Assembly (NCBI GenBank): GCA_026023565.1
Contig: JAPETS010000001.1
Coordinates: forward strand, 1,550,001-1,614,000
Direction: 5' to 3'
DNA: 64,000 nt
Origin: Cirrosporium novae-zelandiae
Taxonomy: Eukaryota
Shown here: positions 1 through 64,000 of the stretch, piece after piece
How positions within the stretch are numbered: the first letter of the stretch is position 1
How the letters are laid out: the number at the start of each line of letters is the position of its first letter
Program-made: the position numbers and the translations under genes
The notes under the pieces: model-generated
Databases searched by the model: none
Told to the model about the DNA's origin: nothing
What the model saw: only the letters and a program-made list of their open reading frames with translations

Positions 1-965
1 TTCGCAGAAAGATGTGCCAGGTGAAATGCGCCGAGACGGCAAGGTGCAATTATCATAGTTATTGGTGCCGGGAATAATACCATGGTATTCATAATACTAT
101 AGTATTCAAATATAGATAGCTAGATGCTTGTTAGGGGCTTCACCACCAACATTCTCATCTAATTTATGCTATAGACTTTTGCTAGTTGCAAGATCTCTTT
201 CATCCATCTAACAATTTCTAGCTGTAGCGTTCAAGTTTAATAATATGACAAGCGAAAGTCCCCTGGGGCGGTGGAGCCCACGATAAAAATTTCATTATAC
301 TCCAGCACAATACCTGGAGATAGTAATAAAGATTTTGAAATAGATTTATGACTTCTAAACATAAAAATGAAAATTTCCTATAATTTTTTAGTTTAGAGCA
401 ACATAATAATATAGAAATAAGTTCAAATTTCCATGTTACTTTGTATGAGTCGAAGAACTATTCAATAATTTATATACACTGAAGTTAGCCACCCCTAGAG
501 GTGTGCCACTCGGATTTGTATGATGCCTCACTAAAAAATAAATTTTCTATAAATATTTATATTAAAAGTTTAATGTTTTTTAATTTAAAGGTGCATTGAA
601 TATAAATTTTATACATTTTCTGTTTTTTGGTGAGACCTTACACGAACTCTATTGGTACACTCCTGGGTGCCGGTGACGATAATGATGGTAGTGGTGGTGG
701 TGGTCTTATTCGTGGACAAGAACTCGATACATGTGGCTTTCATTGATATGTAGTTATCCATCATAATGATCTCATTACTACTAAAAAGAACTATTTTATA
801 AGGGATCCGCAATTAGAGTAGCAGAAGAAGAAAAAGTCGTAACCCGTGCAGTAGCGACCACCAAGCCCTAACTGCAACCTCTAACACCATTTAAAAGAAA
901 AGGCCGCCAATGTAGTTTAATCCACCCATCCAGGACTTTTCACGATAGTAAGTACTGTTGTTTTT

Positions 966-3900
966 TCATGGTTTACTTAACTGTTCTTTCCTGAAAAACT
1001 TGAAGAATCCAATGGGAATAATCAGTTGACACCCAAGCGCGATCCAGAACCATGGCTTGCTAATTCCTTGTATAATACCTGCCGAGAAATCCGGGAAGAC
1101 GTCGCCAGGCCCATCTTTATCAGGCGCCGTAGCCTTCGCAATCATCGTAACAGCTGTGCCTAGAAGCTGTGCAGCAACTAAACTGACCGCAATATGAATG
1201 CGGGTAAGTGTTTGTAGGAGCATCATACCAAAGCCGACTCCCTGAACCGAATCCAGTACTCCGAGCCAGAGCCACAGTGCTCTTCCCGCGAGAGCCCCTG
1301 CAATTGGTCCCCCAGGCATCCAGGGCACCCAGAGACCGATGCCAGACGTTCCCCACAGCATCTGTGCCCAGCGAGGGGCACCCAAGCCGATGGCGAAGAT
1401 TGGCAAAATCCACGAATGCTTTTTGCTTAGGCGACCAAACAGAACAAGAAGCGCAGCCCAGACGCCGATGAAGAATGTGAAAACAAGAATGGTGATGGCC
1501 CATTTTGGCGCATACGTCGAGCTCCACAGGTACTGCCAATTGCGGCCGTATGGGGTGGAGAGGAAGTAGTTTTGTAGGATTACGGTAACGAAAAACCAGC
1601 CGACGATCTTACGATGCAGGAGAGTCTGGTAGAAATTAGGGATTTTCCCGGGGCTTTGGCGGTAATAAGGAGGCAAGGCAGTAAAGAGGATAAGGCCGAC
1701 GGCCCAAAGGAGGGCGGCGATGGGGAGCGTTATTGCAGCCATATAGGGAGAAGAGGTGAGAGCATTTTTCTCGACCTTGTTCATAGCCGTGGCGACGGTC
1801 AAGGTGTTTCCCCAGTAGAAGAGAGCAGTGATGTAAATTTGCTGTGTCCCTTGGATGATACAGGCACGATACGCCCAAGCCTTGATTGGAGCTCCGCCTA
1901 TAACCCGTCAGCATACAAACACAGAGGATATCTAAAAGAGGACAAAGACATACCTTCATCGCCAAAATTAAGTGCGAAAAAAATCGAACCGCTCGAAGAC
2001 GCGGTGATGTAAATACCACTAGCCACGTTACGCATCCAGTCCCGTCCAGCACCCGGTCCTAGAAAAGGCGCCACACCAACAAAAAGAAACGCTAAGCCAT
2101 AAAATAAGAAGGGTACGGAAAGTACGTATATGGACTTAAGTGTGCGAAACATGATCCACCAGAGGCACGATGTCACTATATAAATAGCTCCGAGTATGTA
2201 TAGTTTTTCTGGTGTTTGGCCTTGGCCGCCTGTGAGGAGTGTAATCTGATAGGAATTGGCAGCGATGATCTGTCCAAGGGCGAGAAGCAGAGAATAGATA
2301 GGCCAGTCCCCGATTCTCGTCTGCATCCATCGTTTCACCAACGAAGGTCGTTGGTAGCTTTGACCAAGTAAGAATTCGTCCTGGACCGATGCGTTGTCTG
2401 CCAACGGGTCATCATAATCTGAATCCTCGCGATCGTCGACGCGAGGATCCAAGACAGATCCATACGCTGATGAGGATCGCTTATGGTGAAAGCTAGCTCG
2501 ATTAGGGCTTGGCCCACGGGACCTACCTAGCTTTGCATCACGCATTCTCTTGAACCATTCCTTTTCGCTATCTACCAGATAATCCTCAATGCAAAGATCA
2601 CTTTCAGAGGTCTTTCCATCGAGCTTCTGCAGCTTGGCCTCAAACGATTTATAGTATTCCCCGGTGGTGTCATTAAACGTTGGGTCGACTTTTTGTAAGC
2701 TGTAATCACTTCTACCCCGTACGACTTCGTTGAGACTGAGGACTGAGGATGTACTGAGCCGGTTGCTCTTCGGTGGACGTATTGCGAGTAGGCTGTCTCC
2801 TGGGCTTGGGCTAGTTGATCGAGCTCTTTCGTCTTCAAATCGAGCTGGTAGCGAATCCCGCGGTCCCTGAAAGCTGTTTCGGTCTCGACCTGAAAAAAGA
2901 GCTTCACCTGGAGTTGCAGGCAGTGATTCATCTCCGTTGGCCTCGAGTTGGCGTAATGCTTGATTCTGTTCTTCCCTCCTCATACTAGCTTCAGCTTCTT
3001 CTTGGGTAATGGTGTATTCTCCCACAGGGCCCGTATCGTCTTCGTGATAGGACTCAATGATCTCAGGAATTGTTGATTCGCTCTCGGAAAATTCTCGCCT
3101 AGTAAGCCTAGGTCGATGACCAGGTCCAGAGCGAACGCCAAGAGATAGAGTACGATTTAAGCCAGTCGACGAACCATCGTGAGAAAAGGTATGAGAGGAG
3201 TCAGGTTCAAGGGGTCCAGGGGGTCTGGTGTCGAACATGGATAATCGGTCATTGCTGACATTGCGCGAGCGCGGGAGAAAAGAGGCCGAGTCTCGGAACG
3301 ACGAATATGATGTAGCTCTTGATCGTCGATGGCTGCCCGAGTTTGCTTCTTCGTGGTGAATTCTGATTGCAGTGCCCTGGAGATGGTCCAGATCCTCAAC
3401 CCATTTCGCAACTGGGAACCGCTGTTTGGCCGAACGAGCTCTCATCATAGCCCTCACGTCTATTTTGGACGAGAGAGCTTCTTCAATTGCTGACTTGAAT
3501 TGAGCTATTAAATGTGAAGTGGTTGTCGATTCTACCGTGAACCACCACCCTGGCATTTGTCCCAAGCCACCAACTCTTGCTCCAACACCGAGCGCGCCTT
3601 TGCGGCCGAATTCAACAGCAACAAGACCAAAAGGTTCATCCCTAGATGGTATTAATGCGAATTCTGCACCACTAAAAATATAGGGAGGTAACGCAGTAAA
3701 TTCGGGTTTCGAGTATACTCGTTTTGGATATTTTTTCATCATAATATCCAATTTGAGAGCTGCAAATTTGCCATATAAGTCGATAACCGGTCCTACACAA
3801 ATTAATTGTACGTTGGAATGTTTTTCCAAAACGGCAGGAAAAACATCTGCGATTAAATCGACGCCTTTTTGGTTCGACCAACGACCAACGAAGACGAACA

Positions 3901-6900
3901 GTTCAGCCTGAGGATTAACGTCTAACTGAGCCCATTCCTGGGCCTGGCGCCTAAGGTCGGCTCGAGAAGCTTCAAACACGGGGTCAACTGTAATAACCTG
4001 CTTGGCTTCTGCTTCTCTATCCCATGGGGCAGTGTCACTAGGGTCAGGATTTGGTAGTTTTCCAATTTCTTTTAGCCCCCAGAAGATAGGATATCGAGCA
4101 TAAGATCGTGCACCGTATTTATTTGAAACACCTACGGCGCCAAAACTTTTTTGGTGAATTCGAAGGTAACTTGCAGCTGCATGCAATAAATTAAAAACCT
4201 CTCCAAATTGCACGTACTTTTCAACAATCGACTGATCAAGATTAAAAACTTTGCATATTTCTTTTCGCTCCTTAGGTGTGCGCATGGGCCAAAGACCTTG
4301 GAATTCTGCGTTGTGTAGTGATAGGGCACAAGGAATGGTGTCTGGGAGTAAATAAAGAGGGGCCGCAGCACCATGGTAATCATTGATATGATATAGGTCC
4401 ACCGGAAATCTTTTGGTAGCTTCCGCGATACAAGCATTCCATGCACTGTAGTAGATGGCGCTGTCAAGATCATCCATTCTTGGAGGATACGGCTCTGATT
4501 TTGTCTGCTGCCTGAAAATAGGCGCATCTAGCAAGACATATGTAATATTTCTGAGCGTATGATATTGAACCTGGATTTCGTAGGGATTGCCGAGGATTGT
4601 CACTAACATCGGCTCTGCAGGCTCATCTAAGGGATATTCCACGCCACCAACACAAGGGACCACCCATATTAGATCCTGATGAGAAAGGTTTTTACCCATC
4701 AGCTGTGCCATAACCCCTAAGCCGCCAATTTTGATCTTAATACCCCAGTCTTCGATGTCATATTCCATGGTTGCAATCAAAACCGTTCGCCGCTTTGCAT
4801 TTATAGCGATTGCTGGTACCGTTGAACCAGAGGCACTACGTGAGTGTAAGCCAGCGAGTAAAATTGGCCGTAGGTTTTTGTCTTCTTCTTCGCCATGGTC
4901 GGCCAACTTCTCGAATTTATGACGCCGGAACGCGAAAGGAAGTAGACTTTTCTTTTGTACAATGCCAATCTTGTTAAATTTGACCCCATAAAAGGCTCCC
5001 ATATACGTCCAGACGCTAATTGCCGCTGTCGCGAGTGGAATGGACCAGAGAAGTGCATAGACAATGATTTGCTGAAGGCGACTGCCTACAGGTACTAGTC
5101 GGTATTTATAATTGCCGTCATCCAACTCCATTTGATAAGCCAAATATGGTGAAGGGGGAAGTGTCGTAAAATTGACAACTGACTCTACTAGAGAATCTGG
5201 AGGCATACGATCAAGGACGTTGTCATCGTCAATATCTCCATAGATAAAACTTTGATCAGGTTTGCCGTCAGGATTCATGCCCCAGACATTCAGTTGAAGT
5301 TTAGACGGCCATTCAGTTATTAGATGGAATTTCCAAAGACCATCAGAATCCAAGTCAAAGGAATTTCTTAAGCCTGCATCATAGCCATACTGATTAAATG
5401 GTCCGTGAGCATAAATGTGAGGAAATCGTCGCGGAGGCTTCGTCCCCCAGTCCGCATCAGCATGTTGTACCGAGTCACTACTGCCTGTTATACGATTCCA
5501 ATATTGTAGTATAACGTGATCACCAGTCCATTTTTGACGCTCTGTACCAGACCAAGGAAGATTGGTTATAGTCGAATTTCCACCTTTGTAATTTGCCCAA
5601 TCGCTCCAAGAGCTTCCCCAGTTGGTTGAGTACCGCCATTTATTAGCACCAGCAGCCTTATGAGAGACATAAAGAGATCCACTGGCTGAATTTTTGAACA
5701 AAACGGCCTGGCTGTAATTTGCGCGCTTAGGGAAGACTATTGGGTTGTTTTCCTGACCAATACGGAATAAGAAGCGGTCGACTGAGTTCGTGGATGTGTC
5801 ACCGTCTGAAGTTGAAGCATTCTGCACTGTCACAGCATGAATACCATTTGCCACGTTCGATAGTTTTGCTTTCCAGCTCCATGCAGAAGTAATCTCGCCG
5901 ACATATTGAGCATCTGCACCTGTAATACTACTACATGAGACACTACTCTTATCAAGCTTGGCGATGCTTCCATCTTCTGTCGTGGAATTAATGAGAAGAT
6001 TTTGGGTAATGTCGTCACAGTCCATTACTTTCGAAAATTGGAGTTCGATATTGACAGACTCCGTCTCATCCGACGCCACTGTCGACTGAAGTCGTGCATC
6101 GTGTCCCGGCACAAATTTGGTGACCATTGGCGGGAGGGCGACCCAATTCTTCTTAGGTACGTATGCCTTGAATCCCCACGCGTCCAATTCTAACTCGTCC
6201 ACACACCCATTGAATTTCTCTGAGCCATCGATGCCGAGTTTGGTCGGTCCGGTGGTGAGTTTGACTTCATCATACGGGGCCAGGAGATTCTTCACCGTAG
6301 TGTCCTCATCGAATGGGGATATTAACGCAGAATCATTTGATGAACAGTCGAAGGTGTATTTTATAGTGTGGTTGTTGTTCTGAAAGACTAGCCAGACAGA
6401 CTGAGCCTCTGCACCGGTCCCAGTAAACTTCTGTACACCCAGAAACTTGTCCCGAAGCACACTCCACATTCCTATTTCGGTGACGGTGCCATTGGAACCA
6501 GGAAGAAGAATGTTATGGGTTTGATTGGATAGTGACTGTAAGAAATAACCGTCGTTCAAAATAGGGAATTGGGTTCTTAGGAAGTACATGGACTTGATAA
6601 TGTTTCGGATGGGATGGGATGGGTCTCTGTGATCCAAGGCCACGGAATCGTCATTGCAGCCATCCAGAGCAGCATCAAGGGGAAAGTCGTAGTATTGTGA
6701 CGAACCCAAGCTATAGCAGCCGTGGGTTTGCCATGCTTGGGCCGATGACATTGGTTGTCTTCCAAAAATATAGTTAGCCGCGGTACTGTCAAGAGCGTAG
6801 AGCGCTTGTTCTTCACCCCACAATAAAAGTGGGATGCCCGGCATGTGGAGGGTCGCAATATATAATCCCAGAAGCATTCTTTCAATTCCATGTTTTATTG

Positions 6901-8671
6901 CTGGCCAACGGAAAAGCTGTGAAAGGATTTAGTATGTAGAGGATAAAACTGCGACAATGAGTGACACCAAAAACTACTTACATCTTGATTAGTGGTTCCC
7001 CACATATGCCTAGGATCAAATTCTCCAGTGTCTGCATTTACAAGATCGTTTGTGGTAAGCATAGTATTCCACGTGTCGACAAAATTGACTGGAACATCAT
7101 AGCCTGCGGATAAGTTGCCGTCCATCCCTAAGAACCTTGTAAAAGATCGATAAAGACTGTAGTGAAATGCTGCTGCATCGAGAGCATTCTTTTCTGGGTC
7201 ACGAAGAAAGTATTTGTCACTAGAGGTATTTGTTAATAACACTGCCTTTGTCAGGTTCTTGGTGACCATATTCGGCTGCCTTCCCCGGCCAAGGTAAATT
7301 GATCCGAAAGTGTTTCCACCAGTGATTTCTCCAGGCATGAAAAAGTTATTTTTCCCATACTTACGCGCACACTGCCTAACGTAATCTCCGAACTCGGCTT
7401 GCGCATCAACTGTGACTTGCGTCGCTTTATCAAAACGGAACCCATCGATATCGAACATAGCAATCACTATGCAAGAGAATAGTTGGATCTTCTCGCGAAC
7501 TGATGGGACCCATTCACGAAGGCGGTCTTGGACTGACGCAAATTTTGAGAGTTGTCGTTGCCAGTCGGGGAAGACCCCGAAGGCTTCCGTATCACCATAC
7601 TACATAAGACACCCTCAAGGTTAGCTTGAAGAATCTCATAGAATCATATACTATGGTGGATATACCTGATCGAATTCGCTGTCGTAGCAACCAACAAGCT
7701 GACGAAAGGTGTCATCTGAATCTTTCAGAACCCTAAAGCCAGACTCATTCCAGAACTTAGGATATTCGCATGTTTTGTTATAGGTATTCCCAAAACTGAA
7801 ATCTAGATAATGTCGATCCGATTTCCAAACGACTTTGTGTTCCTTTGGACTAAAAGGTGTGGAAGCATTTAGAAAACCGTCGAATCCTATGAGATTTCCC
7901 ATGCTAGGAAATAGTCAGTAAGATAAATAAAATGAATGAATTTAGTATCCAAAAAGCAAATGTAGCATAGCTGTCTGAGGAGGCAGTTATACGCTGCTTC
8001 TCAAATTCAAAATTCTTCGTGGGTCCAGGATTGCATGCTTACGTTGACATGGTATTGTCCAATATAACATACATACCTCGCCTATGGATTTCGTTGATTG
8101 CGGATCGCCAGGCGGAGATATTGCCAAAATGCCTATCTAAGAGAGTCAAGTCGAGAGGCTGCATAGAGATTAGCGCTTTTTGGGCGAAAGGAGTAATTAA
8201 GGAGTCTACCGAGTAGCTGTCTGATTTCCATGGTTGGTTCACGAAAGGTGTGCCAGCGATGTACAAGGCCTGTTGAATCGTTAGCATATAATATGCAGTG
8301 GCCAGTAAATTGGAGGTACTTGCTTTTACACCCATGCCTTGAATATAATCCAGAGTGTCGGTCAATCCCACCAGATCACCCCCATGTCTTAGCTGGTTAC
8401 TCATTACATCGTGCTCGAAGACTGTTCCATTGGCATCGTCGTTTGACGGATCTCCATTTACAAATCTGTCCAGGAACAAACTGTAGAATGGAAAACGCCA
8501 GTTCGATGGAGACTCATGGTACTCGTGATTCTCCCATTCACCCCAGTAGTCCAGCGGATGTGTGGCGGTCTTGTTTTCATTCAAATTGTAACCGACCTGT
8601 TCAGGGTCATATCTTAACGATGAGATCAAAGGTGCTGTCAGCACGAGGTATCCCAAAAAACCCCACATCAT
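966..8671 (-). CDS. ags1: Alpha-1,3-glucan synthase (GH13 extracellular domain + GT5 synthase + C-terminal multi-TM domain), 7 exons
   Basis: N-terminal signal peptide followed by LRYDPEQVGYNLNEN. GH13 motifs DGFRFDKATQ, MPGEITG and TTNQD. GT5 motif KIKIGGLGVM, plus SRDEPFGLV. Hydrophobic C-terminus ending FFRKEQLSKP. Inferred introns 8270-8323 (GC-AG), 8159-8209, 7904-8042, 7600-7665, 6917-6981 and 1898-1953 join the ORF pieces in frame. Confidence 0.97.
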
Positions 8672-10693
8672 GAGATGTTGCAGCTGTCAAAAGCTTGCCA
8701 AGCAGTGTAAGTCATGGACAAGAACTGAATAGTTTATATTCACAGAATTGAAATAGATGAGAAGATTGCTCTAAAGGCTTTCTGACGATGAGGTTAGTAT
8801 TATGAACGATCAAAAAAATGGTAGAGGACCTCCCAGTGAGGCAGATCTGCAGCTGAAATCAGCCTGGTGGAGTTGGGCAAGCCACGATGGAAGATAGTGA
8901 ATGGCAATGCACGAGAATGAACATACCTCAGCCTTAGTTGATTAGTTCCGGTAAGGATGACGTGCCAAGGGCATCGGCTGTATCTCAGGCTGGATACTTT
9001 GTACACCATCTCTCAGCTGGAAGCGGGTCTGCAGGCTGAAGCTGCCTAGACCACGGTTTGGGTGGGGAGGAGAATGAAGATGGATAAGCCATGATCAAGG
9101 TCTGGGTATATTTGCTAAAAAAGTAACGGGCAGAGCCAATGGCGGTGTTGTACCGAGTACAATTCATTAATGATACAGTAAGCGGAGGAAATAAAAAATG
9201 ATAAAAGATGGTGATGGTCATCAAACAATCTTAATTCACTAAGTTAATCGAATTCGGGCGATTGGAGGAGCGAGGATTGAGCGATGATATTAACCAAATC
9301 CTTCGCTGATTGACCAAACGCTGAATAAGGTATGGTTAAATTAGAGATTGGACTATAATTAAGTAAAAACAAAACTGAAGCTTGGCTCAACTAAAAGGCA
9401 GCATTGAAGGAATACATAATTACAGACAAGCGTACATGCGTACATACCATGTAACGGGATCAGTTAACGGCTTGGTGTGTACTATTTTCTTGTCACGGGT
9501 ACTTTGAGCATTCTCATTTAGGAGTAATTAGCTGTTGTTGGTACGCTTGTTTATTGTTTGGTATCGAATCATTGATCAGATGAGGGAAACTCGAGCCCCT
9601 CCATGATGGCATACGTTGATGTTGGCCATGCACCATGTATTGGATAAAATACAATCTTACTGTACTTGACTGTACTTGGCGTTTTCATGGCCTGCACCTT
9701 GTCTCTAGTGTCATCTAAAAACAAAGTCACAGCCCCGACAAGACGCACACTACTGTGAGTTAACTTCAGCCACCTCCTACAAGTCCGGCAAGTCCAGCAA
9801 GTCCTCCAAGTCCCTTTTCTCTCCAATTCAAATCAACGAATTAACTTGGCGGTACTATTACTTTGATTACAAAGGCAGAAGTTTAGTTAAGCTTAAAGGC
9901 TGGCCGCAGCATTGATGATATCTACATTTTCCTGTGCCTCAGGCATTGCCCGACATATTTTATGTCTAAGCTTCCCATTAGCTTCATCTGCTTCCTGCAC
10001 CTAATCTGGCATGATTTACAAGGTATCTAACTTTGAAGAAATCTTTCCCGCTTGATGGCAATTATCTATTATATTTCTTTGATCCTTTCTACATCCCCGA
10101 ACCCCCCACCACAATGTCAGATAAACATCCATGGGATGGACCTGATTGTTTCTCTACTCCATCGGACGAACCTCCTCACTCGATCAAACCCCTTAGTTCT
10201 TGTTAGCACCCGAGCCTTAGCCCTCTTTAGTACCCACGCAGATCAGGGGCAAAGGATTGCACGTCAAAGATGACAGAGTCTTGAGTTTCCAATACCGTCT
10301 ACTAGGTACTATGACCAATCTCAGACATGGCATACTCGCCAGGCACAGGTAAATCAGGAAGCCGTCAGCATTGTAGGATCGCAGATTAGCCCGTACCCTC
10401 CGTCGGGAATAAACTAAATCATAACTTCTAACCATGTTCTTTAAACACTCTCATTCTTCTCATGAACAAGATGAAAGTACTGTGGTGAGGATGGACTGTA
10501 TGTCGCGTCCCATTGAATTCGATAGGTATGTTGAATCACACCTTCTTGTTTGGCTCACACTAAAGCTCATATCTACACGTTCCAGTCGATGGCACCGAAT
10601 TTGCTTTTGGACTGGCTGCGACCAAAATATGCCTGAGGTTTTGTATCGATTCACATACACACAATATGGAACCCATCATTTTGCCACGGAGCC

Positions 10694-10703
10694 CTAAAAA
10701 TAG
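10694..10703. promoter_or_regulatory. Rlm1/RlmA (MEF2-type MADS) consensus site CTAAAAATAG upstream of ags1
   Basis: Exact match to CTA(A/T)4TAG about 2 kb upstream of the ags1 ATG. RlmA control of alpha-glucan synthase genes is known in Aspergillus. Confidence 0.5.
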
Positions 10704-11595
10704 ATTAACTCAGCCCATCTTGTTAGTTATCGACAAGAATACTTTCCCATGTACTTTTCACCGTCAAAAGTTTTGTTTCCTCAATTAAACGTGTAATAGT
10801 GTAAGAGAAGGAATGGAGCAAGGACCGTGCTCATTTTGAGAACATCCTCGAGTAGACTTGACTGGTTGTAAGGCGCATTTCCTTGTCCTAATTAGTAGTT
10901 CCTACGTCTCGCATTCCCGATCGCATCCGTCGCAGGTAAGTGACATCCGCTGACTAACCCTAAAATCCATCCTTAAAGTCCTACAACCTTTATATTATCC
11001 AATACTGTCCACTTATTTTCGAGCCTTGATAACATTGTAGAATCTCAAGATATCTATCTCACGCTCAAAGAGCATTGTATAGTCCAATCTAGGGAAAAGA
11101 GTTGGTTGAAAGCGTTCACGAACGGAGTTAGAAATTTCCGATTCTCCGACCTGGACCAAAGTCGGTCAAAAGTCGTCAAGAGATGACCACCAAGGTCCTC
11201 CTCTTCCATTCTTCTCCTACTCTCTCCATATAACATTTCGTTCAATAGCATCACAATAGCATCACAATAGCATCGTGGGGGGGAGAAAGAAACGATCAAT
11301 TCACACCATACTTTCCCTTCAAGTAATAGGTGAGGAAGCTATCTTAGGTGATATTGTATGTGGAGAGCTTCATCATCAACCAAACTGCCTCTTCAGCCTT
11401 GATCACTGACAGTCACAATCCAATTCCATCGTCTCACCGCCCAACAGATGGCCAAGCATTGTTAGCCAGGATTGCTGACGCTTGATATCAGATGTTAAAT
11501 ATCCCCTCGTCCTGCCTCTCGTAGTCACCCATTTGGTCTTTCACCTACAACCTTCAACCTGCTCTTCAATAACGTTCAAGGCTTCAGACGCAGCC

Positions 11596-13388
11596 ATGAA
11601 TTGTCCTTCTCGAAATGATGATACCATCCTTCATCCCACTTGGAACCAAAGCCCTCCACTGTTGACTTCAGACCTGACAACATGTCAAGATCTTAATGGT
11701 ATTGCTAACATCAGAGAGCAGAGAGAGACGGGGAGTAATGGAACAACGATCCCAATTTCGTCAATTAATGAGGTAGATACATCTCAACAGAAGTTACCTG
11801 AGGCTACGGCCCAACCATCTCCTAATAAGGGCCAGCCCCAAGCTACTATGGGAAACAAATGTTCTCCCTGGAAAGCTACATTGGCTCGCTATCCTCGCCA
11901 GATGTGTGAAATCATTGTAAAATATGCAAACTTTGTTGGGCCTGGATTTATGATCGCAGTCGCCTATATTGATCCAGGAAATTATGCTACAGATGTTTCA
12001 GCCGGTGCCCAAACGAAGTTCGCTTTGTTGTTTATAGTCTTGATGTCTAACCTATTTGCCATCTTCCTGCAGGCTCTTTGCATAAAGCTCGGGAGTGTTA
12101 CCGGGCTCAACCTTGCTGAGAATTGCAGAGCTCATCTACCCAGATGGCTGACAATCATTCTATACATATTTGCTGAGTCAGCTATTATTGCTACTGATAT
12201 TGCTGAGGTAAGATAGTAACCTAAAGATTGTCTTATAGTGACGGAGTTGACCCTGTTAGGTTATTGGATCCGCCATTGCTTTGAATGTCCTTCTGAACAT
12301 ACCTCTTGTAGCTGGCTGTGCGATCACCATGGTAGATGTCTTAATCACCCTTTTTTTCTACAACCCAAATGGATCGATGACGGGACTACGTGCCTTTGAA
12401 TTGTTTGTTATGATTTTAGTTATGGGTGTTGCCGTCTGCTTCTGCATCCAGCTGTCTCTCATTCGAGATACCCCTGTTGGGGAAGTGCTTAAAGGATATC
12501 TTCCTTCCGCTACTGTTATTGAATCAAATGGGTATGTGTCTGTCCATGATGATTTTCTAGAGTAATCCTAAGTCGTTCTATAGGTTATATCTGAGCTGTG
12601 GTATTCTTGGCGCAACTGTTATGCCGCATTCCATTTTTCTTGGCAGTGGGGTGGTTCAGTCGCGTCTCAAACAGTTCGATGTCGCCGAAGGGAATGTAGT
12701 GGCGTGTGCTCCTCTCGGTGGTGACGGAGAGGACGAAGGATATCGTCCATCTGTCTCTGCAATTCGAAGTTGTCTCAAATACTCTATTGTGGAGCTGACA
12801 TTACAATTGTTTACATTTGCCCTATTCATAAATAGTTCAATTCTCATCGTTGCGGGAGCCTCTTTATATGGGAACTCGGATGCTAGCGATGCAGACCTGT
12901 TTGGCATCCATGATCTCTTATCAAAGACGATTTCCCCAATTGCCGGAACTATTTTTGCGTTGGCCTTGCTTATATCTGGCCTCTCGGCTGGCATAATTTG
13001 TACTATTGCGGGCCAGATGGTCAGTGAAGGCTTTCTGAATTGGACTGTAGCTCCATGGCTTAGGCGGCTCATCACTCGGTCGATTAGCATTATCCCTAGC
13101 ATCATCATCGCGGCTGCCGTTGGGAAAGACGGCCTCAATGCCACCTTGACAGCATCGCAAGTCGTTTTGAGCGTAATTCTTCCATTTGTTACCGCTCCTC
13201 TTATCTACTTCACCTGTCGGAATAGATATATGACGGTCGCTATTGAAACACCAGGCGAAGGGCCGGAGGGCGACGACGTGAAGATGAGAAATAACTGGTT
13301 TATCGCAGCGCTAGCCATACTTATCTGGTTGGTCATTGTGATCATGAACGTTGCATTACTGGTCTTGGTTGGGCTTGGGAAAGCTTAA
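11596..13388 (+). CDS. Nramp-family divalent metal (Mn2+/Fe2+) transporter, Smf1/Smf2-like, 3 exons
   Basis: Motifs AYIDPGNYATD, GATVMPHS and AGQMVSEGF..W; multiple TM segments; introns ~12208-12259 and ~12532-12583; ATG in GCCATG context. Confidence 0.95.
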
Positions 13389-14060
13389 TGGATTACTGAT
13401 TCTACGCAAGTCAAAGTACCAGGGGTCCAAAAAAGCACGATTTTAATGGCTAGGCGATTCGTTTCTCCTTCGGTCAAGAAGAAAGAAGAGTCATTGTATA
13501 GACTATTCCCAGTTGGTGGATGGCATTTCAATGGTCGACTATTCGACCCGACCAGTGTCGAGTAGACGGATGTATATTATAATATAAAAGGCTCTAGGAC
13601 GGTAATAATTATAGATATTGCAGATATTGATAAGTCAGCAATAATACCTCATGGTATCTTCGAACCCCACAATCATTTCTATTTTCCGGTATAGTCTAAT
13701 TATTTGATACTAATATAACTAGGCGTCATATTTGAATTTACGTCACTTAGTCATTCTACCTCTATCTTTCCGAGCTCTTAACTAGAGTCTAAATGCAGAT
13801 AAAAATCTCCATGTTACAATTGTTCACTATCGTCCTCTAGCCGCACGAACAACATAAAAGGTTTTACTCCAATAATTTGAATGACTAGCAAAATTATTCT
13901 GTCAATGTTATTTATATTTTTGAGTAACTTATAGCTCTCGTTATTATCAAAGATTATAGAATTGTTTATATGTGAAAAGGATAGTCTTTTAGATGATAAT
14001 GTGCGGGGGTCTTTTCTCGCTCTCACCCTTCTCGGATTATAAGTAGCTACTTTTATGATG

Positions 14061-14924
14061 ATGAAAGCATGTGAAACCCTCAAACCTACCCTCAACCCTA
14101 TCATCATCCCAATCCGCATAAGAGCAATTAGTCTCTGCCGCTCCGACCTTGACACTCGACATGGATAATCCTCTAGATACAGGCCCTTATACTACGGCCT
14201 TTTCCACATGCTACACATTAGGCCACGGGATTGCTAGCTACATTGGGAGGTAGGAAATGGGACTGACGGTGTAGAGGAAAGGGAACCCGTGCTGGCGTAC
14301 CATTTATGGTGCTATCGTCACTATGGATTTTGCCTACGGGGGATTGAAAACGGTAGTTCTACCTAGAAGAGCAGCATCGTCTCCCCAAGGCAAAAGGTTG
14401 TGAGTCTCGACAGGGATACGGATCCCACGCCGATGGCCCTGCTCACGGATGCCGACGTCACGGGGTACCCTAGCGTTAAAATCTTTGTCGATCGATTGTA
14501 CTCGGAGTCCACTACCGTCATCATCGGCATCAGCGGGGCGGTGGCGTTCCCTGTCCCATTCACCAGGTTGTTGATCCGGGTGCCAAGGAGCTTATCTTAT
14601 CGGGCATGGATGCTATTATCGATCGTGTGGAACTGATCAGACGTTCTTGCGTGCGACACAAATTTCTAAATATAATGGGGATATCTATTTTATGGGTACG
14701 GAGAGCGGTACCGTGAGCATGGGGTGGGGGTTCCTGCCCTTCAGGGCGGGTTCATGATTAGTGTAGGAAGTACGAGGAGCGACTTGATGGAGGCTGTGCA
14801 GTTGGTTCGGATGGGGAAATTGAGGATCTGGAGGAAGGAGTTTGGGTTTTTGAGGATTAGAAAAGCGTGTAAGGCTCCCAGCAAGGGGAAGATTAGGGGA
14901 ACAGCAGCTATTTGTTTCGATTGA
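14061..14924 (+). pseudogene. Decayed zinc-dependent alcohol dehydrogenase (MDR superfamily, ADH-A/arabinose-DH-like type)
   Basis: Collinear motif remnants across shifting frames: MKA...IRIRAISLCRSDL (catalytic Cys, 14136); TLGHGIA (GHE motif, 14221); EVGNGTDGVEEREPVLAYHLWCYRHYGFCLRG (structural Zn lobe); DPTPMALLTDADVTGYPSVK...TVIIGISG (Rossmann start); GMDAIIDRV/TDQTF; GWGFLPF; GSTRSDLMEAVQLVRMGKL...GKIRG. Several stops and frameshifts. Confidence 0.85.
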
Positions 14925-15603
14925 GTAGCTAAGTACAGGGGAGGGAAGGATAATTACTGACCGGCGACTAAATTCTCATTGTATATAACTAATAGGATTT
15001 CCAACCACTCTCTCGCAATACGTCCTTCAATGGTGTTCTAGCTCTACGCATATCTGCTTCGCTACCGGAATTCTTTTATCTACCTAGAAGAGATAGGATA
15101 TTCAAATATGCCATGTTTTGCGAAGGTCGAATATTTTTGTTGGTAGTTGATGAAAAATCTGCCTCGTATTTTGAAGATTAGATCCGTTACTTAATAGGCG
15201 GAAATGAACGAAGAGAGATATGACTACTTTCTTCAAGGGAAACAAAGTTGAATCAAAACTTTCCAATACGAATTGGGCGGATTCTATCTTCCATGAAACT
15301 CTTCAACGTCTTAGGCGCCTGGGTGCTTCGACGCTTAGGTGAGAGGACAAAGTATTAAGAATCTGGTCCTTGCAAGTTGATGTGCCCCAAAGAAACAGAG
15401 AAGGAAAGTAGCATGAGTAGACATGCGGAACACGGAACAAGACGTAGAAGTTGAGACCGATCTCCGTGATAAGAGGCCGATTCCACGGAATCCTCCATAC
15501 GTCACCCAATCTTGACAGCCCCTCTTAATGCACCGATAAATACACCTCGATTGTGCATTGTGGAATAGCAAATTTGTTCTCAAGGCAATCTGAGGGCTCA
15601 ACG

Positions 15604-17035
15604 ATGGCTTCAACAAAAATAATTACAGACACTCCAGGTGTCATTCGACTTCAACAGGGAATTACTCGAAAGGTCAAGCCCGCGCAATCTGGAGGGTTCA
15701 AAGAAATTCCTATAATTGATGTCTCCGGTATGTATAGTGATCATTTAGCAGACCGGATAAAGGTTGCAGGTGCGGTTCGCGACGCATGCACCAGAGTAGG
15801 GTTCATGCAAATAAGGAATCATGGGATTGACTGGAAGATCGTTGAGACAGCATTTGAGGGAGCAAAGCGGTTTTTTGATCTTCCCATGGAGAAAAAGATG
15901 GAAGTTTATCAACATAAGAATAGGCATTTCCATGGGTATGAGCCTCTGTATGAGACAAACTTGAATAAGCTCAAGCGTGGTGGTTAGTTGTTTCAGTTAT
16001 TACTTTTCACATGTCCCAAACATGCATGGGTACAGTAGAATTTTGCGGATGCGCAGGCCTGGGATGCCCATGAGACAATTCCCCTTCACTGGATGTGCTG
16101 ACTCCAATGAAATATAGACTGCAAAGAAGCTTTCTCATGGGGATATACACCTGAAGACGATCCTCAGAAGGTTCCGAACATGCCGGACCTCCTTATTCGA
16201 ACCAGCATATGGCCAGACGAAGAAACTCTGTCTGGGTTTCGAGGGCAGATGGTGCCTTATCAGCAAGCACTAATCACATTCTCTCGAAAATTCATCCGAA
16301 TCTTTGCACTTGCGTTACACCTACCAGAAGATTATTTCGACAAGAAAGTAACATATCCAATGGCTGGGGTGCGGTCCCTTCACTATCCTCCGATGACTGG
16401 CTCGGACGATGAGGAAACGGGGCTTGGTGCTCATACCGATATCGAATGTAAGATAGGCTATCCTGAGCCGTTCACACTAGTACCAGACTATTACAAGATT
16501 CAGCGCCCGCTTTCAGTGACTCCGTGCTAAATCTATTAACTTTTTCAAACTAACGAATAAACAGTTTTCACTATTATTGCCCAAACACCCTCGAAATATC
16601 CGGCACTGAAAGTGTTGAATGCAGAAGGTGAATGGGTCAGCGTTGTTCCATCCTCCGAGTGTTTCGTCGTCAACATCGCAGATATGATGATGCGAATGAC
16701 GAACGATACATTTCTCTCAACAGTTCACCGAGTCGAAAATAAGGGGGACATAGACCGCTATTCTCTGCCGTTCTTCTTTGGAGTTAATGCAGATGAGCTT
16801 ATCGAGGTTTTGCCGACCACAATTACAGACGAGAATCAGAAGAAATATGAGCCAATGACAACACTTGAGGTTTGAATGTCCACTTCTTAGAACTCTGGGT
16901 TTTGCTAACAAGGCTTAGCATTCGAGCCGAAGGCTAAGGATTGCGCGACACAAACATCCAAACGCAAAGAACATGCTGGAGGCTTTGCCGAAAGAAATGA
17001 TATTAAAAGATGGAGTTCCTGTTTACAGTAACTGA
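15604..17035 (+). CDS. 2-oxoglutarate/Fe(II)-dependent dioxygenase (DIOX_N + 2OG-FeII_Oxy, IPNS-like), 4 exons
   Basis: IPIIDVS...ACTRVGFMQIRNHGI; LHYPP; GAHTD (HxD); STVHRV (distal His); RYSLPFF (RxS). Introns 15983-16117, 16448-16564 and 16870-16918. Confidence 0.93.
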
Positions 17036-17485
17036 ATTCAGCACTCATTTTGGCTCATTTATGAAAATAAAATAGGATGAAGACCTCCCCCATATAAGTA
17101 CTATCGTAAGACCACCAGTAGATCCTCATAGAACGGCTTTAGATATTAGTAGATGATGGATGTAATTAGTAAATAATTTTCGGGCCTCGGGGTCGTTAAA
17201 ATAAGGTCGGTGTGTTAATAAAATAGATTGAAGTTAGAGTATTTGTCATCTTACATTACCTTCCTTGTCTCAAAGCCTAGGCTGTAAATAAAGTAACGAT
17301 ACCAACAAGATTCCCACAGAGTTGAGGAGTTGATATATCTAAGTACTTATTTAATTGAGTTGGGGTTTTTTCTTGATGTATGGGCTGATTTCTCATTTCC
17401 ATCACTTCCCTTCAAATAGCTGTCGCCGTACTCAGCCACTGCGATTCCTTTACAAAATCCAATCCGAGATGGGACTACTGCATTA

Positions 17486-20168
17486 ATGGATGCACCACGT
17501 GGGACTTTCATCATCGTGCTCCTTCTCTTCATTATCCTGTCGCCAAATACACAGCAGCCTACAGTGAGCCAACAAAACGAATTCATACACCTAATAGAGG
17601 AGGAAAAATATGCCCTCCAGGTGCTCAACACTTCTCGCTATGGAGACTTCGATCCTTCGCATAACAGATGGCTCAATATATCGGGACTTCAAGAGAATGA
17701 CACCTATGCATGGGATATACTGCCTCGCGTGAAGAGGAAAGCAACAGAACAGTTGCAGGGATTGCTAGGTAACCCAGGGCTAAAGAAACTTGAAGGAAAG
17801 ATCGCCGTTGATGGAACACAACTTGAACATATGGAAAATCCAGGATCTCTTAAAGCAAACTCATCGCACACGCTAGATGGGACCCATGACCACATTCCCT
17901 TGTATCGCAATGTATCCGGAATTATTCGAGGAGAGTGGCTTCGGTCAAAAGGCTTTGAGGATATCAGATCTCCCTCATTGAACCTCTCGAATATTGCTCC
18001 TGATATCATCTTTGCAATTCACGAGTATGATCGCAACATTACTGGGGCGGGTGGAAAACTAAGAATCAATTTCGACGAAAAGGAACATACAAGCCAGATT
18101 ATATCTACCGAAGAAGGCTCCGTCCGAGAGATCCATGCAATCCTAATAATCCAGGATGAAACCTCCAATGGCGATGGGTGGGAGATGACAATGCATGGTG
18201 TACATTTTCCAGAGTTTGGAGAGATTATTCTTACCACAAGCAGCGAAAAGTGAGTCTTGAACCTTCCATTCGCCTTTACTAGCTTTTTGGTGTATTCCTT
18301 CATTACCTAGAGATGCTGTCTCCCACCATCCCTTCATCCTTTCAGTGTTATGTACTTCAGGTTTATATTCAACTTCATTAATCTGATGTATATCGAACCT
18401 AGAGCTAAGTGCTAATTCGGACAGATTTGCGGGGATATTTTCCCTACCGCACCTGACCCTTTCGAAATCAACTTTCTCTCTCACACAAAGCTTACTCAAT
18501 CGAACCATAAATAGGACTATCAAAAGGCAAGAATCTAGTGGTTCCTTTGCTTATCCTTGGTCGTCTTCTCCAAACAATCCCTCGGATATCTTTTTCCCTG
18601 TCCCTCATTGCGAATTTGTGGTTTACCTACAACAGCATCCAATGAGCTTCGTGGGAGGCAACAACGCATATCTCGAGGAAAGTTCAGATACTCTACAAAT
18701 GATTGAGGACGAACTCCAATACCCCTTAGGAGCCCCTATTCCAAGTCCTCTCCCAATGACTATGTCTGCTGTAATATTTTCCCCGGATTGCGGCTTTGTA
18801 CTCGAAACTAAGGGTCCTCCTGAATATGCGCCTACAGAGGGCAGTCATTTGGTCGGGCCTAAAGTAGAAGTATACATCAAACTAACCCGAAGAGCCGTGC
18901 TAGCGTTTTCCGGTATTCTTTCGGCGCAGTTGTACCTACTCATGAGACAAATGAAGGATGCATCGACTCCGTCAACTAAAAGTCGTATTAGTTTTTACTC
19001 TATAGCCATCATGTCAATGGGGGATGGATTTGCCTGCTTGACCTTTCTTGTCACGGGGCTGTTCTTTGATTCCATGTCACTTGCGTTCATGGCTACCTCC
19101 TTCGTTGCTTTCTTTTGTGTCAGCTTTCTTGGGATGAAATTCTTGATGGATATATGGACAGTGCAAGCACCGGAGAGAGATCCACGACCTAACCGGAACA
19201 ATACAAGAACAAACACGAATTCAAATCGCGATAATGAAATACCAGAAACAAATACCAGCACCACCACAGACAGTCTGCCGGCCCCGGTCACGGCAACAAG
19301 ACTTGCTGAAACTGGTGCAGCCCTCACGGTACCACCTCCAGGTCAAAATATCGATGCTACTATTGCTCAAGACCAAACAGCTACTCAAACTATGCCTCAG
19401 AATGCTTTAGGAACCGCTCGTCGAGAATTCACAACCATGTATGCTCGATTCTACCTTCTACTAATTGGCATCATATTTTTATCTTTATGGGCTGGGTCTT
19501 GGCCCACAGCACTACGGTCGATTTACACCAACGTTCTTGCCTTCATCTATCTGTCCTTTTGGGTTCCACAAATCTACCGTAACATTATACGTAACTGCCG
19601 CAAAGCTTTGCGCTGGGAGTTTGTCATGGGCCAAAGCTGCCTCAGACTTTCCCCTATTCTATACTTCTACTTGATACCTGGTAATATTCTTCTTATTGAA
19701 TCGGATGCGAACGCCGCGCTTGCGCTTGTTGGATGGCTATGGATTCAGATTTGCATTTTGTATAGTCATGAAATTATTGGTCCTCGATTCTTTATACCTT
19801 TTGGTTGGGCACCTCCAGCTTATGACTATCATCCGATACTACGTGAAGAGGATGAGGAATCTGGCGTGTTGATGCCTATTGGTTTCACACAAGCTACAGC
19901 TAATCTATCTGATTCTGAAAGCACTGAGGATGGAACGACTAGAGATCATACCTTCGACTGTGCAATTTGCATGCAAGATATAGAAGTTCCTATTCTCTCA
20001 AAATCTTCTTCAAGCGATGCTACAGCAAGCCTCGCAAGTCATTTGCTCAGTCGGAGAAGTTATATGGTCACTCCTTGCCGACATATTTTCCATACCCCCT
20101 GCTTGGAAGGTTGGATGAAATTCCGACTTCAATGCCCGGTTTGCCGTGAGACTTTACCGCCTCTCTAA
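17486..20168 (+). CDS. TUL1: DSC complex transmembrane RING E3 ubiquitin ligase Tul1/Dsc1
   Basis: Signal peptide, luminal domain, TM block with STPSTKSRISFYSI and SFWVPQIYRN, C-terminal RING-H2 CAICM...PCRHIFHTPCLEGWM...CPVCR. Intron 18250-18424. Confidence 0.93.
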
Positions 20169-21034
20169 TGCCTAATCTCTTTTCATGGAATGGCCTTTCG
20201 GGTCTCTTGTACCCTAGAAAATGTCACATGGGCAGTAGTACATGATACTTAAATGAGTCTGAAGTAGTTAGTCTGTGGACCAAGCTACGACTCATGGGCC
20301 ATTTCTACATATATAAAAAATAGGTTCACTATTCTTAGCAAGCAATATTTATACTATGGTCAGCCGACTATTGCATATTGTTTAAGGTGAAATTTTCTTG
20401 AACCACAAAGTCAATAACTAGCTAATGGTAGGATAGATATCCAAATATAATTATTTTTCGATAGTCAAGGCTCAGAGGATAATTGGCATACAAATACTCC
20501 ATCAGATCCGCATTTAATCTTTAAACTCTTATTCCGTACCCAGCCATTATTAGTCTTCATAGTTCGCAAAACCAAGAACAAGGCTATAGTGCACAACTCA
20601 AATCTCAAGATTGACGTCCAATAGGGTCTTGCGGAACAAATAATTGGATTGTTTTTATAAGCATCAGAAGCTTGTGCCCCCGGGATAGTAGATTAAGGGG
20701 AGGGGGGGGTTCGAATGTAGATACTATCTGGACCTGGAGATTTTAGACTCTAGCGGAGAGAGAAATGCTATGTAACCCAAAAAATGCCATCCAGGTGGTT
20801 AGAAGAGTTTCGGGAAATATATCGATACACTTGTTAAGAAGACTACTGGCCTGAAGTGTTACTTCAGGGAGGACCGTTGTCTGCTGATTCCAAAACTCCA
20901 GCAAACACTGATCTGTATCATGATGTTAAACGTCCAATCCAAACACACCTATATGCCAGCTCTTGTTGCATCCCAAAAGCAAATTTGTACGTAGAAGATC
21001 TATGAAATAGCACCACCATATCTCTTATTGCGGT

Positions 21035-21691
21035 CTACTCCTCTTCTTCAATGAAAGCCTTGTATTCCTCCATAGACTTTAGGTTATCTAACTCAGCTTT
21101 GTCTGTTATAGCCAACTTCGCGACCCACCCATCGCCTTCTGGGGATTTATTGATCGTGCCAGGCTTCGACTCCAAGACGTTATTGGTCTCAATGACTTTG
21201 CCACTAACGGGTGACATGATATCGGAAGCAGACTTGACGGACTCAACAGCGCCCATTGTATCACCTGCTTTCACCTCCAAGTCTGCAGTAGGTAGTTCAA
21301 CGAATACGACATCTCCAAGAGCATTGGCTGCATATTCAGTAATGCCAATAGTGCCTAGAGTCTCGTATTAGCATTTGTCTTGGGTAGGTGAGTCATAAAA
21401 CCGATATTTACCAGTAGTACCATCCTCAGATAATTCAATCCATTCGTGGTCCTCAGTATATTTTTTCACCTGCCCTAGTATTCCAGTTGTGTCAGTTCGG
21501 AGACATGGAAATCATGCGATATTTCAGAACGCACATGCGGTAGCAGCCGTAAAGCTTCTTAAGGGCTGTGTTCGTTCAATTGCATGGCGGACAGGACTTC
21601 TTATACTTCCTCCACGTAGCCGTAGCACTGGAACTGAAGCAAACCGAGATGCCAGCTGCACTGGACGAGCAATTCGAGCGATTGTTGCCAT
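21035..21691 (-). CDS. GCV3: Glycine cleavage system H protein, mitochondrial, 3 exons
   Basis: Lipoyl-Lys motif AVESVKSASDI; KKYTEDHEWI; GITEYAANALGDVVFVELP; Arg-rich targeting peptide MATIARIARP. Confidence 0.95.
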
Positions 21692-21828
21692 TTTTTTTGG
21701 TCCTTATCTGCTTGTGCGATCTTCTGGCGGACTCGGACCACAATGGTGGACGATATCGGTGTGAAATTAGAGCTCCGCTCAGGCTAAACCTAAATTGAAG
21801 CTATGATGAGATACAACTTCACGATTCT

Positions 21829-21842
21829 ACGCGAAAACGCGA
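21829..21842. promoter_or_regulatory. Tandem MCB/SCB-like elements ACGCGAAAACGCGA in the GCV3-ELG1 divergent promoter
   Basis: Two ACGCGA cores about 290 bp upstream of the ELG1 ATG. Confidence 0.5.
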
Positions 21843-22132
21843 CATCCATAATTGGTAAAGAGGCCCAGCCTTATGAAAGTCAAGTTGCAGGTTACAAGTC
21901 GACAATTCAAGCTAAATTCATTTTCCACGCTCCCTCACTTATACATTTATATTTTCAACTTTAAAATCTACATTAACGAGAATTTTAACTCCCAATCCCC
22001 GTGACATAAATCTTAATCTCTTACAAAGGTGGCCAACTTCCTTAGTTTCAATTCCATTGCGCCAGACTCCTTATGCCCTTTACCGGATGACAGCTAAGTT
22101 CGGGATCTGGAGAGCCCCCCAAAAAGGGCCGT

Positions 22133-25100
22133 ATGGCGGTTGCGTCGTCTCATGGCCAGGGAGGAATGACTGGAATAGTCCACCCTTTTTTTACTCAAAA
22201 AACCGGTAAGTTAAAGGCTTTCAAGGGCATACCAATATCTCACTCACTTAGCTAAACAGCCCAACCAGAATCCCAGAATCCTAAACAAACTCAAGCCAAT
22301 TCACCCCCACAATCATCTCAAGAGACGCAATCCCGGAACCAACCTCGACTTTCTTCCAAACATTCCAGCCAAACACAGCAGATCCAAGCTATATCCTCAT
22401 GTGCCGATGAGAAAGTAACTGGGATGATGTTAAACGACCCGCAAAATGCAACTAATTTACATCTGGAGAAAGGAACTACGGCTAAAAAAATATCTACTGA
22501 GGGAACGTCAAGTTTAGATATCTCAAATGGCGATCAGGATGCTCTGGAGCATGCAGGTCCCCCGAGAAAGCGCCGGAAAACTACCCTACGGAAAGGCAAG
22601 GCATTGAAGGAGGAAATTAGTGAGAAGAATAATTACAACTGGCACCAGCAACTATTATTTGCGGCTCAACCTCCTATGAAGTCTGGTAGATCACAGGAAG
22701 AACCATCCTCTGGAGAACAGACAGCCTCAGCCCTTATTGACAAAGTTCCCAAAGTTATATCCCTTCAGTCTATACCGAAAAATTCGAGTTCTTCCCCATC
22801 ATCACTACCCTCACAATCAACAAACGGGAATGCCCCTAGGCAGGATGAGCTAGGACTGAGAACTCAAGACATCGGAGAGGACATCAACGATCAACGTGAA
22901 CAATATGAGGAGCCTCCAAAGAAAATCCTCAAGTTAAATGGAAGAGGGACTCTCGGTTCCCCAACGCCTAAACGACATGCGGAGGCAAAGTACAAGGGGT
23001 CCAGGACCTCAAAGAACAAGCAAAACATCACTGATGGTGGATCAGACAGGAAATATATGACGATAATAAAATATGGATCCGATAAAGCCTCCCGAGAAGT
23101 TCTAGCTACAAGGATCGAGGCAATATTGAACGGGTCATTAGCGCCAAACAATTCCAAAGGGTCCCTAGATGTTCAGGTCAAGCCATTAGGACCATCAAAA
23201 GCAACCCATCCCTTCTTTCTTGGAAAATTGACTCGAAAGCCCCAACTAAATCCTGTGCTAACATCAAAACCGAATATGTCCTCAGATTCTGCAGGGCAGC
23301 TGAATATGAACCCTACAAAGTCTACAATTAATCCATCCAGGGGAGAATTTCTTTCTCAGAAATCTACTACATCTAATGGTTTTAATAGCAGCGTTCACAA
23401 ATTTGGGGACAAAAGGATAGCCAAATTTCCTGGGGCTGTGGGTCCCTTGTGGCCTCCCCGAGACATGATGCACATCCGTGGTGTAACCTCTAACACCCCT
23501 TTAAATATTTCACCTAGGTTCGCTCTAAACTTCAGACATGGGCGATTGAAGCAAAAGGAATACAAGTTACAAATCTTACCAAACGAGGATATTTTATCTC
23601 ATGTTACCCATGGTCTCTCTGCAGTAAGGTGTGACATGAGTTCTAAGGAACTTGGTCCTCCTCCCAAATCAATTGTTTTGAGAATTCCGGAACGCCGCGT
23701 TCTTACGGGAAATGAAATTTACCGGGCAGTGTGCAGTCGACTTTCACCAAAATCACGCCGAGCTTTAGTGGGACAGGGTGTAGAAGGAGATGAGGATGAA
23801 ACCCAGGCGCCTCAAAGGGTTAAGAAAACGATTCATGGATGCTTATCTCGCATAAGTCTAGACTTTAGCGACTACTTGTGTCCCTTCGATACTGGAATGT
23901 GTGAATCAATGTCATGGACCCATAAATATTCGCCTGTGTCTGCAGAGGAAGTATTACAACTAGGTCCAGAGGCCATCATCCTGAGAGATTGGCTTCGGCA
24001 ACTCACCGTTACCCTCGTTGAATCAACCGCTGATGGCGGGCGAAATTCATCAAAAACCCGCAGCAAGAAGCCTGAAGCATCAAGAGGGAAGAAAAAGCGC
24101 CGCAAGAAGAGTGAACTTAGTGCTTTCATCATCAATAGCGATGAGGAGGCTGATGAAATGGATGAATTAACCGACCCAGAAGATTTTAGTTTTTCTGGTT
24201 CTCATGATCCCTCGTTGAAACGAACTGTTATACGATCAGGAGATCTACTTGAACATCCCAAGAACAGAAAGAATACGGGCAAGATGACTAACGCAATCCT
24301 CATCAGTGGACCTTCCGGGTGTGGAAAGACTGCTGCAGTGTATGCAGTGGCGAAGGAAATGGACTTTGAGGTGTTCGAAATCAATCCAGGTGGCCGCCGC
24401 AGTGGTAGAGACATCCTAGAAAAGGTTGGCGATATGACAAAAAATCACTTAGTAAATTGTCCGAACCACTCACAAGATTCCTCAAACATGTCTTTGATCG
24501 ATGAAGTTGCCACAAAGATGGAAATTGAATCAGGAAAGCAGGGAAGAATGGATACCTTTTTCAAGCTACAAGAATCCCGCACCAACGCGATACCAATTAA
24601 AATGTCTAAACGGAAGAAAGGCACAAAGCCCAAAGAGGCGGACAAGCCAAAACGGCAGCAACCTAAACAATCGCTAATCTTACTAGAAGAAGTTGATATA
24701 CTCTTCGAAGAAGATAAACAATTCTGGCCGACAGTACTTGCGTTGATTCAACAGTCGAAAAGGCCTGTAATCATGACTTGCAATGATGAAAGTTTGATTC
24801 CGATGGGGGACCTTTCTCTACATGCCATCTTACGGTTCTCGCCCCCGCCAGAAGCCCTTGTTGTCGATTACTTACTCCTAATGGCTGGAAAAGAAGGTCA
24901 CATTTTACAGCGGCGCTCGGTTGAGGCTCTTTATCGAGCGAAATCCAGTGATCTTCGTGCTTCAATTGCAGAGCTAGATTTCTGGTGTCAATTGGCAGTC
25001 GGGGACACCAAAGGTGGTCTTGAGTGGATGCTAGACCGATGGCCACCAGGGAAAGACTTAAATGAGAAGGGAGAGAGATTACGGACTACAAGTACCGATA

Positions 25101-26166
25101 CGTATCAACCTGGCATGGGTTGGCTAGGCCGAGACTTCCTTATTGATAATAATGGTGGGGTAACGAGTCAAGTGGACGAGCTACTACTTGAAGGATTGGA
25201 TTTTTGGCGTTTTGATCTTGAAGACTTCCACGATGCCCTACATTTAGACGAGGACGCCCCAACTAGTGACTGTATAGTGTCACCAGAGGAACGTCTCCGA
25301 AAACTTGAAGACTTTTCTCTAGGTAGTGAGGTTTTGAGCGCATCCGATATATTTTCTTTGTCAACGTTCAGGGATGAAAATGAGGTACGTTCTCGAGAAC
25401 TCTGAACATTGGCTATTTTTGCTAGTATACTGATAAAATACAGACGCTGATCGATCCTACTTTGCCTACGCTTTCTGAGAGAGCTCTCCTAAGCTTTCCT
25501 GAAGGTCGTCCATTGCTCCAAGCTGATGTTTGCCCCAAATACACGACATGTAGTGCGCAAATGACTTCAGCTTCATTCTCCGGAGCAGCATTAGTCATAA
25601 ATACCCAAATTCGAAAACCAATGTCAACCGACGTAGAAGAAGATGCTGCTCGAACTGTTATGAAGTTGCGCGGACAACCTTTGAAGCAGGGCAAATTGAC
25701 ACGCGCTCGTATATCTACCGCCTTTGATGCTATCGCCGAGCCCCCACAGCAATTCCCTTCCCCAAGCTCAGGACGGCATCCCAATGCGATTGACCAAAAT
25801 TTGGCGGTACTGACTGAAGATGTAGCTCCCTTCGTGCGATCGATTGTGGCTTTTGATATTCACCTCGAAGAGGAAAGATTACGGCTCAGTAATCTTTTAT
25901 CCCAGGGAGGTCAAGGCACCATAAGGAAAATACGAACGACACGAGCCAGCAGGGCGGCACTAGAAGGAGGAAGCAAAGCAAGGACTAGACGGGAAAGATG
26001 GTTCTCAAAGCGGGTTAACCCAGCTACTGTTCTTAAAACTGGGGGTTCACAATGGCAGGAAGCCGTTTCACAACTAAAAGATTGGAAAGACAATAGCGAT
26101 GACGAAGAAGATGAATTGCAGAGCTCTACGCCAACCAGTTCAGGTACCAGCGCATCATCCTTCTGA
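22133..26166 (+). CDS. ELG1: Elg1/ATAD5 RFC-like AAA+ PCNA unloader, 3 exons
   Basis: Two HPFF motifs, SWTHKYSP, Walker A GPSGCGKT, FEINPGGRRSG, Walker B LILLEEVD, C-terminal RTTRASRAALEGG. Introns ~22206-22259 and 25385-25443. Start codon inferred. Confidence 0.92.
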
Positions 26167-26652
26167 GGACTTGATTGATAGTCGGGGTGTTGGACAAGGG
26201 AATTACTTGATGAGCATGAAAATCGTTGAGCGGTCATTTGCTGGCATCTACACAAACTTGATGTGTATTGGTTTTAACGTTTTGGAAATTTGGCATGCAT
26301 ATACCTACGAGCTTTTATCTAAAGCAGCACTATTTTAACATTGAGAGAAAATATAGATTAATTATATATTATAAAGTGCAAGTACACATCATATTAATAT
26401 TCACACACCTCTATGTGGTCGATTACGTAGCTGTAACTTGTAAGAAGCACACCCATGCTATCTTGCCCAAAGTTGCCTTGCCCAAAACAAGCTTGTTATC
26501 AAGAAACGGCGTAACATGTTAACCTCCATGACACGTCCGGATCAGTGGTGCCATTAAGGTCAATGACATCGAAAATCCAACTCCGGTTTATTGTCATCTG
26601 TTGTATGGTTTGATCTGACGTCCATCACCAATACTAGAGGCTTCCTGTCAAA

Positions 26653-29067
26653 ATGTCTCTTTTTGGGACATCTCCGAGCGACACCGCTTTTGCCAGTCCA
26701 TCTCAAACCAAATCCCTCTTTGGTGACGACCCAACGCCTGGCGCCTCCTCCAACGCATCGTTATTCGCCGATGAAGCCGATGGGTTTTCACCATGGAGCC
26801 TGCCAACACCCAAGAAAGCTGCTCGTAGCGATCTCATAAAACGTTTACTTCCAGCAACAGACGTACCGGATTTATACATTGATGCGTATGACGCGATCCT
26901 CAAGTCGGGTAATAAGACAGGTGCTGGTGTAAGCTTAACGGGACTAAGAAAAGTATTGGGTGACAGTGGGCTGGACTTAAGAGACCAAACCACAATTTTG
27001 AACATAATTGCCCCCGACGGGCAGCAACTTTCAAACGGATTTTCTCGAAGCGAGTTCAATGTTTTTTTGGCTTTAATTGGCCTTGCACAGGAAGGCGAAG
27101 ACGTGACTCTCGATGGTGTCGACGAACGAAGGCGGAGTAAGTCCATCCTACAATGGTTTCGATTTTAAGGGTTATTGCATACTAACTTATATTTTATAAG
27201 AACTCCCTGAACCTTCGATACCTTTCCTTAAACAACAGAAACAAGTAGAAGATCCTGAAAGTCCCTCTGAAGACTCTGAGCCCGGGCAACAGGTCCAGAC
27301 TCCGCAAAAAGAACAAATTCTTAAGCCTCCACCAACCCCTCCAAGAAACATGATTCGAGATACATTAGACGATCCATGGGCAAGCCCAGAAATGCACCAA
27401 AGCCACAATCATCCTACAGACGATAATGCATCCTATGCCAATGGTGCATCTACCAATGGCATTACGAGTAGTATTGGGAGGTTTCCACGTACGACAAGTG
27501 CATTTACAACCAATGCCTTTACATCAGTATCTGGCGCTCAAGGATCTGATTATATGAATGATCCAAATGCTAACAAGCCCGCTGTGAGTAATGGCGACGG
27601 CTGGGGGTCGTACGGACAGGGTCCTAATGACAGCTTCCCGAATCCTGATCAAAATACTCTTCGTGGGGGATTCGGTGGCTCTGGCGGAGATGACCAAGAC
27701 AATCCTAACCGTAACCCTATAGGAAGGTCAATAGGTAGTGGAAGAGTGGCGCCCATAGGGCCGGAAGAAGTAATCAATGTTACATTGATTCCTGAGAAGG
27801 AAGGCATATTCATGTTCCAGCATCGGAATTATGAAGTAAAGAGCGTCAGGAGAGGTACCTCTGTTGTCAGAAGGTACAGTGATTTCGTGTGGCTGCTTGA
27901 TTGTCTGCATAAACGATACCCTTTCAGACAGTTGCCTTTGCTGCCTCCAAAAAGACTCGCAGGTGAGTGCGCGTGTTGCATTTAGCACCACGAATATATC
28001 TTCTTAACAGATAAGTAGTTAACGGAAGGCATTTGTCAGCTGATGCGGGCTTCATCGAGAAGCGTCGCCGTGGCCTGGCACGATTTATGAATGCTCTAGT
28101 ACGACATCCGATCCTTGGTCAGGAGCAACTCGTTATAATGTTTTTGACTGTTCAAACAGTACGTTTTACTAGACAAGGTTTCCTCTTGCAAAGCTAATAC
28201 GTTTGTCAGGAATTAGCAGTCTGGAAGAAACAAGCCACCTATTCTGTCCAAGAAGAGTTCACTGGTAAACCGCTACCACCAGGACTCGAAGATTCCCTAC
28301 CGCAGAACCTTCAGGAAACCTTTGATATTGCACGCGCCGGCATCAAAAAATCTGCTGAGATCTACATAAACGTTTGCACCTTTCTTGAAAGACTAGCTAA
28401 GCGTAATGAGGGGGTTGCAGCTGATAGCGGACGACTCTCGTTGGCGCTGCAGTCACTTACTGAGTGCACAGAAACTACCTACTCCATTGACACAAACGAT
28501 GTACCCTTATTAAATGAAGGGATTAAATCTACTGCAAAGCATCTTTCAACATCTCAGAGTCTCCTTGTAGATGAATCGCGAGCCTGGGATGAAGGGGTTT
28601 TGGAAGATTTCAAAACACAAAGAGATACCCTTGTTTCGATGCGCGAATTATTTGACCGCCGAGATCGGCTCGCTAGGGATAATATACCCCAGTTGGAAAG
28701 AAGGATTGAGAACAATGAACACAAGCTTGTTGGCCTTAGGGAGAGGCCTCAGGAAACAGTTAAGCCGGGCGAAATTCAGAAGGTTGAAGAGGCTATTGTC
28801 AAGGTATGTCTGGTCAATAGATCTTTTCTGGGTATATTCATAATTGTGCTTTTTTAGGATAAACAATCGATTGTCGACCAGCATGCTCGAGGCGTCTTCA
28901 TTCTGGAGTGCGTTAGAGATGAACTCATCTTCTTCCAGTCTTCACAATACCGTATTAGTCGATTACACCAGGATTGGAGCCAGGAACGCGTGAAATATGC
29001 CGAGCTTCAAGCCGAAAATTGGAGGTCCCTGAGTGAAGAATTGGATGGCATGCCAATTGGCGACTAA
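26653..29067 (+). CDS. MVP1: Sorting nexin Mvp1 (PX-BAR), 5 exons
   Basis: MSLFG N-terminus; PX motif VVRRYSDFVWLLDCLHKRYPFRQLPLLPPK; FIEKRRRGLARF; BAR-like helical C-terminus ending QERVKYAELQAENW...GMPIGD*. Confidence 0.94.
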
Positions 29068-29760
29068 TTTGAAGTCCCTCTAGCAATGGTTGGAACCCGA
29101 CAAAGCCCTTCGGTTTGCTTAGAGGAGTTTCTGTTCTCTGATATTTTGATTCCCGCGTTCCCCAGAGCGGTATAATTCCCTACACAATTTTCACCGCCTT
29201 CGCATTCTCAATTAGTCTCGATTACAAGCATTAACGACTAGCTTTTCAGGGTCAAATTGTACGATACTCGACTGCTTCCATGACCAGTGGGAGGTAATAT
29301 AATGCATTCGGTGAACAAGGGTTGGTGTAGATAATGATTTGATTAGTTTTCGAGTAGCATATAGCAAGGGCACTTATGAATAAGTATGATAGTCTATACC
29401 ATTACTGCCTAAAGACATAGACCTGAAGTTTTCCTTAGCCCTGGATACCTCAGGCCCTCTAAAATTAAAGAAACGCTGGAATCAGACGCGAGACGCGGGA
29501 CGCGCTAAACGCCTATCGATAAGCCCAGTTTTGCTGGCTCGTGGGGGGGTTCTCAGGTTTATTATGAATCAGCTATTCGCAATCTATTTCTAGGAAATCT
29601 CTTAACTACAGTAATTCAGCTTCAGCAACTTCTTGCTAAATCATCAATTAATTGAGACCTTCAGTAGAAGCCTATTCAAGCAAATCTCTCCATATCCATA
29701 TATTCCTTCGTCATTTTAATAACCACCTACAATCTGATCCCAACATTCAAGCCGCCCACT

Positions 29761-30750
29761 ATGCCTGCAGCATATAATATGCAACAAAAAAATCAAATAT
29801 CTCAGTTTTCAAGTTTTACGAAAGCCGGCCAGAGTATTGCTGCGAGGTTCTTAAAAGCTAACGGATGGAACGTTGAGCAAGCCGTAAATGCGTGCGCGAA
29901 CCATTTCAGCTCTGTTTACTCCGTACCTTAGATACTAGCTAACCCGGATTCCTAATTTAGATTCTACTCTGATCCCTCCCAGCCCGCCAGGTCAAGCTCT
30001 TCATCAACTACAGCAGCACTGAACAAACTCTTCGACCAATATCGGGGTGCGCGCCCCATCTTCCTTAATATTATTTTCATGGACCTCCGATAGGCAAGAC
30101 AATACTGACCAGCACCAATCAAAGATGACCCCATTGACTCTCCTGATACTATCGGCCTGCAGTCAGCTATGAAATACCTAGGTGACCTGGGTCTCTCCCT
30201 AGACGAACTCGCCGTTCTCGGCGTCGCCGAGCTCCTCCAATCCCCCACCATGGGTGAATTTCCTCGCGATGGTTTCGTAAACGGCTGGAAATCAACTCGA
30301 CGAGAATCGATCCAAAAGCAAAGAGAATACGTCGAGGGACTCCGGACCACGCTTCCCAAAGACGCAGATTTATTTAAGAGGGTTTACAGACATACGTTCA
30401 TCATCTCCCGAACTCCGGGCCAGAAGAGCCTTGGTCTCGAAGTGGCAGCTGAGTACTGGCGCTTGCTGTTTGGTCCGACAGGTTGGTCCTGGGGCGTTGG
30501 GGGAGGCGATGGCGAGAAGCTTCAATTTCCTTGGTTGGATTGGTGGGTCGAGTTTGTTACAAGCAGCTGGAAGAGGGCTGTCGGGAAAGATATGTGGAAT
30601 ATGCTGGAGGCGTTTGCGAGGAAAACAAATGAAGACGAGACGCTGTCGTGGTGGAGCGATACTGGCGCTTGGCCCGGAGTGATTGATGATTTTGTGGGAT
30701 GGGTGAAAGCCAAAGAAGAGTATGGGGCAAGCACTATGGATATTTCGTAG
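29761..30750 (+). CDS. DCN1: Defective in cullin neddylation protein Dcn1 (UBA-like + PONY domain), 3 exons
   Basis: N-terminal ARFLKANGWNVEQAVNA; FKRVYRHTF; GQKSL..EVA.EYWRLL; KDMWN; GAWPGVIDDFV. Confidence 0.93.
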
Positions 30751-31060
30751 CCCCCAGAAAAGGAGAGCTTCCGCGCATGCATGCAAATACCCGAATGTGA
30801 ATTAGCCATAGTGACACTGGTTTTTATGGATTTTCATTCCCTTTCTTTTTTTGTTTTTTTGTTTTTTTTTATAGCATGGGTGGCGCTATTAACTTAAGCG
30901 TAACGACGACATCTATAGGTATGATGGTATGAGGAGTGTGTGTGGCAACGAAACAGTATCCAGCATTATTGAACGAACTCATAGATATCTAATTCTTTCT
31001 TCTAAAGTCATCCGACCCATAAATAATGTAAAGCGAAATGATTTATTATTAATAAGAAGA

Positions 31061-31090
31061 TTCTTCTTCTTCTTCTTCTTCTTCTTCTTC
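31061..31090. repeat. (TTC)10 microsatellite
   Basis: Directly visible. Confidence 0.95.
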
Positions 31091-31459
31091 CTCAAATCAA
31101 ATCTTTAGGGTTATGTTTGTTATAAGCTATCCGAAGGAACTTTTCATACCTATTAGCTTCGATTCTAAGAAATAATATCTCAATCCTAATAGATAGATAT
31201 GTGTGACCATGGATTTCGAAACTTGGCTTATCATCTATCATGATTGGACCCCGGGATAAAAGAGGGGAGGGGAAGGGATATGAGGGAGGGGATGGATGCA
31301 GGGGGATAGGTATTGTATATCATATCATATCAGCCATATCGCATACATACATATATACATATATAGAATCCTTCACGAACCCTAACCCCCCAACCCTTCC
31401 AAAAGCCCATCTCCATCCCCATCCCATTTTTATTTTTATTTTTATTCCTTCTTCCCCCC

Positions 31460-32662
31460 TCAACCCTGACTCAATACCCCCTCCTTATTCGCCGGATCCA
31501 ACAGTTCCATTAACGCCTGCTGGCAGTCCCATTCCGGCAGTGTCCATGTATCCGTCGTATCCCCTTTCCCATTCCCACTCCTATTCGCCCGTTCCTCCGC
31601 CTCCACCAGCCACCTATCCCACGCCCTCGTCTGAGGCGTAACCCCGCCTATCTTGACCCACTCAACACTCCTCGTGATGGCGATAGCCATCCAAAGCGCC
31701 TCGGTAAAGGTCCTATTTTCCCGGGTCCCCATCCACGGTTCCACCACATAAGCATCCTCCAGATCCCAGTGCACGTGATCCGGCAGCGCCGCCACAACCC
31801 AATAAAGTGCACTCAGAATCATGTAGGAAACTGCAAAGGCGATTTGCAGGTCCAGGGTAGAGTTTGCGAGAAAGATTACGCCCAGCATGAGGAGTAAGGT
31901 GCTGAGGAGGGCGACGAGCCGGTAGGCCTTTGTCGAGAGGATCATGTCGTAGATGCAGGATTCGGGGGCCCAGTGCAGCTCGCGCGCTAGGGGCTCCAAG
32001 AGGTAGGTTATCTGGATGGCGCCGTGCGGGTAGATTAGGATGGTGTCTCCCGGGGGGAGGGTTGGGGTTTGGGTTTGAGTTTGGGTTTGGGTTTGAGGAG
32101 TTGCTGATACGTTGCGGTGCGGGAGAGCGAGGTGCCAGTGAGAGGATACGCCAGTGAGGGTGCTGACCAGGGAGAGGAAAATTGTGGCCAGGAGGGCCAT
32201 GCCGTCTGCGTAGTAGATGGAGAGGGCGAGTATACTCACAGCCATGGCGGTTCCCAGCAGGGAGAGCCAGGCTAGGGGTCCAAATGCGCGCGCCCGTGGC
32301 GTACTTTTATGACCACCATCGTCATCATCACCATCACCATCAGGCCACCGTTTGCGGACGCTCATACACTGCACCGAGTAGGGAGCCAATTTGTCCCCAT
32401 CATGCAGCAGGGCGGGGATATAGTTTATGGGACTGCGGACATTTCCCGACGAGATGCCGATGGCTTTCGCGTTGGCCTGATTCAGGCGGTCCGGACGGGC
32501 TGTGCGGATCAGAGCCTGTGGAGCAGGGAGCAGGCGTGGTAGGAGAACCCACTTTGAGAGGCTGGCGACCTGGGCGTTGGATTGGACGGAGCCTTCCCCC
32601 AGGATTGCTAGGAAGCCGACCACGTCTAGTTGGAGGTTGGTCAGGGTCGTGATGAAGCGCAT
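31460..32662 (-). CDS. Uncharacterised fungal multi-pass membrane protein, intronless (~400 aa)
   Basis: Long GC-rich ORF starting MRFITTLTNLQLDVVGFLAILGEGSV, about 4 hydrophobic segments, (TQ)n linker, C-terminal TFTEALWMAIAITRSVEWV...W..WL.EA. Confidence 0.85.
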   Translation of the reverse strand: MRFITTLTNLQLDVVGFLAILGEGSVQSNAQVASLSKWVLLPRLLPAPQALIRTARPDRLNQANAKAIGISSGNVRSPINYIPALLHDGDKLAPYSVQCMSVRKRWPDGDGDDDDGGHKSTPRARAFGPLAWLSLLGTAMAVSILALSIYYADGMALLATIFLSLVSTLTGVSSHWHLALPHRNVSATPQTQTQTQTQTPTLPPGDTILIYPHGAIQITYLLEPLARELHWAPESCIYDMILSTKAYRLVALLSTLLLMLGVIFLANSTLDLQIAFAVSYMILSALYWVVAALPDHVHWDLEDAYVVEPWMGTRENRTFTEALWMAIAITRSVEWVKIGGVTPQTRAWDRWLVEAEERANRSGNGKGDTTDTWTLPEWDCQQALMELLDPANKEGVLSQG

Positions 32663-33410
32663 GACTTTGGAGAGAGGGTTGGAGGTTCGGTAGTTATTTT
32701 GGTACGGGTTGTGGATGGGGGGATATGTGTGTGATGAGATAGATATATTTTTTTGGTTCAACAATAATAACAATAACAAACGGCCCAGAAAATAATTCAA
32801 GTATCGGTCAAATATATGAAGGAAGTAACAGCCAGCAGTATCATAACCAAAAGCGTCAATGGCGAGCAACTTTTACCGGACTCCAAGGCTTCCAAAAAAA
32901 CGGTTTCTTCTTCTTCTACTTCCTTTGGATATGCTTCGTAAATAGATACAAATGAACAAAACAAGCAAGAAGAATTCTATTTCGGTAAGTTGAAAATGAA
33001 GAAGAGAAAGAAAAGGGCCATGTAGGTCTGTCTTACACCAGCAGAGGTTATTGGCATTCACTTACTTGTATGACTGAGGCTGAAATGAGAAGAGAATCGA
33101 GAGACTGACACTTTAACCGCCAGGTGTTACAGGTCATATTTTGGGGTACTTGGACTGTTACTTGACTCAGCTCGGCGTATATCAGTGCTACTAAATTTAT
33201 TATTTGTGTAACCAGCTACGTGTACTGTATAGATGATGATGGCGATCAAACATTCGAAGACCTGAGATGCTACGTGCTTGGCGCGCCGGGGGGGAAATCT
33301 CGAGACCGATTTTAAAATTTTATCGACTTCTAATTTAATATCTTTTCTTCAATCTCGTGGAACACCGACGGCGATTGCTTCCAGAGGATTGCACAGGAAT
33401 AATCTTCTTT

Positions 33411-35210
33411 CTAATGCTCACACAATGAAAACGTCTCATTCAAATACTTGTTGGTTTGACTTTCAACAAACCGACTCCTCTCCTCCATCAATTCCTCCCG
33501 AAACCTCTTCGCCTGTTCTAACGAAATAGGGAAATCTTCTACGTCACTGATGACCTGCTGTTTCAGCTCCTCTGGCAATTTCTCCAGCAACCCCTCCCGC
33601 CTGATATGTTTCTCCCAGCTCGATTTCTGCTGACAGGGAACGTTCGCCGTCGAAATTGCTCTAAGATGGGGATCGACGAGGAAGAGGGCGAGGATTTTCC
33701 GATGCCCAGGTTTCGTCGGGTCTGCTAGTTTAAAGGGCCGGACGCAATGCTGCAGGGTGTTTGGGAAAGTCACCAGGCGTCCCTCACGAGCAAGGACGTC
33801 ACCGATCTCGATGACGGCGGGCTCCTCGTTTTGAAACCCGTACGTTCGCTCGGGGCCTTCGTGGTCGTCTTGTTCGTAGCTCATAGCGATGTCGCTGTTG
33901 ACTTTGGCTCGAAACGCTAGGCGACTTTCTGTGATGTTAGAGCAGTCATAGTAGTATAGGGCAGTTGCGCAGATGTGCTCGTTGAGCATGCCTTCTATAT
34001 GCCAGGTTCCACCCCCGTACTCTGGCTTCTCGGGAGTTAAAACGATGTTTGCTAGTTTCACGATCACTTGCAGTCCCTCCTTGCCAAAGTCCTTTCGTAG
34101 GTCTACGATTTCCTCTTCCTTCAATAGCCCAGTCTTGTCATCTCTAAAGGTGTCATAAGTCCTCTCAGTCTCTGATATATACTCGCCACAGTCAGCTACT
34201 TCAAGGATCCGGTTTTGTCGTTGGTGCTGGCGCTGATGCTCCCAGTAATCGTCGCTATCTTCTTCATCAGTGTCTGGTGGTTCGAGCTCTTCGTAATCTT
34301 CGGCGTAGACCCAGTTACATTCCTCGTCATCAATTCTCCGACGACTATGCCTATTGGTCCTCATGAGGGACCCGTTCCATAGGGGAATGGCCGAAGATAT
34401 CACTTGCTCGATGAGAGAGTAAAGGGTTTCATTTCCCTCGGGGGGAAGGTTGTTTATGTAGCTGACAATTTTCGCGCTTCCGTCCTTCGGGTCCAGTTTG
34501 ACTTCACAAGGTAGCCATTGGAATTTCTTGCTCCAGGATTTATTCTCTGGACAGTCTTCCCAGGGGTTTATCTTATGGATGATCAAGTCTTCTTCTCTCG
34601 GGAGATCTAGGACCACGCCTTCCCCACATCTTTTTTCACAATCTTCGAGTCCAACAGTAGATGAGGGGAGTATCTTTGATACACCATAGATTAAACAGAA
34701 AAGAGACGGATGCACCAGATCAAGAACTTTCCTGTCGGATCCAGGATGCCAGTCAAGATATTTTTCTCCAACCTGTTCCAAGGGCTTTACAGCATCTTTG
34801 AAGGATGCGTTTATGACATCAGATACTAACGAATCTGACTTCATCACTCCTTCGTCCAATGCAACGATAGTACCGGTGGCTTGAAATACTTTGGCCTTGT
34901 CTTTGACCTCGGCCATACACCAACTAAGCATGCTATCGGTGATATCCTGGGTCTGGCTAGATGACTCCTGCTTCCATTTCGAGACGATTGCATCCTCGAA
35001 GATCTTCCTATCCCAGTCTGGTTTATCAGTGAGATGATTCATAAGAGCTACCATGGTCCGCTCTCTGACTGTTCGTAGCCTAGCGCTATATAAGTCTATC
35101 AATGTATGATGAAACATATCAAATGGTTCCACCAATGGGGAGTTGTCGGGCATTGTTGGTAGATAATTCAGAGGCATTCCAAAGCCTGGAAGGTGATCTG
35201 CCATTGTCAT
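33411..35210 (-). CDS. DUF4246-family protein (predicted 2OG-Fe(II) oxygenase-like fold), intronless
   Basis: LPGFG start; DWHPGSDRKVLDLVHPSLF; FQWLPCEV; QVIVKLANIVLTPEKPEY.GGTWHIEG.LNEHICATALYYYD; FPNTLQHCVRPFKLADPTKPGHRKILALFLVDP; C-terminal FSLCEH. Confidence 0.9.
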   Translation of the reverse strand: MTMADHLPGFGMPLNYLPTMPDNSPLVEPFDMFHHTLIDLYSARLRTVRERTMVALMNHLTDKPDWDRKIFEDAIVSKWKQESSSQTQDITDSMLSWCMAEVKDKAKVFQATGTIVALDEGVMKSDSLVSDVINASFKDAVKPLEQVGEKYLDWHPGSDRKVLDLVHPSLFCLIYGVSKILPSSTVGLEDCEKRCGEGVVLDLPREEDLIIHKINPWEDCPENKSWSKKFQWLPCEVKLDPKDGSAKIVSYINNLPPEGNETLYSLIEQVISSAIPLWNGSLMRTNRHSRRRIDDEECNWVYAEDYEELEPPDTDEEDSDDYWEHQRQHQRQNRILEVADCGEYISETERTYDTFRDDKTGLLKEEEIVDLRKDFGKEGLQVIVKLANIVLTPEKPEYGGGTWHIEGMLNEHICATALYYYDCSNITESRLAFRAKVNSDIAMSYEQDDHEGPERTYGFQNEEPAVIEIGDVLAREGRLVTFPNTLQHCVRPFKLADPTKPGHRKILALFLVDPHLRAISTANVPCQQKSSWEKHIRREGLLEKLPEELKQQVISDVEDFPISLEQAKRFREELMEERSRFVESQTNKYLNETFSLCEH

Positions 35211-35894
35211 GATTGTAAACACAGTAATAGACAATTGTAAGAAAAAAATCAAAGAAACAATTGGAGGGTGTGATATAGGAAGATGCTTAGAGATGGATAT
35301 CAGACGAAGATGTAGAAGAATGTTCAAGGCAACAAACTTCAGCCAAGCGCCACCACTACTACCGATTATGGTCAAGATGGATTCTATTCCATGATGAAGC
35401 ATGATGAGACATTCAATCTGCCTTTTTTTTTTTCATTTCACATGTTATCCATAGAAGAAACAAAATTATATATTTATGACCTTCACTATATAATTCATTT
35501 AAACACCTAGAGATTACGTCCCTGCATTGGAGCTTATTTGTATGGCAAATCTATCCCCAAAACACCTTATTAGTTAAGTAATTATCATTCACATTAAAAG
35601 TTATATTTGTACAATTCTCCTCATCGTAGGTGGAAACAGGTAGGTATCTATAATTATAAAACACGAAGTAATATATCCAACAAAGATCCGGCACTGCACC
35701 ACATGCATCCTTTCGTTCAAAAAAGGAATCTGGCCATAACGACTCCACGCCAAAGAAACTCCGTTGGTCTGCCCAGATAATGCTGTCGGTGTTTCCTTTC
35801 ACACATGCACTTCAACAATTAGCAAATTTTATACTGCCATAGAAAAAACGTTCATCTTTCTCGCATCTCTTGTATCTGCCATGGATATTATTGC

Positions 35895-38009
35895 TTATGC
35901 CACCCATCTCCTATGCCCCGCCTTGTCAGCACTTTTCCCGTCAAACTTATCCATCTCGCTCCCGTCCCCTGAGTACCCAATCCGATCTCGATTATCATCC
36001 ACGATTCTCGCATATTCCAGCATTAATCTAAACATATATACCAGAATATCGTCTCTTCTCAAAACCATGTTTGCCCACTCGCGACCTTGTCGCGCAATCC
36101 GGCTGGCTTCGTAGTCGTGTCGCGGGACATACACATCACCGTTGATATAGTTTTCGTGCGCTTCCATTTCTGAGGGAACCTGGAGGCCAGGTTTCCCAAC
36201 ACCGATGAAGTAGGTGAGGAGGGCGTAGACGTCATCAAAACGGTTATCCATGGGAACGAAGTGGCGCCACGCGAAGAGGCGGGAGTCGTGCCATTCACGG
36301 AAGATGGTGGCCTTGATGCCGAGAGCTTTACTCTCGAGGAATGCACGCCAGCGACCGGAGAAAGAATGGCCATCCACATCAACTAGATATTTGTATTTGA
36401 ATTGCTGGGAGAGTGTGGTTTGTGGCTTCAGTGAAAAGACGTCTTTATAAAAAGAGCAATCTGGAACGCAGCCCCATGTTTCAACGAAACCGACATCCGT
36501 GTGATCAGTAGCGAATTTTGAGGGTTGGAACCGGTCAAAGGGTTCATAGGAGCCTTTCTCGTCTGCTTTAGCAGTCAGAACTCGAACCTCTTTGTCAGCC
36601 ATTTCTGTTCCATTCAGATACATAACAAGACGCTGGCGGTGCATGCGTCGCCAATTATCCTCGACTTGCACACCACCCGAGGTGACGCCCCGCCACACCA
36701 TGACATCGGATTTATCATCCCAGCTAACATCATATTTGCCGTTGTAGTCGTAGCGGTCATCATGGCGCCAATACATATTTGCGGGAAAGAGAATATCAGA
36801 ATTGACATTGACCTTGCATTCGCCGAACACAGGGACAAGGCGTTTAGTAGCGATAACGGTTGAAGAAGAGTATAGGAAGCCATGAAGATCTTTGATCGCG
36901 GGCCCAACGGTGCAGAGATCGGTGGAGCGGTTGAAGTTGGTGATGAGGCCGCCTAATGCATCCTTATACATAGCTTCAGCGTCTTCGGTGGATTTATCGT
37001 ATTTGCGTGCGGGGGATTCGGGTGGACAAGCAGTACTGGCAATGTTCATGTATTGTTTTCCGTGAGCTGGGTACCATCCTGGGTCTTCTCGGTTCTCGTC
37101 AGTGGAGAGTTTACCGTCGAAAAGGCCCTGCATGTCAGGGGTGAACTCGTCGTGAACTTCAGGGGGTATTGCTCTCGTCTCAGCCTCCTTCGACAGCATA
37201 TCCTGCATCTCTTCCCACGATACCACAACCCTTGGTTGATCCAACCTATTCATAGCGATATCCAGGTCTGGAATATACTTTATGAACTGCTTAATCATAT
37301 CGGCCATTGTCTCGGACCGCCATGAAGGATTTGTGATATTCCAAATCTTGTGATTCCGTATGTGTATTCCCGAAATGCCATCCTCTTCCTTCTCCCACAT
37401 ATGTGCTGCCAATGAACGTATTACCCGTGGCTCAATGGCCCAAAATGGTCGGAGGTCATCCATAATCTGGTCGAAATCGTCGATGTTATATACATTCTTC
37501 GCCCGTGCAAATCGGTACCACTAAAACGTGTTAACATTCACTAAACCACAGGCAACTGCCAAAGTCCGTTTCACTAACCTCCTTGAAGCCTGGGGGTGGA
37601 TGCCGCCCATATTTTCGTCTATACTTGGTAACAGTCTCTTTGAAAGTCAACGACCGACTCTCATCATATATCCGCCACCTATCATCTGCCTCCTTCATCA
37701 AAGTGGCAATTGGATGCTCATCCACTGCCTCCTGGTAATTATCCCAGTTGGTATCGTCCTGCCATGGTGGTGTTTCTGAACCCTACAACAACATAGTAAG
37801 CCTCTTGTCTCCCTCGCATGTGCAGAAGAGAATGCACTTGCACTGGAACTCGAATCTACCTTGGGTCGACCTGGTATGGGTAGCTGGTTGATTTGCGATC
37901 GCAGATCTGTAGGGGAAAGGAGAAGGAATAGGTTTGTGATGATGATGGAAATGCCGATCAAGGTGACGAAATAGAATAGGCGCCTTCTGGCGCGATCCAA
38001 ACCGCTCAT
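35895..38009 (-). CDS. Glycosyltransferase family 90 (CAP10/Cxt1-like beta-1,2-xylosyltransferase), 3 exons
   Basis: Type II TM anchor; YRRKYGRHPPPGF.EW; DDLRPFW; WRGVTSGG; KYLVDVDGHSFSGRW; EWHDSRL.AW.HFVP; YMFRLMLEYAR. Introns 37783-37859 and 37521-37578. Confidence 0.93.
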
Positions 38010-38538
38010 GGTAAGAGCGTGAGGGCTCGTAGCCTTCGTATCCAATTCATGTATAAGTTAAAACCTTAGTTATAAGGAGAACAGGTCACCGAGTAAAAGC
38101 TGATGGCGCGTTTAGAGGATTTTCGAGTTGAATGGGGGGGGGGCAGTAAGGGCCTTTGACATGGAACACAAATCCGCATTGCTAACCAAAGAACATGTTT
38201 GTAATTTGCAAGCAGGACAGTAAGAGGATATATTGGGGGGTAGAACCAGTTGGATGCATTTATTATCAACCGAAGATGATGATGGCCAACATTGAAAAGA
38301 GTTTAGTCTATGGATTTTCAATTTTCCCTAACATTTGCAGGGGTACAGGGGTACAGGGGTACAAGGGGGGGAAGGTGCTTGGGGATGTCTGAGGGATGCC
38401 TGAGGGATGCCTGGCTTCCACACCTCCCCCATCGTTTTCTTCCATCCTCCGATCTTTTGCTTGCCTTACTGACCAACCTAACCTCAACCTCCCCTCCCCA
38501 CTCCTCTTCTCTCCTCTCTACTCCTTCAAATTCCAAAA

Positions 38539-39536
38539 ATGCCCCCACGAATATCATTGACCTTATTCCAAAGGTCTCTAACCAGCCAATTAACAGGCCA
38601 ACGTCCAGTTCTCTCCTTTCTCATCCCATGTCTCGAACAGCAAACTCGATCAGCCTCGATTCTCGGAAGCATCTCCGATACCAAAGGGGCCTACCAAAAG
38701 CGAATTCGACTAGGAAGAGGACCATCGTCAGGAAAGGGTAAAACCTCGGGAAGAGGCCAGAAGGGTCAGAAAGCACGAAGCAAAGTTCCTGTTGGATTCA
38801 ATGGAGGACAGACGCCCGACGAGGTGGTCCACGGCACAAGGGGATTCGAAAACCGGTACGCGCCCACACACGTTTGTCGCATATCATAAAATCGCATTCC
38901 CACAAACCCCAATTTTCCTTTCCAATAACACCCCTACACACACACTGACATACCCACCCCTCCTCCAGCTTCTCAGCCGAACTCTCCCCGGTAAATCTCG
39001 ACCGAATCCATGACTGGATAACCCAAGGCCGCATTGACCCCACCAAACCCATCACCCTCAAAGAGCTCGTCAAATCCCGCTGCATTCACGGCGTAAAAAA
39101 AGACGGTGTCAAGCTTCTCGCCCGCGGCGCAAACCAACTCCAACTACCCCCGCTCCACATTGTCGTCTCCCGCGCCTCGGGGTCCGCAATCTCTGCCATC
39201 GAAACCGCCGGCGGCTCCGTCACCACCCGATACTACACGGGCCCCTCCATCAAACGTATCCTGAAGGGGGAGACGGATCCGATCTTCTCAAGGCTGTTTC
39301 CCGAGAAGCCGGGGCTTGGGATTCCTACACAGAAGTTCAGGTATCGGTTGCCAGACCCGGCGGGGAGAAAGGATATCGAGTACTATCGGGATCCAACGCA
39401 TAGAGGGTATTTGAGCCATACGGTTGAGGAGGGGAGAGGGCCGAGCTTGTTCTTTAAACCCCCGGTCGATGCGAGTGTAGTACAGGCGGCAGTTTCTAAG
39501 AAGAAGAAGATGGCTTCTGATAGTCGACTTTGGTAG
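38539..39536 (+). CDS. MRPL10: Mitochondrial 54S ribosomal protein uL15m (YmL10), 2 exons
   Basis: RLGRGPSSGKGKTSGRGQKGQKAR..VPVGFNGGQTP; DGVKLLARG; LPDPAGRKDIEYYRDP.HRGYL. Intron ~38856-38968. Confidence 0.93.
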
Positions 39537-40164
39537 GGGGAATGGGGACAGTCCTGGTTTTTTATTATATGGAGAAAGGAGAAGAAGAAGATGGGAAGGA
39601 CGGGAGATTCTTTCACCAACCTAACCAACCGCCTTTGACATGAAAACAAAATAATCGTATGAGAAAAAAGAGAAGACGACGTATGTATATGGCTATGTAC
39701 TTAGAAAAGAAAGGGTATTCAATTACCATATCTCATCAATCCAATCCGCCTGACTATCCCTCTAATCCCCCCCCCCCCTCCTTTTTTTTTTCTCTCTCTG
39801 CTGCTCCTTGTATTTAATATATCAATTGCCAGTACCCCAATTACCCAAGAACCAACCAATACCAGAAGCAAATCCTTTGTCCTCGGGATAGAAGGATGGC
39901 GAGATGAAGAGTATTGGTCATACAGGCCATCACTGATATGTACTATACTGTACTGTGCTAAGCAAAGCATGTTGAGTTGGATTACTTACGCCCCTTTACG
40001 GATTCCGTTGTTCTCCATGTACAGTAAGTACGGTACTTTGTTTATCCAAGACAGATAGTCATAAAAAAGCCCTTTCAAGCTCTCTCTGATTTGGCAAAAA
40101 ATACTCTAATATCCCGGAACTCTCAGTCGTGCTCTCTCTAATTCATCATTCCTCACACCTTTTT

Positions 40165-41406
40165 TTACTCCACCTTCTCCTCCTTTTCTCTCTTCTCTTT
40201 TATAATCGCCTCCAGAATCCTCCCGGCGCCCCCATCCCTCAAAACCTTCGCAACCTCCCTCCCCAACTCCCTCGCCTCCTCCAAACTACCAACCTTCCTC
40301 TTCGCTTCCCCCTCTACAGCTTCTTTCCCATCTAAACTCCCCACCCACCCTCGAAGAATCAATTCCTTCTTGACTCCCTCCTCCTGCTCCTCAACCCATT
40401 CCGTCTCCACCCCAATCGGAACGCTACATCCCCCTTCCAATTCGCGCATGAGCGCGCGTTCGGCTTCGCATTCCAGACGGGTGGGTAAATGGTCGAGTTT
40501 CGAAACCAGTTTTGAGATGCGCTCGTCTCCTTGTCGGATTTCTACGCCCAGGGCGCCTTGGCCTACGGCGTGGTATATACCTTCTTCCTCTTCTTCTCCG
40601 GTTGCGTTCTTCTTCTTTTTCTTTGCCAATAAATGGGTGATTCGGTCTCCCAGATCCAACCTCTCCAACCCGGCTGCCGCGAGCACGAGGCATGAATACC
40701 CTTCCTGCTTTTCATATCCCTCTTCATTTACCTCATCGCTCGCCTCCTTCTTCAAATCACTCCCATCCAACTTCCCCAACCTGGTCCCCACGTTCCCTCT
40801 CACGCTCCTAAATCTCAAATGCGGATAAAGCCGTGCCAGCTGCGCGATTCGACGTACGGAGGAGGTTCCGACGATAGAGTTGGGGGGGAGAGTAGAGAGG
40901 GATTTGTGGGTTGGGAGGAGGGTGGGGTGCATGGATAGAGCGTCGTAGGGGGAAGCGCGGGCGGGAACTGCGCCGAGGGTGCAACCAGGGGGGAGGGTTG
41001 TTGGAATGTCTATTTTTTGGGCGTGTGGTTAGTTTGGATCATGTGCCGCAACATGATATAACGTATTGCGATTAATTAATATGCACCTCGAAAGGGAAAA
41101 TCAAAAAAGCTCACCTTTCAAACTATGAACAATACAATCAATATCCCCCTCCACCAGCAACCCCTCCAGCTCTTGCGTCCACAGCGCCTTCGCCCCAAAG
41201 TTATGCAGCGCCATTTGCTGGTTCTTGTCGCCGGTTGTGCTCATGGCTTTGATTTCGTAGGTGTATTCTGGCGAGGATTTTTGGAGCAGAGAGACAATGA
41301 TTTCGGTTTGAACGATGGCGAGTTTAGATTTACGGCTGCCGATGCGGACGATCGGTTTTTGGGAGGGGGAGGGGGACGCCGCGGGTGGGGAGATTGTAGA
41401 AGACAT
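40165..41406 (-). CDS. HEM3: Porphobilinogen deaminase (hydroxymethylbilane synthase), 2 exons
   Basis: IGSRKSKLAIVQ; TTGDK; KALWTQELE; VHSLKD across intron 41010-41114; GTSSVRR; RGNVGTRL; HAVGQGALG; LEGGCSVPIG (cofactor Cys). Confidence 0.96.
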
Positions 41407-42039
41407 GGTTCTAATTGTAAAAGGGTAGTAGAGAAAGAGAGAGGAGTGGGGTGGGGGAAGATGAGTGGAATTGTAGTGGTAATTATTGTGAGCTGTGTTG
41501 AGTTGAATTCAATTGGGAATAGATTTCTTGGAGGGGTCAAAGGAACCGTTTGATAAGTGGAGGGGCTCGGAGAATCAACTTACGCCGACTAATCATATTC
41601 ATTAAAATCATTTTGATACTATTCCCTACACCACTGATACCCAGCCCTTCCTCTACATCTCCTCCAGAAAGAAATCTATCATAATCTTCCGGGTACAATC
41701 CATTTTCAAAATAATTACTTTCGTTGAAATTATTGACTAGAATCGGAACTCATCGTCTCTCTGGGTCAAAGCACCTCCATCCCACGCCATATCGCGAGCA
41801 AGCAACCAATTCTAGTTATCTGTACATGTCGCACAACGTGACGCAAAACAAAGGAAAAATGATGTCTATCAGGTCGTCAGAATATCAAGTACAGGATCCC
41901 CGAGTTTGAAACTTTTCCTCTCTTTGATTTCTGCTTTCTCTTTCTCCGAGATGAAAGGTTGCATACGGGGGGAATCGTAGACTAATTACAGATAGTATAT
42001 GTATGGCGGTATATGTATATAGTAAAAGAATGTTCTTCT

Positions 42040-43970
42040 TTACTCGCGAGCAACGTCACGGCCAAAGATCTTAGCCTTGGTCCAGTCAACCAGCACCAAG
42101 GCACGGTTTCGTACTATAAGTTAATTAGCAATGGTTCACGTCCGGCTTATAAAGGATGCATACCACTGAAGCACATGCTCAAGTAAGCACTCTTCCAGAA
42201 AAGATATGTCCAAGTACCTCCCCAGCTTGAGTTTCCTACGCCCCAGATCCAAGTGACATCTGCAACGGCCTTATCGGCTCCAATGTAGGCCAAACTTCCT
42301 TGATGGGAATATTCAAAAGGACCAATTCTGTTGGCTCTTGAGAGACTCCTTTGCAGGGTTTTGATCTCTTCCAGGATGGAGTCGCGATCAGGTCCTGTGG
42401 TGGCCTGTGATTGTTGTTCCGAAAGCTCAGCAAGACGGTTCTCAATGTCTTCGGCACGAGCCATTGAGTTGAAGAGCCGAGCTAGAAATGTACCTTCTTG
42501 GGAGGCAACTTGGGCAGTAGGTGCATAGTTGGCGATAGCACAATCGCCAACGGCCCAGATGTTTTCAGCACCCTTGACGACAAGATATTCGTTGACACTA
42601 AGTCCACGACGAGAGTCCTTCTGTGCCGGGATTTGGTTCATGAGATCTTTCACGACAGGACGGACAGCATTACCGGTCGCCCAGACAAGGAGACCATAAG
42701 GAATGATCTCGGTTTCCTTAGACCCATCGGGTTTAGTAATAACAGCTTCAATATACTTATCCGTAACCTTCTTAACCATGGTTTTCGTCCGGATCGTGAT
42801 ATGTTCCTCGGCAAAAGTAGATTCGGTATAGTCAATCAGCTGCTTGGAGAATGCGGGAAGGACCGAGGGAAGAGCTTCAACAAGGGTTATGTGGAAATTA
42901 TCACGAATGTCAGGAATCCATTTTTGTAAATCCTCGTTGAAGAAATCTTGGAGCTCTCCAGCAAACTCAACACCAGTTGGTCCACCACCCACGACCACCA
43001 TATGGAGAAGACGCTTAGCCTCTTCTTGGGTTTGGTCCTTGAATGTCGCGGTCTCAACACAGTCCATGATTTTCCTTCGAATCCGCTGCACGTCATCAAC
43101 TTCTTTTAAGAAGCAAGAATTTTCTCGCACGCCTGGGATACCTATACCGTATGTCAATGAGGGGTTTACTAGCTATTTGCATACGAAGTCATACCAAAGG
43201 TTGCATTCTCTGCTCCAACGCCAACTACCAACATATCAAATGGAACTTGAGTCATCGAGACGTCACCCTTGATCTCAGATTCGTCATTGATATATATAAT
43301 CTTCTTTTCATAGTCGATCTTTGTAGCTTCGGCCTCATAGTACTTCACCTTGCCCGTCTTCTTTCGCAGGATGTTTCGAATGGGTTCCATGATAGATCGA
43401 TGCTCAATGGTACCAGTGGTACATGACGGGAGGAGGGGTGTGAATAGGAAGTAGTTTCGAGGGGAGATGACGATGACATTGTAGTCCTCTGTATTCAGTT
43501 TCTTTAAGAGAGAAGTTGAACCCCATCCGGTGCCTAGTGCAGGTATTAGAATGAAATATAAATCTTTATCAAGAATAGAAGCGCATACCGAGAATGACCA
43601 AAGTTTTCTTGCTTGGATCAGGATCCAGCTGATGTACTGGATGCCTAGAGAGATATACCCCATAACCAGCGTACGCAATTCCTCCCAGCGCAGAAATATA
43701 TGTGAGTCGCCACATCCATCGCAGTGTCCTAAATCGCTTTTTTGGTTTTGGGGTGGGTTTCAGGGCAGCACTGTCAGCGTAAGACCGGCATAAAGATTGC
43801 TGAGGCTGAGCCCGGGGGAGGGCGGATGGTGCACGACGAATAGGTAATCCAGCGTTGGAACGAACTATGGATCTCGACGATGAGACGAAGAAACGTCGAG
43901 CGGAAATGGTAGAGGAAAATGTAGGTTGAGGTCTCAAGGAGGGTATCCTCGTGGTTGATCGCGCGGCCAT
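42040..43970 (-). CDS. NDE1: External alternative NADH:ubiquinone oxidoreductase (type II NADH dehydrogenase), 4 exons
   Basis: Mitochondrial presequence; ILGTGWG across an intron; SPRNYFLFTPLLPS; VVGGGPTGVEFAGEL; GDCA...PTAQVASQEG; YSHQGSLAYIG; C-terminus FGRDVARE*. Confidence 0.95.
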
Positions 43971-44112
43971 TTTTGAAAATGCGCAAAGGAAGTTATCCTT
44001 CTAAAAAATTATAGAATTAGACTGGAGTGGAGATTATTGAGCTGCGGAAGCCTTGGGGAAGGAAGAAGGAGGAAAAGAAGTTGACGTTGACTAAGGTATG
44101 AAAGTTTTTTCT

Positions 44113-44145
<33 letters not shown>
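44113..44145. repeat. Poly(G) tract, ~33 nt
   Basis: Directly visible homopolymer about 140 bp upstream of the NDE1 ATG. Confidence 0.9.
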
Positions 44146-44146
<1 letters not shown>

Positions 44147-45456
44147 GGTGTGGAGGAGGATAAGATGGGGAAGGCAAAAGAGCCAGAGCGATAGGATCAG
44201 ATCAGATATCTACTGCATACTATACTTGTTATTAACTATGGCTGAGTGTCTGACTGAGTGTCTGACTGGGTCAGAGGTAAGAGAATAATATTATTGTCAA
44301 ATAATTAATGAAGTAGAGTTTAAAAGGAAAGTGGAGTAGTTATTTCGTGGTGTAGTGGAGCTTGATATCCGCCTGAACGAAGGAATTGACCTGAAATTCA
44401 TATTCTTTTGATTCTTGGCCATGGAAGAAGAGCTCTTAGCTAGTTGTCCATCCTTTGTTGCGGCCATTGCGGATTTGCGGCTTTGCGGCCACTAATTCTT
44501 TACCCAGGGGAGCTCACTTTCCCGTTTTGGTTTCACGTCATTCACCTTTTTTGTAATTAAGACTTTTGACAGACCCAAAGGTAAGAAACTAGACATAGCA
44601 ACTCGGCAAGACCTTTAAAATAGAATCAGATTCATATATTGGCAAACAGATTTTGATTTTGATTTTTTTTAGATTTCAGACAGGCTTTTGAATTGGATTT
44701 GGTCTGGAAGGTGTATCAACCTTACCGAGAACCCAACTCAATCGGCGACATGGAATCTCTACGGACGACAGGATCCCTTCTCCTTTTTTATATCAAATAA
44801 CTAGACAAGAAAATATAAATAAAAAAACATAAAAATAAGAATAGATAATTGCCTGATCCGATAATAAATACGAAAATAATCCGGTAACTATCTCCATATT
44901 GTTACGGATGCCAAGCCACATACATGTGACCTTAGGTCACATGACCCACTGTATATAGATCCTCACCTTGCACCTTAGACCTAGCCTCCACAGTCATCGA
45001 ATGCCACACCAGTTATACACCTAGATTGAGCCTCATAGAGCCCCATATCCTAGGCGTCGTAACACATATCTAAGCTTAATCGAACCAGTTTGAAACAATG
45101 GTACCATGTACCATGTCCATGTCCATGTCCATAATATCCCCCTCATTATCGAGATCTCTGTTCCACTCTAATGGGTCGGTCATACACCGGATTGCCATCC
45201 AAAAGATGAAATCTTCCAACTAGATATACCTAGATATCCTCATAGGTAACCCGTAAATAACGAGAGGAGCTTCAGTTTTCTAGAAATTTAAAGACCACCT
45301 GAGTTATCGCTAAAGAATGCCCCTGGCAGAATATTTATGGCCTGTGTGTTAAACTTTATCTTCTTTTCCTGGGGTAAAACCCTCAGACCAGAGTCCACAT
45401 TTTCTCATACAAAAGCTCAGTTGTAGAATGTACTGTACTATTCCGTAATCCTTGTT

Positions 45457-46404
45457 TTAAATTTTTGCCTGTGCCATCTCAACCCTTACCAATCCATCTT
45501 GTATCGTACTCGCCACATGAACTCCCCCTTCACTCCAAAGCCTACTTTGATGAATCCCTCTTCCATCCCCCGATCTCTCTGTCCAGGCTTCCTGACAAAA
45601 CCACCCCTCGTTTCTACATAGTACTCCATCCTCTAGAACATGAAAGATAACTGTATGACTGAGACTTGCCATGGCTTGGAAATTATCGAGGCCAAGGGCA
45701 TGGCATATAATAAAGAGGGAGTTGCGATCACTTGCATAGAGATGGAGGCATGCCTGGAGGTTGATGTCATCCTCGGGCATGGAACCTCTTGCTCGGTAGT
45801 ATGATAATTGTCGATACTCTGCCGGGGACTTAATTTGTGAATTATACGCTTTCATATCGACTTTCCGGATATCTGCTCCGGGCATAGCATCCTGCATCCC
45901 ATCCTCAGTCGCTCGTTTATAATACCAATGTGTATCCACACCAGGGGCTAATGGGTGGTCTTCCGGTCTTTTATCTTTCAAAATACAATCATACTTTGGT
46001 GAGAAAGCCATGGGTACTGAATGGGTATATGCACTTCTCTCAGGCTTTTTGAACGAGCAAATACATGTGAAACAGACCCCGGCTTCAGGTTTCTGCTTTA
46101 CATCTACTGCACGTGTGCTATAAGATCCCCCATCACGAATCTTGCGTACGCCGAAGACGAAGGGGGTATCGATTACGCCAGGGAGGATGAACCAGCCAGT
46201 GACGTTGTGAACAACAAAAGTAGGCCGAATAGTTTGGGCAGCCGCGTATACAGCTTGGGCGTAGACATGACCTCCATATGCACGATTCGAAGCCCCAGGA
46301 TCAAAGGGACGAACCTTGGAACGGAAGGTCATATCAGAGAGTTGATCAAGTGACATCAAATCTTTGAAGGAGATCGAGGCTTCATCTAGGAGGGGGGCTG
46401 TCAT
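45457..46404 (-). CDS. TES1: Peroxisomal acyl-CoA thioesterase II (TesB/Tes1 family), intronless
   Basis: YGGHVYAQA; VRKIRDGGSYSTRAV; HLYASDRNSLF; MASLSHTVIFH; ASTIQDGLVR; C-terminal AKI (PTS1-like). Confidence 0.9.
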   Translation of the reverse strand: MTAPLLDEASISFKDLMSLDQLSDMTFRSKVRPFDPGASNRAYGGHVYAQAVYAAAQTIRPTFVVHNVTGWFILPGVIDTPFVFGVRKIRDGGSYSTRAVDVKQKPEAGVCFTCICSFKKPERSAYTHSVPMAFSPKYDCILKDKRPEDHPLAPGVDTHWYYKRATEDGMQDAMPGADIRKVDMKAYNSQIKSPAEYRQLSYYRARGSMPEDDINLQACLHLYASDRNSLFIICHALGLDNFQAMASLSHTVIFHVLEDGVLCRNEGWFCQEAWTERSGDGRGIHQSRLWSEGGVHVASTIQDGLVRVEMAQAKI

Positions 46405-46811
46405 CTTGTCTGATAACAAATTATTCAAGGCTGACCCATTTGGTGCAACAAAAGCACGTTGCCGCCCCGATCAGGAAAAGTAGAAGTCTGAGATAACTCA
46501 TAGGTAAGACTTGTAATGAGCTTAATTAATTGAATGATGGGTACCTAGGTTTTCCTATGGGATATGCGAGTGGGTAATGAGGAGCTTTTATGACTTGAGC
46601 TGGCTATTAGTTGATTCTTAAATCCTAGTAAAACCAAGGAAGGCACGATGGATTAACGGACAAGAGATGCAGACTTCTCCAAAAGTAGCGAAGGAAAGAG
46701 TAGCTATGTAACTTGAAATTTGTGGTGGATTTCTTGTTCATAGTTGTCAAATATTTGAATATATATATATTCTCTTAAATATTCAGGGTATAGCAACAAT
46801 GTTCAAAAATA

Positions 46812-46994
46812 CCTCGGTTCAACAAGCCTAGGAGCCGAGCAACAACTAATCATGAAGGTATTCTAGTTATTCCCTTGACCTCAGCGTTGGTCTATTTCCA
46901 TACTAATCTCTAAATCCCAATTGAAGACTCCCTAAAACCCATGTCTAATATTTCAAGTGAGGCCTGGAGCCTTAAGATATAAATTAGACCGAGG
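46812..46994. promoter_or_regulatory. Two FarA/FarB-type CCTCGG sites (46812-46817 CCTCGG; 46989-46994 CCGAGG) upstream of TES1
   Basis: Exact consensus matches 400-600 bp upstream of a peroxisomal fatty-acid gene. Confidence 0.5.
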
Positions 46995-47518
46995 GTATGG
47001 TTCTGTGCAAATCACGTCGCATACAAACACGGAAATTCTTCATGTCAGGCCAAGTCATACAAAATACGTTATGGACGAGAAACTAATTGGGGGGGTTGAT
47101 ACTGGGTACTCGATGCTATTTCCCCATAATTGATTCCTAATCGGTGCTCTTGGCCTTGCACGATATCCATATTTCCATGGTCTAATATTTTTAGACCACT
47201 AAAACAAACCGAAGCCTCCATTTGCTAAACCATTTTCCATCGTGAACCGTCCAGACCTTTATGGCCCACATTCCTGCGCCATGTTTATTATGCGAGTGCA
47301 AACAAACCCAAAGCCAAAAACGCCATACCTTGCGGAATGCTAGCCCATACTAACGTAAACACAGTCAAAGTACCCGAGTCGAATGTATATACAAAGCTGA
47401 TAATAGAAATCTTCCAGGCTATGCTTTCGAATAAGTTCTAGAAAAACGAGAGCACCACCGAAAATATGAAAAAAAAGTAGAAGGTTATAATCCCGCCTTG
47501 TGTGGGGGGTCTAGGGTA

Positions 47519-49498
47519 TCAAGTACGGAAATTTGGTTGCGGGAACGAATTCCATGCTTGTGGTTGTGAGTCGAAAGTAGAGGCCCAAGGGTCTTGATGT
47601 GTATAAGGGACAACACCAGTTCTTGCCTCTGCCATCGGCCTTCCCAGAGGTATGTAGTGCATCTGGTCATAATTGAGGTTTCGTGGTGTAGGTTGCAGTG
47701 ACGCCTGCGGCGGTGGTACCAGCAAAGTATTTACACCCCGAATAGGCCGATATGGGGAGCTGCGAGTAGAGAGGAAGTATGATGGCGAGTGCATATTCGA
47801 TTGTTGGGGCTGTGAAGGGAATATAGTCGCTGACGGTGAAGGCACCGAGCTAGTGGAGTAGGGTAAAGGTGATTGGTGTCGTGAAGCCTGAGGATATGAT
47901 GAGAGATTTGACTGAGTATTCATAGGCGTCGTGGCTGTCGAGAATGGCATTGTACCGACATCAACCATACGTGTGTTCCCGGGATAACTTGCCGGGATCG
48001 ACGGAATGGACCTTCCACAGAGCTGAGGTAGTTGAGTTGCACTCTGGTTGTGATTATGGTCCCTATAGTCACTCATAATTTGTTGATTAGGGAGTTGCAC
48101 CGTCGGCACTGGAAGGCGGAGATTGCTGGTCATCATGCCCGATTGAGAACATGCACTAAAATTTTGCGGTGCAGGAATTGCGGAATTGTTTAATGATATT
48201 GTTACCCTCTTTGCTGGTGGCTCGAGTGAATGATCCTCATAACTTCTTTTCCTCGGTGTTAGGAATGATTCGGTATCTGCTTGCCCTCCAACAGGCGATA
48301 CATTCGACGGCGGTAGATAGTGTGGAATACTCAAAGGATGGAGTGCAGTGGGATTAGAGTTCATCGGGAAATTCGGAGGCGAAGCATGGTTTGAGATAGG
48401 GGGAGATGGTAAAGCGGGAGGCAAGGACATCATCGATGTGGGCGGGGCAATTGGTTGGGGTCGAATGGGCTCCAATGGCACCCTACAAGCTTCATTGAAG
48501 TAGTTCCAGAATTTGGCTAACTTTTTATGCCACTCCTTCCACTCCGAGCCTGACGTATAAAGATTGTACCGCATATTACTCAAAAACTCTACTTCCATGA
48601 CATGAATTTCCTGGACGGAGATACCGGACACTTCAGCCCAAGTCTTGTTCGTGTAGGTATTATCGTCGAGGAATTTATTCCCTAGCATCAGTGCAACCGT
48701 CAACAATCTGTATTCGCTTCCAACTTTTCCCTTGACAGAGGGGTTTGATTGCTTAAGCCGGTATATGAAGAGTAATGCGAGGAGAGTAACGTTAGGCGAC
48801 ACCTGTGTGGTTGATAATGTTGTGGTTACCCATTTTGTAAACGGTAATGAAGGCAAAGCTTCCGGGACAAGGGGTGGCGCTGGTTCAGGTGTTTGAGAAG
48901 ATTCCTCAACCTGACGAAGGGCGAGAGTATCCTCGAACCAGAATAGGCATGTTATCTGCGCAGCGAATTCCGCCAAACTGCCCTTGCTATCATTGATCGA
49001 AGACGGTATTTGTAGATTGGGGGCTATCGCATTGGTGGAGCTGTTTATCTTGGGACGCTGTTCCTGGTGACTATGAACCACCAACTGTGAACGAGGGCTC
49101 GATGACCGAGGCGGATAGAACCGGTCAGCCGACGGATAAGTATTTCCCGGCATCGAGTGTAGTTGATTCATGTTGGTGGATGAAGTTGGCTTTGCTGGTG
49201 GTAGCTGGTACGCCGACCTGGCCCCATAGTTGGAAGGCATCACAGCCCCAGTATAAATACCAGCCATCTCTTTTGGTGGGGTTGGCGGCAGAACGTTCTT
49301 GAAGGGAGCTATGGAAAAATCGAGGTGGGGGAGGGTCGTGAACAAGGAATCGACGCTCGACGGTGGTTGCTTTTGAAGTTCACGACTTAAGGATTCACGT
49401 ATAGGCAATTGATAGTGGGGAGGAGGAGGTAGTGAATCCAAACCTGGAAGTGGACCAGAGAGTCGATTCATGGAGGAAAGATTGAGGGTATCAAGCAT
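47519..49498 (-). CDS. CLG1: Pho85-type cyclin-like protein, Clg1/Mug80-like, intronless
   Basis: SLAEFAAQITCLFWFE; STTQVSPNVTLLALLFIYRLK; YRLLTVALMLGNKFLDDNTYTNKTWAEVSGI; MEVEFLSNMRY; Pro/Ser-rich termini. Start set at the first in-frame ATG and uncertain. Confidence 0.88.
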   Translation of the reverse strand: MLDTLNLSSMNRLSGPLPGLDSLPPPPHYQLPIRESLSRELQKQPPSSVDSLFTTLPHLDFSIAPFKNVLPPTPPKEMAGIYTGAVMPSNYGARSAYQLPPAKPTSSTNMNQLHSMPGNTYPSADRFYPPRSSSPRSQLVVHSHQEQRPKINSSTNAIAPNLQIPSSINDSKGSLAEFAAQITCLFWFEDTLALRQVEESSQTPEPAPPLVPEALPSLPFTKWVTTTLSTTQVSPNVTLLALLFIYRLKQSNPSVKGKVGSEYRLLTVALMLGNKFLDDNTYTNKTWAEVSGISVQEIHVMEVEFLSNMRYNLYTSGSEWKEWHKKLAKFWNYFNEACRVPLEPIRPQPIAPPTSMMSLPPALPSPPISNHASPPNFPMNSNPTALHPLSIPHYLPPSNVSPVGGQADTESFLTPRKRSYEDHSLEPPAKRVTISLNNSAIPAPQNFSACSQSGMMTSNLRLPVPTVQLPNQQIMSDYRDHNHNQSATQLPQLCGRSIPSIPASYPGNTRMVDVGTMPFSTATTPMNTQSNLSSYPQASRHQSPLPYSTSSVPSPSATIFPSQPQQSNMHSPSYFLSTRSSPYRPIRGVNTLLVPPPQASLQPTPRNLNYDQMHYIPLGRPMAEARTGVVPYTHQDPWASTFDSQPQAWNSFPQPNFRT

Positions 49499-52400
49499 TG
49501 GGATGGTGATATTGGAAGGTCTGGAGTTGAGGTGAAGTGAGTTCAGGAAGGCTGTGACTTCCAAGGTGACCTTTAACTTGTGATAACAATTCTTGACCCT
49601 GGAAGCATGATTATCTCCACCGCTCTTGTCGTTATCAGGACCCGTTTGTCGTAGTATGAGTGAATGTGAGGGCGATCTCGGTAGAGAGCCGTGGCTGCAG
49701 TGGGTGGGATATATGAGCAAATGAGTGCGGGTGCCTGAGCTTTGAGCCTATTCTGAGCCTTGTTGACTGTGTGTTATTTGAACGTATGTTGGAGAATGGA
49801 ATTAATCTAGGCAGGTATGGTTATTGCAATGAAGGGGTTCCCCGAATAGTATTAGTGTTGAATCTATTCGAGTTTTCAAGTAGACTGAAGTAGACAAGAA
49901 GTGGAATGAAGGTACAATCTCAACCAGAAAGATGAGATTACGAGGGAAATCAGGAGAAGGAGAATGGAGCATTGAGAACTGAGGGGGAATGACGATAGAT
50001 TTCTAAAGGAAAGAAGAAAAGGAAAAGCTTGATGGAAGAATATGATCATCACAATCCTTGGTATGCGTATGTGTGTGTGTGTATTAGTTATTTCAGATTG
50101 CGGCGGAAAGGTCCTTCCTGACTACTCTTTTTCTCACCAGCAAAGAAAGTAACCAACGACCAGAGCCCAGAGACCGGAGACCACAGACAAGAGACCAGCA
50201 ACCTAGAGAGGGCGGCCAGGCAGGTGGTAGTAGGCAGTGTCAGTGTCAGTGTTCAGGTCAGGTATTGTTAAGTGTGTGTTAGGTCTGTTCGGTCCATGCA
50301 GTGGAAAAGGATGATTGATGATCGTGTGTCTTAGAAGCCCGATTGATGTCAGTCAGAGCACCGACTTTACAAGGACCTACAAAGGAGCTACAAGGACTGG
50401 GTAAGGTCTGAGGTAGCCTAAGCTCAACTCAGACTTACCAAACAACGAAAAGAAAACCCCCCCAGACGATTTTAGATTACCGCTATTAAACATTGGGTCC
50501 AAGAGACACGAAGAAATCAATACCCACCAATACCGCAGATACAGCCAGTACAGCCAATACAACTAATACCACCAACGATACAGCCAATACAGACGAGACA
50601 AGCAATGCAATGTCCAATGACACAGCCCAAAGTACCGAGAAGGAAGGATAAAATAAAATAAAATAAAATCAAAAACTACTACTCAGTCCCAGAAGACGCC
50701 ATGTGCCGCGGAATTTAAAAAAAAAAAGAAAAAGGGTACTTTCCGGTAGCCATCCCTCTTCCCCCCCCCCCCCCTAAATTGTCCATTTAACTAACTTGTA
50801 TGGGTCAAGCAAATTAATGCTTGAAGCCAGAGGCCAGAAGCCAGAAGCCAGAGGGTCAGTCTTACTGCGTACACTCTAAAACCATTACTTAGTGATAAAA
50901 CCAAAATTATTTTTGATTCGATTTGCTTTGGTTTTGCTATCAGGCACGGTAACAACGCCGGCGCCGGGTTAAGGCGTCGTCATTTGTTGTTGTTATATTT
51001 GTTATTGGAGCGACGGACAAGGGGGCAGAAGCCAAAGGAAAAGGGCAACGCCAAATACAGATACATACTTCTCTTGACCTTCCAAAGATATATTGGTAAA
51101 ATTAATAGATACCATATTTTAATCCTTCCTTCTTTGTAGTCTATGTCATTATACAATAATATGGGAAGTAAAAATAATGACTGATCCTCAAGTCCAGTCG
51201 GCCAAGCATTGGCATTGGCATTTGCCTCTCGCAATTTTAGGGACCATTGTCATATAGGCATCCATTATCCATTATCAAATCGATGGCGTATTGTTCAGCA
51301 TGTGGGGGCAAGCAGGGTGATTTTAACTTAACTCTGTTTTTCATGTGGTGGTAAAAGTAAGTGCAAGCACTTTGAAGCAGTCGAGAATAAGGTAGGTGAT
51401 ATCTAAGTGGTTAAGAAATTTGATTATTCAAAGTTGAAAGGATACTGAAAGCGAAATGGGGGGTGGGATGAAGGATGGGAAAAACGGGCGACTGACGACT
51501 TGACAAGTTTGAGAGTTTAGATGAAGGGCTTTTGTTACCTAGGTACCTTAGGTATAGTCAGAAAAGATCATTTCAAGTACCAGTAATGCCACTTACAGAG
51601 AAAGAAAATAAATGATGATGTCGGTCGCCATGGGTTATGGTACAAAGTGTGTCTCGTCCAGAGTACATAACTCAACTCACTCACTCACCCACACTTACAC
51701 ATACAAGTAGAAGCCTACATAATTAGGTCTAACAAGTCCAACAAGCCTAACAAGTCTGCTTGGTAAGTAGGCTTCTTAGGCTTGTTAGACCTGTTTAGAC
51801 TACGCATATCCCGGTTCGCCCAGGGCTCCTCACCTTCCATAATCGCCGCCCCAGCGGTAAGTGGTGGCCTATGGTTCTATAGAAGAATCATGGACATCGA
51901 TGGGATTTCGTGTAAAGCATTAATTAGCAAAAAAAGCCTGGCTGGATGTGAGAAAGTATCAATTCATCACTCAGCACTCAGCACCCAGCACCCAGCACTC
52001 TTATCCAGTGGTGGCAGTGGACCAGCAGAGGAGCAGGGTTTGGATATTTGGATGTCCATGTATCTATCCTATTGGTTGCCGAGCAAACTTTTACTCGTCT
52101 TCCAAACATGTTGCATCAGATTCTCTAATCTGTGGACCTTCTCAAACCAAACACATTTACAATTTATCTATCTGACCAGCCATCCTGATGCAGCGATAGC
52201 CGCACCGCGGTTGGCTGACGGAGAAACAATGCAAATGTGGAAGGCACCGAGAGTTGAGAGTCACAGGGCCGAAATCACCGGATACGCTGGATAGAAGAGA
52301 CTTCAGGAGTTTTTTTCTTTTTCTGCTCTTCTGTTTGGTTTTATGTTTTTTTGATATTATTGTTCAACATTATTTAGAATTTTTTCTTTTCTTGTCTTGC

Positions 52401-53100
52401 GTGGATGTTTTTCGTAGCCTGGCTACGATATGGTGATTCAAGACTAACTAGGTTTGGCCAACATGACGACGGGAAGCGACTTTCAGATTAATAACTTGTC
52501 AATGCCTTTTTAATGACTTTGACTCATTTAATAATAATAATAGTGCATGTATACATCTTCTATAGGAGTCTCGAACTACTAAGGTGGTAGTTGGACAAGG
52601 GATATGACCGAGGAAAGAATTGGAATAATTTACAATTACATGGCCACTCTGGGGCTATTGTAATTGTGTAAAATTACAGTGTTAGGAACATGGATGCAGA
52701 GAAGGATGATCCGAAACGGTCATTTGCTGCAGCACCCATGTTTCAATGATTGCTTGAGGTTTCCTGGGATTTACTACTACTGTTGTATTGCTACTTTCTT
52801 CCCCTTCTCCTTCTCCGACTCCCTTCTTCTTATTCACCTCCTAGGGCAGTTTAGTTCAGTTATCTGAGAGCAGCGCATTGCCGAACGGAACCTTAGAGTT
52901 TTGAAAGAGGGAAGCTAATAGGTTGGTTTGGAAAAAGTCTTACGGAAAGCGGAGAAGAGGAGAAAAGAAAAAGAAAAAGACAAAAAAGAGAATTATGACA
53001 TTATGAATTTTAACCTAAACTAATTAATTAGATATGAAAATCTCAAAAAGATTCCAAAAAGGTAGTTCATATTATTGACCTATCTCTGGATATTATTCCT

Positions 53101-53165
53101 CTGACCTCAGACCTCAGACCTCAGACCTCTGCTCTCAGACCTGACCTGACCTAACCTGACCCTAA
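53101..53165. repeat. Degenerate (CAGACCT)/(GACCT) tandem repeat
   Basis: ctgacctcagacctcagacctcagacctc...ctgacctgacctaacctgacc. Confidence 0.85.
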
Positions 53166-53715
53166 TTAGGGGGAACCAAATGGCCACCCAAAATAATCCA
53201 TAGGGCCAACCAAACAAAAGGCCCAACCCTTTGCAAAAAATCCTTATCCACAGCTTAGCTGGGTACACTTTTAGTTGTAATTATTATCCACATTTATCAT
53301 CAATTTCTTCATGTGTTGGCGTTTGACCTTCCAAGGCAAACAACCGGCTGTCTGCAAACCTGATCTGGACCAGAATTCAGAATTCAAGAAATGTCTATTT
53401 GGTTTTCTCTGGTTGGTTGGTTGACTTGGCTTTTCCGTCCTGCACATGTTGTACCCGAGGAGGGCGTCTGGCTCTCTAGGCAAGAATACTACGGTCGATG
53501 TGGGCAGGGGAACTATGTCCTATTCAAAATTGCAGTTAGGGAGGAAGTGTGGAACGGAATAACCCAAGGAAATCAAGGTGATTGGTGAGGGAATCCATCG
53601 ATCGCGTATTAATTGATGCAAGATTGGGGGACAGGATAGATTGAAGACGGATGGAAAAGCAGCGCCGAAGGAAGTTGCTGAAGACCCCGCTGAAGGCTGA
53701 AGCACCCGCCCAGCG

Positions 53716-53741
53716 CCCCCCCCCCCCCCCCCCCCCCCCCC
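53716..53741. repeat. Poly(C) tract, ~26 nt
   Basis: Directly visible. Confidence 0.9.
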
Positions 53742-56303
53742 ATTATCCCATAATCCCATGGGCGCATTATATATCCCACCCAACCTTCAGACCTTCCGGC
53801 ACCCGCGTTGGAGAAATGCATTATTATTTGCTTGTGGCGAAACTAATTAATTGGAATGGATAATTGAGCCCTAGTTTCATCATGGATTTAGCCTAGTAAA
53901 GTCAAGTAGCCCTTCAGTGGCCCTCCAGTGGCCCTCCAGTGGCTCCTGTAGCCCTCCTGTAGCCCTAGGAAGATGCGTGGACAACAGAACCACTCGTTAC
54001 CACCCTTTACCACTCTTTACCACTTCATTACCACACTAACTCCTTTTGTCTTAGTTGATGCCCAGCACCAGCATTGCCCTCTAACTTATCTCTGTTTTTC
54101 TTTCCATTCTCTACTAAACTTCAAGCAACTTATTCAGGTTACCAGGTTACCTAGTTACCTCAACAGTTTTTTTTTTCCCTTTCATTTTCCAGATGTGGTG
54201 ACCTACGAACAAGGCTGAAAGTGTATCCTTCAAGTTTCCACGGACCTCTCGGGTGTGACACTGTACGAGACAATAAATATCGCTGACCTACGAAAGTAGT
54301 CTCAAACGTCATGTATATTTCCACAAAAAAATAAAACGGTAATCATCTTTAAACCAACTATTATCTCCACACTCAGTCATGGTTATTATTCCAAGGCATC
54401 CAAGACTATATTTGACCTTGGCTGAGAAATATTCTAATTAGTCTAATAAACTCCCCCCAATTCAATTTACTCCTGGATTAATGTACTTTCTCTCATCCTT
54501 TCCGACCGTGCCGCTCGCCATGACCGGAATAAGTCGATAATTAGGGATAGGATCATTAACGAGATGCTCGCCTGCTAACTTATCTTCTCCGTGGCTCGTG
54601 TACCGCGCGCTCTCTCACAAAGCAGATGTAGCGAACTTTGCCTCGGATATCATTATACTTTTGGACGTTGATCCAGTCAGCGGCTCCTGTTGGTTTCTTT
54701 TACAGCAAATAATGCATGTCATCCACCTCATATGATGGTTTATCGTGCACACCTCGTACTGTGTATGCAGATCCAGCATGTCTCCCATGATTGGGTTCTC
54801 TAGTAGGATGGAAACTCTCTCTTACACCAGTGATAATTTCAAGGCGCTAGAAGGAGCTGAGCAGAGCCCCTTCTGAATTATTCCTGCAAACAGCGAGGTG
54901 TCATATCGGTCGCAATGATAACTCCAGATCTGTATCCGTCTGCAACCCGATCTTCCTGTCAGGTCAGGTCAGCTCTATGAGCCTGGAGTCCCTCAGCCCC
55001 TTCGAATTTCGGAGACTTGTGTGATGTGTCTGTAGCCTTGCATTCCGTGTCCCATATTCACCATTCACAAGCCGCCTAACTATTGCTTTCATCAGGTGTT
55101 ATGGCTACCTAGCAACATTTCATCACTACAACATCATCTGGTTTTGCAAATGGTATTTTAGCGGATATTCTACCAACGTAAATATCGAAATCCACCGGTA
55201 ATGAGTATATCCATCCGATAGGCTATGAGTCACTAGGAGAGGATGAGAAATAGGCGCCTCGACGTTGCCTCAACAATCATGTCGATATGCTAGATAGTAA
55301 TCAGTCTCGGATAGTTATGCGATGGATAAGCACCACTCGAAATAAAGTAATCCAAAGGTCGACCAGGGCGCCATGTACAAATGGCTAGCCCTATCATTAC
55401 TGGCCGCTCTATTCTTCTACGAATAATGCTTCATGTTTGCGATGCGGGATATCAGTTATTATGGCCTGGTTTGCTGGAGATGGAAATATGCAGCCTCCCT
55501 TCCGACAAAGGACGAACGCCACAACCTCAGCCAAGGGCGAACACCATGGTTGGATAGCCGGATTTGCTCCCATGCTCTCTTGATACCGAGGCCACCGCGC
55601 AAATGATAATTTGGGAGAAGTCCCTCAAAAAAAACTCAAGGAACGGAAGTATTGGCTCGATGATCACGAAAGAAGGATGCGAATGCCAGGAGCGAAGCAT
55701 GGGAGATGCAGAAATAATAACGGCACCATTGTGCTGCCAACATCAAAGTGGAACTCAATTACAATGTAGAAGTGAACCGAATGGGGGAGGGAAAGGACTA
55801 GGCATCTTTACACCATGTCTTCACAAGCCATCCTTAAACATGTTGGTTGGAAAAATGGAAAAACTTGAATATCAGATGGTGCAGAAGTTGATGGAGATAG
55901 GATAGTGGATAGTGGGCACACAAGGATAGGGGCACGGAAGCTATTTCAGACAGTTAACAAAAATCGGCAGGTATGGTCAGGACTCAGGAAGTAGTTTAGG
56001 GAGTTTGATGGAAAGTGGCAATTATTCACTAAGAGTAGAGGGTAGTTTTAGTAAAGCATTCGTATTGGAAGATTAGATATATGTGGCTGATAAAAAAAAG
56101 AGGAGTGTGAGGAGGTTGTCCCAAGGACCAAAGAAGGAGGTCGGACTCGACGACCCATGTAAGAGGGTGGGAGTATTTTTTTGGGGGGGGTAAAGTTGGA
56201 GTGGCATCGCTTCGGTCGTTTTGGAGTTTTGGGATGAAAACTTGTGGGTGGGAACTTTTGAAGCTAAACCGTCTGTGGTGTGACCTCACCAGGAGCGAGC
56301 GAA

Positions 56304-56329
56304 GAGAGAGGAGAGAGAGAGAGAGAGAG
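56304..56329. repeat. Imperfect (GA)n microsatellite
   Basis: Directly visible. Confidence 0.9.
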
Positions 56330-56817
56330 AAAAGGGATCAGTTGTTTGGGGCTTTTTGGGGGCTTTTGGTCTTGGGCCTTTTGGGCATTGAACTTTTGGG
56401 CTTTGGGCTTTGTCGGCTTGTCGGCTTACCCAAAAAAGGGCCCACCATCCAAGAAGGAAAATCCTCATTATCTCAACTAACTACTACTACTATCTAGGTA
56501 ATTAATCAAATCACCCCAAAATCCCTTCCTCGTGTTCTTTTTATTTTTACTTTTACTTTTATTTCTTGAGGATCCCGTCTCCTTAGCCCTGTATACTTAT
56601 CGGCATCTTTTTTTTATGTACAAGAATATGTTTAATTTTTTTTGGTTTTATTTTTTCCCTCTTCATCATCTTTTACTGCTCAGAAGAGACGTGTTCTCTG
56701 TGTGGGTCGGTCATTCATCATCTTTTGGAAAAAAAATCCTTGATTGAATGATGATCCGCTTCCAGACCAACCGAAACATGCATCCTACTGACTAGAGAGA
56801 GAGACTTTGCAAAGGTG

Positions 56818-57885
56818 ATGGTCCGTAGAATGAATGGTAAGTCACGTCAGCTGGTTCATCGACGCTTTCTTTTTTTAATAATAATATTATTATTTTCGTT
56901 GGGATGGGTTTGACCGACGAGCGAGAGGTATATTCCTAGGGGCCCATGATGATGGGTGTGAGACAGGCTGAGGACAAATTAATGGATCCTGATTGAGAGA
57001 AGAACCTTTTTACAAACCAACCCCCAGTTCAACCGTGGACTGTCTGTGGTTTGTTTCGGAAAATGGGAGCGACTATCAGCGGCTCAGAGTTCTCTTGAAT
57101 GTGAACCGAGTAATAGGCCCTGTTGAGGTAGGAAAAGTGCAGCAAATAAGACAATCAATATCATCTAGAACTGTCCAATCTTGCCTCGTTGCTGTTTTGT
57201 TGTACAGAAATAAATCATTGAATGCCGTGTATGGCTTCACAAACCCCCAGACTATCCATCATCCATCGAGGCTTGGGTAAGCTGCAGGCTTCCTTGACTG
57301 TCACTAACGAATAACCACCCCATCACATTGATAAATCCCATCTTTTGTTGGTATTTTACCATATCCAATTAATTTTGACCTTTTTTTCTCTCTCTTTCGG
57401 CTGAATTATGTATGCATTGAATATTCAAATCAATTTTCAGGATCAGCGTTGCCGTCCCCCGATCATGATTTTTTTTCTACCAGATATAATTGACTGTGAG
57501 ACATGAGAAATCCTTCTAGCGCCTGCCCGTTCACCCCTACTTAGCCGTCAGCATCCTTGTCAAATCGGATTTACCATTATTATCATTATTATTACTATTA
57601 TTATGGCCTTTGCCGATTATATGCAAGGCTGAAAGACTTCTACATTCTGGTCACTCCTTTTGCCCTGAGATCCGAGACTACCAGCCACCAACCAACGGGG
57701 GTGACATAGATTGGTGCTCGGTTTGGATTGAATCTAAAGTTGAAATTGTTTCCCTTGCCTACAGTCTTGAAGAATTTGTAGGCTCTTTCCGAACCAACAT
57801 ATACGAGACTCCTACTGAGGCTGCGGAACGAAACATGCAAGCGACACTCTACAAATTGGCTGCCCGCACCGGATTGCTGAAGTAG
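56818..57885 (+). CDS. Candidate small spliced orphan gene (~135 aa), function unknown
   Basis: Exons 56818-56836, 57003-57127 and 57628-57885 join in frame using donors GTAAGT and GTAGGA with AAG acceptors. The last exon reads as a globular protein. The model is tentative. Confidence 0.3.
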
Positions 57886-59925
57886 CAACACCTTCCAACA
57901 CCTTTTAAAGAAGCGGTCTAAACAATGTCTCCGAGACCTCTACTTGGAGAATCAGATTCCAATGAGCAGTAAATAGCAATCTATGACTATTTTTTAGACA
58001 TCGACAATCGACAACTTCATTTAATATCTTAATTATGATATGATTCAAAGTTACACATTAACTTTAGGACTACTAAATGATTTACCAGCTTCATCACGAA
58101 TTTGATCGAGCGTGTGTCTATGTGTCTATCAACGTGTTCTCGTGTTTTTCGATTGTTTGGAAACGTATCACAGAAGGCCAAGCAAGGAGTTTTTGACCGT
58201 TACTCTCACTCTCATATGCTAGTTGGACCATCTTTTCCTTTTAGCTTACCGACACCAACCTTGAAAATGAACACATTTCGAATTATTTTGATCGTACGAC
58301 TACGGAATAGTGACGGTGAAAGGTAGCTGCCGTTAATTGCCAAGTACATGTCAAGCTGGTATGCCTAGCTTATAGGGACTATAGAAATGATTTGGTCATT
58401 GGGCCGATTTAGTGGTTAGGCTTCTTGGAAACGCACTCCCACATGTTGGACAGATGTTGGACAGACGCTCAAGCACGGGTTTCAAGCGCAGTTCACCTTT
58501 TTCTCTTTTCGGTACATATGACGCCCTCTGAACAAGACGAAGTTCCCAACGAAGTACGATCGGTCAATTACGCTGCCTACCAATCAACCAACAGGAGGAG
58601 CCGATATTTTGACAGCCTTGCAGAAATTTTCTATATTGAATTCCTTTCGATGCATACTTGTTGAACTATGACGATAAACGCCCTTAAAATACTTCATGGC
58701 AGCTAAGCTTTTTGGATCTCCTTTATCCAATAACCACCCCATTCTGCATAGAATAGGGCTATTATAGGTTGCACTTGAAGGAATATTTCACCAAAGGACT
58801 TTCAACGAATAACCTTGAGCTGGTCTACAGACTGCTAGGTCAGTTACTCCCCTGAGTGAACCATGCTAGCGAGTGAGGCATTTAAGCAGTTGAAGAAGTA
58901 GTAACATATTTCCGATTTCTATTTCACTCTTTTTGTCCTAAGCCTCACTTATATTCTAGCTGTCATTGTATAAAAGACTTGTGGGTGCTTTACTACCTCT
59001 GTATGGACATTGGTAAATATATATCCTAGGGTAGTCTTCTGTTGGCAGAGGGTATACTTCGTTGATTCTGGTACCACCAATGCGCCTGTCTTCTCGAGAT
59101 TGCCATCAAGCATATCCCATAATAAGGAGTCGATCATAGGCTAAATTTATTGTCCAAACAGCAAGGATCCTAATATCGTTCATATATTCTTGAGCATTGT
59201 CCTTCAATATATATTATGTTCCAAAGCCATACAGTAATTGCCACCCCCTTTTGACTCGGCGGAGCACATATATCCAATCTCTATTATCTATCTCAAACTT
59301 GCTTGATCGTGTGCGTGTCGTGGGGTAGGAGCCTTGTTTCATTCATTAATTGCTCGAGTTGGTGGCTAGAAAAGGGGTTTGATTGCAATTGCCTCTTTTA
59401 TTTGCTCTTGTCCAAGGAGGTGAGCTATTTCTTTCCAAAATACCATGTCGAGTATCGATAGAACATGAGGGGTTTCGTCGGGGATTACCAACTTAATCAG
59501 TCCACTGTCCGAGCGGAATAAAAGCGCGATGTGGTCATTAGCGACTTATTACACGACAAAAGATCGTGATTGATGCGTAATTATGAGCTGGAGAAGAATT
59601 TGTTGGTGGGGGAACCAATTGAGTGGGGACCTTGGGATAGATGAAGAGCGAATAAGGCGAATATCAAAGTAGTTATTTCCAGAATTGCCAGGATCATTAG
59701 GCAAAAATTTCACCAAAAAGCTGGAGATGCATGCCTAGAAGGTTAGTAAACCCTTAGAAATTCTGCTCTGTTGATATTATTGTTTATGATGGACATTGGT
59801 GATTTGAGGGATCTTCGATGTCGGAAAAGGTAAACCGACCTTGATCAGGTCAGCAACCCCGCCATAGGAAAATGAATCATGAATTTCATAGGATCCTAGC
59901 GGCATCACGTGGACAGACACGCCAT

Positions 59926-59931
59926 ACGCGT
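59926..59931. promoter_or_regulatory. MCB element ACGCGT in the RNR2 promoter
   Basis: Perfect MluI box about 200 bp upstream of the ATG, with a second ACGCG core near 59952. Confidence 0.6.
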
Positions 59932-60128
59932 CGGTCTTTACCGTTCCTCGAACGCGCTATATGAGATCAAGGAAACCCTGATGAATGTCAACTTGCATTC
60001 TCTTCACCAACGCCATCTTCATCATTATTAGGCAGAATATCCCAAAGCCGTGTAGACCTCTACTCCAATTGCACCTTACTACAATTAAAAAACTGCCAAA
60101 GTTTCTGAAAAGGATTCAATCGATAACA

Positions 60129-61533
60129 ATGTCCAGCACAGACAAGGTGTGTTTTCCCCACTTCCGATTTCATCCACCCCTCTTCTTTTTCTAAAGGGAA
60201 AAAAAAAATTACAATTACCTTTGGGTTGATGATAATTCACAAGCAAATCCTATTCCCCATATTGAATCCCTTCTGCTTGCTGCCAGATCTTGAACAATGC
60301 TAATAATACCGATTTTTTCTAGACTACAGCTCAACTTGAGCAAATGAAGGTGAGTGATGACTCGCAGATAAAGTTCGAGTCAGGTGAAGGAACTCGAATC
60401 CAGTTGCAACCCGAAGAAATGGAGGAGGAAATTCTCAAAGAGAATCCCCATCGTTTTGTTATGTTCCCAATTCACTACAATGAGGTCAGTTCCTTATCGA
60501 TATTACCCCTCACCTTGTTTACGCGTTGCGCGTATAGTGGTTTCGCGTCACTAGACTAACTAGACTTAGATCTGGCAAATGTACAAAAAGCACGAGGCTT
60601 CCTTCTGGACATCAGAGGAAATTGATCTTTCCAAGGATCTTCGTGACTGGAACGAACGAATGAACAAAGATGAACGCTTCTTCATATCCCGTGTTCTTGC
60701 TTTCTTCGCTGCCTCGGATGGTATTGTCAACGAGAACCTAGTTCAGCGATTCTGCACCGAGGTTCAAATCCCAGAGGCACGATCCTTCTACGGCTTTCAG
60801 ATTATGATGGAGAACATTCATTCTGAAACATACTCCCTATTGATTGATACATATATTTCTGACCCCAAAGAGAAAACATTCCTTTTCGACGCTATCGATA
60901 CCAGTAAGCTTTGGGAACATGTTGGCCTCACAGACTGCCACTAATTCATCCATAGTTCCTTGCATTCGGAAGAAAGCTGAATGGGCCATTAAATGGATCC
61001 AAGACAAGGATGCTCTTTTCGCGCAACGTCTAGTTGCTTTCGCCACCATCGAGGGCGTTTTCTTCAGTGGGTCTTTTGCTTCTATTTTCTGGCTGAAGAA
61101 ACGTGGTCTTATGCCTGGTCTTACCTTCTCGAACGAGCTCATCTCTCGTGACGAAGGCCTTCACACAGACTTTGGGTGCCTTCTTTACCATCACCTTAAG
61201 AACAAACTTTCTGAAAAGTTTATTGCGGACATTGTCGCAGAGGCTGTTGTGATTGAAAAGGAGTACCTCACCGAAGCTCTACCCGTTTCATTGATTGGTA
61301 TGAATGCTAAGCTGATGCAACAATACATTGAATTTGTTGCCGACAGGCTTCTCCTGTCACTGGGCAACCCTAAACTCTACAATGCATCAAACCCATTCGA
61401 TTTCATGGAAGTTATTTCTCTTTCAGGAAAGACCAACTTCTTTGAGAAGCGTGTGGGTGACTACCAGAAATCTGGTGTCATGGCTGTTTCGACTGACGAG
61501 GAGACGGGCATTTCGTTTAACGAGGATTTTTAA
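60129..61533 (+). CDS. RNR2: Ribonucleotide reductase small (R2) subunit, 4 exons
   Basis: [33 protein letters not shown] (Fe ligands and radical Tyr); [32 protein letters not shown]-terminal FNEDF. Introns ~60147-60322, ~60485-60569 and ~60905-60955. Confidence 0.97.
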
Positions 61534-61973
61534 AAAATACGATGGGCTGATGTGGAGTATTCTCACGAGTATCTTGTGAAGATATTGATGCAGCGATGGA
61601 TATATTCAGTTTCACTCCTGTTTTTCATCACTGATACGTAATTGGTGTTGGGTACGGACATCAATATGGCGTTGGAAATGGAGGGCTTAGAAATGATATC
61701 TCCACAGGTATAGATATAAATATCAATAATCATGAGCATGGGTATCAACCATCGTACAAGATCACTCGCTCATTTTGCCCCAAGTCCTTCCCAGTCTATC
61801 AGACGCAAAGTCGGGGCTGAGCAAAGATAGATTTTCCTTTCATACGCATTTTTCCTGCAGGGCTCCTGGATCAACCAGCGCTAGAGTAAAGTTTCCCTGT
61901 ACATCCCCACGGGACTCGAACTCATTTCATTCGCAGCGTAATTTCGTATCATTAGTCTTCTTCGCCAAATAAA

Positions 61974-62518
61974 TCACCTCTTCCCCTTCTTCTTCTTCCC
62001 GCCCTTGCCATGCCCACCTTTATTTGGCTCGTGCGTCGTAGCAGCAGGAGGGGCGGCCTCCTGTTTCTCATCCACGTCCATTTTATCCTCCACTGCATCT
62101 ATATTATCCTCCATCTCCGGCAGGCCAGCCATCGTTCGTCCTAGCCTTCCCAAACTCGCCATTAGCCTTCCAACCTCAGCACCTTTATCCGTCTTGTATT
62201 TTAGGCATATCCCGCTTTTAGGATCAAAGGTCTTGAGCGTCAAGCTTCCTTTGGCGGCAACAGGCTGTGCAGGATCCGAGGAAGGTGTGGACACTTCGCC
62301 AGACTTTGTCTTTAATTTTTTGGATGGGGGGGCTTTGGAAGGGTGTTCGACGTTGTATTTGGTTGTTATGCGAGTCTGTGGGCGGGGGAATCGAATGCGT
62401 TAGCTGTGGAACTTGAGAAATAGGATCTAGGAGAGGAAGGTCTCACGGTTGTGGGATGGGCTTGGATGAGGAGGGAAGATTCACGGAGCCAGTCCTGGGA
62501 GGTAGTGAAATGAGGCAT
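61974..62518 (-). CDS. SRP21: Signal recognition particle Alu-domain subunit Srp21 (SRP9-21 family), 2 exons
   Basis: DWLRESSLLIQAHPTTTRITTKY across intron 62376-62446; LTLKTFDPKSGICLKYKTDK.AEVGRL; basic tail GGKKKKGKR. Confidence 0.88.
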
Positions 62519-62982
62519 TTTTTTAAAAAGAGCCCTCGACAGGTCAAATCCGGACCGCAATTGTTGATTTGAACCCGTGGACTTTAATGTGGTCGGTGCT
62601 GGACTTCGGAGGTAGAAGCTACGTTAATAATTTAGGGATCTTGAATATGGAGATTCGGCTAGCCCTACCACAGGACGCTGATGATGATGATGATCTAGTT
62701 TCTGATAAGATAAGAAGAATCAGTAAACTTTGGGACATTCAGCCTCACTGTTATGACTCCCAGTGCTCCCCAGTCTAGCTGTCCTATGTGTGAAAGATAT
62801 GGACTAGTTTATTCCATAGGAATCTACCAAGTTCGAAAGGATTTGTTTTTATACTTGAGTGTCTGGTGTAGCGGACAAGTCAAATTTCGAAAGAATATTT
62901 CTATAAAACCTCGATAGAAGATCTCCCTTGACGACTCTCTACATGTCAAAGAAAAAAAGACAGTTCCTATAAACTAATAATT

Positions 62983-64000
62983 ATGGCAGACCTCGGAGAT
63001 AATAATCCTTTAGGCCCAAGCCTAGCTGAGGACCTGTTGAGCCACTGCCGCCAATTGCTTTCCGAATTGGACCAATATCGAGAGTTCCTTGTCGAACGCC
63101 AGCAGGATGATACGGTGATTCGAAGTTTTAGGAATACGGTGCAGACGGAATTGAACACCCTAGAAAAGGTACGTCAAGATTTGAGCATGGCTCTAAGAGG
63201 ATTTGGAACTTTTCTCGCCATGTTTGCGGATGAGGATGTCAGGCTGTGATCTGGCCTGGAGGCCTCTGGATTTATTTATTGTTGTATGGAATTGGCGGCT
63301 GTTTACTTGAATTCTTGACCTTTTCTTTGCTGGAAGTACTGTCCAACCCGAACAGAAATAGCCTGGTAGCATGTAATTGTGCACGTTCGACCATACCCTA
63401 ATATACCTTGCCTTGGCCTTCATTTGTTCCTTTTAGTGGTCCCAACCTCACTGGAATCTAGGACTCGACCTAAGGAATGGGGAGAGGTGTCTTGTAGACC
63501 CCCTTGCAAGTTGCACATAGACTCTGTACATAGACTCCCTTTTCCATCTGTCAAAACACTGCATTTTTCTTTCTCTCTTACGAGCATCCACCAATAAGCT
63601 AATATCCTAGGTTTCCTCAGGCGATCTCCAAGCAGACCGTACAGTACACACACTTCGCTCGTCCAATTTCCCTTTCTATGCCACTGTCTGGGAAGCAGCA
63701 AAACGCTGCAACGGACTCGTATCCTTCTCCCGAAGATTCTACTGGGACGTCGATCATCTAAAGGCCTCCTCCTCCGCGGCCGCAAAGGAAACCCCCAAAA
63801 ACGGAAAACGCAAAGGCGATAAATCGAAACAGAAGAGCATATTGGTTGATATCGTCGCGGAGGATGGCACCGAGTGGGTCAAGGTGTCTACAATTTCCGA
63901 GAGCAGGCTTTTGATGGATATGACGAAGGCCGGGTGGGAATGGGATGGTCCTTCCGAGGATGACGCCGAAGACGAGGATTTGCGTCGACGTCTCGACAAA
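62983..64000 (+). CDS. DUF1308/DUF5614 (C7orf25-like) family protein, 3' end beyond the window
   Basis: Exon 1 62983-63168, intron 63169-63610, then HTLRSSNFPFYATVWEAAK and LVDIVAEDGTEWVKVSTISESRLLMDMTKAGWEW. Confidence 0.8.

Follow-up and report, generated by a model that had tools for sequence, protein, structure and literature searches.

The nearest solved structure, both for the decayed gene described here and for a profile of its fungal relatives, is that of Rhodococcus ruber ADH-A (PDB 2xaa/3jv7), an alcohol dehydrogenase (ADH) which, according to the PDB title, acts on secondary alcohols. Related cases of gene transfer have been described: one study concerns intronless metabolic genes which passed from bacteria into Pezizomycotina and were later lost from most species (PMC4320630), another reports a zinc MDR ADH from Sphingomonadales in Phytophthora (PMC5023847), and a third gives an ADH transfer into Chaetothyriales as 'HGT 3' (PMC11898892). 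Our literature search, which covered few subscription papers, found no description of the fungal-sphingomonad ADH clade discussed below. The DNA analyzed here (the window, a stretch of 64,000 nucleotides) comes from Cirrosporium novae-zelandiae, whose class, Xylobotryomycetes, is regarded as an isolated lineage of Leotiomyceta (PMC6712537).

On the forward strand of the window, positions 14061-14924 hold the pseudogene of a zinc MDR alcohol dehydrogenase, disrupted by five frameshifts (near 14155, 14247, 14573, 14629, and 14736), one stop codon, and four deletions. Its parts are given below, with positions referring to a family profile made from 59 intact relatives.

14061..14924, + strand: the entire ADH pseudogene, beginning at the remnant start M-K-A-C (14061) and closing with the original TGA stop (14922-14924)
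14061..14081, + strand: remnant N-terminus, with about 12 codons absent between MKAC and the KPT motif
14082..14153, + strand: segment 1, frame 3, profile 20-43, with a +1 frameshift at its end
14155..14247, + strand: segment 2, frame 1, profile 44-73, with a -1 frameshift at its end
14247..14573, + strand: segment 3, frame 3, profile 74-198
14573..14629, + strand: segment 4, frame 2, profile 199-251, from which stretches of 19 and 15 codons have been deleted
14629..14736, + strand: segment 5, frame 1, profile 252-287, ending in GWG, with a -1 frameshift on each side
14736..14924, + strand: segment 6, frame 3, profile 288-349, with the C-terminus GSTRSDL...GKIRG...FD-stop

The initial annotation had read a zinc MDR dehydrogenase across the frameshifts, and all the motifs it listed were recovered on the forward strand and in order, namely CRSDL in frame 3, LGHG in frame 1, EVGNGTDGVE, ALLTDADVTGY.SVK, and IIGISG in frame 3, GMDAIIDRV in frame 2, GTDQT and GWGFLPF in frame 1, and GSTRSDLMEAVQLVRMGKL and GKIRG, both in frame 3. 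The frameshift-aware alignment covered 14082-14921 against positions 20-349 of the 349 in the profile, with 128 of 276 codons identical to the consensus, and the relic was colinear with the family, keeping the order of a GroES-like catalytic domain followed by a Rossmann domain. The N-terminal gap (MKACETLKPT in the relic in comparison to MKAYRLVEWGQPGEYVDVPKPT in the consensus) was judged by eye, outside the computed alignment. Such an alignment had been proposed together with the annotation, and it gave a significant MDR match: the score against the best single homolog was 339, in comparison to a mean of 34 and a maximum of 48 for 200 dinucleotide shuffles and 29 for the reverse strand. The family profile scored 378 at the relic and at most 48 anywhere else in the window. 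Intact relatives carry PF08240 and PF00107; Pfam and NCBIfam searches of the single-frame read-through and its open pieces returned no family, and none of the four intact clade members tried reached the NCBIfam cut-off. A word-indexed protein search with the read-through gave 450 candidates, none of them significant, and a pattern scan of GTDB genomes gave 38 candidates, none of them confirmed. An intact gene exceeds the relic by about 186 nt in length, so the relic has no room for introns, as had been claimed, and a pattern scan found no canonical intron candidate in it. From the aligned sequence we consider it confirmed that the ancestor of the relic was a zinc-dependent MDR alcohol dehydrogenase.

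Segment 1 retains the catalytic-zinc residue Cys38 as well as Ser40, segment 2 retains the zinc ligand His66 next to a GHE motif changed to GHG, and segment 3 retains the zinc ligand Asp157, so that the catalytic-zinc ligand set is intact. Segment 3 also contains a TAG stop at 14364 and a 17-codon deletion near 14376, and its loop keeps one of the four structural-zinc cysteines, the register of the first two being ambiguous. The GxGxxG motif in this segment is degraded to G-I-S-G-A-V, with Gly185 replaced by Ser and Gly188 by Val, and the first deletion in segment 4 takes out Asp207, the acidic residue of the NAD-binding strand. Altogether the four deletions, of about 36-57 nt each, removed about 63 codons. 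Among the 121 columns which are at least 90% conserved in the 59 clade members, 105 align to the relic, with 64 kept and 41 altered, in comparison to 97% kept on average in intact members. Judged from these lesions, the relic is a dead, single-copy (unitary) pseudogene, without present function and unable to encode an enzyme. The pseudogenization proposed in the initial annotation is thus borne out by the frameshifts, the stop, and the destroyed NAD-binding residues, and its account of decay by frameshifts is extended by the four internal deletions, which it had missed.

Of 280 constrained sites at first or second positions of codons, 76 were changed (about 27%), 56 by transition, and no excess was found among these changes in CpA/TpG (p=0.17) or CpG (p=0.38) contexts. 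The divergence of the relic looks like ordinary neutral decay. The aligned path carries one stop in comparison to the four to five expected by neutral simulation (P = 0.03-0.08). Some of the divergence may therefore have accumulated before inactivation; alternatively, the aligner may steer around stops. After decay the GC3 of the relic is 0.60, in comparison to a host mean of 0.51 +/- 0.09, and 7 of 40 host frames, some probably antisense, have a GC3 as high. Simulated decay ended at a GC3 of 0.47-0.50 for fungal homologs (n=2) and 0.57-0.58 for sphingomonad homologs. Since a GC-rich fungal member (L060, 0.74) and GC-rich host frames (up to 0.64-0.70) exist, the high GC3 of the relic is a hint only. 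Other modes of change were tried as well. Inactivation by RIP was rejected on a composite RIP index of -0.41, a GC content of 51%, the lack of a context excess, and the single copy. A strand bias towards G-to-A change was seen in the raw counts (16 G>A vs 4 C>T) and was gone after correction for opportunity (23/103 vs 9/41), and CpG decay was rejected, its contexts not being enriched.

The genes surrounding the relic are ordinary, intron-bearing fungal genes. The initial annotation had placed the relic in an Nramp-TUL1 interval, and both of these genes are present, while a dioxygenase gene lying between the relic and TUL1 had been missed.

11479..13388, + strand: Nramp transporter gene (left neighbor), several exons, no break seen, PF01566
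15604..16875, + strand: 2OG-Fe(II) dioxygenase gene (right neighbor), several exons, DIOX_N PF14226 and 2OG-FeII_Oxy PF03171
17420..20168, + strand: TUL1/Dsc1-type RING E3 ligase gene (next neighbor)

One more short exon of the dioxygenase gene probably follows 16875. The TUL1 protein, which served to place the host, is 99% identical to one labelled Cirrosporium novae-zelandiae, and its next matches are less than 60% identical. The relic DNA is single copy in the genome, and no intact clade member was found elsewhere in it, the best other match being 36% identical. The best frames of 38 own-genome MDR loci (the best 30 of 59 and the best 8 of 35 matches, with overlaps) scored at most 68 against the relic. 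Duplication of a host ADH was rejected on the single-copy DNA and on these low identities and scores. A fungal Adh1-type origin was likewise rejected: an own-genome frame with APMLCAG (L029) scored 40, which is at chance level. The view that the gene is of an ADH-A-like zinc MDR kind and unlike yeast Adh1 agrees with this score and with the LLTDAD of the relic, which is an LTDAG-type motif with Asp as third zinc ligand and not LCAG. Several further observations were made in the same genome. Some own-genome MDR frames (L015/L040 on G000:C109, L023, and L027) have a GC3 of 0.66-0.70, in comparison to about 0.45 for typical genes; they may have been acquired as well or may just be strongly expressed. 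Contigs C35 and C47 of G000 gave identical matches at identical coordinates (L020/L021, L036/L037), which suggests a duplicated contig in the assembly. The 11 kb at 49750-60840 of the window contain a single open frame of at least 150 aa and could conceal more relics or genes of many exons; a search of these 11 kb with the ADH profile was negative.

The living relatives of the relic are zinc- and NAD-dependent MDR ADHs of about 350 aa, of an ADH-A-like group, scattered through Pezizomycotina. An unfiltered search of 1.8 billion representative proteins gave 14 matches, with P0002 at the top. Among the best 120 of 853 matches, the named eukaryotes in the P0002 clade were all Pezizomycotina (Sporothrix, Ilyonectria, Clonostachys, Fusarium, Daldinia, Hypoxylon, Aspergillus, Penicillium, Aureobasidium, and Teratosphaeria), followed by sphingomonad proteins at about 49-54% identity and by actinobacterial and other bacterial proteins at 40-46%. 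Xylariales also occur among the fungal members, whose genera span Sordariomycetes, Eurotiomycetes, and Dothideomycetes; most rows called fungal were assigned as such by tree position. When 162 proteins were ranked against the relic by frameshift-aware alignment, the best fungal and sphingomonad proteins scored about 300-339 (best fungal match 339, at 41% identity; Sphingomonas profundi P0107, 333) in comparison to 145-168 for ADH-A types. Fungal and sphingomonad clade members are 46-63% identical, with a mean of 55%. Searching GTDB with a bacterial alignment gave 14 loci, nine of them full length at 62-77% identity; eight of the nine carry sphingomonad titles, and one is an unclassified Pseudomonadota. 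Both complete fungal loci (L056 and L059) are intronless, and the partial locus L060 is open over its 133 codons. Since the intronless state is a trait of the whole fungal clade, the missing introns of the relic are silent on the date of transfer. As to ADH-A, all 12 PDB matches of the read-through were ADH-A, its variants, or close relatives (E about 1e-8), which accounts for the first impression of that enzyme. The fungal clade profile also found ADH-A first (E about 1e-89), so the PDB outcome shows only which member of the group was crystallized, and LTDAG, being common to the whole fungal-sphingomonad clade, is not diagnostic of ADH-A. Two side observations concern records in the fungal clade and beyond. 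P0007, a protein of 149 aa from another organism, joins the clade N-terminus directly to the C-terminal third; it could represent another copy from this ADH family that has decayed or suffered a deletion. Clade records from Penicillium and Fusarium are annotated as 'alcohol dehydrogenase I-ADH1' despite having LTDAG and grouping with bacterial ADH-A-like enzymes, and the 'ADH1' label on fungal members, an automatic one, is probably wrong.

In the tree without the relic, 22 fungal rows were split from 32 bacterial rows with an SH-aLRT support of 99.9, and the Sphingobium protein L050 branched outside the fungi and the core sphingomonads (90-92). The fungal clade thus appears, in these fast trees, to be nested among sphingomonad bacterial enzymes, in keeping with the bacterial ancestry originally proposed. 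Of the broad, vertically inherited, intron-containing fungal clade which the annotation had named as its contrary, the breadth was found, in three classes, together with intronless loci and a position inside bacteria. With the relic added, it fell with the fungal rows on one side of a branch with support of 89 (86 rows) and 88 (55 rows). All supports are SH-aLRT values from fast searches, and a separate placement test was run. With a very long branch (1.55) and a failed composition test, the relic has an unsure position, and in the 86-row tree it is in no starred clade.

We give a probability of roughly 0.77 to an old transfer from a bacterium to a fungus, which founded a sphingomonad-related clade whose copy was later lost in the Cirrosporium lineage. 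As the trees suggest, a sphingomonad-related bacterial ADH would have entered a filamentous ascomycete long ago, and it would have stayed intronless and been kept patchily, through vertical descent with many losses, fungus-to-fungus transfer, or both. The Cirrosporium lineage would have carried a perhaps early-branching copy at the position seen today between the Nramp and dioxygenase genes, and selection would then have lapsed, leaving the observed transition-rich point mutations, small indels, and four deletions. The annotation had left open a direct transfer or one by way of a fungal clade of transferred origin, and placement over 105 branches favors the second (0.53 inside the fungal clade and 0.42 on its stem, 0.95 together, in comparison to 0.05 for sphingomonads and less than 0.001 for others); a place for the relic on or inside the Pezizomycotina clade of sphingomonad affinity is accordingly the favored one. 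An independent, direct sphingomonad transfer into the Xylobotryomycetes lineage, with the gene dying before its codon use had fitted the host, is unlikely, although the single best placement, the stem, is sister to all other fungal members, and several sphingomonad placements pass the AU test (p up to 0.53, from 2000 replicates under LG+G4 without mixture on a fast backbone). The GC3 of 0.60 also fits a decayed sphingomonad-like gene better than it fits the two simulated fungal genes, but the GC-rich fungal member and host frames noted above weaken this point. At the 24 diagnostic columns still present, 13 are nearer the fungal state, 6 the sphingomonad state, and 5 are tied, and early-branching fungal members share several of the residues that look sphingomonad-like. 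No relics of 12 neighbor proteins of homologous loci were found in either flank (scores 24-42, chance level). If an independent transfer were nevertheless true, the same terpenoid/aromatic-alcohol dehydrogenase would have crossed from sphingomonads to fungi at least twice, and the relic would record one of these crossings in the course of failing.

The remaining explanations fare worse. That no transfer between kingdoms took place, an old eukaryotic MDR family having been kept in some ascomycetes or the sphingomonads having acquired the gene from fungi, seems improbable to us. The clade does cover three classes, and PMC11898892 argues that differential loss is often the better explanation for broad but patchy distributions. 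Against it, the named eukaryotes among the best 120 of 853 matches are all Pezizomycotina, bacterial sequences surround the clade with L050 outside it, its mean identity to sphingomonad proteins is 55%, and the two complete fungal loci are intronless. It is very improbable that the breaks are sequencing or assembly errors, that a protein is still made through splicing or recoding, or that the stretch is a contamination. Fewer stops were seen than neutral decay predicts, and the assembly may have been built from the only run that contains the stretch (X1), so that a match in this run checks the assembly and not a second individual. No RNA run was listed as containing the stretch, which is silent on its expression. 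A 22.7-kb contig of X1, assembled separately at a depth of 365, matches 13400-15600 exactly and with 0 gaps, neighboring open frames are long (593, 1049, and 1676 aa), and the flanks are fungal; the altered conserved residues, the lost codons including those for NAD-binding residues, and the lack of a canonical intron also stand against it. It is hardly credible that an actinobacterium, the donor suggested in the initial annotation, passed on a Rhodococcus-type ADH-A gene directly. The PDB matches point to ADH-A, and among plasmids a Rhodococcus ADH matches best (27%), but that structural match reflects which group member was crystallized, ADH-A types score half of what fungal and sphingomonad proteins do, and every placement in the ADH-A clade was rejected (delta lnL 43-56, AU p <=0.014), with P0014, P0016, and the Rhodococcus protein of L032 standing in for ADH-A itself, which is no row of the tree. 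A special closeness to Rhodococcus ADH-A is not supported either.

Under the preferred reading of an old transfer followed by loss, the former role of the gene can be sketched by analogy with living members. In view of the ADH-A likeness and the gene neighbors of clade members, the enzyme most likely oxidized or reduced a hydrophobic alcohol, probably secondary or terpenoid/aromatic, in a catabolic or detoxifying setting. Among the gene neighbors at the eight sphingomonad loci scanned, P450s were seen in three, TonB receptors in three, PQQ dehydrogenases in two, and a linalool dehydratase/isomerase in one; fungal members adjoin SnoaL, FAH, SDR, or TRI12-type MFS genes or a housekeeping gene, L059 lying beside RINT1/TIP20. 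In this neighbor survey 54 of 120 picked frames were scanned, and some picks were antisense. As a separate observation, the fungal locus L056 has SnoaL_4 and FAH genes adjacent (L056:4404-4883 and L056:942-1917), and the same families stand beside sphingomonad members (L050:954-1589 and L042:5973-6914); a co-transfer of SnoaL_4/FAH with the ADH is possible.

Gene callers miss relics of this kind, so that presence/absence maps count such a genome as one in which the gene never existed. Here the relic shows that the gene was once present and has been lost, and it is direct evidence of loss behind the patchy bacterial-type genes of Pezizomycotina, a matter under debate (PMC11898892). The clade members are related to the biocatalyst ADH-A and easy to assay. 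The type of event is already known, and one decayed gene alters no general picture.

As to the transfers described earlier, the gene families differ from that of the relic as far as PMC4320630 shows, its 11 Colletotrichum events including no named MDR ADH, and the Phytophthora ADH belongs to a different family, rich in Firmicutes, animal, and plant homologs (PMC5023847). With the fungal Adh1-type fermentative ADH the relic shares the MDR fold and zinc ligands only. It is like ADH-A in its Cys/His/Asp catalytic-zinc set and LTDAG-type motif, and in the four-Cys structural-zinc loop of its intact relatives, and unlike it in lying in a separate clade, the ADH-A branch being rejected. The NAD(P)-dependent ADHs of sphingomonads (Sphingomonas profundi P0107, Tsuneonella P0084, and Sphingobium L042/L050) score up to 334 and form the sister or parent group of the fungal clade; unlike the relic, they are found in catabolic gene clusters of bacteria, together with TonB receptors and P450s. 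The Pezizomycotina ADHs (Fusarium fujikuroi CCT68082 and Penicillium KAJ5793262, 'probable alcohol dehydrogenase I-ADH1') give the best scores and have the same intronless layout as the relic, with CRSDLD, YxLGHE, LTDAGVT, and GSTR as common motifs; unlike these members, the relic is broken and without a close sampled relative, and it branches at or near the base of their clade.
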